A stretch of 62,231 nucleotides of DNA, filler included, from Choristocarpus tenellus KU-1152 (GCA_964200185.2; 10 parts of 10 records of this genome joined end to end with filler, not necessarily neighbours in it); one strand, 5' to 3'; positions 1 to 62,231 are shown, counted from the whole stretch's first letter. Numbers and translations are program-made. Notes: generated by a model not told the origin, from the letters alone.

Positions 1-1086
1 ACCAAATGACACCCCCCCCCCCAAAAAAAAAAAAAATTGATGAAACGGTGGGGTATCACAAAGACAGAGAAAATTTTCTGTTCCGACAATGGAACGAAAA
101 GAGAACGAATGAATAACCCATGCAAATATATATTTCTTAAAGTAAGAAAGAGGAATAGAGAGGGGTACTCAACGCACTACTCGAGCCGAGCCAAGAAGGG
201 CAGCGAAGGGAAGAACGTCACATCCAATCCGATAGATGGGAGATAGAAGAGAGACCTCACCAAAACGCCATCGGCATCGCTAGCTAGGTGCAATGGGAAT
301 GAAAGAGGGAGATATATATATATATATTTATTATTATAAAAAAGAAGACAGAAACTAAAAAAAAAAAATAGGGGTCACCGAGGACGAACCCGGGGGTGAT
401 GTCTCCACAGGGTTGTTGTTAGAGGGCTTAACGTATGCACAATTTTTTTTTCCTGGTGAGGAAGGGCGTGAGGAAACCCCATGAGCAGTATAAAACCAAA
501 AAGAATGAAATTGTTTTTGTTTGTTTTTTACACGATTGGTTCCCTAACCCTGTATCCTATTGTATTAATGTATTTTTTGTTATTATTGTAGTCTCTCTAA
601 GATAGGGGGATTGGGGCAGTTCAAAGGCCGCAAGATGCCGACCAATGAAAAGACAGGAAGTTGGGAAGCATGCGAATGCACGCAGGCATGCCGCACACAG
701 TGACAAGGCAGTCAGCGGACTGTTCACGCCCTGTTCACAGGTTCTGTGTAAAATGTAATATATACCCTCACCTCATGTTCTCCTTTGTACCACCTATACT
801 ATCCTAGAGACATATTATTACATCAACTCTTGGGTGTCCGTGTACATACTTTTACGGTTTGATTTTCGACAAATTCGAAGAAATTCGCCCAAAAATGCAT
901 CAGCCTGCGTCACAAAAATACCCAAATCTCATATACATGCACCCGTCTTCAAATCAGAAGGTTGTTTTTCTTGGTAAGTAGTTTGGGTGGGGTAGCAATT
1001 TGCTGTGCCCTAGCAGATACCTAAGCATCTGAACGTTCAGAGCGATCGATGAAACAGTCTACCAGGGGGGGGGGCGAGGGCATTAC

Positions 1087-3842
1087 CTGTGCCAGTTTAT
1101 CCTTTTGATCTGTGTCCCACGAAGGCAGCCCAACAGTGCAGTCAGTCTCTGACTTGTACTGGAAGACTTCACACAATTCTCCAGCCTCACCGCTAAGAGC
1201 CAGTGCCAAGTCTCGGGGGGTATGGAATTTGTCCCATCCCCTGTCAGAGATTCCAAAAAATAAAAATAAATGAGACTGATGTTATGAATTATTTCCTTGG
1301 TGTTCCTAATGAAAAGGATGGCGATAGAAGCCCCCCCCCCTTTCTCTGTCTGTCTTTCCCCCTCCAACTCTACTGCTGTGTGTATGACATGCTCACTAGG
1401 TATTACAGTACATGTTGAAAAAAAGTAACGCACGGATTAAAGATTCACACATAGATGCATTTGATTATTTCATAAAGGTGTGGAGGCGTTTGGGAATATT
1501 CGCACACAGAAGATCAGGAAAAAAAGAAGCACAACTACATATTTTCTAATACATACACACCACAAAGCACACACAATAAGGACGAACTCAAATTTGAGAC
1601 AAAAAAAAAAGACATGCTCACAAGCACACACATTTAGGAGGGGAAAATCAAAGCAGTGAAAAAACGAACCTGTCCAGAACAAACACTGATAGCTCTGCTC
1701 GCAGGTCTTCTAGGGCAAGGTAGCTCCAAGGACATCCGGGCTCAATCGCAAGGAAATCTGCACCACCATCACCGGTTCCCTCATCCGCTGTCACCTACCA
1801 TGCAGTGATACATTAAAAAAAAATTCGGAACTCTTAATGCTTTAATAGAGTATTACGTTTGAATGTACTTGATAAGAGTTTGTAACACCTCATATCTTAC
1901 TCCAACATTCACAGATACCAGATTTTTTTTTTCCCAGAATTTTCCCTGAAAAAAAAAAGTTGCAATTTGCGTGGAGAACAAAAAAAATCCCCCAAAGGAA
2001 AGTGGAGCTCTGACAGTTGGAAAGGAAGGTGTGCGGGCTTGCTCTTATTGAGATCGTGTTGATTGACCAGACAGGTCGGTCACGGGGTGTCAGGTCTATG
2101 CATCACCAGTGTGCCAGTTAGTCTCAAAATATGTTTCAGGGTAGATAATGCCTACGTGGTCTGTGCATAGACACAAGGCGCAATGCACGGGAAGTAAATA
2201 GTTCACACATACGTGCATTCATGTATGTGCACCTGTGGCAAATATTCTAGGTTACACAACAGAGGCAGGTGAAACGAGAAACTATCAAGGTCTTTTCATA
2301 CAAAGATGTGTGTAAGATTTGACAGTGGTGTAGAGCTCCCCACCCCCCGCTCCCCCCCCTCTCCCTTCTGTCCCAAGAGAATCAGGCGGTAAGACATTCA
2401 GCAAGCAGGTTGTTTGTTGTTCTTCATGGTTCCCAAGAGCATTGATCATAGACAAATGTGAAGGGTGTCAAATCTTGAATCACATTTTGGAAGATGAAGA
2501 GGGGACCACTATACTCTCCAAAATAAGTAGATGAATTAATCTAGTCTTGGGCACGTTTAGACTCAGTCCGTAGTCTTAGGTACACCCACTGCAAGCAAGC
2601 ATATCTGATACACCTCACCGAGGTAATGTTCTCCGAAGAGTTGAGATACTAACAGAAAAAACATGCCAGGGGGGGTTGGAAACCCACACAACACAGTATT
2701 TGGACAATTATTGCCTTGGTTGAAAGACTGCTTACAACAATAAAACAGGTACTGAAGAAAAGGAAACGTGTAGGTCAAGTTTAGTGCTCAAAGAGTTTCA
2801 CCAATCAGTTTCATCTGAGGTCCTCTTGGATATAGCAAGGGAGTTCACCCACAGCAAATATCAAGCAAGCCATCATCCCTTCCCCCCCCCTCCCCTCCAC
2901 CTCTCCCAATACGTGTATACCTGTTTGGAACCCTTGTTGTAGCCAGTTTTCTCTCCATAAGCATCATATTTCTGGCTTGAGCCCCTGCACAAGTGTTTAA
3001 TGAGGCGGAGGGGTGGGTGAGCAGGGGACGGAGACTTTTCCTGGGGAGGGTACAGGAGAAAATGGTGGACGTTTTGTTCAGTGAGAGAAGGACCGAGATT
3101 TTTGGTAATTTTATAGATTTGGTCTATGCTGGGGTTGAAATATTGCTTAACAAGGAAGAAGTGGAATGGACGATTCATCCCCAACATACTCCAATCTTCC
3201 TCAGTCACAACACATGTCATATGTTTAAAACCTTACAAAACAGAACAGAAGGGGGAGCGATGGGCAGAAAAGAAGCATAGGAATGCACAGAAAAAGAGTT
3301 CCCCTCCCACTATCCCTCGCACTGAGCACATACCTTGCGAGGTGGACAGGATACTTTTTGGCGTTAAGGCGTACCTTAGCCCTTGCCGCAAGGGCTAGGT
3401 CAATGCCGCACATGTCCGCAAGTCGTACCAAGTAGAACATAACATCACTCAATTCCTCTCCTACATGAACCTTCTCTTCGCTGCGTTGATCCATCATTGC
3501 GACGAGGGCACATCAATGATCAAGGGCATGGAAATTATAGGGAGCCATTGTTGAGTGCAAGATAGTTCAATGGGGCAATTTAATCATTTGATTGTCGAGA
3601 TCACAGAGTTATCAACTAGACCTTGTGAAGGCATTCAAGCAGTCTGAACATTGTGTGGCAGTCTTCCACTGGAAGCACTCGCAGAGCTCGCCGACTTCCC
3701 CCATCATTGCAAGGGCAAGATTTCGTGGGGCGTGGAACTGAGACCATCCCCGCTCCGCCGAGAAATGATGCTGCTGGGAACGGATCCATTCTAGAGGCAG
3801 AGCACCCCAAAGGGGTACTGTGGAGGGTGAGGATATAGACAT
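1087..3842 (-). CDS. DCTPP1: dCTP pyrophosphatase 1-like (MazG-like all-alpha NTP pyrophosphatase) with two tandem domains; 3' end not located
   Basis: Phase-consistent GT-AG exons 3842-3622, 3480-3334, 2984-2921, 1794-1670, 1240-1087. Domain 1: ERGWSQFHAPRNLALAMMGEVGELCECFQW...EELSDVMFYLVRLADMCGIDL...NAKKYP..ARGSSQKY. Domain 2: LEDLRAELSVFVLDRGWDKFHTPRDLALALSGEAGELCEVFQY. Confidence 0.9.
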
Positions 3843-4727
3843 TGGTAATGGGAGAACGTGAGAGAAGAGGTAAGATACAGAGACAGCGAGCGCGCTTTGA
3901 TAAACCCAATCGCCTTGATTTTGAATTTACAAACTAGTTACCGCCTCCAAAGTTTTGAACACCACAGTAAATTGGTGTAAAAGGGTTGCTCTTTTAGGAT
4001 CTCACACACATTTATTTGTGGATATGACGCGCGCTAATATACATTTGCGCGCGCCAACCACGTCATTGGAACTCGCCCATACCAACCAGTTCATAAAACC
4101 AACCACACAAATCAGATTCGGATTTGACCAAACAGTCAAAAGGACTGTCAGAAGGAAGGTTCATTCCGATTCTGATCGATCCATTTCTTTGTTGTGAAAA
4201 CGTTCCGTCATTCTAAAACATTCGTTGTGCATTGAGGTTTTTGTTCTGTTCTGGATTTCCTCCACCACTGACGTTGAGATGTTATACCAAGCAAGAACTG
4301 TGAAACTCGGTCCCGCCATTTGAGGTGGAAGAGTTCAGTCTGGTGATTGTGATTGCCCCCTTGTTCAGAGAGCTTTGGCACCTTGATTGACACTTCCACA
4401 AAGCCTATAATGGAGTCATTCCAGTTTTATGAGTGTCAGAATTCGAAGTGGTAGATTGGTAATTTAGGTGATAGAATAGGAGGAAGGGTAGACGAAAGGG
4501 TTGATGAGAGAATAGTATCAAAGCAGATTGGGTATCCAAGAAGTTAGTAGAAAATTAATGAAGGAAGCAAAGAGGGACGAGGTAGAAGGTCCAAGGAGGG
4601 CAGGATCAAGGCAACTTCTGAGCAATCTTTCTCACAGGGCCGAAGGGCAATGTCCGGAAAGGGTTGGATACCCCAGGGAGGTTATAACCTGGGGGGTGCA
4701 TTGGGTCTATGGGATCTGTCATAGACT

Positions 4728-4909
4728 GACCCAAAGTATCTGGGGGGGTGGGGGGGGTCTACACGAGGGTGTCCATTTGGACCAAAATCGGGAAAAGTGC
4801 ATTTGCATTATCCATCCGACGCATGGCAACCAAATCACCCAAAAATCGCGATATGAAAAAATTGACCCCAAATGGACAGCCGCCACCCCCTCCCAGATAC
4901 TTTGAGCCC
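4728..4909. mobile_element. MITE family B (~180 bp), Sola-like ends
   Basis: GACCCAAAGTATCTG-run ... CCCAGATACTTTGAGCCC with inner GTCCATTTGG / CCAAATGGAC. Flanks GACT/GACC are a near 4-bp TSD. Homologous to 20388-20568 and 30792-30972. Confidence 0.8.
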
Positions 4910-7096
4910 GACCTCAACAGCACCTGCTCTCCATCTACTACACCCATTTGAAACTATTTTTTGTACCTCGAGCCACACAACTAGACAACATTGAATTGTG
5001 TCTGTGCTATCTGGTCCAATCTTCATGAAGTTGTTTCAGAACACGATGCTCCTTTCCAGAATTCCCCCCCAAAAATAAAATATGAAATGATGAATAGGTT
5101 GTATCTTAATTACACTCATTATCATCGATTATGGGAGGTTGTTGGGTTTTATTTTTTCCATACTGAATGAAGTGGATGTTGACATGCGCGTACATGAATG
5201 CGCACTACTATTTTGCATTATTACGGCATGCTATTGAGGAGTCTGTGAACTGTATGGAGCCCTTTGTTAAGATGTGGAAAAGTCCCTGTGTCCATGTCTA
5301 ATTTTTTCTGCTTGCAGAAAACAGCACTTTGGTACATTCACAGTCTGGCCACGTACAACAAAGTGCCCTCATATATGATGTGTGGGTCCCAAATAGCACA
5401 CATCATTGCTTGCTGCTTGTTGCCTGCTCACTCCCCACAAATATAATTACACGGCAGATGATGTTCACATGGTGTGCATGGACGACTTCTTCTTTTGTCT
5501 TCACGGTATAAAGTGTTCATTTTTTGTCAAATATTAATGAGCAACCCATGAGAAAAATACAGGAGAGGTTGACAGGGGTATGTGTGTATCTGGTGGTATA
5601 TCTTTTTATGTCATACTGATGACAGTGTGGAGTAAGGTATTGAAGAAATGTACTGGAAGTGGTATTCATCTAGTGGTACACCTTTTAATGTCATGTCAAT
5701 CCATCGATCCCCCAATATCTAGTGGGCAGGAATCTCCAGTCTGTCCTCAGAGTTGCCACACTATTGATTTTTTTATTTTTTGACTACATCACACTTTTTT
5801 GTTGCAGGATAGGATGATGGTGATGATACCACAGTCTTGGTAGGCGTGTTGCCTCAAATAGCCTGTTGTGGTCTTTAGTGGAGGTTCAAGAGATGATTGC
5901 AACATCAATCGGGATTTTTTGTTTGTTTGTGTCAATGCACTCTTTTTATGTTTGTTTCTACCAGGACTTGAAAGAGTTAAGGGTTTATATTTAATGGTTT
6001 GTGATGTGCACCAGGGCCTCGTCCTTCCCCCCCCCCTTCCTTCCCACCCAACATTTGTCATCCCCTCTCTCTGATGTTCAATAAAAAAATGTTCTGAACA
6101 TGCCTGTGATATCAATTTAGTTGCTGTTACGACTCCTTCACACTCTCCAACCCCTAACCCCTACCCATAGCCTTCGTTTACAGCCTCCCAGTTTACTTTT
6201 TTTTATTTGTCAAGCCTTGTAACATATATTTATTTTTTGTCCTATGTTTTTTTTGTTGCATCAAGAGTTTTTTTTCCTATTATATATATTTTTTTCCGTT
6301 GATGAAATAAAATAAAATAAATCGACAGAGGACTTGCGCCCTTCATTTGATACAATTTGTTTTTTTTGTCTATTATTTTTAACATCATTTTTCTACTTTT
6401 TTTTATTGTGGAGTTCAACTCTCTCCACAAAGCGCTGAAACTATCACTACCTTCTCCAGTCAGACCCTATTTTTCATGGATTTTTCATTGTCTGGTTGTT
6501 GATGTCCTCTATGTGACGTGTGTGGTGTTCAGGTTTCTCATGCACCTTCAGGCTGCCCCTGTTGCTCCCTCGTGGGTGGAGTCGCTCATCGTCCTAATCG
6601 GTCTCCATTCCAGGAACGATGCTCACATGAGAGCCATAGTGGAGGTAGGTGAAGGTGCTACTACTTTTGAGGGTTTTCTTTTTGGGGGGAGCATGGGGGA
6701 CAAGGAGGGGGGGAAGGGGAGGAATAAGGTGGTTCTTATGTCTCCCTCTCCGAATCAAACAAGACTTGTAAAAGAATAAACATGAAAAAAATAATGTATG
6801 TATATAATCTTTATTTATTTATTTTATTGGAGGTGTAATGACTCTTGTTTTGTCCTGGTGGTTTGAATGTTACGGTTATAGGGTTTTGTGGTTTATCTCC
6901 ATAATAGGGTGGTGGAATATTATGAAGATAGAGCTCAAGATAAGGTGTGCAACAGTTGCATTGGGTATCGAGTTAGTTGGGCAGGTGCTACCTTTTTTTT
7001 TTTCTTGTCATTTTCGGAATCAGTTGAAACAGTGTATCTTTTAAACTTGGTCCAGACAACAGATACACATGGATACATGTTTGTCTGTACCCAATT

Positions 7097-7310
7097 GAGT
7101 CAAAGTATCTGAGAGGGTAGAGCTGCGACCATTCGGGGATCAAAATTCAGTGTTGATATCCTTGTTCTGGACACACCTTTTAATATCATGCACATTTTAC
7201 CTACTCCGAAACATTTCAGGGTAGGAAAATGTTACAAAAAAACCCGTGGGAAGTCAAGCCGCAAATGGACAAATATGGGAAAACTCATACCCTCTGAGAT
7301 ACTTTCACCC
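7097..7310. mobile_element. MITE family A, internally deleted copy
   Basis: TIRs GAGTCAAAGTATCTGAGAGGGTA / TACCCTCTGAGATACTTTCACCC. Shares diagnostic variants with the copy at 39367. Confidence 0.85.
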
Positions 7311-7830
7311 ATTGCGAAGGGGAGTGTAGCTTGATACTAGCCCCAAGACTAACCAGGAAGGACTCCAATATTTTACGCTGGTTGGTAGTTTCTAAGTCAG
7401 CAATCGAAAGAAGCAATGGTATGTACCTACACAAATTAGTATTGTTGTCAGCGGACAGATAGTGGTATTGATTGTGAATTTTGTCTTGTACTCAAGTATT
7501 GAAAATAAACTTGTATGGTGTCCAACAGACCCCCTGCACATTGGAGTCAGCAATGAACAGGCATTAAAAAAAATCAAAAAGCACAGTGCGTTGCAAACAT
7601 GAAGCTGATGTTGTCTAGGACTCAAAATGCACCCCTCCCCCCTTCATTGTTGTTGACTGCAACATTTATTTTTTTTCTACCTGGCATAGTCACTGAAACA
7701 CCCATAGAATGAGGTGAAATGGACACTTGTTGTGTATACTCTAATCTGAGGCTCAAACTGTGGTATCCTAGTTTAGGCTTAAGAGTATTTGAAAGCTGTC
7801 TATATCTCTGCCCTACTATAGTCTACTCCT

Positions 7831-7898
7831 GGGTCAAAGTATCTGGGGGGCGGGTGCTGGCGTCCGTTTTTGACCCTGACTCAAAGTATTTGTGGGGG
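7831..7898. mobile_element. MITE end (B-related variant), truncated by gap
   Basis: GGGTCAAAGTATCTGGGGGG...GGCGTCCGTTTTT; the same end occurs at 20221-20276, and the reverse-complement terminus at about 11010-11032. Confidence 0.6.
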
Positions 7899-7998
7899 NN
7901 NNNNNNNNNNNNNNNNNNNNNNNNNNNNNNNNNNNNNNNNNNTTAATTAATTAANNNNNNNNNNNNNNNNNNNNNNNNNNNNNNNNNNNNNNNNNNNN
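7899..7998. other. Assembly spacer N44-TTAATTAATTAA-N44 (also 10889-10988, 15574-15673, 20277-20376, 27085-27184, 30170-30269, 43631-43730, 50259-50358, 58100-58199)
   Basis: Identical 100-nt linker nine times; the core gives stop codons in all six frames. Artificial. Confidence 0.97.
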
Positions 7999-8907
7999 CC
8001 ACGCCCCCCCCCTTTTTTGTAGGTATCATTGAGGGTTTGCTGGTGGAATCTTTGGCATTGCGGGTGTGTGAGGTCGAGTTTTGTTCAGTAGGAAAGCATT
8101 TCCTTGGTCCTGCTCAAATCTAATGGAAAATACAAATCAGCAGTGTGGAGAGTGTTGTTGGAATGGTACGAGTGTTCAGGTTACGGTTGTTGATGGTGTG
8201 GTGAATGTACTTTAAACCAAACTTTGAATTATATCCATGGTACGTTCAGTGGTTCCCCTTACATTGTGTCACATACCATCCTGTCAACTACCGATCGACC
8301 GGACTGTTCATCAGTTCTGTTGTACATAGTGTGATTTAGTGAAAAGTATAGTAAGATCGGTATACTCTAGCGTTTGGGTCAAAGCGTCTGTCCTTGTATC
8401 TTTGGCTTGGTCGAGGTCGCTTCCAAATCGTAGCGGTGCCCTCCACAAACACCGAAATATTTTTGACCAAAAATATATATACGCACTTTCTGCGCACCAT
8501 TCCGGGTCTTGCCCATCCTCAATAAAAAGCTCCATCCTCAATTTTGATGATCGTCTGTTCACAAGACGCATGGAATTCGCATACCAATGAGACTTTTGTT
8601 TTGGTAAGATTGGTAGGGCCCATTACTCAGACGTTTTGTTTTTGTTATCCTACACACACCCACAAATTGCAGTCATCTTAGTCCATCCATAAACTATTCA
8701 CTAGACCATCGTGTTTGGAACATCTAAGCCAATCAATGGTGTAACAGATATTGAGAAGATATAGTAGATGTATTTTGGAATGACATTAAAAAAAAAGCAA
8801 GACGAGAGTTGTTTCAAACCAAAGATACCGTTACTGGCTATGAACGTATCCTCTTGTCAAACTCCTAAAATCGTAATCATGACAATTTTGGTGTAAGTGA
8901 CAACGCC

Positions 8908-10744
8908 ATGGTTGCGATGAAGCTGAGATTGGTGTTAGGGCTTATCTGCACCCATGGTGCAAGAGGGTTTCGAACCTTGCATGGGTTCATTCTGGGTAGA
9001 GAGTTAATTTCTCTCGGGGGAAATAAAGGGAACAAAGGGAGCTTAATGCAAATCCCCCATTATCTGTCACCTGTGGGTCGTGTATTGCCTGTTGAGCCGA
9101 TCACCAGATTATCGGTCTCTGGTGGGATGGGCGAAGACGATCCAGTCGAGATGTACAAGAAACAATTGGCGAACTTCATGGTGAAAGCACATGAAGACCG
9201 TCTCAAGGCCATGGAAAGCGTGCGTAAGGAGGTGCAGGCAGGGTACCAAGTACAGATTGCCGATCTGAAGTCGAAGGTGTGCAAGCTTTGAAGATGGGTG
9301 ATATTTTTTTCGCCTTTGATGGTCGAAAATAGACCGAAAAAATGTTGTGAAGTGGGGAGAGAGGGGTTACTGAATGCTTGACCTCAGTGAGAGATTGAGA
9401 AGTGCTGACTTATTGGTCCGATGACATTAGTTGAGTAACGCAAATTTTCAGGTTGTTGAAGGATTGCTGTGTTGACATGGTTGGTACTGGGTACCTTTCA
9501 TAGTATAGAAATTATACACATTAGTGTAAGGAGATGTATGATAAGCGACGGCATGATGGGGCTCGTCCAACATACATCCACTGAATACTTCAACTCTTTT
9601 TCAGGCACGTCGGGCGGTCTGTAACTTTGAGAGATCTCCCAGATTTAGCTTTGACACGTAGAATGGAGGTTGGGAGTTGCACCTCGGTGTAGTACACTAA
9701 TCTAAAATTTACAGGTTTTGTTGTGATGGTTTGAATACTCCATGATGATATTAGTGGTCTCCATAGTTATCTGTATACATGCTCTCAGTGGCATTGAGGT
9801 GAAACCGAATGGTACAGGGACATAAAGACGAGAAAATTTCGTATATTTTTATGCTTACCTTCCCTGAACTGTCTGCATACAAGACAATGTTGCATGTAGT
9901 GTTGGGTTGAGCTATTGGTCCTAATACCACTTGTGGTTGTAGGACACAACTTCAACAGTTCTGTTCTTGGTTGTATTGCAGTGACAATCTGAATGTTAAG
10001 ATTGATATTGCCTCTCACCCTTTACTTATTTGCAGGTCGAGGACATCGCTCAACATTTTGTCATTTATTGGTCAGGGTGATGGTGAAGACTATTTATTGT
10101 AGGCTGCTACCGAACATTTTACTCTGGCACATCTAGCCAGCCCGCCCACTGGAACAAGCTTAGGAGTTGCTTTAAGAGTTGCTTGCGTGCCTTTGAAAGC
10201 ACATGTCCGGATATCATGTCCGGATATCACGGGTTCAACTTGTGCTGTGACCCTAACCTCTGTCTGGACTGCACAGAGTCAACAAGCACCCTGTCATAAG
10301 TACTAGTAGTGGTCTGCAAAGCCCCTCCTTCCCAGGTTGCCTTAATCCTCTGGTTGAATGTGTGCATGTTGATCATACCCCCTTTGTTGATGCTCTGAGA
10401 TGGACTTGAGCCCTCCAATTGCATTGTTTAACATCCTCAAAGCTTAATGCCCCCTGCAATTCAACGCTTCAAGTACTTCAACGTGACCCTACCGCCTTGC
10501 TCATTCCCATCATCTCCATCACTGTCCTAACATCTCTCCCTCCCCCCCAAACGACTTTTTATTCCTTTTTGTTGCATCCCGCCCTACCTCATCGTGTCGA
10601 ATATTGTCAAGGTTGAGTCACTCCCCACAGCAGTGGTCAAAACTGCCCAAACTGTCCAAACCCCTGCGGAAGTAGGTTCAATATCCGCTGCCACGCCCGT
10701 GCTTGGAGGTGAAAGCATGGGTACTGTACACCCTGCCTATGCAG
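8908..10744 (+). CDS. Probable plastid-targeted coiled-coil protein of unknown function (partial)
   Basis: Exons 8908-9276 and 10612-10744, phase 0 junction (AAG|GTGTGC, CAAG|GTT). Hydrophobic N-terminus then ARG-F, resembling the ASA-FAP bipartite signal; helical segment YKKQLANFMVKAHEDRLKAMESVRKE. The gene runs into a gap. Confidence 0.65.
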
Positions 10745-11032
10745 GTTTGTTCTTTTTGTCCATGGATTGCGGGGATATTCCGTTGATAGCCTTTGACCTT
10801 TGACATGCCCCTCCTCGGTTGTGTCTGAACGCACCAATAGCCCCCCCCCCCCCTTTTTTTTTATATATAAAAAAGTTACTTCTTATTGNNNNNNNNNNNN
10901 NNNNNNNNNNNNNNNNNNNNNNNNNNNNNNNNTTAATTAATTAANNNNNNNNNNNNNNNNNNNNNNNNNNNNNNNNNNNNNNNNNNNNCACCCTCACAAA
11001 CCTCCCCCCCCCCCCCCAAGATACTTTGACCC

Positions 11033-11272
11033 GGCAAGGAGGGGGTTGATAGATTATTGGGATGTTTCTCTAGCTCCTCACCTTGGGGTGCAGGAATAGC
11101 TAGGTCGGAAGCACAGGAAGGCAGTATTACAGCATAGGTGGTAATAAAATAGCAAATAGATTAATGTTCTCCACATTTATGACAACTATTAGTTTAGTAA
11201 ATGTAAATACTTTCCATTGTTTTTTCTGGTAAGACATCTATAAAATGTCAGAGGTCATAATAATATAATAAA
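11033..11272 (+). mobile_element. 5'-truncated 3' UTR of CRE-like non-LTR retrotransposon
   Basis: Aligns with 44585-44835 and 40862-41152 (CTAGCTCCTCACC...GGGGTGCAGGAATAGCT...CACAGGAAGGCAGT); ends in an ATAATAATATAATA tail. Confidence 0.7.
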
Positions 11273-12163
11273 AGGAAAACTCCTGCACTTGGAAGGCCTT
11301 GGTTCAATCCTCTTATAATATACTGGAGTTAGATAATAAGAAATCGGTGGGGTGCCTCCATATTTAATGAAAGCAATGTGAAAGGGTTAAGGGTTAAGGG
11401 AGTGACGTGAGATAGAATCCAGTGATCGGAATGTGACCATAATAACTATGAATGTAACTTCTTTTGAACATACGTCCAAGTTTGACTTGTATTGATGGAA
11501 TAGTTCATGGTTGAAGGTTGAAGTTGAAGGATCGGTATCCGTATTGAATCAGATATAGATGTTGAGGTGTACTGAGATTATTGAACATGTGGTACCATAT
11601 ATGTGGAAAAAATTATAGGATTATATAGTCGGATGTTTACCACATCACAATGAAGTGGTTTGACGTGTGACCCAGGAAAGGCTTACACAAGAAGAGAGGT
11701 TGGGTGGTTTTCGTCGTTGGATGTGTTGTTGATGTGTAAGGGCCGTTGAATGGGATGATCTTTTCGAAGTATAGATTGTACAGAACAGGTTGTGTGTTGT
11801 AAGAGTTGGATTCAACATCTTCAAATAGGAGAAAAATGTTGACATTGTAGGATGATACTAAGAAGCCATACTTAGATATAATGTATTCATTATTATTGTG
11901 TGTTTGAAAAGTTTTGAACCCCCAATCCTATTTCCAAGAAGAGAGGAAAAATGATTTTAAAATATAACCGATAAAAATTGTGGGAAATATTAAAATGATC
12001 AACAATAATAATGCTTAAAAAAATTCTATAAAAAGTGAAAATATCTATATCGTAATATACATGTATCAAATTCCGATATTACGATCATCATTGATTCTTC
12101 ATCTCTTTGACTACTAATATAGCTGTGTGTAAAAAGAGGAGGCTACAACAAGTCGAGAGAAAG

Positions 12164-15053
12164 ATGGGTCGTGGACGAGGCAAGGGCAAACGTGGGGGTC
12201 GTGGAGGTTCTGGGCGTCAGCAATTTGTATCTTCTCTTGAAGAGTTAGAGTCACGCAATATCAGAGAGGAAGCTTGGAATGCTCGGAGGAAAAAGGGAGA
12301 TGACGAGGATGAGGAAGAGTCCGACTCAAGTGAGGACGAGAGGAGACCAAACGGAGGAGGGGCAGGTGGAGATATAGATGGAAACGACGAGTACGAGGAA
12401 GATGGAGATGAAGAAGTCAAAGAGATGAAGGAGAAGAAACCGAAGGGTGTTGCTGCCGTCATTGAAGTGGAGAATCCGAATGCCAAGCCCAAGTCAACCA
12501 AAATGATGAAGGCCAAGGTATTCAAAGAACACGCGCCCACCTTGCTTGAGCCTTCCTTGCACATTGCTTGCAAATTTCGTTGGACTTCCAGATAGTAGTC
12601 GATCCATTCCTCACACATAGTGTAACCAAGCGCAACGAATTGACCAAGGGTCACCGCATATTTTACCAGCATAAGCCCTTCAATATCATCCAACCCAGGT
12701 TTAAGGATTGAACCACCACACACCACAGATTAACATCTTGAGCCCAGAATCTAACCGTACCCTTCGCTTCTTCAACAGGACATGGATATGTCGGCTGCTC
12801 CAGCCGAGCTTTCACGACGGGAGCGTGAAGCATTGGATGCCGAACGGAAAAAGGCACACTACGAGAAGCTTCACGCACAGGGAAAGACCGAAGAGGCCCA
12901 GGTAATCTTACCGTACCAAGACTTCATAGTACCTTCTCTATCGCTATCTTCGCATTCTGAAGCTTCTGTGGCGGAGTCATCATACCTTTGGAGTTTTTTA
13001 CTCCCATTTCAAGGATTTGTATCGAACTGCGTATGATAGAATTGGGATTTTGGAATATGTTGTATATTAAAGTAAAACTTGCTTTCTTGCGCAATACCTC
13101 TGTGCAGAATTGTATCTTCTTTGTCAACCCCTCCTTGCGTCCTACCTGGCCGTCAGCCATCAACACAATGGCAGTTGCTTTTCACCCGTTCTTCCAAGGG
13201 GCATCGAAACATATGAAGAGGATGCTGATGCTGGCTTCCCCTCACCCCCTTGCGAGGGTCCATTGAAAGTGTGTGCTGAATGAAGAAATCTTTGTTTTCG
13301 ACAACTCCAATACACTTTTTTGGTAGATGTTCCTCATCTCAGACCGTGTGCAAGTCGCTTGTCCTTGGGGTGCTAAAGTGCAAAGCATATTTATGACCGT
13401 GAAGGGCAACCCTTGTGTGCACCACTAGAAAATTTAGCTTGATATCGCTTTTGGATTCCTTGTTTTTACAGAGAGGTTACCGCCTTCTCTTCGCACTGGA
13501 TCGTCTTCCAGTATTTTCAATGTTTTAATGAATTGCTCGACACACTTTTCTTAGGTTTCCTATTACTAGCGCATTTCAATTCCATGCTATTTGCGTGCAA
13601 AATTTGATCCTTTGTATAATTAATATATGAGTGAGTAATGGTCTCACTGCACGTGGTTGTGGTAGTATTCATCGTGGGTGAGGGACTGACTGTTCTTCCC
13701 TTGGTATCTATAGGTCTAACTTCAAGATACAGGGTTTTCTCTACCTTGAATTGCAGTTGTATCCAGCCAAAGATGCTTTGAATGTCCCAACTTGACGCAG
13801 CATGCATCCCACTCTACTCCACTTGCACACACAGTATGCGTTTTAGTCCTTGTAAATTTAGTATTTTGTTATACTGTTACATTCATTTGTTTTTCGACAA
13901 AAGGTGGACATGGCACGGCTGGCGCTGGTTAGAAGACGAAGGGAGGAAGCTACCCTCAAGGCCAAAGAAGATGAAGCAAGGGAAAAGGCTGAGGAGAGCG
14001 CTAAGAAGGAGAAGGCTGCTGCAGCGGGTTCTGCCAAGGGATCCGTGGAGTTAATGAAGCTCAATCCCCTTGAGGTAGGTGCTCTGGTTTAGGTTAGATC
14101 TCCGGTGCAGTACAACTATCGTGTTTGTTTTGGGGTTTTTTGTGTTGTGCCACAAGAGGCACTTCTTCCTCTGCCATATGTATCTATTTATTGAGAAGGG
14201 GTGGATTGGTTGCAGGGGTGGCTCAGATCAGAATAGTGGAGGAATGGTGTTGGGCAGGGGGTTGGTTGTCTGTGTCTTGTGGTTCTTTGTTGACTTTGAC
14301 CATGTTCATTACCTGTGAGCACTTTTAGGTGTATGTTGTTGTTGTGATGACAGTTTATGTATTGGACTCTAAAGAGGGTTTTTGTGGGAACAAATCAAGA
14401 GGAATTTAGCTTGCCTTGTACGGTGTGTCTTTGCGTATGTTGCGGACTGGTGGAGGTATTGCTAATACTGCTGACACATGTGCATACAGTATCCATCTTG
14501 AGAGACTTTTATTCTGCTGTGAGTCATTGGAGTTATTTGAATTGGACTCAGTGATTGGAAATTACAAAAAAATAGGGTTGGTTAAGGGAAAAATGTTCCA
14601 TAGAGCTGTACAGCATGTATATGAGTGTGAGCATAATTTTTGTCACTTGTTGCTTTTCCTATTGGGGCTATGATGATTTTAGCAATATAGTCCTGGTAGT
14701 AGCAGGGAGGGCAGATGAAGTTATCCTATAGGCTGAATGTGGTACACGTGTTATATTTATTCTATTGGTCGAAATGTTGCTCTTGAGTTTGGCTCTTCCC
14801 TATGTCTAGTTTTGATGTGGATACAGAGTTTTGGATGAGTTCCATCAAACCCTATCAATTATAGGCAGCGGTAATGATATGTGGATTGATATTTTTTTGT
14901 TTTGTGCATTTCATAACACCACCTTTGAAGGTCAAGAAGATGAACCCATCGCGGCTCAAGGAGCTCCTCAAGGAGAGGGGAGAGAGCTTGCAGGGTAACA
15001 AAAAGGATCTCATACAAAGGCTCCTCAACTGGGAAAAGGCTAAGCACGGTTGA
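12164..15053 (+). CDS. PDAP1: 28-kDa heat- and acid-stable phosphoprotein (PP28/PDAP1 family) with C-terminal SAP domain
   Basis: Exons 12164-12517, 12779-12901, 13904-14074, 14931-15053, all phase 0. Motifs KGVAAVIEVENPN, ELSRREREAL, YEKLHAQGKTEEAQVDMARLALVRRRREEA. Last exon VKKMNPSRLKELLKERGESLQGNKKDLIQRL fits the SAP pattern. Confidence 0.92.
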
Positions 15054-15673
15054 AGCAGCAGGTCCATGCACTGTGTAGTACAAATCTAGGGGAATAATTC
15101 CAACTTTTTCTGTTGGGGGGGGGGGAGGGAGTGGCAGGTTGTATAGTGCACACTTCAGAGGATAGCATTTGGTGAAGTTTATTGGGGGCTGGGGGTGGGA
15201 GGGGCAACATTGTAATACCTTACCTCAGCATGTTTTGGTGGAGCCTTGTGTTATCTTTCAGGGCCATAGTTCGGTAGTGTTTGAATAGAGTACAGAAGGT
15301 GAGAGCTTAGGTGAAAGACGGTTGCATCAATGGTCCCGTTCTGTTTCTGAAAAGGGTTCTGGCAGGAGAGCTCTTTTGTCAGGCGTGGGGAGGTGGATAA
15401 CAGCCTATTACAGGTAGTTTTAAAAGGGAAGTCCAGTGCCAAGAGCTGAGTAAATACTAACGTGTTTGGTACCATTGACGATCCACTTTTTCCTTCTCTT
15501 ACCATGGTGTACAGAGTAGTTTCCCCCCCCCCTGTTCTTGTTCCTTTCTTCCTTCCCCCCCAACAGTTACATGNNNNNNNNNNNNNNNNNNNNNNNNNNN
15601 NNNNNNNNNNNNNNNNNTTAATTAATTAANNNNNNNNNNNNNNNNNNNNNNNNNNNNNNNNNNNNNNNNNNNN

Positions 15674-17603
15674 TTGGAAGGGATAAGACTAAGTGTCGAG
15701 CAAGGATGATGAGTACGGTGGGTGCTGGAATGACCTCCACACATGAAGATTTGCGAGCAGGAGCAGCGACAGGGGCAGGGGCAAGGGCAGGGACTGAACC
15801 ATGCATTGCACCTCCAGTCCCGCCCAAGATAAAAGGGTGCATGGAAGTGCCAACTGGGGAGAACAGGGGCAAAGCGACCAGCACTCTTGGAGAAATAGAT
15901 TTGCATCCAGTGACACCAGCCTTCCAAGGGACAGGGAGTCCAGGGAGTCATGATTGTGATAAATATAGATGTGAAGGCTTGAACAAGCATGTCAATGATA
16001 ATGGCATCGATGACCGGAAGGGAGATTATAGAGGTAGGTGGATGATTGGTGCATGTGTCGTTCATTGTGCTATTCTAGGGGTAGTTTCATCTGTTTGTCT
16101 TAGCGTTTAGTACACCTTATTTCTTTCAAAAGAAATAAAATTCTTGTTGGTGTGTCAGAAGGCCTTTCCTGAAAGCAATACAGAACCTGCTACTTTCTTG
16201 TTTGTTGTATTCTTTGCTTAGTGTTTTTTGTTCCCTTCTCGACAGTAACTGCACAATGTGAGTGGATGTGATATTGTAATAAGATAATAGAATGATAGTA
16301 TGAAGAGACTAAGTTATGAATCTGTGATATGCTTAGTCTATGATATTTTGTAAAAATATGTCAACTGACATTTTCAGATGTTGTCGTGAAGGGAGTGAAG
16401 AGAATCGTATATCATAAACAATACAAACTAACTCGATGACAACAGAGTCTGTGCTGCTTACTCGAAGTTCCTTTGGATACACCCAGAAGAGTTAATCTTT
16501 CGGGACAGATAGTGTCACCAAGAACTCTGCAGGTAGCTCTCTCGTGGCATGTCATGCACTTAAGTGAAAGTGTCTTAGAGGATACGAGTTTTGCCCTGTT
16601 TGTCCATTTGGGGCTTGGCTTCCCATGGGTTTTTTTTAAGACATTTTCCTACTCCAAAGTGTTTAAGAGTAGCTATAATGCGTACGTCATGACCAGGTGT
16701 GTGTCTGGATCATGGATAGTGGCCCCCAAATGGACGCGGCTCTACCCTCTAAGATAGTTTGACTTACTTCAAGTTGCAGACATTGGATCAGTGGACAAGG
16801 AGGGGCCTCACATATTCTTGGTATTCTTTTATATTTTGCATCACGTTTTGGCCAACTTCGTAAGCTAGACTAGCTACGAGGATAGCAGTGTGAAATCATT
16901 TTGCAGGGAACAATACCACAGGTGGCATTGTTGCGTAGTCCGAAGTAGTTAGTACAAAATATGCACAACATTTTGTGGAAACAAATAATTTCTGTCCATG
17001 CAGACCATCGTTGGAGTGGTTGTTGCAGTTTCCTGCCTTGCTTTTGTTTGTCTTATCACTGCCCTGACACGTTTGCAGAATATCAGTTGGCATGGGTAAT
17101 AAAATACCCACCGACACACAGTTGTACTCGTATACGCTCTATTTACCATCCAATACCACTTTTTCAAAAATGGATTCCTATAGCATGATTGGTATTAGCT
17201 ATACCAAGCACAAAATCCGTAACTCCTCCCTTCTATCTGTTGCAATTTGGATGGTGGACTAGAACATGAGTCGAGCTCCCTCTCGTTGTCCTTGGAGCAG
17301 AAGAAGACTGAAAATCGAGGAATGGGACATGATTCAATGACAAGGTTGGTAGATAAGAATCCATGCGGAACGGTATTGTACCCTTGCAGCTCTGCAAAGA
17401 CTGAAGGGGCGTCAGGAAAGCCAAGACATGGGGAGCAAGAGAATAGAACAGAGGATGGACAGGGTGCTGTGAGGCAAGCATGCCCAACAATGGACGAATC
17501 ATCTTTCCCTCCTGGCTCAAAATCTGCCATAGACAAATTGATTGATGAAATCATCACCGCCAGTAGAGATGATGATACCATAAGGAGCCTCCTTGAAGAA
17601 CAG
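15674..17603 (+). CDS. Two low-complexity coding exons of an unknown gene, possibly the N-terminal part of the downstream ROCO gene
   Basis: Open frame from the contig start to about 16032 (AG|GTAGGT, phase 1) joins 17263-17603 (CAG|GTGAGG, phase 0). The phase matches the ROC exon at 21112, but a spacer intervenes. Confidence 0.5.
16562..16765. mobile_element. MITE family A, internally deleted copy
   Basis: TIRs present; perfect ACTT TSD (16558-16561, 16766-16769). Confidence 0.9.
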
Positions 17604-19316
17604 GTGAGGCCTCTGAGTGTTGACCTGTTTCCTAGTGTTGTATTCTAACTTGGATTCTTTTTTTGTCATAAGGTTACTCTCAGTACCAGTGCTGATTTAG
17701 ACCCCCATGACTGGTGGAATTAGAGGAGGGGGTTGAGGGAGGAAATATATTCAACCTACACTTACATATTTTTGGTCAAAGTGGAGTACATCCGAAAGCT
17801 ACTTGTCTTGTAGTTGAATTACGCCATCATCAAGCAGCCAACGGACAGAGCATCTGTAAGTGGGACATACAGTGTGTGTAGGCTACCTTTGTTCTGCCTT
17901 GTTACCCCAACGGTTGTGGATGGTTACAGCACTGAGTCGACCCAAAGGAAATTACTATGATACCGGACTGTTCACCGAATACAGAGGAAAGGAGCCTTCT
18001 AATTTTAATGCTCATGCGACCCCAGCGGTGCACTGTTGTTATCACTTTGACTTGTGAAAAACAACCTCACTCCACGTAGAAGATCACACTTTCATCAAGA
18101 TTTTAAGGAGCATTTTCTCTGTGAGGCAAGAAAATGATTATTCATAGGTATGAGCAGTATGCTTATAATAGGTAGTCTCCACTTCACTTGACCAAAACAA
18201 AATGAGATAGCTGAGGTCGCAATTTCTCTGGTAGTGTCAAGTTTCAGTCTGTACGTTTGCAAGAAGATAGTGCTCTGGAGCCTGTCCGGTTAGCGGTGCT
18301 CTTAGTATCCAGTAGTAGCAACAAAGAGACGTGGCCACCCCACCAACCTTTCTCGACAGTTTAAACAATATGGACAGGGGTATCCTCCTTATGAGAGTCC
18401 ACTGCCAACATCTCGCCAACAATGAGGAATACTGTTGGTCTCCGTTTGCCCTGCTTGAAGCATCATGTCTGGTGGTTAATCTCTACTCACAGTTTTTCTC
18501 ACAGGGTACACCCACTTTAACAATGTTTTGTATGTTGAATGAAACCAGCAAGCGGAGAACCACCCGTCGAGCACCTTGGTAGAGATTTAAAATGCAATAC
18601 ACTAGATGTAGGATTTCTAAAGCATAATATAAGTTCTGCAGGCGTCTCCTATTCTGCTAACACCTCGCTACCATCGGTTTGCCAATAATCTATGTCAAAA
18701 GAATATTGCAAACATGTGCAGTCCTCGGCAAGGGAATATTTTCACCTTCTTCAGGTGCTTAAGCCCACAAATGTGATATTTTTACCATGTCCCCACCCTC
18801 CACACACTTGCACACAAATTGATGGCTCAAACACTGATCTTCTCTCCCTGTCATACCATCGTGCCACCTACTCAGCCCCAGCAGCTGCTGTCATACATTT
18901 TGAAATGCCTGAAGAATGCGAGCACTCCATCTGCTCACTCTCTGGGCGAGGACTTGCCTAGTAAGAAAGGAACGTGCTGACTCATCGTACCTGCACCACT
19001 ACTATAAGGTGATGTAGGCAGTTGGGAACAAATTTACTTTTGGTATCTCACGTCGCAGAACTTGCACTCTACCCTTTTTCTGTGTCTGGGCATGACACTT
19101 GAAATACGCAGGGTGCTCAGCCCATCAAAACACATTGTATTAGTTAGTTGTCTTGCAATAGCCCAATAACTGAATTATATGTTGGCATTGCCCCCAACAT
19201 GTTGTTGGTGCGGAGTAGAAATATTGTTTCTATATTATGATAATAAGCCTGCAGCATGTCTGTTGAGGACGAAAGGTAAACAATTCCTGCCTGAACCTTC
19301 GATAATGAGAATAGAA

Positions 19317-19576
19317 GAGCCGAAGTATCTTAGAGGGTAGAGCCGCGTCCATTTGGGGGCCAAAATACAATGTTGCGATTTTGATGTAATGTTGGGGTAT
19401 TGTGTTTGTTAGGAGGTGTCAATATCGATGTTCTGAACACACCTTTTCATATTATACATACTTCACCTACTCCTAAAAATTTTGAAATAGGAATATATAA
19501 TAAAATAACTCATGGGAAGTCAAGCCCTAAATGGACGAAGAGGGCAAAACCCGTACCGTCTAAGATACTTTCACTC
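19317..19576. mobile_element. MITE family A
   Basis: GAGCCGAAGTATCTTAGAGGGTA ... TAAGATACTTTCACTC; perfect AGAA TSD. Confidence 0.92.
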
Positions 19577-20387
19577 AGAAGCCGCGCTCAACAATCAAAT
19601 CTTAGGATAGGAATGTCTTTGGTCCAAATTACTACTTTTGTGTTGTCAATTTTGAGGAAGGTATCCGTATTGAAGGAAGTGTTTGGATTATTTGTGTCAT
19701 TGTGACGGTGCGCACATCACCTACTTACTTAGGAGTGCCCACAATGTATACTTTGTACCCCAGAGTATTTGTCAATGAAAGCATGTTTACACTTTTGCTT
19801 GCGCGGCAATTTTCTTTGTGATGAACAACAGCTCTGTTTGAGCTTTCCATCCTCGTGATTTTATTCCCAATTTGACACTTTTTCTGAAAGCATATTTACT
19901 GCCTCCTCTCCTTGTCTGCGTAACTGCTTGGCTGCATAGCACAGCCAATGCATGAATACGTTCACTTAGAAATACTCTCTTGTCTTGTGAGAAAACAAAG
20001 TTGGTAGGGCTCGGAATGCAGGAAGGGGTTCAGATATGACGGAGGAAGCAAGGAGGCCTAGTGACAAGGAAGCTCATCATGCATCATATGGCGTAACTTT
20101 GTGTCTTACCCTTTCCTTACTATCCCTAACCAACCTGTATAACAGCTACACTAGAGCACTCTATACGTGGAAAATATTCCCCTCTTTTAGCACCAAGGTA
20201 GCGCTATAAATCGAGCACAAGGGTCAAAGTATCTGGGGGGAGTGTCGGCGTCCGTTTTTCACCCTTTTTTCGATTTNNNNNNNNNNNNNNNNNNNNNNNN
20301 NNNNNNNNNNNNNNNNNNNNTTAATTAATTAANNNNNNNNNNNNNNNNNNNNNNNNNNNNNNNNNNNNNNNNNNNNTTTGAGCCCAA

Positions 20388-20568
20388 GACCCAAAGTATC
20401 TCTGTGTGTGGGGAGGTGTCTATATCAGGGTGTCCATTAGGTCAAAATCAAGAAAAGTGAATTTACATTATCCATCAGGCGTATGCAACCAAATCACCCA
20501 AAAATCGTGACATGAAAAAAATTAACCCCAAATGGATAGCCGCCACCCCCCCCAGATACTTCAAGCCT
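20388..20568. mobile_element. MITE family B
   Basis: Colinear with 4728-4909; abuts another MITE terminus (TTTGAGCCC) at 20377. Confidence 0.8.
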
Positions 20569-21111
20569 CAAAGTAAACTAGAGGTACCCAGAGTTGAATA
20601 TGAAGGATGCTGACAAATATGTTACAAAATCGAACCATTTCCCCAAATACAAATTGGAAATTTTCTGAATCACATCAAGAATTTTCAAATGGCTGAGAAA
20701 TTAGTGCGCTCAAGTCAAACCCAGCACTTCATCAAAAAAAATATGGATGAACTGCAAAAGATTGAAAACTGGTTTATTATGAAAAATGGACATAACCTGG
20801 GTACCTCTCATTTACATTGGATCAGAGTTGTAGGGATCCAAATGCGGAGTGCTATTGGATTAGCCTCTTATCTTCAGTCACTAAGAAAGTTGATGCAAAT
20901 GGGGATGAAAAAGCAGATAATTGTTTTGCAATCAGTTGTTCAAAACATTGCTATTGGCATCTAGTCTTCGTCTAGGCTCGTTATATGATACAGAAGGTTA
21001 TTGCATGCCAAACTACGGATGAGAATCCTTGTTTCCATGATATGTGGCTCACCTACATAACATAGCATGTGTTCTTACTACATTTTCTGCTCACAAATCG
21101 CATACTACAAG

Positions 21112-23900
21112 GTTTTTCTCAAGGATGAGCTCATGGTCTGGCTGCAAACACTTCACCTGCGCACCCCGGGCTGCACAGTAATGCTTGTTGCCAACAAGTG
21201 TGACAATTTTTGCAAGAAGAACTTCCGCTCAATGGCAGAGCAAGTGGAGAGAGATGTTAGATTCCAGTATGAAGATTGGAGAAGGCAGCGTGGAAACATT
21301 GACATGGTTGATCAGATTGACAACAGCACCATGTTGAACGTCCTTGACAATCCAAGTCTTGTGAGTTGCAAGACTGGCAGTGGCATCCGTGATTTGATCA
21401 GAAGGGTTCGGAGTCAGGTTCCAGTGTCCATACCCATTCCACCTGCTTGGGACCTGGCCCTCACTGTGCTGGATGCGCTGAGGGAAGGCAAAGATCCCAC
21501 CAAGTGTGCACGAGAACACCTGAAACTCCCCAGTGGTGCAGTCCAGCAGACAACTACAATTCTCCCCCAATCATGTATCACAAAGAAAGACATTAGAAAT
21601 AAGTGGGAAGAAGTGGTTCATAAGCTGAAGCAGGAATACAATCATGTGGTCGTGAATCCCATGTCTAGCATGGAGGGGGCAATTTGGATCAGGTGATGGA
21701 TGCATCTAGACAAATCGTGCAATCGCGTGGCATCAGTGGTTGGACATAGCTTCGTGGCGTTCACACTTTCATTTTCTATGATTGTACACCAGCATGTTGA
21801 CTAGATGCTATTGTCTTTCCAGCTTGATGAACACTAGACATTTTTCAGTTTGAACGATCTCATGGTTTTTGTTGATAATTTTTATTTGTCTCAACTGTGA
21901 ACCAGGGATGACTTACGCTGTACAATGTTTATCTGTGACCCCTGCCTCTGCTACACACATTTGTTTTGGTGATAGAGAGTATGGTGGGTAATTGCTGCGA
22001 GTTGATGGAGGAGATTTTCTATTCCTGGATGTGGAATGGCTCTCTCAAGTGCTTAAGCCCATCCTGGATCACAAGTTGGGTGGCATACCATTTGAATCGG
22101 CTGAAATGGAGACAGGGAGGTATGATTTGGTGGAGAGAGGCATTCTACGTCGCAACTTCGCCCTCCATCTATGGTCCCCCTTCATGAAGATGGAGGAGCA
22201 CATCCATGACAGAGAGGCGATGATCAGAGGATTGTTTGATGTCCTAATAAAGTTGGGGATTGTTCTACCAACTCAGTGGGGCCCAGAATCAGATAAGAGG
22301 GCAAGTACAGCCCAAAAAGTAAGCAACATGTTGGTGATAATGCGGCTGCCTACCAAGTGCCCAGAAACGGTGAGGGACAAGCTGAGGAGGTTTGAGGAGG
22401 CACTTGGGGATAACAAGGTTGCTATCCAGTGGCATTTTGATAGTGCAGGCTCTCCTTATGGCATGGTCGAGCGCTTGATTGCCTTCTGCCATGTTTTAGG
22501 TGAGGTCTGGGAGAGTGGTTGCTGGAGGTACGGTGTTCTGTTAACTGGTGACAGTCATGCAGTTCTTGTGAAGTATGATGGGGATAGGCATCTACTCACT
22601 GTGACTGTTTTTGGGCTGAAGGTTGACCTGTTGATGTGGGGAGTCTTACGTTTTGTGGCTTCAGCAGTGCTGCGACTCTCAAAGGACTGGTCCGGTGTGC
22701 TATGGTCAGCATCACTACAATGCCCCAACCATTATAAGCCAATCTTTTACTTAGCCACACCAAAAGAGGTATGTGTATGCAGAAAATTGCTCATTCGGAG
22801 GTGTCCTTTATTGCTATCTTGAGAACTCAGGGGATGGGGACTTTTTGGGGTTGTGTGCCAAATATTGATGTACTGCTGTACCACCTGGCACTGTTGTTGG
22901 TGTGGTGATCATCAATGGGCTAAATCTAGTATCACCCCAGCCTCTGGTTATGACAAATGCTGGGATATATCATTACATCTCTGGATCAGTATGCCATGCG
23001 TCGTACTGCCCTAGTGGTGTGGTGATATCCCCCAAGGTTTAACATTATATGTTCTTGTAGATTCTGCCCATGAGGCGTTTTGCTTTTCTGTACTACCCAC
23101 AAGCTTCAAATTCTGGCACACCTATTTAGACATACCTGTTTTGACTTGCTGACTGATCAACAGGCACCCAATATAGGTTCCCGATTACTACCTTTTGGTA
23201 TGGGGGAGGTTACAGGAAGGAAGTGTCATGGTTGCCCTGCAGCGAATGAGGTGGCAAAGCTGGCCATGCATCATCTAGGCTCTGTTGTGGAGACGAGCAA
23301 CTTTCAAGGTACACATGTTTGGCCTAACTCAATGCAGCAAATGCGATGAAGGCATATGCACAAAATCAGAAGCTCGACATGGTCACGCCAAGCGCATGCC
23401 AGGTACACCAAATTTGTGAATCTAATGGCTTGGATGGTGATGTATTTGACTCCATTCAGCTGCCCTGTTTTTACGTGGATGTTGTGTGTGTATTGCTGCG
23501 AATCCTTGTCCAAACAGTTTCACTTTGCGAGGATGATGTTCGGGATGAAGGCATGGATACGAGTGAGCGTAGAGAGTTCAAGATAAAACTAGATAAGGCA
23601 AAGAACATGTTACACAGCCAACATCCTCCACCACCCCCCAACCTTCCAGCAGCATCCTTTCCACCTGAAGATACCATCTGCAGCTCGGAAGATAAGATAA
23701 ATTTTTCTGTAGGCCTATTCTTTTCTGGTGTGGGACTCTTAGGAGGGCTAATTGATGGAATCGTTGCAGAGGAGCCTCTCCAATGGGGTCTATGCTTGTT
23801 TGCTGTTGTAGTACTCCTTATGGGGGCTATTGCAATTGCTCTACGTGCTGGGTGGCGTCCACATTCTTGTTGTGACTGCCATTGCGATTCTTTGGCATAG
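21112..23900 (+). pseudogene. ROCO-family gene (C-terminal half of ROC GTPase, COR, two C-terminal TM helices), apparently disrupted
   Basis: Exons 21112-21692, 21976-22768, 23164-~23403, 23518-23900. ROC motifs WLQTLHLRTPGCTVMLVANKCD (G4) and VSCKTGSGI (G5); COR motifs IPPAW, FLFLDVEWLSQVLKPILDH, PYGMVERLIA. In-frame TAA at 21989-21991 and a frame change near 23290-23345. Confidence 0.8.
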
Positions 23901-25249
23901 ACATGTAGTGAAAGTCATTCACATACTACCTTATGGACCCTAGTAGATGCAGAAATGTTATGGATGAGTAAAGCCATGTTTGGATGCCAAGGGCTGCTGG
24001 ACTGATACTGAGGGTTCACTGATGTTGACTATGGACCTAAGGATCGAAAGTGCACGAAAGCTGCTGTAGGGTAGGGCAGAAATCGCTTGTGGCACATGGG
24101 AAATCCCTGAACAAAGATCTAGTGTTCATTGCTTCCACGTTGGTCTTACGTTCGGGCACGTGGACATAAAATAAAAACGTTTTCATATCTGAATCGATGT
24201 TTGAAGACCAGGTAGATTTCAAATGTGGAAAATTCAAGGGCAAGATATCTTCCGATGTGGAAGAAAGTAGACATTTTCTTATTTGCCGAAGTAAGAAAAA
24301 ATATAGAAATATGATGAATTTTGATCTGGAAATGTCAAAGGTCACTGCAGGATAAATTATTCCTCTCAAAAAACCTTCGAAAGTGAGTATACTTCAAAGA
24401 TATAGATCCTTCTCAATAGTAGCTCTCACTTGAAATACAGCAAGGATATGGCATATTGAATGCCATCCGCATGTTTATTGTCGAGATGTTGACACAAATT
24501 TCTACTTGACAGCATGACTGTTGAAACCTGAGTTCGAATGAATCGTGATGAATTTCGATGTGGCTATCTTGTGGCAATTAGGCAGCATAGTGCAGTAAAG
24601 CACTGGTGGATTTGTTCTGGTAGATCTAATGAAGCATATTGCTCAATCAGATGATGGTTGATGTGATAGTGGTGTCATTAATTGAGGTGCTCAAATGAAG
24701 AAATGCTTGGTCTCTGAAGAGGCTTGTCATCTTGACTGAGAAGGGTTTCTGAGGATGTCTTAACTCTAGGTATATTGCATCCCGGTGTGTATCAGGTACA
24801 CTTAAGCGCAGAGTAATGTTGGTGTCTTATGAGGGGGCAATGCAAGCCAAGAAAAATAATAATCAACATATTATATACAGCTGATGACTTCTTGTGTGAA
24901 GAAGAAGATGATAGGGGAAAACAAAGAAGAAACAAGGAGACAAGCTCGAATCAATGTCTGAGGGACCTGATGATGTGACACACATTATGCCTGTGTGTGT
25001 GATAGGTAGTGACTGTTCTGATGCTTCCTATGTACTGTGATGTTCCAAAGGAAATTGATATGTTGTAATGACGAGCTAATGAAGTAAGTAGAGATAATAA
25101 TTACAATGTACAAATCAACATTCCGTATGGACTGACGATACTGTTTCGTACCAAGACAAATCAAACGAGAAGCCTATATTTTAGTAATGACAGCCAACAC
25201 TTCTCATTGACTCGGGTTCTAACTACAGGCCAGTACGTGATGTTAAAAC

Positions 25250-26880
25250 ATAGGCTACTCATTTTTGTTTCTTGTTGATATGGTACAAAAACTACCAGCT
25301 TGTACTGACTGTTGATTGGTGCACTGCACAGGTCGTTATTGTCCATATATTTATGCGCATCCCAACTTAACATCACGTCGATGACAGTAGATAGAAGGTA
25401 TAGCATCAGTTGATATTCAGTTGATACATTTCACACACAGGAGCATCATAGTACGCGTCATCCAAGTTACTTCGGAACTTGTTCCAAATGCATTCCACTG
25501 TTACCTTCTATTCTTCTTTTCTCTTTGTTGTTGTCTGACATCTCTGTTCTTTTTTTATAATCATAAGACCCCAAATGAAAGTTAACTGTTGGTGATTATT
25601 TTTTCATTGGTTTTCATTGCCCCCACTGAGCGCCTCAAGCTCACTCTGCAATAGTGCCCCTCGCGCACTTGGATATAATACATAGAGAGTTAAAACCATC
25701 TACGGAAACCCTTGCCAGTCAAGGTAACAAGCCTCTTCACAGAGCCTGGACTTCTTTCGTGGAATATCTCATGAAATAACACTGAATTCACATCACATCA
25801 TTCTTGACTGAGAGATCAATTACTTCAGTTACAACAGAACAAATACATGAGTGATTTGCATCACAATCACATCTACTCATACCACAGACTACGTATTCTA
25901 CTCATCGGTACTTTACAACACCATGATTCCTCTTCACTCGTAGTCTACCCATTTCGCTTACATATACAATGCATTCGATTCAGGTTTCTGTTCGTAGATA
26001 GTGCTGCTGATACACTATAGACACCACTGGTGGATTATGTGATAGGGTAGAGAGTCAGTGANNNNNNNNNNCTTAAGATTAGTAAATAAGCAATTCATAG
26101 TAAATTAGTGTGGACGATTACAAACCCCACACTGTAGAATAATAATATGGTAGTTTAGGCTAGTCTCAACCACGAGCTTAGTCAGCGGCATCGAGACCAA
26201 AAAGACCCTTGTAATATTAACCTTACTCATCTACATCAAGCTGCTCTTTGTCCTTCATTAAAGCACCATAAAAGCCGAGGGTCCAGTGTGGGATAGTTCA
26301 ACAGTTTCAACACGTGATCTCTCACGTGTAGTGTCCTTTGACTATGTGGTATTATGAAAGAGAAGCTGTTGTGTTTCAGGTTTTGCTTGATCTACCTAAT
26401 CAATGATTCAAGCACATTGTACCATACCCTATGACATGAGAAATATATATTAAACATTAGAGAGGGCCACTGCCAAACTACGCTAAGTCCTCCGAATGTT
26501 GGCATCCTAATGGCCTCCTGTGTACTTGTCATTACACTCCAGCAGTATACCAATGCTGCAAACGACCCACAAATCATGGATTACAAAGAACAAATGAATA
26601 ATGTCCAATGTTAAAGCACAGGCTACTCATCTGTTTGTTCCTTGATAGGATACAGTTCCACCAGTCGACACCGACACTGTTGACTGGTCTGTTACGCCCT
26701 GGACGTTACTGTCACTAGTTCATCATCACCACCTCAATTACCATCAGAACACCGTAGTACAGAACAGTTGCTATGCGTCTCACACACAGGAGAAGTATGC
26801 GTCACTTGAGTTGCATCACATATTGGTTCAAGCTTGTTCTGTTTTCACTTGTTTTTTCTTTCACACTCTTTCTTCTTCTT
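25250..26880. repeat. Pair of diverged ~270-bp direct repeats (about 25250-25530 and 26620-26880)
   Basis: Shared blocks in the same order: AGGCTACTCAT, TTGATA.G.TACA, ACTGTTGA.TGGT, TCACACACAGGAG, GCGTCA, then a pyrimidine tract. Confidence 0.55.
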
Positions 26881-27332
26881 ATCAGCAGAAGATGATGTGA
26901 GAGTTTATGAAGTAAACTGAGTTTTGTGGGCGGGAGAATTCTGGTTGGCTGGGGGCACAGGATAAGAACGTGGGGAAAAAGAAAAGAAAGAAGTAGGAAG
27001 AGAAGGAATAGATAAGGAAGGAACGAGAGAGTTAATGGAAATGAGTGGTAGGTGAAAGCAAAGGAAAGCAGTCAGAAAAATCAGNNNNNNNNNNNNNNNN
27101 NNNNNNNNNNNNNNNNNNNNNNNNNNNNTTAATTAATTAANNNNNNNNNNNNNNNNNNNNNNNNNNNNNNNNNNNNNNNNNNNNCTTGTTAGAAATTGTC
27201 AATATCCATGTTCCGGACACACCTTTTCATAACGTATACATTTTAGCTACATCTTTGTGGCAATTTTGTTCTCTCCACCATAGAGAAGAGTTGTCCATAG
27301 CCATTCTCTAGTTTGGCAGAGGTTCATCATAC

Positions 27333-27589
27333 GAGTGAGAGTATCTTAGAGGGTACGAGTTTTGCCCTGTTTGTCCATTTGGGGCTTGGTTCCCCATGGA
27401 TTTTTTCATGACATTTTCCTACTCCAAAGTGTTTCAGAGTAGGTAAAATGGGTATGTTATGAAAAGGTGTGTCCGAAACAAGGATGTTGACACTTTCTAA
27501 CAACACGATAGCCAATTTTTAATCAAATCGCAACAATGGATTTCGGCCTCCAAATGGACGCTGTCCTACCGTCTAAGGTACTTTGGCTC
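27333..27589. mobile_element. MITE family A
   Basis: GAG...CTC termini, perfect ATAC TSD; a further internal fragment lies at about 27185-27250. Confidence 0.92.
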
Positions 27590-29183
27590 ATACTGGCCCT
27601 AACTAAGCCCTGTTCAGAAACAAGTCCTTACACTTCTGTGAGGGCATGTCAGATCAGGAATCATAGGTCACACACCCCACTTCAAACCCAGATACATACC
27701 TCATACACATTAGCATCCACACCTTGGACATCAACTGCACCAGGGCAGAAATAGGAATTGAGTTGCAATGTTGGGATGTACTGGGAGGTTATACAAGTCA
27801 CTGGTCTCAGAGTATGGCATGAAAAAAAGCAGAGACCTTTTAGACAAGATATATTAGTCTAGTGAAGCAGATCCTGAGGGCCTCCTGCAAAAGTGGACAT
27901 CCACCACCACTCACCTGCATCCAACCTTTTCCCTTTCCCTGTTCCTCTTGATCCTTCTTGCACATTTCTGGGGGTGGCTTCCCATCCTTCCCCTCATTCA
28001 TCGGTTCATGTCCTGCACCATTCTGACGTTAGCACAGAGCGCAACCCAGACAGGATAGCCATGGGGTAGGAAACATGGAACACAGTTGGCAGTGTGGTTC
28101 GGGAATGAACTACCACAACAAGCAGGGTACCATAGGGATAGAGCACGTATGGGGTGGCAGATACACCTATTGGGGAGGCTGAATAACTGTGAACCATAAA
28201 AACTTGAAAGCAAGTATCAGTCATCAACAACCTTTCCTTCCTTGTCCCAAAGAGTCAAGTCCAACGGTCCTGCCCTCTTTCCCCTCAAATTTTGTTCCTG
28301 CATAGGAATAGCCTACATAGTAGGAATGGAAATGATCACTCTGCAATGTGAGAGTGTACGTTGGGGCAGACTTAAAAGTGTGGGATTCTCAGCTTTGTTC
28401 ATCTCTTTACATACAATGGCCGGTGTGGGTCGAGCACTTACTCCTTCCCCCAAGGGCTAATTGCTGTCCCCATCCCATCTCTGAGCCAATGCCCAGTCAC
28501 TGACTTATCACAGGTCAATTTCTTCCTGCCCTTTTAGGCCCTGAAAATCGCCCAAACTCTGTTTCCAACAATCTCGAGTTACCACACCCTCCTTGGCTCA
28601 TTTCCACCCTGTAAAACACTCTCCAAACAAGCTGTGTAACTCATCTGTTCATCCTCTAAGCCCTGGACATGCCTCCTCAGTTGCCTTGCTAGCGCATTTT
28701 TCATGTTTCCAACAGTAGTCTGATGGGGCAGGTAAGGCATCACCAAGGGTGTAGAGAAGGGTCTATTCTTGGGGAAGGCTCCTGAAGAGCAGCCGGATAC
28801 ACCCTTGTACGTTCTTCTAGCATATTTGTTGACTACCTCCTTATGATGTATCACCTTTTAATCAAAAGTCATGAAGTGGACCAACAGGCAAATGCCAGAA
28901 CATGAAACATTGAATATATATTGATCTTCTCCATGCAATCTGCATTTGACTCCCGGGTTAAAGTGTACTCATGAGCCATATTATGGACTTGCACAGTCGG
29001 GCATTTAACAATCAATGGGTACTACTTGTATACCCGTCACTATAGGTATGAATGAGTTTGTAACACTTCTTGCAGGGACGCTTCCTATCATTGTCGACCC
29101 CCTAGTCCCCAACTCTTGTGTATAGATCTGCATACCTTGTATACTTACGCAAAAAACTGCCATATGTGCCATGATATTTCATA

Positions 29184-30169
29184 CTTTCTCCGTTCGGCAT
29201 TAAACGTAACATAGGTTTTGCAGTCCCAATGACAAAGGAATTTTTTTATTCACATATTCATATTTTATGGGCGTATTGAGCAGACACTAAATGGATGCCC
29301 AACAAAAATCTCGGTCAAAATGGGACGGTCTACGCCTATCTATGATTCCGCCCCCAAAGCCCTCCAAAACTCCATTCCAGCATGGTATTTTACCACATTC
29401 ACCGGGGCATTCAGAGGGAGCTTGCTCGCCCTCACAGCTTTTTCCTTGCTAAGATGTGAACTTTGAAGAAGATATTATCACCCTTGGACCCCAGCACTTC
29501 ATTGTATACTGCGAAGAGACTCTGCCAGACGTGCTCTAGTGTCTCCCAGGGGTACACATTGAATGCCTCCGTTGTGGCCGCCACCAGCTCTTCGGCGTTG
29601 GTGACCCCCTAGTCTTCCTTCAGTTGCTGGATGGAATGAAAGAATCCCAGGTTGTTCACGTTGAGGTTAGGTGAGTTGGCCGGCTGGGTCTCTATCACAA
29701 TGTCGCCCCTTGCTGCCTCCTCAATTGCCTCAATGATCCCCCCCTTGGCGTGTGGCTTTACCCCATCCTGCTGCACCAAGATGGTGTGTCCCCCTGGCCT
29801 AGGCATGCAGACCTTGATTGCTGGGATGACATCCTCGATCATGGGCTCCTTATACCTCTCCCCATCCACCGACTGTGGCACAAGCACCTTGGCGCCCTTG
29901 GGGCAGTGTTTGCTGGAGTGCTGAGCGACCTTAGTGTCCACAATTGGTCAGATCCCCATCTTACCATCAAACCTCACCTTGTTGGAGACCTTCCTAGCGT
30001 TGGCCACAGATGTAAGGAATATCATCTTCAAAATGTAACACTTATTCTGTGCGCCTATGGGGGTTTGGGGGGGTCATTGATGGGGTGCAGGTACACACCT
30101 TGCCCATCTTTGAGGATGTAAAACCACTTCTCGTCCACATACACCCAGTCATATAGATCATCCACTAAT
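29184..30169 (-). mobile_element. Decayed Tc1/mariner element of the plant/oomycete mariner (Soymar/Stowaway-related) group, 3' part
   Basis: Minus strand WVYVDEKWFY, LVQQDGVKPH, QPANSPNLNVNNLGFF (Asp to Asn at conserved sites), with stops and frameshifts. Terminus TA|CTTTCTCCGTTC at 29182 resembles the TA|CTCCCTCCGT consensus. Confidence 0.9.
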
Positions 30170-30791
30170 NNNNNNNNNNNNNNNNNNNNNNNNNNNNNNN
30201 NNNNNNNNNNNNNTTAATTAATTAANNNNNNNNNNNNNNNNNNNNNNNNNNNNNNNNNNNNNNNNNNNNCAAATGGACACCCTAGTGTATACCCCCCTCC
30301 CCCTCCCAGGTACTTTGGGTCAAAGCCTTCTGGTAGAACCGTTGGCAGTGGAAACAACACCCATTGGATAAAGATGGGCTTGATCCTAGTTAACAGGACA
30401 TCAGGGCAGACAGGAGACATGGTATTAGATAGGGCAGAAGATGAAGTGCTTTTGTCCCCTTTATCCCCTCACTGTGATTCGGACAAGCGTGTATTTCAAA
30501 TGTTAGTACGAGCAGCTAAGTGACCAAATACCATACTGTAAAATTCCCCCATCTCAGATCAATCAAGTCCAACACCTTGCACGTATCAGAAGACAAACAA
30601 GTCTGGAGAAAGGTCAAATGAGATTCAGCTGGTGGTCAAGGCTCAGATGGAAGATTAGGAGGCTTTATCAATGGTCTGTAGTGGCCTTTGGCACAGTCAT
30701 CCATTATCACACCTGGGTGGGTATCATTATGCCATCGAAGAGTCTTCTCCTGTATACCCCTCTTCAGGTGCTAACTCTCAGGGAGGCGTTG

Positions 30792-30972
30792 TGGCTCAAA
30801 GTATCTGGGGGTGTGTAGCGGCTGTCCATTTGGGGTCAATTTTTACATGGCACAATTTTGGGGTGATTTGGTTGCATACATCAGATGGATAATGTAAACG
30901 CACTTTTCCTTATTCTGACCCAAATGGACACCCTGGTGTAGACCCCTTCCCCCCCCCAAAATACTTAGACTC
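30792..30972. mobile_element. MITE family B (opposite orientation); another partial copy at 30270-30321
   Basis: Reverse complement of 4728-4909. Confidence 0.8.
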
Positions 30973-33900
30973 TTATTGTGTGCTCTTTTGTGATATTGTC
31001 TACCGTCCTAAGGAGCACTCTGGAGGATTGCTTGTACTACATGCAGCCCACTCTACTTACGGCAGAATCCACCATAACATTTTTTTTTCTCGTTGCCATT
31101 CTAAATTTCTTGTGCTTTTGAACGGGCAGCTTTTGATGCTGAACTTAGCCCACGCTAATGTGGTTCTTATGGTTCAAGCCGTGTTCTACGGAACCAGTCC
31201 CAATTCATTGTCTGTTAAAGCTATTATTGTGTTGACCAGGTGAGAATATATGGGTATATCTGGGATGTGGAAAAACATTGTTCATTGTATAGCTTTCATG
31301 GATTTTTCGAAATTGCAGCCTCACATGAGGTGTGACGAGGAAGATGAGTGCTGATCGAACACAAAATGGTTTGTTCACAGGGTCAAAGAGAACTTATTCT
31401 CAAGGGGGACTTGGTGGAATTATAGGGATCTCACCTATAATCCACACTTAGAAGCATACAGGCATAGAGAGGACTAGGTCCATGACTGACACCTACACCA
31501 ATATAAGTTGGCCTCTCCTGTCAAACAATCCACACCAAGTGATGCAGCACCTCTACTCTTTCTCCCTTCGGCCCTTTACACCAATACTACATCGAGCATC
31601 ACTCATGCACCGATGAAAATTTAGCACGGGTACATGGAAATAGATTTTAGCCTATTTGAATCATAAGGCCTTTTCAATCCTTTATCTGACCACCCATTTC
31701 TCTGCTGAAAATGTGTGTTGTAAGTTCTATTTAGTGTTGCTGTGGCTACGGCAGATGAGACCCTTTGTCATCACCATGGGTATGAGGGTGGAGGAATGTA
31801 CATATGATTGAAAAAACGAACAGAAGCCTCTCCCATATCTTGACTCACAATGTTCTAGTTGTATCAGCAAAGATGATTGAGACAACCTTTCTCAACAATA
31901 TGCCTGCTACGCTTCTGGCAGTTCCATGGCAACAATCCCCAGTTCCATTGTTTTGCCATACCTGTTCCACATGGTAATGGTACCACCCAAGTCAGTCACC
32001 TCAAGCCTAGAAAAGGTCATCACAAAGGACGCCAAGGGGTTAGTTTCGGCATCAAACCGAGTCAGGTAAGAAATTGTACAGAAACATCAGGCAGGCATCT
32101 TTGGAACCCCTGCACTTTGCCTGAAGTTTTGAGATAAGCCTTAATCATAGCCATTGTCTCCTACATTTTTTTCTTGCATCTTATGCCTTAGAAATTCATT
32201 TTTGGGCATTTCCCTCGAAATTTATCAATGGACAAGAATGAAGCTGTCGGGATGTCTATACCTCACATTTTCTCCTCCTGTTCATAATTATGCAAGGAGG
32301 GCAATGTGATCAGTTTCAGAAAAATTTGGGTAGTGGGATGGAACGACAAAGAAGAGACCGCGTATGTATATTATTGGTATTGTTGGCGTACTTTGTGAAT
32401 AACGTCTCTATACTGGTATGAGTAGCTAATGTATCTGGGATTGGCCGATCATAACGTTTGATGTATACATCGGATCAAAAAAAGAAACGGATATTCGTGA
32501 TGCCCGTCACAAGGCCCTCCAGAGTAGGGGTTTCTTTTTTGTTTCTATTATTTGTTATCTTAAAGGAAAAGTGCTCGTAGTGGGTTTAGAACCCTGGATC
32601 GCAGGTCCCCAAGAGTGGCGACAGATGTACTATTTCTTGATTAAAGTATACCAACGGTACAGGTGTACCACTACGTGACGTTGAGGATGTTTTGGTCCAC
32701 TATTACTTGGTTCAAGTATATTTTACTATTGTGACTGTACAGCTTTGCTATGTCTGACTTACACAGCGTGTGGGACGTCAAACGAAAGACAAATCTGTGT
32801 TTTGACAAGCTGCAATGAGGAGCACAGGGTGCATCCACTGTACGAGCGGTTGCTGAGATGAACAAGTTTGATTTGTTTTCCTAGCTGACCCAGAGCTCCG
32901 CTGACGTGTGTTGCGCATGTTGAGGATGACAGTTCGAAGAATACAACAGCAACTTGGTTGGGCGGGGAAAAAAGCAAGCCAAACGAACGACCCAGGGAAT
33001 GAATGCCCAACGTAAATTTAAATCTTGTCTCCATTTGCCGACAGGAATTCCGAAGGTGCCGGGCACCTATGAGACTTGTACTTCTCATACTCCTTATCGG
33101 CTTCCGGTCCAGAGGCAGCCATCTTGAAGTAGATAAGATAGTGCGTGTATGCCTTCTTTCAGTACTTCTGTACGAGCGGTCTGCAAATAGTCTCAATATC
33201 ACCTCCTCTTCTTCCCTAGCGTCCTCATCAATGGCTACCTCCACTTCTCTCTTCACCAAACTTCCCTTTGGCACCCTGGCTCTTCCTCCGCCCGCCATGA
33301 CCAGGCTTCCCCACAGACTTTGTCCCCTTACATCTTGGTGATGAACTCGCCACTCTCTTCCTGCTTTCCTGAGACGGCAGAAACTGCGGAGCAGTGCTCC
33401 GCAGCGGTTGAAAATCCAAGTTTTTGTGTTAATACTTTCCATGCATCTTCTCTCAGTGTCAGTGTTGCAGCCGCGTGGCCCATTGCGCGATTTGATCATG
33501 CTCCTGCGCCACAGTACACACACTTTCTCGTCACCTAACATCGCAATGAGTGTCACATGGTACTCATTTTTTTGACGCCTTTTGACAAACAAGATGCTGA
33601 GGTTAGACTCAGGGGGCAGAGTGGCTTCGGCAGCTCTCCTTGTCTCACCGTTGTGGTTCACGTTGCTGTGTGGGTCTCCCGTGTGTGTGCTCACAGCCTG
33701 TCTGCAAATGGCGTTAAAAAGATGTCCGCAAATCTTGCTTTTGGTCGGTGTTGCCACCAGTGCCATCCTTGGCCAACGAACTAACCCGCATCAGTTTTTC
33801 GTGGGGAGTTTAGCCAGCCTCTTCATTTTTGTACCTTTTGAAGTTCTAACCGTCGAAGCTGCACTGGAAGTGTTCCTCCGCGTTTTGGCCATTATTTGAC

Positions 33901-34456
33901 AAGACATAGCTGCCATTCACGGAAGTTTGTACATTTATGCATACAAACCTCCAAAAAAAGCTCTTGTCATGAGCTTTCATTTGATACATATTGTTGTATA
34001 ATTCTTATGGCATAACAGTGAAGAAAAGAAAGATTGCTCCAGGACGCTAAGCTCTTGGTAGCACCTTACTACCTTCACCCCCCCCACCTATCCCATTGGC
34101 CTGTGGTCAGATGATAGTGCACACTGCACTATTTTTTCTATCTTACGAGCTACAACGTTTTGCATTGTCCCGTGTATACCTTGATTTTTTCTCGCACTTT
34201 CGGGTTCAGCTGTCCCCACCCCTCTTCGCTCGGCCTCCTCCCTCGAATATGGTGCACACTCCCTTCCATCCGCAACAATTTTTCATCGTCACAATCCAGA
34301 TCTTTCCGCAAGTACCTTTGTGGTTTTTACCCAAGATGGTAAAGTACAAGCGTGCCCCCCCAGTCCACTTGCCGCCTTATTCATCGAAGTTCATTTTCAT
34401 GTGAATAATATCTGTCCTCCGCAACTGGGGATTGAACTCGGGCATTTGTTGTAAGA

Positions 34457-34711
34457 AAGTGAAAGTATCTTAGAGGATACGAGTTTTGCCATGTTTGTCC
34501 ATTTGGGGCTTGGCTTCCCTTGGGGTTATGACATTTTCCTAATCCAAAATATTTCGGAGTAGGTAAAATATGTATGTTATGAAAGGTGTGTCCGGAACTA
34601 GGATATTCACACTTTCCTAACAAACACAATAGCCAAAATTACATCAAAATTGCAACATTGGATTTTGGTCCCCAGATGGACGCAGCTCTACCCTGTAAGA
34701 TACTTTGGCTC
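34457..34711. mobile_element. MITE family A
   Basis: Full-length with both TIRs; no matching TSD. Confidence 0.88.
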
Positions 34712-35437
34712 AGTGTGATCGGAAAACCACCTAAACTACATGGATACTCAAATGGATCGAGTTTCCATGATACCATTTATCGGAGGAACAAGGTTTCGAC
34801 TTTGGGGAACCTGTTGAGACATAATAGGATTGTTTCTATAGATTCTATGCATATTGTATTGTTCTCTTTATGCTCTAAAATACAGAATATTCCATGGTGG
34901 GTTGAAGTTGTCAAGATGCTGAAAAGACGACCCAGGGCATTAGCTAGGGAGTCACTGTAGATCAGCATACAGACCAAGCAAACAGTTTGAATAGCGAGGT
35001 CTTTTTCAGATAGAGAGTATCAGAAATTGGAAAAGGAGTGGTTAGTGGTGGTGCTGAAACCTACTGTAAAGATCGGATCATCCAAGCACTTCTGTTGAAA
35101 CTCACTTGTACACACAAGAAACACTCTCAGAAGCAGGGAAAATTATATGTGGATGGCAAGAACAACGTTGCCTCCTGTTTTGGTGGATAGTACCAAGTGA
35201 CTGAATATTGTGAAACTATGGACTTACTTACGTCTGATAGCTTGATAGGATAGTGCCAAAATTCTCACGGAATTTGAAATAAAATTGTCATAAATATTTG
35301 TGGTAACAAGATATATTACACAGAAATTGCGCTACAACAATGGTGACATAGTCAAGTGAGATAGATCTTCATCAGCAGGCTCTCAACAAAATTGTTTCAT
35401 CCTGTACTGCATCAAACTGGGTGGGTACAGATCAGCA

Positions 35438-38280
35438 ATGAGTCTGTGGAACGGCTTGGAGAGCCTCCTCTTGCATATAACAAGAGCACTCAAGGCCTTA
35501 ATGGACCAGAGACAGGGAAAGACAAAGTCATCACGCACCTTGGAGAGGTGCGTCATTGTGTCATTGTGAGGAAAATAAGAATGGAAATCTGCTTCTGAGC
35601 TATGTGAAGTACTTGAAATGTTCCAAAATATGACTGGGAAGAAGAACAAGGATCAGATGAGAGTTGAGGAAAGGTAAGGGGGATAGGTGAAGGGACAAAC
35701 ATTGTATCAATTGAAAGGGGTTGCTTTGGTGGCGCCAACGCACTTAAGCCTTGCAATCTTATTCATTGGGCATCTGGTATCTGCGGACAGTGACATTATC
35801 TCTCAAGAATTTAATTCTCCATTGTGTCATGCAGGAGCTTGATGGCATCGGCAGCTGTTTTACTGGTCATCGACTTGAGTTGCATCTTCTTCTTGGCAGC
35901 GTTATTCCTGAAAGGTCACATCCAGAGCATGGCAGCAACAATGCCAATCGCCATGATCATGGGAAGCTTCCTGATGTCACTTCTCATTCTTGGTGAGTAA
36001 CTGAACTAGGGATCAGCCGATTTTTGCATACAGTTCACGTATGGGAGTCACTTCCTATAGCATATACTCCAGAGTAGAAAGGACATATATATATACACAC
36101 GTTTCTAACACAATCTGGGTATAGTTTGGTTTTAAAACGTTCGCAGCATCTTGTTCCTCTCACCTCGACTCCAGATAAGCTGTCCATCAATGAATACGTT
36201 TTTTATGGTGGCGTGGGTATTACAACATGAGCACAAGTTTCCGTTTGGGAAGGGTATGTACTACAAACCTGAAACCACCAAAAATCATAAACTTCCATTA
36301 GGCTTAGGGCTGCTGCATCTTGACTTAAGCATCGGTTCATCTGTCTGTGGGGCGTTCAATAATTGAGCCTTGAACTTCTGCTTGCCAATGTATTGGGGGT
36401 GTGTATTGTTGATTGATCATGCGATGCTCACTCGCAGTCATTAGAGATATCGACTTTTGTTTTGTAGTAACACTTTTAACACTTTGGTCTATGGACAGCT
36501 CCGCAGACTGGGTTAAATAGAGCGATCTAACTCCGTACAAAATGTGCAACGAGCATCAGAACATAGCATAAAATCGTTTATGCTTTGCACTGTCTGTAGA
36601 GTTTACTGCCTCCAGATATAATGTGAAAGCAAACTCGAACCAATAATGAATACATTTCCCATTCTTGCACTCCTAAAACTGATATCGGTTGCATGAAAAA
36701 GAAAACTTTCATCGCCTAATCTATGCCATAACCCCCGCTCCCATTGTTCCCTTTGTCCCTGTCAATGGTAGACATTATTCTCAAACATCAAAAAGAGCGT
36801 CATTGTCTAATCAATCCCAAAGTAGTAGTATGTCTTGTTTGCATTCGGGGGACAACAGTCCTCCTGCAACTGGGATTCTCTCTGGCGCTCAGACCACCCA
36901 TCAGTTGGAGAACTCTTGAAGGAATTTCCATGCTTGTGGTCACCATCTGCTCGCTGACTAAGCTAGGGGTGTCAATTGTGGTGAGCGTGTACATACTGCA
37001 ACCTTACTCTGGGTGGTGCTTGATACTCCAGACTACTTTTGCTTGGAAGTACACTATTGAAATACTGTCCTCTTAGCTGCTGCCAAATCAAGTTCAAGGT
37101 TTTATGTCAAAGGTGATGTACTCCCATAACATGGAATGGTGATTCCCACAGTCTTCTGAACGACAATCCCTTGGCGAATTGTGGGTAAGAACATGTGTAT
37201 TAGTTGGTGTTTGCAGCATTTTTCTGCTCGACTACTTTTTGGAGCTATTTCTTCTTCTTTGTGGTTTCTGCGCCCTAAAAAATGTTTTTGTAGTCACAGC
37301 AACTATCTCCTCCTCCTTGCATGCTTTCGCTCTGCGGCTGATGAAACTCAGATGGAGGCAACCCCACTGGTTCATGCCATGAACAAGAACAGGCTGTTTA
37401 AGGTGAGAAGATTATTGTAAATCCTGCTGTCCTAAACTAAGCAAGAGTATTAACAGTTTACTTTGTTATGGACTTACATAAATCCTCAACAAAAAATCAC
37501 AAGTATATTGTTTGAGAACAGTCAATGCAGATTGACACTCCTGTCCGAAGCTGAACTGAAATAGTAGAAAAATCGTAAGAAATTGCTAAAATAGTATCAT
37601 GTGAAAATCGTCTGTATGAAAGGTGCCATGTAGAGTGTTGGCAGTGCTGGTAAAAAGATATACCCTATTTCTTACAGTGGCTGATGCTGTGTTTTCTGCT
37701 TGTGCCAACCCGGATAAGATTTAACCTGCACACTGGTGAACATTTAATGTCAACGAGCATCTTCTTGAGGTCCTGAGAGATCACAGAAAGAATGCATCTC
37801 ACTGATTATAGGAACCACTGACACCTTCGTGTTGTAATTCATGGACACAGATAAGGTTTGCAAGGATCTACCACAGTGAAACGGGGTTGCAATCCCTGTC
37901 GCACATTGAGTTTGACAAGGCAGCGCAAAAGATCCAAAGGTTATTTCGCAAGAGGAGGGCAGACAAGAGGTGAAGTAGCAGTGTTGTGTTAGTAGTGCCA
38001 AAAAAAGGGCATCTGATGCCCTGAACCATCACCTAAACATTAATTTGGGGCTTGGGCAATGTTGGGTCAGGATGCCTTGGTGACTTCTTAATGAGGTGAG
38101 ATCAGAAGCAATGGCCACATGAAGTGAAGGCACAGGCATGTTTCTGTCCTCCTGTTGATCACAAGAAGTTGAAGGACTATATTCTTGTACATCTCTCGAA
38201 TCTTGTATACAGACCCTCTTGTAGACAAAAGACTTTAGTGATTCTTTTCTCCAACTTGTGTTCACTGCTGGTCTCAACAG
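35438..38280 (+). CDS. Multi-pass membrane protein of unknown family (partial model)
   Basis: Five phase-consistent exons: 35438-35547, 35835-35992, 36772-36980, 37352-37402, 38166-38280. Hydrophobic segments include AAVLLVIDLSCIFFLAALFL, PIAMIMGSFLMSLLIL, GISMLVVTICSLTKLGVSIV. A possible sixth exon starts at 42249. Confidence 0.6.
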
Positions 38281-38472
38281 GTTTGCTCGTCACTGTGAAT
38301 ATATGCATTGGAAGCGGAGTATGGAGGTTGGCAAGACACGAGGATATATGTTGATTTTGGTCTATGGATGGCTGATAATTTTTGTGATTTTGACCTTCTA
38401 CATCAATCTATGCTACACAGCCACTTTTGATCAACCAACAACCAGGTGATGTACCCGTTTTGATCTATTATA

Positions 38473-38730
38473 GAATGAAAATATCTTAGAGGGTAGGAGT
38501 TTTGCACTGTTTGTCCATTTAGAGCTTGGCTTCCCACGGGTTTTTTATGACATTTTCCTACTCCACATTGTTTAGGAGTAGGAAAAATTTATACGTTATG
38601 AAAAGGTGTGTCCGAAACATAGATATTGACACTTGCTAACAAACACGATACCCAAAATTATATCAAAATCGCAACAATGGACTTTGGCCCCCAAATGGAC
38701 GCTGCTCTACCCTTTAAGATACTTGGGCTT
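38473..38730. mobile_element. MITE family A
   Basis: Full-length match with degenerate termini. Confidence 0.88.
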
Positions 38731-38793
38731 TAATACCTCCTGTTCTACGCAGTTTGAACTCTGGAACTCAATGCGCTGGCACCATCACTTACC

Positions 38794-39052
38794 GACCCAA
38801 AGCATTTAAGAGGGTAGGAGTTTTGCACTGTTTGTCTGTTTGGGGCTTGGCTTCCCTCATGCCCGTTTTCGGTTTCTATGTGAACACAGTTACCTACTCC
38901 GAAACATTTGGGAGCACGACTATGAAAGGTTTGTTTAGAGGAAGGATATTGACTCTTGCTAACAAACACGATAGGCAAAATTCATTAAAATAGCAACATT
39001 GGAATCACGACCCCGAACGGATGCAGCCCTACCCTCTTAAATGCTTTAGGTC
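38794..39052. mobile_element. MITE family A, divergent subfamily (GAC...GTC ends)
   Basis: GACCCAAAGCATTTAAGAGGGTAG ... CTACCCTCTTAAATGCTTTAGGTC. Confidence 0.85.
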
Positions 39053-39366
39053 ACTATTGTTTGAGAGCTTCAACCTTGACTAAAAATTACGGAGTAAAAA
39101 TGCTGGTATGTGTTCACAGTTTTAGCCTGTAGGAAGTCACTCCAACTGTATGTCCTGACAAAATCCAACAAACCAACTGTTTATGTGCAAACAGGAGCTG
39201 GCTCCTAACCTGTGGTACTAGTATAGCAATCGACATGCTATTTCGAAAGCCCATGGTCATCATCATCAAGGCATCAATTGGGACTATTCGCATGTCCGCC
39301 TTACTACCATCCACAAACATGGGGGTACGACATTGAAGCTGAAAAAACAGACAGGAGAATGAATAC

Positions 39367-39624
39367 GAGTGAAAGTATCTTAGAGGGTACAAGTTTTCCC
39401 ATATTTGTCCATTTGCGGTTTGGCTTTCCACGGTTTTTTTATAACTTTTTCCTACCCCAAAATGTTCCGGAGTAGGTAAAATGTGTATGATACTAAAAGG
39501 TGTGTCCAGAATAAGGATATCGACAAATCTTAAAAAACACGATAGCCAAAATTAAATCAAAATCACAACTTTGGATTTTGATCCCCAAATGGACGCAGCT
39601 CTACCCTCTCAGATACTTTGACTT
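39367..39624. mobile_element. MITE family A
   Basis: Both TIRs; flanks ATAC/ATAT. Confidence 0.9.
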
Positions 39625-40388
39625 ATATACGGAATTGAAAATCCGTGTTACAGCATTTTTCTGGCTTGATACTGCATAAAGGTTGGCAGTTGGAGGGCTT
39701 ACTTACTCTGTGTAGTATTGTCGGTATGCCCATATACAGCTAGTAGCACTGTACTAATCACTGCGGTGAGATTTTGAAATCATCAAGAAGTTGATATTTC
39801 TGTCTGATCTTCATGTTATGCCCATACTTTGATGCCGATGAAGAGACTCCAGCGGAGTGCTGGAAGATAAAATCACAAAACAATTCAGGCGCGCCCCCTG
39901 TCTCTTTCCCCCATATATACTTAGACCCAGCAATTAAACCTCAGAATCCTTCGGGCAGAAGAACCGATAGATTGTGGGAACAGGCCCTACAATTTTTGCC
40001 TTGGTAGCAATGTCTTCCACTATTAATCTCAGCTGAAAGGACTTGCGCATCCCTCAACCACACATACAAGACTTCTTCATCCAAGAGTTGCTGAGCTTTC
40101 ATTCAAACCAGAGGTAAAATTGCATGACCTAGAAGTTTTGGCCTCAACATTTGCCGTAATAAATGACCTTTAGCAGCCCTTTGAACTTCTATATTCATTT
40201 GGTCCACATACCTCTTCCTAGTACAAATGTAGTGTGTTTTGAAACCATATTATCCTAAATTAATAGATATGAGCTTATAGGAATCTTCCTCATTCTTTGA
40301 ACCAGGAAATAACTGAAGCGGTGAAAACTTAGGATTGAAGTTTTCTAATGCACTACTTTACAATCATTGCTTGGTCGGGAGTTATACT

Positions 40389-40645
40389 GAGTGAAAGTAT
40401 CTTAGAGGGTACGAGTTTTGCCCTGTTTGTCCATTTGGGGCTTGATTTCCCTTGGGGTTTTTATGACATTTTCCTACTCCAAAATATATCGGAGTAGGAA
40501 AAATGTATACGTTATGAAAAGGTGGGTCTGGAACAAGGATATTGACACTTCCTAACAAACACCATAGTCAAAAATACATCAAAATCGCAACATTGGATTT
40601 TGGACCCCAAATGGACACGGCTCTACCCTCTAAGATACTTTGCCC
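40389..40645. mobile_element. MITE family A
   Basis: Both TIRs; flanks TACT/CACT. Confidence 0.9.
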
Positions 40646-40861
40646 CACTTCAAACCACCCTACCCTGTTACATTCAGGGACACACAATGTAGAGGAGGGA
40701 CAAAACTTCAGGACTTAAATACTGTACCATCAAGGATATAATTCTCTATTGTAGGCAATTCGATGTTCTTGAATGAGTGTTGGAACCAGGGTTTTATTTA
40801 GGGTTTCAGTTTAGTCGGCAGTACAGTATGACTGAGGAAATAAACTGTGGATGGGATATGT

Positions 40862-41152
40862 AGAGTTCCATGCGTTTTAAGCTGGAGTCACCACGGAGAT
40901 AGGCAAGGCAAGCAGGGGCTTGTTAGATTCTTTGGATGCTTCCCTAGCTCCTCACCCTGGGGTGCAGGAATAGCTCGGTTGGAGACACAGGAAGGCAGTG
41001 GCACAGCATAGCTGGTAGTAAAATAGCAAACAGATTAATGTTTTTCACATTTGTGGCAACCGTTATTTTTTTGGGGATTCTGACATGTGAATAGTTTTCA
41101 TTGGTTCTTCTACTGACACACCTGTAAAATATCGGAGGATATAATTATAAAA
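40862..41152 (+). mobile_element. 5'-truncated 3' end of CRE-like non-LTR retrotransposon
   Basis: Aligns to about 44545-44835; ends in ATATAATTATAAAATA. Confidence 0.72.
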
Positions 41153-41634
41153 TATGTCGAGTTTGCTATACTGCTAGGGTTAAATGCATACTGTAATGCC
41201 GTACCGTCAACCTCGAAATATTGCTATGGAATCCAGATTTTTCCAGAGTATTGTTAGTAGGCAACCCGCTGAGCTCTATACTTCTATTTTAAAAGTTGAC
41301 TATAACTAAATGGTGTAATGGTGTGAATACGCCATTCGAAGAAGCGAAAAGTTTCAATTCTCTTGCCATGAAATAATTTTGCAGATAAAGTCGGGTAGTA
41401 ACATATAGCACAGGCGCAGCAAATCAAGGCACAACCAACCTTCCAATGACCGAGTTGAACAAACTCGACATCTCCGAACTATAACCCAACTGCGACCATT
41501 AATTCTGAAGCACATCATTATTGACAAAGATTGAATACATTGGCCAATATTGATACAGTGAACAAGATGCCTCACATCACAAAGTCGTACACAGACCTCA
41601 TTTCCTCCATGGACAGTGGAGAAGCTTTGGGTAG

Positions 41635-41893
41635 GAGCCAGAGTATCTTAGAGGGTAGCAACGTGTCCATTTGGGCGTCAAAATCTAATGTAACGATTTT
41701 GATGTAATTTTGGTCATCGTGTTTGTTAGGAAGTGTCAATATCTACGTTTCGGACACACCTTTTCAAAAAGTATATATTTCACCTGCTCCTATACATTTT
41801 GGAGAGGAAAATGTCATAAAAAACCCCGACAGAAACCCAAACCCCAAATGGACAAACAGGGCAAAACTCGTACCCTCTAAGATACTTTCATTC
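41635..41893. mobile_element. MITE family A
   Basis: Both TIRs; perfect GTAG TSD. Confidence 0.92.
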
Positions 41894-41939
41894 GTAGGCA
41901 ACAAGGAGAACAATTCCTGGGTAAACTGTGAAGGGGTTT

Positions 41940-42196
41940 GACACAAAGCATTAAAGAGGGTAGGAGTATTGCCCAGTTTGTCCATTCGGGGCTTGGCTTC
42001 CCAAAGGTTTTTTATGACAGTTACCTACTTCAAAATGTTTCAGAGTAGGTAAAATGTGTAGGACTATGAAAGGTGTGTCTGGAATAAGGATACTGACACT
42101 TCCTAACAAACACAATAGTCAAAATTACATCGAAATCGCAACATTGGATTTGGCACCCAAACGGACGCCGCCCAGCCCTCTAAGATACTTTGACTC
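41940..42196. mobile_element. MITE family A with one subfamily-type end
   Basis: Left GACACAAAGCATTAAAGAGGGTAG, right CCCTCTAAGATACTTTGACTC. Confidence 0.85.
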
Positions 42197-43385
42197 TTTG
42201 ATAGAAAAGGAGGAGCATTAAACTAGAATTTGCTCTACCTTGTATCAGTGGCGGCACAATATCGCTCCATTGTATCATACACACCCACCTGGTGGCCCCT
42301 CCTTGAGGACCAAATGGGATCAGACAGGATGTTCTGGAAATTTCCCTTTGCTTCTGAGGCAGTCCTATGTAGACCTAGCAGAACACTCATACTTCAAAAT
42401 CGTGAACTCTTTCTCTGTCTGCCCCTAGTGCAGAATTGTTTCAAATATGGCTTCTAATCGTAGACTGCAGCACAGAATATCAAGATGTGAAAAAATGAGA
42501 CTATCTATCCACTGAACTGATATAAACATTGAATGCAATTAAAAACTATTTACAGTCACAACTCCAGTCTCGACCTGGTCAAAGTATCTGGCATGTCGGC
42601 AAGGCGCATAATCCACAATTGCAAAACGAAGACCCACTTCAGCCTAGGGCCGATTTACAGGATGAAGTATATTAACAAAGTGGTAATTAACTGGTACATG
42701 TCAGTAAGTACACACCTTCCAATATTTTTATGGTGTTAGCCTACTGCTACTTGTGCCTGTAGTGATGCCAGGGAGAAAAGGTTGATATGATCCACCATTC
42801 CACACGAGGCTACTCATCTACTTTGTCGAGAGACCCCAACCTAAATTCTTCCTAGCAATGTGTTAAAACTGTCGTAGTAGTTGGGTCATACAACCGTTTG
42901 TTGTGATATAAAAGTTGAGGTTCAAGTTTGTATATCAAACTTCAACCTGAGGGCCTAGATATCAATTTCATAGAACAAATCATCCTGAGATTACAAATTA
43001 TCACCAGTCAGAAGTTCCTGCAACGCTCTGTGACCACCACTGAAAGGTGCATTTTTGTGCAAATGAGTAGGTCATTCAAGATCTCCAAACGATTTAAGGA
43101 CGAGCATTCCATGATCACAGACAAGGAGCCAAACCCATTGAGATGTTGATAAGGTTGCATTTTAAGGATCCCGAGAAAGGGCAAGAAGCGCCATTTTCTA
43201 CAATAATAGAAAGAGGCTTCACTTCATTGTGGTAGGCTTCACTTCATTGTGGTGTCACTTTGTGCGTGGAAAGGGGGATTATCAATTTTGTGTACACTAT
43301 TGTGCACATAAATCAATGAGATAGAGTGTTGCACAGGGCAAGAAAGATGGCTTAGAATGCAAAAAGGGTCCAAACCTGCCTACCT

Positions 43386-43630
43386 GAGTGAAAGTATCTT
43401 AGAGGGTACGAGTTTTGCCCTGTTTGTCCATTTGGGGCTTGGCTTCCCATTGGTTCTTTTTGACATTTTCCTAGTCCAAAATGTTTAGGAGTAGGTACAG
43501 TACGTATGTTATGAACAGGTGTGTCCAACACATAGATATTGACATTTCCTAACAAACATGATAGTCAACTTTATATCAAAATGACAACATTGGATTTTGG
43601 TTCCCAAATGGACACGGCTCTACCCTCTAA
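43386..43630. mobile_element. MITE family A, truncated by gap
   Basis: Left TIR intact; the right TIR runs into Ns. Confidence 0.88.
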
Positions 43631-43730
43631 NNNNNNNNNNNNNNNNNNNNNNNNNNNNNNNNNNNNNNNNNNNNTTAATTAATTAANNNNNNNNNNNNNN
43701 NNNNNNNNNNNNNNNNNNNNNNNNNNNNNN

Positions 43731-43955
43731 CATTCCGCTTGCTTGCCAAGGCGCCCAAAACTTTCCACCGCAATGGTGTTGAGGTTATAGCTATGAGGAT
43801 CAAAGGAACCCTCATAGTGGGTGCACTTTCGCGCCTCGGCTGCAGCAGCAGCTACACCATTGCTGGTGAATGAGCAAGTTCGGTGGGAGGTTGCCTGTAC
43901 CTCTGCGAAGATGGCATCTAGCAGAAGACCTTTATCCCTGTAGGGAGCTGTTCCA
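43731..43955 (-). mobile_element. CRE-like LINE restriction-like endonuclease fragment
   Basis: Minus strand DKGLLLDAIFAEVQATSHRTCSFTSNGVAAAAAEARKCTHYEGSFDPHSYNLNTIAVESFGRLGKQAE, paralogous to 44220-44420. Confidence 0.82.
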
Positions 43956-44109
43956 GCGTATTATATTCTACCAGTGGTATGTGCATGTATTAGCGGTATA
44001 TCTTATAGCGCCAAACTGATCCGTTCCGTTGATCTTCAAATATTTGGTTGTTGGTACTTTCCGATTTATCCTCAAAATCAGTGTGCCGAGGATTTTTTGG
44101 TTATTTTCT

Positions 44110-44835
44110 TCTCTGCATCTCATGTTGCCCACACACAATACAGTGGACCGAAATTTCCGTATGGATCTGATCTTCCATGCTGGGGCACTTACGGACTCCG
44201 GATCAGCTCCCTACTGGGACAAAAGACCTTCTAGATGTTACGTTTGCAGAAGTGCAAGTAACCTCCGATCTGCCACACTCATTCACCATCAATGGTGTAG
44301 CTGTCACTGAAGCTGAGGCGAGAAAGCATACCCACCACGAGGGTTCTTTTGACCCTCGTAGTTTTAACCTCAACTCCTTCACAGTGGAAATTTTCGGATG
44401 CCTCGGTAAGCAAACAGAAAGTTTTCTGGATGAGTTGGCTACGCACACGGTAGGAGGGAGAGGGGTGGGAGGCTACAGGAGGAAAGGAGCTATCAAATCT
44501 CGTCTAGAGCAAATTGTGTTCGACCCAAAACAAGTGGCTCTATCTAGACGTGCCATGCGTTAAAGACGGAGACACCAGGGAGATAGGCAAGGAAGAGCTT
44601 GTTATATTTTTGGGATGCTTCCCTAACTCCTCACCCTAGGTTGAGGCCAAAGCTAGGTTGGAGGCACAGGAGGAGGGCAGTGGTGTAGCATAGCTGGTAG
44701 TAAAATAATAGTAACTAGATGATAGAAAAATATCTTTCACATTTACGACAACTGTTACTTTTTCAAGGGTTGTTCTGACATTTGAATGGTTGTTAATTGG
44801 TTTTCCCCTGACACATATGCAAAATGTCAGATGGC
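44110..44835 (+). mobile_element. CRE-like non-LTR retrotransposon 3' fragment (RLE domain and 3' UTR), frameshifted
   Basis: RMDLIF...LLDVT...AEARKHTHH...TVEIFGCLGKQTESFLDEL matches the R-x-D...D-V-T...E-x2-K...VE-x-FG-x-LG pattern of RLE domains. Confidence 0.82.
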
Positions 44836-46073
44836 AAAAGAAAGAGTAAAACGCTAGGTATGCTACCATGACACTTGTACCTCATAGTACTCAAACTCTG
44901 CATTTGGCTTAACGTTCCAGTGATAAAATTCACTCGTCCCTCTTCTGTCGAAATACTCGGTATAAATTACTTGCTTCTTTGATTTATTAAACAAAAACAA
45001 AAGGTCACACACGCATGCGAAATGTAACCTAATGCTACACACAACACATTATCGCATCACTGTGCTTACTCGGTGGTTGCCAGATTGTTGTGCATCATAC
45101 CAGAAAAAATGAGGATTGATTGGTTTGAGGGGTACTGGCATACTACTTAGCAGACACCTATTATGGCATCCCACTATCCAGGTGGTGCCATCGCGAAGTG
45201 ACTTTCCTCCTGTTGACTCAATATTTCTTGTAAAATTTGGTTCCTCCTACATGAGCACGACAACAGGGTGAATATAGAAAAGTATCCCTGCGTATGTATG
45301 TATGTATTCGTCGGTTTGATGTATTATTTCGTGAGCTTATGAACACCAAATGAATGTTCTCCGAGGGACTCTGGTCCCATCTTGAAAACTTACTCTGTAA
45401 ACTGGTTGACATCGGCCGTAGTCACTGTTTGACACGCATGTGTCCTTTCTTGGGTATTTAGTTTCTATTACTCAGGATATTTGAAACCGACAACCTATGT
45501 ATACGCCTCCCAAAATGTTATAAACTTTCTCACTTCTTCAAACTCTATTGCCATCTCACATCCACCTCACCACCCACGACACCCACGACACCCACGACAC
45601 GATTGTCTGAATTCTGAAGGTATGCCATTTTTCGCTATCCTGTTTGTGTGATGGCAGCGTAAGTGCCCTCGGGGACTGATATGGCAATGGATCAAGCAGA
45701 CGCTTAAACCCACACTGAATCATACCCAATTTATGGTACCTTTGTGCATGTTGTTTTTTGCTCTCGTACACAGGTCATTGAAGGCAGTAAAGGAAAGAGA
45801 TATAATATCAGATGTTCTGAATAACTGCAGTTAAATTTGACTTGATGCCTTGTCCTCACTTTTTTGAAAGGGCTTGCTGTCACGCGGTATCAAACCATGC
45901 ACTTACATCGGCAATCAACTACATCAATCCCTCACACGTTCGTTTTCCGACACCAGCTTGAAGCCCGCTGCTCCGTCTGCGTTACAACAACACCCAGTAG
46001 CTCGAACACTTTACTCTGGCTGGGTCATAAACTGGGTCTTTGGGTGCGGTAAAAAGGCCACTGTCTGGCCAAT

Positions 46074-49000
46074 ATGGACAAGCACAGCTTTGAGGAGGAC
46101 ATGAAGGGGATGGCCGTGTGCGCCAAGTGTTTGGAGGAGGGTCGGTCGCTTCTCAAGTGCACGGGCTGTCGGATGGTGCTTTATTGCTGCAAAGAGCACC
46201 AGGTGGTGCACTGGCCGGAGCACAAGGGCTACTGCAAGGAGATGAGGTTTGTGTTTACGAAGTGGTGTTGGACAAATCTTGTAGGTAGGCGAGTTTGAAG
46301 GCGGTCGCCCACAACATAGGGCGACCTCTTTTGGGGCAAGTGTTCATGTTCATGCTTTATTTCTGCAATAGTTGGATGAATGACACATCAACCACCTTTT
46401 GCAATTGGCCTGTATTCCCCGGTATCAACTTGTACCGACTACTTGTCAGTGTGGCAACTTCAACCTGATTTCCAACTCATCCAACCCTGTAAACCCAATC
46501 AGTTACTTCACAATGCAGCACTAAATGGAGGTACCTTCCTCCATCTATGTATAATTCGACACCCTTATCTGATTCAAAACCATAACATCAATCCTTCAGC
46601 TTTCTACTTCAAACCCCCCACACTACCTTCTTCACTGGTTTTATGGTGTCTGATTGTAACACTTGTAGAGATGACATACCCAATTCCACGTGGAATATGG
46701 GCCAACCACCTCAAGTTTTGTTTTTCATCTTAAATCATCCGCCTGAAAGTCCTACCTGCTGCCTTACCTTCGTTATGAGTGGCTCACTTCCGGTGGTAGC
46801 TGTAGTGTCATGACGGGAACAGGAGTGGTGAGAGGCTTCCTAAACGATGGACAGCTTGTAAGTAAAGACAGATTTTTTTTTTTCTTTGTTGTCGTATCGA
46901 ATTAGCGCTCCGATATTATTTTCGCACCTTCGTATGCAGTAATCGGAATTTTGGGCTGTTGCGGTCATACATTTGGCAGTAGCGAGACACGAGTCATTGC
47001 CGTTGTCAACTAATTTTTGTCGTCAAGAACGAAATTATAATTGCAGCTGCAACCTTTGCTAAGGTTTAGGTTAGGGTTTGCTGCACTTCTAAGTTCAGAA
47101 GAAGAACGATTTCCAATGTCGAGTACGAGACATCACAGACAAATAGATCAACTCCAGCAACAGACATGTCGAGACGGTGAACACTATTTATAGGGGCAGT
47201 CCTTTGCTTCAACTATTGATAAACTACCGACAGATGCTAAAATAGAGATGGCTGTGTGGACAGTGCATGTGTCTGTGTGTCTGTGTGTGTGATGGTTTGG
47301 ATGATGGAGTGAAAAAATTCCAAGACTATGTTTTCCTCATGTGTGGCATCCCTCGTTGCACCTTACGTTTCACTTTTTTGCTTGAGCACATTATTAGTAC
47401 CAAACAGTGTGTGAGTATTATTAGGTACAGTCCAGTATTTGTCTGAATCCAAGCTCACACCCTTGGTCTTCATATCACAAAAGCATAGTCCCTGACTCTA
47501 ACCCTAAACCTAGCCTTATTAACAATACTAGATTGCCTGGTATGAACCTTTTCAGCACTTCAGGGTGCTGAATTTTCATGAGAGACAAGGAATTGAGACA
47601 GTCTTGAACTGAAGTCTACCTTATCCATAGTGCTCAGTAATGTCTGCGTAGTACTCAGGAGTACAAGCCTTGAAGGATAAAATGGAAAAACACATCCCAT
47701 CCGAACTCTGTGCATTTCATGGCACTTAAATCTTTTCTTTTTTGGACAATGTTCCAACGTTATTGAATCAAGTAGCCCCACAAGTCATTGGCCATGTTTT
47801 TTTACACGATTTAACCTTCTCCTCCTGAGCAGCCAGCATTTCATATTCTTAGAGTCATTGCAAACAACCAGACCACATGTGGTCACTATTTCAGAGTATC
47901 GTTAAGAAAAAGTCCTGAAGAGCTCTAACACGCTCTACCTCCCCCACCCCCCTACCCTACCTCCCCTGCCCACAACTAATACGAACAAAGAGAAGTGCAG
48001 TGTGAGGGCCCAATGCAAAATGTGTGGGGAGGTGGGGGGGGGGGGGGAATCATTGTATCTACACTACATCAGCCTACATACATACTTGGTGTGAAATAGC
48101 CGATTTTTGGTTGTGATGATGTTACCACAGGATCTGCGCACCCTGCAATATCCCCTCCCTATCACTGCCGTGAAAAAAAGTAGTGATGATTAGATTTGTG
48201 ACTTGCAATATAATCGATTCAGTTCTTGTCAGTTAATTGCGATTAGATTGTCTGGGTTGTGGCATGTAGTTCGTGACCAGCAATGGGTGTAGGTGTGGCA
48301 AGGTAGGCCTCCAGAGTGGTGAGGGGGCCTCGCCAGACGTGAGCATCGCACACATGCCTTCACTTAATCAGGAGAGTACTATCCACCCTCCAAGCTGCAG
48401 GTGTGACTCTCAAACCGTCTAAATTGCAGTTTGGATCGAGGAAGATCACATACCTTAGACGTACTGTCAGTCCTGAATGTATTGCTGTCAGTCAGTCAAG
48501 AATGGCGGCAATCAATCAATAGTAGTAGTGTTAATAATAATAATAATACTCCAGTCGGACTCAAGCAGGTTGTCGCATGCGATAAAATCATGAAGTTTTG
48601 GAGTGTAACACACACAGATGATGCGTAGAATATAGTCGAACAATCCGCATAGAAAGTATTCGGTCTTCAGTTGTTCACGATTAATCGTATGGTATTCAGT
48701 TTTCAGTTGTTCGCGATTAATCGTATGGTATTCAGTTTTCAGTTTTCAGTTTTTCACGATTAATCGTACGGTATTCAGTTTTCAGTTTTCAGTTTTTCAC
48801 GATTAATCATATGCGACTGGTTATGATCGTGGCGCTGGTTCACAACTCCAGCGATAATAGTGGTAATGATTCTCAGTGTTTACGGCAGCTTGGGCATCAC
48901 TCCCACATTGCCACTCCCCTGGAATATGTAAGGAGCTTACCCTGTCCCCACATAGCCCTCCCTCCGCTGTTAGTACTTCGCCAGTACATGCAGTTGACCC

Positions 49001-50258
49001 GGAGCACTCATAAGGGTTAGGGCTGCATCCGTTCGGGGTCATCGATCCAACGTTGCAATTTCGATGAATTTTGGCTATCGTGTTTGTTAGCAAGTGTCGA
49101 TATCCCCTGCTCCAGACACACCTTTCATGACCCTGCACACATCTACCTGCGCCTACTCCTCCGAAGTCTGAAACGTTCACGCAGGAAAGGTGTGGAAAGC
49201 CAAGCACCAAACAAACGAAGTAGGGCAAAACTCCTACCCTCTTAAATACTTTGGGTCAGTTGATAGCTTGCCCTAACCCTATATATATATATATATATAT
49301 GCATTTTTGTACAGTGATCAGACCTATGACAAATGCTTCGCGACTGTTTCCACAGGAAATGTGAAGGAGCCTCCGCCTCCGTGGTCCCTGCGCCTTCCAC
49401 ACTGCCGCCCGAGACACCCCTCCTCCCTCAACGCAGTGGAGATCCATCTCCCTCAGTGGATGCAACAGAGACGTATGTATCTGTGTGTGATGGCACTGGT
49501 GTGTTCTCCGTTCTTGGAATGTTCTGGAAGGGGGGTAGCAAAGCCAAGCTGTGCTGCCTGACGATTCGCCTCGGTCAGGTATTTGTCTGGGGGGGTTTTT
49601 GCTTATTGTTATTTTTTTGTATTAGGGTTAGGGGGTTATGGAGGTGTAGACTTGTTTTTTTTTTATGTGTTTGACTACGCGCGTGTGGTCTCATGATGTA
49701 AATGGAAATGTTGTGTTAACTCACCACCTGCCAGCGGTGGTGATTGTTGGGAAGTGGTCTGGTTATGGTTATGTGCGAGCGTCAAGGCGCCTTTGCGTGT
49801 GAGGGTGTGTGAGGTGTGATCATGACCACCTTCTCAGGGGAGAAGACTGACGAATGTAAAGGAGGACAGTAGAGCATGATGTGATTGATGTACTACTCCT
49901 TGTCACTATCCTATATACATACATACATACATACATACATACATACATACATACATACATACATACATACATACATACATACAATACAATACAAACATCC
50001 CTAACCCTGAGCAGGGAGTGTCAGCATCCCTGGTGGTGGACCTACCTGATTGGATGTACAGGACCCGTGCGGCCGCCATCAAGACGCTCACTGTCCGAAC
50101 CATGGCAGATTTTGTCAGGGTTTCCCCGCAAGTGGCGTCTGCTATTGTGATAGGAGAGACAACAAAAGGAATACACCCCCATGCCAGTGGCACAGACACA
50201 GCAGATAGGCAGCATAGCCTGGGGAAAGGAGGCGAAGGGCAAGATGTTGGGGGCGTGG
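46074..50258 (+). CDS. MYND-type zinc finger protein (first exon secure, downstream exons tentative)
   Basis: Exon 46074-46246 encodes CAKC-x8-CTGC-x4-YCCKEHQVVHWPEHKGYC, ending AG|GTTTGT. Candidate exon 49356-49472 is phase-compatible; the frame of the exon from 50015 is ambiguous. Confidence 0.75.
48657..48810. repeat. Four-copy 36-43-bp tandem repeat with a CGATTAATCG palindrome
   Basis: Unit GGTATTCAG(TTTTCAG)1-2 TT(G/T)TTC(A/G)CGATTAATCGTA. Confidence 0.85.
48996..49257. mobile_element. MITE family A, divergent subfamily
   Basis: GACCC...GGGTC termini; perfect AGTT TSD. Confidence 0.85.
49916..49983. repeat. (TACA)n microsatellite
   Basis: About 17 perfect tetranucleotide units. Confidence 0.95.
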
Positions 50259-50358
50259 NNNNNNNNNNNNNNNNNNNNNNNNNNNNNNNNNNNNNNNNNN
50301 NNTTAATTAATTAANNNNNNNNNNNNNNNNNNNNNNNNNNNNNNNNNNNNNNNNNNNN

Positions 50359-53300
50359 TCAAGGGTGGATCTGGCGTTGGCTGAAGAGGGGGGGGATCAT
50401 CATCCACATCCACAGGAAGCCCAGGCAGAGAATTATGCACTTCTTCATTGTCTCCATCTCCCTCTCTATCTCCCTCTCCATCTCCTGCATGACCCTCCCG
50501 CCCCCCACTTCCAAGGCCATTGCCACTACTGTGAACACCTATTGCCTCCCCAGCAAATGATTCCTCCCCTGGCACCCCTGCACCATCTCCTTCCAACAAC
50601 TGAGTCTCCTTTGCTCTGCCCGTTGCATCCCCACTCCCACCCCCCGCTGCCCCCAGCCCCAGGGTCAACCCTGAGGCCTGCAGTGAGCCCACGGTTCCCT
50701 GGAATATATCCGACTCCTTAGTCCAGAGGCAGAAGAAAATGTTGTAGAGGCAGTGAAGGAGAGGAGGGGGGAGGCAAGTAAAACACACAGATGCATTGGG
50801 GCTATGTTTGCATTTTAAGGCAAAGTCCAGCACATGATAAAGTCATGATAGAGTCAACTCAGACTTCGATTGCACGGGTTTGTAGTTGATGGAATGAGAT
50901 ATGATACATGCTGCATGATGCATGATACATGATACAAAGGAAAAATTGAGCGTCTAAAGGTCAAGTATGGAGCACCTTGCCCAGTCCAACAGGAAATCGT
51001 TTGATAAATTGCAATTGACAAATTCAACCAGAAGCAGCAGCATTTGCACCATTGAGTGCACCCTATCCCCTAGCCCTAACCGAATCGATCCTTCAACCCA
51101 TCAACCACAGCTACAAAAATCACCCCTGAGCCTTCAGGGCTGACCTGCCCAATGCCCATAATACTACAGCTCCATTGCAGTCTCCCACATCACATCTTGG
51201 TGTACATAAAATACTGCACCACATGTAACAACTTGGCAACCACCACTACAGCCTATCCAGTTATGTCACACCATGCATTACGCCAAGAATCAACTGTAAC
51301 AAATAAACAAAATAATTAACGCATTCAAAGAGACTCATCCCTGCAATTGTCCTGCTAATATAATCAAGGCAACACCTTGAATACAACCCTTGTAATAAAA
51401 ATTACTCAACAGAAACAACCTCTTCAGTAACATCCACAAATGCGTGGAATAGGACTACACTTACGATTAACTAAAAAAAGGCTTCAAGTTTAGGACTTTC
51501 AAAGAGCCTCCTTTGTCGGTTCAACCAAGAACAAATTTCCAAGCCAAGCCCTTTTATGAGTGGCACACAGTGACATTTTTTTTTTCACATAGTACACTAG
51601 TACAGCATATTGTATTTATTAATTCGCTCTCATTGTAGTCTATATATTCTCTAACAAACACCAACACAGACGGAGGTCCAACAATGACAACTATTACTAC
51701 ATGTCCAATTACAACAATCTTCACCAATGTGAGTTCAACAGCATCAAACCAGCGCCCATATTACAACTATCGAACTGATGATCTCTCTCAATTTTATTTT
51801 GTATTTCAAAAGTATTAGTTTGAACATTTTTCCTCTCTGCATCTTATGACACACTACACAATTCAAACAGTCCTTATCACCGCTTTTCCCTTCTCCTGCA
51901 GACAGGTCATGCCCAATCTGATACGCCTTCTAACACAGATACAATAAAAGTACTGTGTACACAAATGTCATGCTCAAGCAGTACACACTAAAAAAAAACA
52001 CAAGAAATATTGTCCGACTGCCCTATAACCTACAACTATTTGTTTTCAAATTTCAAAAACAATGCAGAACTTTCTTTTACATCATCAATCAGTGCCAATC
52101 AGTGTCAATCAGTGTCAAACATTGTCTCACCTGCAGCAAAGATAAAAAATCCTCAGCTGATGTTGTCCTCGATCCCCTAAAAACATTTGGACTCTCAGAC
52201 AGCACTCGCTTCAAAAAGTTCCCTGCCCCCCCCCCCTCCCCCTCCTCTACATGGCTCAGTCCAGATGAAATGCCAGATCTTTCAGTGTGTCCTGTTCTGG
52301 TAACCATGTTATTCGAAAACATCTCAGAAGGCAGGGGAGGGGTGCCCTGTGCAGCATTCACATCAGCCCCATCTGTTGCCGACAAGCCGCTTGAACTGGC
52401 CCTTACTACCAACGCAGCATGGTGCTGTGATTCCATCACTGCCGATGCCCAGCTCTGCAACATACAAAAAATATATATGAAAATCTAAAAAAAAGAATAC
52501 CGGTCTAAAATTTAGTTTATACAGGCTCCAGTGCGCACACACTGGCCTGTCTACTTCCAAGAGAAACAGGAGATTATCACCTGCTGAATATATGCCCTAG
52601 GTCCACTAGTCAATAGGCGAGTAGAGTAAGAGGTATACCTTTATTACTGTAAGATGAAACAATATGCGCTATCACCGGTTTATTACACAGTCTTTCCATA
52701 ACACCAACAAAATATCAAACAGATTAAATTCCCTGACAAAAAAAAAGATCACACAAAGACACAAAGCCATCACTACAAAATGACTTTCATGGACATCGTC
52801 CACAGCAAACCCAACTATGCATGGTCCCCTTCCCCACAAAAGACAGCACCCACCTGCTGCTACACCATCACTCATCTCCCACAAAAACACCACCAAAAGC
52901 CATATTTCATCTACAAAAAATCAGATACCTCCAAATTTTCATTAAATATGAACGAATGTATGTATGATTTTTTTTCTTCTTCTAAATAAGCTAATATTTC
53001 AGAACAATTACTCAGATTTATCCACACACCTGCAAGTCACTTATGCTTCCAAAACTACCTCGAGCAAACGGATTTCCGGGGCCGGGAGTCCCAGCAAAGC
53101 TTCCTGGGCTTCCCACACTTCCTCCTCCTCCCCCTCCAGTACCTCCTACCCAAATGTCAGTAATAGTCAGTGTCACTTTGTATCATTGAAAGGATTGGCT
53201 AGATTAAAAAATCTCAGCCCCGCCAACTTCAACCCATTTCTGATTGCACTCTTATTCATTAACTGTATAATTCATTTATGATACAGTTCGTATCAGCAGC

Positions 53301-55405
53301 AGCAGCAGCAGTCCAGTACCACCCAAGCCTACTCATCAACCAAATGAAACATTATGGCCCAGTTTCATATGAGAAGGATTTCAATACATTTCTAGAGGCG
53401 TTTTTTTTTTTTTAAATGTGCTACAATGCTGGCTTTTAAAACACTCTCCATACCCACACAAAGTTTGCACAAAAAACGTGTAAAATGTACATGGATGTAT
53501 GGTACTTCACATAGCCCCTTTCAGTCAACAGGGACTCTGTAGGGACCAAGAAGACCTGGAATTATCTTCTGATACCATGACAATTCAAATCATACTCACG
53601 GGTTGTGGCCACTGAAACATCTTACTTAACCAGACCATTTTCTAGTCTGCTTAAGCACTACACTGCAAAGTCATTTGTCTCAACATAACCTCTTCAAATC
53701 AAGCACTTCATGGATCACACGCAATCAGTTTCCTGGGTATCAACTGCACAGCACCTGTCCACAGACTCATTCAGAATGTTGTCCATCAGTTTCGGAAGAT
53801 GTATCAGTGGAATGACATCATCTAAAAAAAAAAACAAACACCGCTACCATTCTCATACATGAACAAAAATACACATTAACAATAATATACATTAACAATA
53901 ATACACATTAACAATAATATCTTTACTATCATTGGGAACAGAGCTATTATTTTTTACTCAACAGAGCAAGGAACGTTGTTGCCAAGCACCAATAAGACAT
54001 TTATTTATTGTCAATAAAAACAAAAATACAATGGTGGTAGAAAGGCTCTCACACACACTACAATAATAATAAAAATGTGTAACTATCTCTATCTCTCTCT
54101 CAATATATATATAATACATATTTGAGGTGTCTGTTGTTCACCTGTCAAGGCCTGAATGTTATGAGAGGAGGCGTTTCCATCCATGCTCATTCCCAGTAGC
54201 ATTGCCAAGTTCTTGATCGTTTTTAATACAACAAAAAATAGCACACCAAAAAAATAAAAAATAAAAACATGACAGAAAAAAATAACACAAAATTGGGAAA
54301 GAGAAGCGTATGCCATTTTTCAGTGGATTAAAAAACAGCATATATATATATATACATATGCATTCCCCCTTGCTCTATTACATGATAATTTAAACAATCT
54401 AGAAGGGAATAAAATTATCACCACTACTTACAAAATAACTGAAAAAAAAAATCTTCTGAAAAGGAGTGGTCATAGGTAGGGCCAGTTTTCGGCTATTCCC
54501 ATCCCAAAACTAGAAATATAACTCAATTCTCAAAATCTACTGTCAAGCAACTAATGCAAGCAAAACACACGTACATACAATAAGGGGGAGTGCCTGTGTG
54601 GAGGGTTTGTCATGAAAGAGCGGCGTGTGTTTCTTGGCCTTTTGTGAGAGGAGAGTGACGTGTGCTGTGGCGCTACAGGAGGATGAGTGTGGTCCGTGGC
54701 TATGGAGTGGGAGAGTCGGTTGTTGTGGTCATGGCGTAGTTGTTGTGGTATAGGAGCTTCAACGATAGATGATGATAGATGATTGATGATTTCACCACGA
54801 AAAAAAAAGTAGACAAAAATACTAAAAAAGTTCATTTTGTTTGACACTCTTGATTACTCTTGATTATCATCCTCCAAAACAAAATAAATCCACCTTACTT
54901 ATCACACCTCAAGTTCACTACACACACAAGTTCCCAGGTTTATAAGGCCACCCCACTCCGATTTACTATTAACTGTGCAATACCTTCTGCTTACATTTCT
55001 ATTTTCAAGGTAAGGCTTAGGGTTGAGGTTAGAGTAATACACAGGAGTGGGGGTGCCCCCATCAACTTCCTCCATTAATGAAGAGGTTCCAAGGCCACCA
55101 TCTACTTCAAGAAACAGAAAAGAGCTGACAGGGTCCATAAATAAGGGGGAGGGGGGGGGAACTGTTACATTGTACACACTTGCTAGGTGTTGTCTACAAG
55201 TTGAACTCCTACATGGTTTTATTCACGTACTAATTCTATGCTTGACAGAATTTGGTTCCAATGTTGTTCAAACAAACAAAAAAAACTACAAAATAATAAT
55301 AATAATAATACAATGAGTACGCACTCACTCAGGTGCTACACACTTTGTTCATTTCCCTCCACAGTTGAAACAATACATGCACACAGTAGTAGATTTTTCA
55401 AAAAT

Positions 55406-55443
<38 letters not shown>

Positions 55444-56730
55444 CGGGATCTGTATCAAATAAAAAAAATGTCAAGCACGGTACTAGTACTCCAGTTGAGG
55501 TGCTCTTCGCCACAGAAATCCAGGTAATGCACTCAAGGTTCCATACACCAGGTACAACAGTACTCAAGATAGTACTCAAGATACCACACCCCAGGTATCT
55601 GGTAACAGACCCCGGGTACTACACTCAAAGCACGGTCTCCCAGGTACAACCCTCAAGTAGTATATTCTATTGTATGTACAGTACAGCAGACCTATCTTGT
55701 ATCTTGTATGTATCTTGTATGTATATTGTATGCATCTTGTATTTATTTTTATTTTTTTCCCACCTGCACACTGCGGCTTCCGCTCATAGAGGCATTCATG
55801 GGAAGGGATGTCAGGCTCTGAGCTGTGGGCACGGGGCCAACCTCCATGCTGAATGCTGCCAAGTTATTGGAGGATGCTGATCCTACTTCACACATTGCCT
55901 CTGATGTGATCCTCACCGGAGAGGTATTAAGATTACTGCTGCCTCCATCCTATGAGGATCAAATGAAAAAAAATATCAGATGTAGGTATGGTAAGACCAA
56001 GGACTAGTACTTCGTGACACTTGAAAGTACTTGGAGTATTACATCTATTCTCAACAAGTATTACATCTATTCTCAAAAAGTATTACATCTATTCTCAACA
56101 AGTATTACATCTATTCTCAACAAGTATTACATCTATTCTCAACAAGTATTACATCTATTCTCAACAAGTATTACATCTATTCTCAATAAGTATTACATCT
56201 ATTCTCAAAAAGTATTACATCTATTCTCAACAAGTATTACATCTATTCTCAATAAGTATTACATCTATTCTCAACAAGTATTACATCTATTCTCAATAAT
56301 CCAGAGCATTGACTTTCCAAGATAAGATGATTGATAGATAGATGTAACTGCCATAAGAACAAAACATGCACACACACACATACACACACACAATGTGAAC
56401 ACAAAAGATAAGATAACATACACACACACATATATTTACACCAAAGTCTACTTCAGATATTTTTCAAGTATGTTTTCTATGTTTTTTTAAAAGACAAAAA
56501 TCTTTCCAACAATGTTTTTATAAGACAGCCAAGCCGCTGTCCACCCCCCCTTCACTCCTCACATGTCCCTGCTCTTGCACTTCCTCCACTGGATGCTCTT
56601 GTTGCCCCTCTGCTGGTCCTAATCCTGGCACTTGTCCTTGTACTGGTCCAGGTACAGTCCCAGGTACATTTCCAGGTACAGGTCCTTGCTGCTTGCTAGC
56701 GCCGGAGAGTTGGTTCTGTTGATCTCGATG
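50359..56730 (-). CDS. Low-complexity Gly/Ser/Gln/Pro-rich protein, internal exons only, family unknown
   Basis: Phase-consistent exons 56730-56563, 54211-54142, 53145-53030, 52454-52131, 50698-50359. Short motifs GSFGSISDLQSW and TTSAEDFLSLLQ. Additional exons are possible. Confidence 0.65.
56035..56298. repeat. Minisatellite, 12 x 22 bp AGTATTACATCTATTCTCAA(C/A/T)A
   Basis: Counted directly; no spacers. Confidence 0.97.
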
Positions 56731-57393
56731 CTGGAAGGCGTACACACATGTAACATATATACATACAATAAGAAAACGAACAAAAAATGAAAGTGCAAAC
56801 ACACTGTACACATACAGGTACATTTTTTTTTTAAATAAGTACATGTAGTAACATAAATACGCACTCATACTCCAAATGTGTGTGTGGAGGTGTGGAGGGA
56901 TACAGAGAATGGATCGACTGACCCTGAGTGGATACGCCTTCCAAGTACCATGATGAGGTACAGAGAAAAATATTGCAGATCCCACTACATCACTGCATCC
57001 CTATAGATTTGCCAAAACAAACTAACCCTAACCCTAACCAGAAGCAGTAAAAAAAAGAAACAGCTGAGCACAAATCACCCCTCAAACAAAACAACGAGTC
57101 ACTAACCCCTGCAAAGGGAGTGGGAGATAGACCAATCCGCCATGTAACCCTAACCCTAAGAAAAAAGGTACAAGGGGGTACTGACAGGACAGCCAGGAGC
57201 CAAAAAATAAACAAAACCTTCTGGGATCAAGTGTTCTCGTTCCTACACTTGACCTGAAGCCCCTATCCACTTTTACCTTCCCCCTGCCCCTCACGAAGTT
57301 GACCTTATTCAACTCACCAACACGTGCGGGGGTATTGATATTGATATTGATATTGCAAATCTGCCCCCCCCCCAAACAACCCAAAATCATATT

Positions 57394-57424
<31 letters not shown>

Positions 57425-58364
57425 GCCAAAAACTAACAGCAATAAAAAAACAAAAAATAACAGACTCTCCGATTCACATTTCAACTATTATTTTTTTCTG
57501 TTTTGGACATGTACAATGAGATACTCAAAAACAAAAAAATATTAAGAGCACTCCATCGTCATATGCCTCTTTTTAGGAAAGATAATGTACACTAGGAGAC
57601 CCTCTGGGGGGGAGGGGGGTGAGGGTATTCACCAGTACCAGTAGAAAACCAGCACACCTTCACACCAAAAATAAAAATATGTTTTTCTTAAAAAAAGATT
57701 TGAAAAAAAGTTTTCTAAAAAGGTAAAAATAAAAATAAAAATCCTTTTTATAAAAAGGAAAAATGGACTGAGAGAGAGTCCCGTTAGTACAAATTTTGGC
57801 CGTTTCGAGTTCATTGTAATAATAATAATAATAGAGTTATTAACTTAGGTCTTTAACAAGAAGAGGATGTTAAAAGAAAACAAGGGTGCCAACAAGGACA
57901 ACTTGCTGTCGCCAAAAAACAACTGTTGAAAAGTACTCACAAAATAGACAAAAATACACTCCAAAGTTGTGCACCATCTGTGCCAAAAAATGTATGGCAA
58001 CTAAAGGGAAGAAGGGCCCTCAAAACTCAAATGCTTGAGTTTAACTTTGATTCAAAACAGACCCGTCAGTCAAGCTCTTTTTTTTTGGGGGGGGGGGGGN
58101 NNNNNNNNNNNNNNNNNNNNNNNNNNNNNNNNNNNNNNNNNNNTTAATTAATTAANNNNNNNNNNNNNNNNNNNNNNNNNNNNNNNNNNNNNNNNNNNNC
58201 ATGTAACGTCCCAAGTGCAGAGCAGTTTTGCAACAATCAATGAGGCGGTGCCGATAAATACGCTGACAGCATATTTGACAATTGAGGGGCGCATGGTGAC
58301 GTAAGGGTGCACAGGAGATACGGAAAAGGCAAAAAAAGAGAACCGCTGCAACTGCACCATTTAC

Positions 58365-60690
58365 CAACCTTTGGAGCTCTGGTGTCCACTTCTCCTTGGG
58401 CACAATCTGCCTGGTGCGCGAGATAAGCATCTCGGATATGTGCGCGTCCGATTCGATCTTCTTGTAGTCCCTTGCCGTAGGAGACTTCCCGTTGAACGAC
58501 TTGTACCTGCAAAAAAAGAGAATGGCAATGAAGGACGTCAACGAGAACGATGCGCAGGTAGTGATGAGTAGAGGGTCGCCACTGCAGAAAATAGTCTATG
58601 GAACGATTGTCGTAGTTCAGAAAAGACAAGAGCACACATACACAGGAAATACACACTGCAGGTAGTATTTCCACAGTACTACGAACGGTTTGTCGTTTGA
58701 TACAACAATGGCCGACTACATTCTTCATCGTAGGAGACACTTATAGAACGTTCCTGTACAAGGTGCTACGTCCGGCACACATGTCGCTTACTGCTCTCTA
58801 CACGATAAAACACAGTGGCGGTTTGACTTGCCTCGCAAGCAGACGGATGCATAGCCCCTGCTTGAGAGAAATGAAGCCGGCAAATTCCTCGCAACTCAGA
58901 TAGCTCAGTGTGACCACGTTGCAGTCGATCTGTGGTGACAAGGTCTCACACACTTCCTTCATTACCTCGAAGGACTCTGGTCGAAGGGACTTTACGTCTT
59001 CCTGCCAGTTTCGTAGAGTTGTTTTCGGCGGGGGAGGAACGTCCACCTTCGCGATTGGGGGAAAATGAAAAATATTATGCACCCAGACAGCCAGGATGAG
59101 GCATCGTTATTACCACGCCAACGAGGTATGTATGAGTGTGAGGGGGGTGTTTTTCAGCAGCCTGGTTCAACGATAAAACAAACAAGAACTCTTTTGATTT
59201 CTCGTGTGTATACAACACAGACACAGCATGTGGTTGCCCAGGAAGGAGAGGGTTTGGTTCGCAAAATGACGCATCGTATGTTTATTAATTCAGGCAACAC
59301 TGCAACGGCCCGGGCAAGGAGTGGACCTTACCCGGGGGGGGGGGGGGGGAGACGGTATGATATTCAGCGGCCTGGCCTACCTAGTGCTGAAAGAAAATAC
59401 TGTTCACTTTGTCTGAGATTTACCACACACACATACTACATGGTCACCTGAAAATCAATAATTTGGTTGACAGGGTTGCTAAACGCGGGACGACTATCTC
59501 AACTTAGGTTGAATAGGAGGACGCAGAGAGATTTCACAACAGCTGTAACCCAACAAGAGGAGGAGTAGAGCGCCACCATTCCACCATTGTTGACAACTCC
59601 TCACCATTTTGTACATTTTGCGGATCTCTGCTAGTGACACTTCTTTTTTCTTCGTCTGTTGCTTGATAGCTTCTTCGAGCTTGTGCTGAAAACATACCTT
59701 ATCGTACAGTGTGCACTCAATCACACTCTCGGCCGCGCCGTTCAATGCTATAAGCGTAGCGGTGCAGTGGGCGCATGGGGCAAGGGGTAGGTGGGAAGCA
59801 GTCGCTGGACACAAGCGGCAGGCACTAGTGAGCAACATGTTGCTGTTGACAGAAAGACCACGAGGGATAAAAAAGATCAACAACGGACTGACTGATGATA
59901 AATCAAGAGCCAAAGTATCTTAGAGGGTAAGGCCTCGTCCATTTGGAGTCAAAATCCGATGTTGTGATTTTGACGTAATTTTGGCTATCTTGTTTGTTGG
60001 GAAGTGTCAATATCCTTGTTCTGGACACACATTTCATGACTTACACATTTTACCTGCTTCGAAACATTTTGGAGTAGGAAAATGTCATAAAAACACGCCA
60101 TGGGAAGTCAAGCCCCAAATGGACAAACAGGGCAACACTCGTACCCTCTAAGATACTTTCACTCTCAAGAAAGGAAACACGGCAACAACTTGGTAGATCA
60201 GAAGAGTCATCAGGCGATCATGGAACATCGACAACACTCCATATCACAAACCGTTGGCAATTAGGCTCTCTTCTGCTTGGTTGAACTCCATATAGACCCG
60301 CATCATGAAAGCGCGTTCGGGATGAAACTCTCTCTTCAGCACTGTTATTCTATGGTTTCCGTCCAGTGTTCGTCCTTGAATGGCAAGCGCAGTTTCGGCA
60401 GTGAGCTGGTCTCAGATGCCTAAGCAGTCTCGTTGGATGACGATGTACCGAGCAAACTGCTCCAGCCAGCCTTTTTCACAGATGGACTTGCTGACACGCG
60501 CAAGCCCACGCTCACTCAGGGGACGCACCATCTCCATGCATGTGATTTTGCCGAGTTTCATCTGGTACGTGCCGAGGTAGTGATGTTCTAGGAGCGAGGA
60601 CATGCCCTTGACATTGCTGTACCACGCTCTCAATCCGTGGGCAGCGCCATCGGCGTGCAGGGGGGTCATTGCTGAGTGAATGTTGGACAT
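58365..60690 (-). pseudogene. Spliced ParB/Sulfiredoxin-like domain + HTH gene with one in-frame TGA; 3' end lost in gap
   Basis: Exons 60690-60252, 59747-59605, 59046-58832 (GC donor AG|GCAAGT), 58506-58365, all phase-consistent. VRPLSERGLARVSKSICEKGWL...TLDGNHRITVL...LIANALN...TLYDK resembles the ParB N-domain; SLAEIRKMY...KTTLRNWQ resembles an HTH. TGA at 60412-60414. Confidence 0.75.
59907..60164. mobile_element. MITE family A inserted in intron 1 of the ParB-like gene
   Basis: GAGCCAAAGTATCTTAGAGGGTA ... TACCCTCTAAGATACTTTCACTC; perfect TCAA TSD. Confidence 0.93.
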
Positions 60691-60849
60691 GGCGAAGATT
60701 GGGAGGGTGTGACGGGGATAGATAAGTAAGAGGTGCTGGTGGTATGTACGGAAGGGAAGGAATGGAAATGAGGAGTGAGGGCTGTGTTGTGCTGCTTTAT
60801 TTCATCTGGTCAGTCGGTCCCCAAAGAACTCAGATTCTCTTTCCGTTCA

Positions 60850-61625
60850 TAATTGTGTTACAAAAATACGAATATCGAACATCATACGATTTCATATTTA
60901 AAAGATATAGAGAGTATCAGCTTTTTGTTACATTTTCGTTTCGGTACGTTTCGAACGTATTAGATAAATGAAGTATTTGGTCTGTGTTTTTATTTGTTGA
61001 TATTAAGAATAGAATATTTTTATTATTTCGTAAAACCCTAAAGCACGTGTTTTGGCTGTTCAATGGTTTCGGGTGACCCGAAACTCAAGTACTGCTTTTT
61101 GTCGACTCAAGGGTTTTGAAAAATTCTGAAGTCGACAAAAAGCGGTTTTAGTATTTAAATAAATTGTAGGGTATTAGTTGAAAGTGACCTTTTAGTTTCG
61201 GAACATTGGAAACGTTTGAGACGTATAAAGTACGTGCTTTGTATTTTTTTAAATTGTAAGAACGGTTATAATCGGATTTACTATTTGTAAAAATCCTAAT
61301 GCACGTGTTTTGGCGGTCGAAGGGTTTCGGGTGATCGGACGGATCACCCGAGACTCAACAGCCGCTTTTTGTCGACTCTAGTATTTTTAGAAATACAAAT
61401 GTCGAACAATATAAGATTTTGTATTTAAAACAATCAGAGTTTTTTTTTTTACCTTTTGGTCTAGTAACATTGGAAACATACAAGATCAATGAAGTATGTG
61501 CTTTGTATTTAAAAAAAATGGAAGTACAGATATAATCGGATTTACAACTTCTAAAAACCATAATGCACATATTTGCCGGATCATGGATCTCAGGGTGTTC
61601 CGACGGATCGCCCGAAGCTCGAATA
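60850..61625. repeat. About 3 diverged ~260-bp tandem repeats carrying palindromes
   Basis: Anchor TAA(A/T)GCAC at 61043, 61301 and 61565 (periods 258 and 264). Shared blocks ACCTTTT, AACATTGGAAAC, GTGCTTTGTATTT, TATAATCGGATTTAC, GCTTTTTGTCGACTC. Confidence 0.85.
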
Positions 61626-61705
61626 TCGTTCATGCGCCCGGCTTCAAATTCAATTCACTCCTAGACCTTCTCACTGCCCAAGACGGCCTGTTGCCCGAAA
61701 ACACC

Positions 61706-62182
61706 ATGACAGTTGCTCCCACAGCAAGGGGGTGGCTTTTGTCACCTGCACCGCCCCCTGTGTTGCCCCCTCATCAGCCCGCCAACAATGATGTGCTGGA
61801 GCATTCTACCAACGACGCTTCAGCGACCGGACGCCAAGCTTCGCCGAGGATGGGCTCAACCCATCCCGGTCAACGAACAGGGTGACTGCTGCAAGCGCCT
61901 AGCCTGTGTGAAGAAGTTCGCGGCAGATAGCGAGTCCTTCCTTGCCCGCATGTTGGTCAAAGAGCAGGACATCATCCGGGCGTGTGAGAACCACCGCGAT
62001 CGCAAGCACTTCGTTGGTGACCGTGTACCTGTCATTAAGTTGGGACCAGGAGGCAGATCTATGCTCAGGGTCGGCATTCCCGTTTGTACGCAGGTTTTCA
62101 AGGCATCGTTCGGAATATCCAATCTTGTCATCGACGCTTGCAAAGGTACACCTAACGCTAGAGCATCCTCCGGCGTGGAGAG
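61706..62182 (+). pseudogene. First exon of a probable DNA-transposon protein (Sola/DUF7869-like Cys-rich N-terminus), probably frameshifted
   Basis: CACCATG at 61706 opens a Pro-rich frame; the overlapping frame gives DCCKRLACVKKF...VCTQVFKASFGIS; donor AG|GTGGGT at 62182. The family call is from motif recollection, and the catalytic domain would lie outside the window. Confidence 0.5.
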
Positions 62183-62231
62183 GTGGGTTTGATGTATGTA
62201 CACAGTGGTATCTGTACCCGTTATATTTTCC

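Follow-up and report, generated by a model that had tools for sequence, protein, structure and literature searches.

A probable degenerate Sola1 transposon of a brown alga with divergent transposase and predicted ParB-fold accessory genes

In our window, a stretch of 62,231 nucleotides from Choristocarpus tenellus, the segment 58365-62231 is very probably the central portion of a giant but degenerate Sola1 DNA transposon of brown algae, in which a transposase gene and a ParB-fold accessory gene diverge. The two genes of this brown-algal Sola1 element would diverge from a common ~1-kb spacer, with the first exon of a putative Sola1 DDD transposase on the plus strand and, on the minus strand, exons 1-4 of an accessory gene, the N-terminal domain of which is predicted to adopt a ParB/Srx fold. 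The spacer measures 1015 bp from ATG to ATG (60690 on the minus strand, 61706 on the plus strand). In intact copies, the Sola1 transposase would excise the element and re-insert it in a cut-and-paste manner at its terminal inverted repeats (TIRs). Choristocarpus is an early-branching brown alga.

Results

The plus-strand exon

Exon 1 of the putative Sola1-superfamily transposase spans 61706-62182 on the plus strand, with a donor GT at 62183, and encodes an N-terminal CC…C / VC…F…FGIS domain. The original prediction had described a plus-strand Cys-rich ORF about 1 kb from the minus-strand gene. The ORF is real, but its true ATG is at 61706 and its frame is broken at 61831, where a 1-nt insertion specific to this copy shifts the frame. 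Exon 1 matches the relative P0003 with an E-value of 7e-39. Together with the next exon (taken from L002), it has the motifs NEQ..CC..C, REDRKRFV..HVP, GSMIAAG.PVCN, CKGT..A.AS, and GDFM.C..C in common with the Ectocarpus protein Sola1-1_Ec32_tpase, a link that consists of motifs read by eye, with no computed alignment. The homologous gene of locus L008 (tblastn E 1e-9 to 3e-19) runs on into Pfam DUF7869 (E 5.4e-21) and contains VDN..ENKN…GHTH.IDQ, the same as in the Ectocarpus Sola1-1 protein. The Sola1 motif blocks and the continuation of the L008 relative into DUF7869 bear out the earlier claim of a transposase-like gene on this strand, and the exon is the predicted N-terminus of a Sola1-superfamily DDD transposase. 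Because our locus holds the first exon of the transposase only, the catalytic core is deduced from the relatives. An Atlas search with the plus-strand ORF returned unnamed eukaryotic clusters only. A scan of IMG/VR with the transposase exon returned no relative, and we therefore reject a viral origin.

The minus-strand accessory gene

The minus-strand gene was originally described as a four-exon gene starting at 60690. The start and the four exons stand, but further exons lie beyond the contig edge. Exon 1 (60690-60252) begins with the ATG at 60690 and encodes the domain of predicted ParB/Srx fold, including the LDGNHR motif at ~60354-60371; its end is backed by a spliced contig. Intron 1 (59748-60251) is of the GT..AG type, and its joint, 59747/60252, is present in run X3. 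Exon 2 (59605-59747, …LNGAAESVIECTLYDKV…RKMYKM) matches P0009 and P0132, and exon 3 (58832-59046, VDVPPPPKTTLRNW…LLAR) matches P0132 and is followed by a GC-AG intron. Contigs of run X3 contain spliced forms of introns 1 and 3, with the intron 3 joint at 58505/58835. Exon 4 (58369-58506, YKSFNGK…WTPELQ) is followed by a further donor site, AG/GTTGGT; therefore, the exon count exceeds four, and the gene runs on beyond the contig edge at 58200. The exon boundaries agree with those of the annotated spliced paralogues P0132 of Choristocarpus and P0009 and P0036 of Sphacelaria, and L005, L007, L008, and L010 conserve the exons from 5 onwards.

The original prediction had a TGA and introns splitting the ParB domain; the TGA lies in frame in exon 1 (60412-60414), the introns are mapped, and the paralogues are spliced. 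Since paralogues carry Gly or Leu at this position, selenocysteine or other recoding at the TGA is rejected, and the codon reads as a nonsense mutation specific to this copy. A MITE of 260 bp with 24-nt terminal inverted repeats is nested within intron 1 (59906-60165); the runs contain it in extreme abundance, and the paralogues L001 and L010 lack it at this site. Both genes are cut by the ends of the ~4-kb contig. With the TGA at 60412, the 1-nt insertion at 61831, the nested MITE, and the truncation of both genes by the contig, the copy at 58365-62231 is dead, a fragment of no direct functional importance.

Predicted fold of the accessory protein

Pfam detects no ParB_N, HTH, or transposase domain in any exon of the locus or in the intact paralogues, and for ParB_N there is no match even at E<=10. 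Sequence searches of the PDB do not find ParB either, whether the query is a single sequence or a profile; their matches are spurious (phycocyanin, for example, through a coincidental DGNKR), with SbnI at E 0.85.

We modelled the N-terminal domain on the intact exon-1 paralogue L001:1975-2418. AF2 with an alignment of 84 family sequences gives a model with a pLDDT of 86.7 and a pTM of 0.75; with a 5-row alignment, the pLDDT is 39.7 and the model is of no use. All top 50 Foldseek matches of the former in the PDB are ParB/Srx-fold proteins, namely PadC, CTP- or CDP-bound ParB, Noc, KorB, sulfiredoxin, and SbnI, with modest E-values (5e-4) and a TM of ~0.5. Comparison against the PDB with VIA gives Z of 9.5-8.8 and an rmsd of 2.3-2.7 Å over ~90 residues. 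In the Atlas, 22 of the 30 language-model neighbour clusters have ParB_N in 11-12% of their members, and the shape matches to the model include ParB_N clusters. Sub-threshold Pfam matches among the 84 members go to GmrSD_N (8), DUF1015 (5), DndB (3), and ddrB-ParB (2), which we take to be ParB-clan families. In accordance with the original assignment, which had called for a fold check, the N-terminal domain of the accessory protein is predicted to have the ParB/Srx fold.

The accessory family comprises 101 HMMER matches. The motifs quoted originally occur here as VRPLS..SI.EKGW and LDGNHR, and the 84-sequence alignment shows almost no variation in DGNHR: D110-G111-N112-H113-R114 and R56 are conserved in 72-84 of the 84 sequences. 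By motif pattern only, R56 and DGNHR can be likened to box I and box II of ParB (the GERRxR / GGCHR position). The residues after the N-terminal domain have no Pfam or PDB sequence match, and hence no HTH is detected.

The accessory protein, in which the box-I-like Arg and the GxxR-like DGNHR motif appear to be kept, is predicted to be a nucleotide-binding, DNA-associated factor that targets the DNA of the element itself. Its possible tasks are regulation of the divergent promoter, or marking, compaction, or pairing of the element; the publications on Ectocarpus Sola1-1 and red-algal Plavaka propose this same putative role for their ParB-like proteins. The pairing of this protein with the transposase across deeply diverged brown algae suggests that the element may apply to itself a nucleotide-dependent DNA-binding module of prokaryotic style.

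The spacer array

The original description of the spacer as mostly ~260-bp repeats with inverted repeats is accurate: 774 of its 1015 bp (60860-61633) are an array of ~3.3 degenerate units of ~260-265 bp, which are 66-81% identical to each other. The GC content of this part of the common 5' spacer is 34%, versus 48-56% in the flanking spacer and 53-57% in the exons. In unit 1, the palindrome GCTTTTTGTCGAC…GTCGACAAAAAGC occupies 61091-61146 and has a degenerate copy at 61362-61410. The palindrome …GTTTCGGGTGATC/GATCACCCGAGAC… of unit 2 (61313-61365) has a shorter perfect form at 61066-61084 and a degenerate one at ~61590-61625. The palindrome arms recur far above chance, with 3 matches versus 0.00 expected for GCTTTTTGTCGAC and 6 versus 0.38 expected for TTTCGGGTGATC. 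TRF at its thresholds missed our array; it found that of L001, which has one unit more.

Only the close copies L001 and, in part, L010 have the array; L007, L006, and L008, which retain both genes, lack it in the corresponding spacer. The 265-bp palindromic array is thus a family-specific spacer feature outside the conserved module, and its co-occurrence with both genes does not extend beyond the close copies. The claim that the ParB-like protein binds the internal palindromes is left unsupported by the same absence and stays speculation because the array is restricted to the Choristocarpus-type family. Regulatory or binding sites that expanded in this lineage may account for the array.

Copies, relatives, and selection

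Contigs on the locus at 85-99% identity, introns and spacer included, number 27,448 in run X1, and 20,051 and 4,385 in two further runs. L001 (87-91%), L003, and L010 are colinear copies, and all three are paralogous contigs of one assembly. The nearest public copies of the locus are from Choristocarpus tenellus.

The head-to-head pair is found also in L007 (~64% amino-acid identity), L006 of Sphacelaria (~35%), and L008 (~30%). The pair recurs in five further loci, the most distant at ~30% amino-acid identity, which agrees with the predicted head-to-head order and co-occurrence of the two genes in multiple copies. In the relative L008/L009, both genes lie inside an element of 18,350 bp with imperfect TIRs of ~900 bp, the first 112 nt of which are 98% identical, and with the termini AACAG…CTGTT. 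One copy of this element was examined for a target-site duplication (TSD) and has no clean 4-bp one, the flanks being AACC and AATA. The two-gene mobile element proposed originally is therefore sustained by the recurrence of the pair in other copies and other brown algae and by its TIR-bounded relative.

Ka/Ks is ~0.2 for both genes against L007, versus 0.78 and 0.42 for the two genes against the close copy L001. The gene pair is conserved under purifying selection across deeply diverged brown-algal elements. L004 and L011 contain the ParB-like gene with no transposase detectable within 10 kb, and we take them as deleted or non-autonomous copies.

Alternative explanations

It is very improbable that the segment consists of two ordinary host genes sharing a bidirectional promoter, or that it is an integrated giant-virus fragment. 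The 4-kb contig itself shows neither TIR nor TSD, and brown algae are known for their many viral insertions, but the locus exists in thousands of diverged copies with introns and spacer included, several paralogous contigs occur within one assembly, a relative is bounded by TIRs, the plus-strand gene is assigned to Sola1 transposases, and the IMG/VR scan with the transposase exon returned no relative. Within the transposon reading, the accessory protein could correspond to the 1104-aa ParB-like and DNA-methyltransferase protein of Ectocarpus Sola1-1, with only the ParB end at our locus and a putative job of binding and methylating the element's own DNA; we give this somewhat less than an even chance, and it is more a refinement of the main explanation than a competitor. 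The arrangement opposite a Sola1 transposase is identical, and Ectocarpus has a single Sola-1 family listed (PMC12477816). In Ectocarpus sp. CCAP 1310/34, the accessory family is represented by P0148 (362 aa), which is followed by a same-strand gene model of 589 aa. Downstream exons are conserved among L010 of Choristocarpus, L005 of Sphacelaria, L008, and L011 of Ectocarpus. Searched exon by exon, however, the downstream exons of these four loci have no methyltransferase match in Pfam or by PDB sequence search, the DPPM string of L005 is not conserved in the other loci, and the published gene is termed "Ectocarpus specific" (PMC12477816) whereas the family here is widespread.

The domain of predicted ParB/Srx fold might instead be an enzyme, a nuclease or a kinase/phosphotransferase in the manner of ParB-like nucleases, sulfiredoxin, or SbnI/serine kinase, rather than a DNA clamp. 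Sulfiredoxin, SbnI, and free serine kinase nearly equal ParB in score (Z 7-8.7), the motif is DGNHR rather than GERRxR, the weak Pfam matches go to GmrSD_N and DndB rather than ParB_N, and no HTH is detected by Pfam or PDB sequence searches. We nevertheless consider an enzyme unlikely: CTP-bound ParB, Noc, and PadC rank first by structure, N in DGNHR replaces the catalytic Cys of sulfiredoxin, and the setting inside a transposon, opposite the transposase, suits a DNA-directed role. The palindromic array could be unrelated to the ParB-like protein, as a satellite-like expansion or a nested non-autonomous remnant in the spacer of one family, and on this point the evidence is evenly balanced. On the one side are the spacers of L007, L006, and L008 that have no array, its GC content below that of flanks and exons, the differing number of units between copies, and the fixed nested insertions reported in giant algal transposons. 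On the other side, palindromes are retained in several units of two copies that are ~13% diverged, and inverted-repeat arrays adjoin ParB-domain accessory genes across red-algal Plavaka families (10.1101/2025.02.11.637652).

Discussion

Reports of ParB-like accessory genes in giant transposons of algae already appeared in 2025, on Ectocarpus Sola1 and on red-algal Plavaka. The pairing of a transposase with a ParB fold was first published then, so our locus is a solid further example rather than an element of a new type. It extends those reports: the partnership is old and under selection, beyond Ectocarpus.

Among the closest known systems is Sola1-1_Ec32 of Ectocarpus, a giant Sola1 transposon with a ParB-like accessory gene opposite the transposase, the product of which is a ParB-like and DNA-methyltransferase protein of 1104 aa (Genome Biol 2025, PMC12477816). 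The transposases are homologous, with N-terminal and catalytic motifs in common; both elements have a brown-algal host, a ParB-like accessory gene on the opposite strand, and mostly degenerate copies. Our relative L008/L009 measures 18.3 kb versus 21.5 kb for Sola1-1_Ec32, and both have long imperfect TIRs, with the termini AACAG…CTGTT versus AACCG…CGGTT. In contrast to Sola1-1_Ec32, the accessory proteins being compared by description, no methyltransferase is detected in the conserved downstream exons here, and Pfam is blind to the ParB domain. The supplement terms the Sola1-1 accessory gene "Ectocarpus specific" (PMC12477816), whereas the family described here is present in Choristocarpus, Sphacelaria, and Ectocarpus. 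The 265-bp palindromic spacer array has no counterpart mentioned for Sola1-1_Ec32.

The accessory gene PAG3 of giant red-algal Plavaka (KDZ) transposons encodes a ParB-homologous N-terminal domain, and tandem inverted-repeat arrays adjoin it; the authors propose that the protein binds its own element (10.1101/2025.02.11.637652). Our locus resembles PAG3 in that a giant transposon carries an accessory gene with a ParB-type N-terminal domain and an inverted-repeat array nearby. It differs in transposon superfamily and host lineage, PAG3 is fused to a 2OG-dependent oxygenase, and the array here is not conserved across related elements. Chlorophytes and chytrids have proteins that combine a ParB-HTH with a Dam-type methyltransferase (Iyer, Zhang & Aravind 2016, PMC4738411). 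These, too, are eukaryotic proteins; their ParB-derived module comes from prokaryotes or phages and is tied to DNA modification. Their ParB part, however, is described as an HTH fused to a recognisable methyltransferase, whereas here it is the ParB/Srx N-terminal domain, with no methyltransferase detected. In published examples, the ParB module is fused to DNA-modifying enzymes.

The predicted N-terminal fold resembles those of ParB/Spo0J, Noc, KorB, and PadC (Z ~9, rmsd 2.3-2.7 Å), and, by motif pattern only, a conserved Arg ahead of the SI…G helix and a G-x-x-R in the GERR position recall bacterial and plasmid ParB CTPases. Sequence identity to these proteins is 10-21%, and the accessory protein has DGNHR instead of GERRxR, no recognisable HTH_ParB or C-terminal dimerisation domain, and no ParA partner; its gene is a spliced eukaryotic one.

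Accessory genes occur in the giant DNA transposons of both algae and fungi. Tentatively, Sola1 transposases across the brown algae may have the ParB/Srx-fold accessory protein as an ancient and obligatory partner, and this protein may also belong to a wider, hitherto unrecognised ParB-fold class of "element-maintenance" proteins. The first part of this rather doubtful joint reading would describe a gene kept head-to-head from Choristocarpus to Ectocarpus, under purifying selection and invisible to Pfam. The class would unite Sola1, red-algal Plavaka PAG3, and fungal Starship DUF3723, from giant eukaryotic transposons with unrelated mechanisms. If real, it would be to these transposons what ParB/KorB are to plasmids and ICEs.

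For Starships, an Atlas DUF3723 cluster is among the best shape matches (TM 0.70 by query, 128 residues, rmsd 2.8 Å), and two members of the accessory family have faint Pfam DUF3723 matches (E 0.06); the likeness consists of a single quick-search row and sub-threshold sequence matches. DUF3723 and the gene described here are both conserved accessory genes of giant eukaryotic transposons, but Starships move by a tyrosine recombinase and not by a DDD transposase. The relatives given for DUF3723 in the Starship paper are SMC-type proteins rather than ParB. As a lead, Starship DUF3723 may have the ParB fold in common with the accessory protein. For biochemistry, intact paralogues such as P0132 exist.

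Two head-to-head genes and their exons

The piece studied (58200-62231; GC 46.7%) carries two head-to-head genes; the proteins most similar to theirs come from the brown alga Choristocarpus tenellus and are unnamed products. On the minus strand, the accessory gene starts in the sequence at the ATG at 60690 and comprises exon 1 (60690-60252), which contains an in-frame TGA at 60412-60414, intron 1 (60251-59748; GT..AG), exon 2 (59747-59605), exon 3 (59046-58832; GC donor), and exon 4 (58506-58369). The exon boundaries agree with those of the annotated spliced paralogues of Choristocarpus (P0132) and Sphacelaria (P0009 and P0036). Exon 4 is followed by a donor, AG|GTTGGT, indicating that the gene runs past the contig edge. 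The four exons of the original prediction are the opening part of a gene with more exons.

In contigs of sequencing run X3, intron 1 is removed (joint 59747/60252, CT..AC on the plus strand), as is intron 3 (joint 58505/58835, the four letters in between being exon ends). These joined forms hint at transcription of family members or at processed copies. In the window copy, intron 3 apparently has a GC-AG splice site (AG|GCAAGT, 58831-58826). Intron 2 contains a G16 homopolymer at 59334-59349, and run-contig coverage is lowest around 59145-59414.

The plus-strand gene is a Sola1-superfamily transposase

Exon 1 of the plus-strand gene spans 61706-62182, with the true ATG at 61706 and a donor GT at 62183. 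An additional A at 61831 in the window is missing from most run copies and from the paralogous Choristocarpus contigs L001 and L010; because of this letter, the Cys-rich ORF noticed originally, which is real, seems to begin later and in another frame. Only P0003 (62% identity) is closely related to this exon, and on the contig of P0003 (L002) the next exon, with GDFMKCDLC, is visible. By eye, the blocks NEQ…CC..C..F, REDRKRFV..HVP, GSMIAAG.PVCN..F, CKGT..A.AS, and GDFM.C..C occur in the same order in the transposase of Sola1-1_Ec32, a giant Ectocarpus transposon whose sequence is printed in the supplement of a 2025 paper (PMC12477816). A homologous minus-strand gene is present in locus L008 (tblastn E 1e-9 to 3e-19), and its further exons match Pfam DUF7869 (E 5.4e-21 and 4e-4), reading VDNCGSENKN…VGHTHIKIDQAFS versus VDNTVAENKN…VGHTHIQIDQIFS in the Ectocarpus protein. 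These shared blocks and the DUF7869 exons support the suggested transposase-like identity: judged from sequence, the plus-strand gene is a Sola1-superfamily DDD transposase, with the N-terminal exon alone inside the window.

The accessory protein has a predicted ParB/Srx fold

Window exons were searched individually, and natural intact paralogues took the place of a spliced-together product. Neither the window exons nor intact exon 1 (L001:1975-2418) match Pfam, and PDB sequence searches find no ParB. Searched with a profile, 1.84 billion representatives yield 101 relatives, nearly all short ORF fragments on eukaryotic-looking contigs. Alignment of 84 sequences shows an invariant G111 and nearly invariant D110, H113, R114, G62, and G74. 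With this alignment, AlphaFold models the N-domain, to which structure prediction was limited, from L001:1975-2418 with a pLDDT of 86.7 and a pTM of 0.75. The best 50 Foldseek matches in the PDB are all of the ParB/Srx fold (top E-value 4.9e-4) and include PadC, ParB with CDP/CTPγS, Noc, KorB, sulfiredoxin, SbnI, and a serine kinase; VIA gives Z 9.5-8.8 and rmsd 2.3-2.7 Å over ~90 residues against Noc, ParB, and PadC.

Three independent leads agree in pointing toward ParB. Among language-model neighbours, 22 of the 30 named are clusters with ParB_N in 11-12% of members; ParB_N clusters are among the Atlas shape matches; and 20 of the 84 family members have sub-threshold Pfam matches to GmrSD_N, DUF1015, DndB, ddrB-ParB, or DUF6551, which we take to be ParB clan members or allies. 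We therefore accept the modelled ParB/Srx fold, in line with the signature first read from the sequence, and the domain represents a divergent ParB/Srx lineage missed by curated models. This acceptance covers the fold and stops short of the CTP-clamp ParB family: the accessory protein has DGNHR in place of GERRxR, and sequence searches of it detect no HTH or dimerisation domain. We propose that the transposase would move the element, and that the accessory protein may be a nucleotide-binding, DNA-associated factor acting on the element itself; alternatively, the domain may be an enzyme with nuclease or kinase-like activity.

The model's best shape matches include an ESM Atlas cluster of fungal DUF3723 proteins (query TM 0.70 and rmsd 2.8 Å over 128 residues). 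Starship giant transposons carry DUF3723 as a conserved accessory gene, and two family members of the accessory protein studied here have faint Pfam DUF3723 matches (E 0.06). In the literature searched, we found no paper naming DUF3723 together with ParB, and we regard the resemblance as a lead. Residues 50-97 of L001:1975-2418, covering the SI..GW helix region, faintly match RHS_N, the trypanosome retrotransposon hot spot N-terminal domain (E 0.064); the match may be fortuitous, or RHS_N may be a further divergent domain of ParB-like type.

The gene pair forms a conserved element

The pair occurs in L001 and L010 of the window's own family, in L007 from a Logan run (~64% amino-acid identity), in L006 from Sphacelaria rigidula (~35%), and in L008 (~30%), from an ENA assembly whose proteins are similar to Ectocarpus P0148, so the two genes do co-occur elsewhere. 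Merged L008 and L009 give an 18,350-bp element enclosing both genes within ~900-bp imperfect TIRs (98% identity over the first 112 nt). Its termini are AACAG…CTGTT; in Sola1-1_Ec32, which is 21.5 kb long, the termini read AACCG…CGGTT and the TIR measures 282 bp (PMC12477816). A clean 4-bp TSD is not seen at the one copy examined. This apparently young Sola1 element (L008 1-18260 with L009; ENA ERZ26962164, ctg213869) has multi-exon transposase and ParB-like genes, a 129-bp tandem duplication inside the TIRs, and additional conserved ORFs with acidic tails.

When diverged lineages are compared, each gene has a Ka/Ks of ~0.2; close copies give 0.78 in the accessory gene and 0.42 in the transposase. 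This pattern is one of selection in active lineages and decay after insertion. In L004 and L011 (Ectocarpus), the ParB-like gene has no detectable transposase nearby (in L011, none within 10 kb upstream), and we take both to be deleted copies. The association of the two genes is ancient and broadly distributed among brown algae, being present in Choristocarpus, Sphacelaria, and Ectocarpus. ParB-like accessory genes are already published for Ectocarpus Sola1-1 (PMC12477816) and likewise for red-algal Plavaka (10.1101/2025.02.11.637652), and the concept is therefore already in print; ParB-HTH–Dam fusions were reported earlier in chlorophytes and chytrids (PMC4738411).

The Ectocarpus Sola1-1 accessory protein (1104 aa) reportedly combines a ParB-like part with a DNA methyltransferase (PMC12477816). 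In L011, a 589-aa model comes after P0148 (362 aa) on the same strand; L008, L005, and L010 share conserved versions of the exons of this longer model. Therefore, the window gene probably carries a distal part beyond the contig edge. Pfam and PDB sequence searches detect no methyltransferase in the distal exons. In L011 (Ectocarpus sp. CCAP 1310/34; 10001-18273), annotation has apparently split one long accessory gene into P0148 and the 589-aa model, and at ~15,500-16,100 there is a tandem duplication of the segment …NRRVVVSDVFGHS….

The palindromic array is restricted to one family

The ATG-to-ATG spacer is 1015 bp, of which 774 bp (60860-61633; GC 34%) form an array of ~3.3 units of 258-264 bp with 66-81% identity, matching the initial description of ~260-bp repeats with inverted repeats. 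The unit consensus contains two long palindromes, A (GTTTCGGGTGATCCG / CGGATCACCCGAAAC) and B (ACCGCTTTTTGTCGAC … GTCGACAAAAAGCGGT), the arms of both being far above chance. In L007, L006, and L008, the corresponding spacers contain no array-type repeats or palindromes. Therefore, the array is limited to the window's own family and lies outside the conserved two-gene module. The proposed mobile element stands as to the pair, the fold, and the transposase, but loading of the ParB-like protein on internal palindromes finds no comparative support. Array binding may occur as a lineage-specific arrangement. Across red-algal Plavaka families, tandem inverted-repeat arrays are reported to adjoin ParB-domain accessory genes (PAG3), and the preprint proposes the same binding idea for PAG3 (10.1101/2025.02.11.637652).

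The window copy is dead

L001 is colinear with 59340-62230 at 87-91% identity, carrying both genes and the array with one unit more; L003 and L010 are further copies (73-85%). From three runs of one study, 4,385 to 27,448 short contigs cover every part, introns and spacer included, at 85-99% identity, indicating that the piece belongs to a high-copy DNA-level repeat family. The TGA at 60412-60414 is Gly (GGA) in L001 and Leu in P0132, the transposase exon has a frameshift, and intron 1 contains a nested 260-bp MITE (59906-60165; 24-nt TIRs AGAG[CT][CG]AAAGTATCTTAGAGGGTA) that L001 and L010 lack at this position. The match to L001 is similarly close in intron 2 (88.8%, 59340-59885), exon 1 with most of the array (86.7%), and the transposase-exon block (91.1%). 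Therefore, the window copy is dead, a truncated pseudogene pair. Other MITE copies lie in L003 and, within another intron, in L010 (3929-4197). Contig depth, when summed, is 40-100x higher over the MITE than elsewhere on the piece, and numerous joints point to tandem or nested copies.
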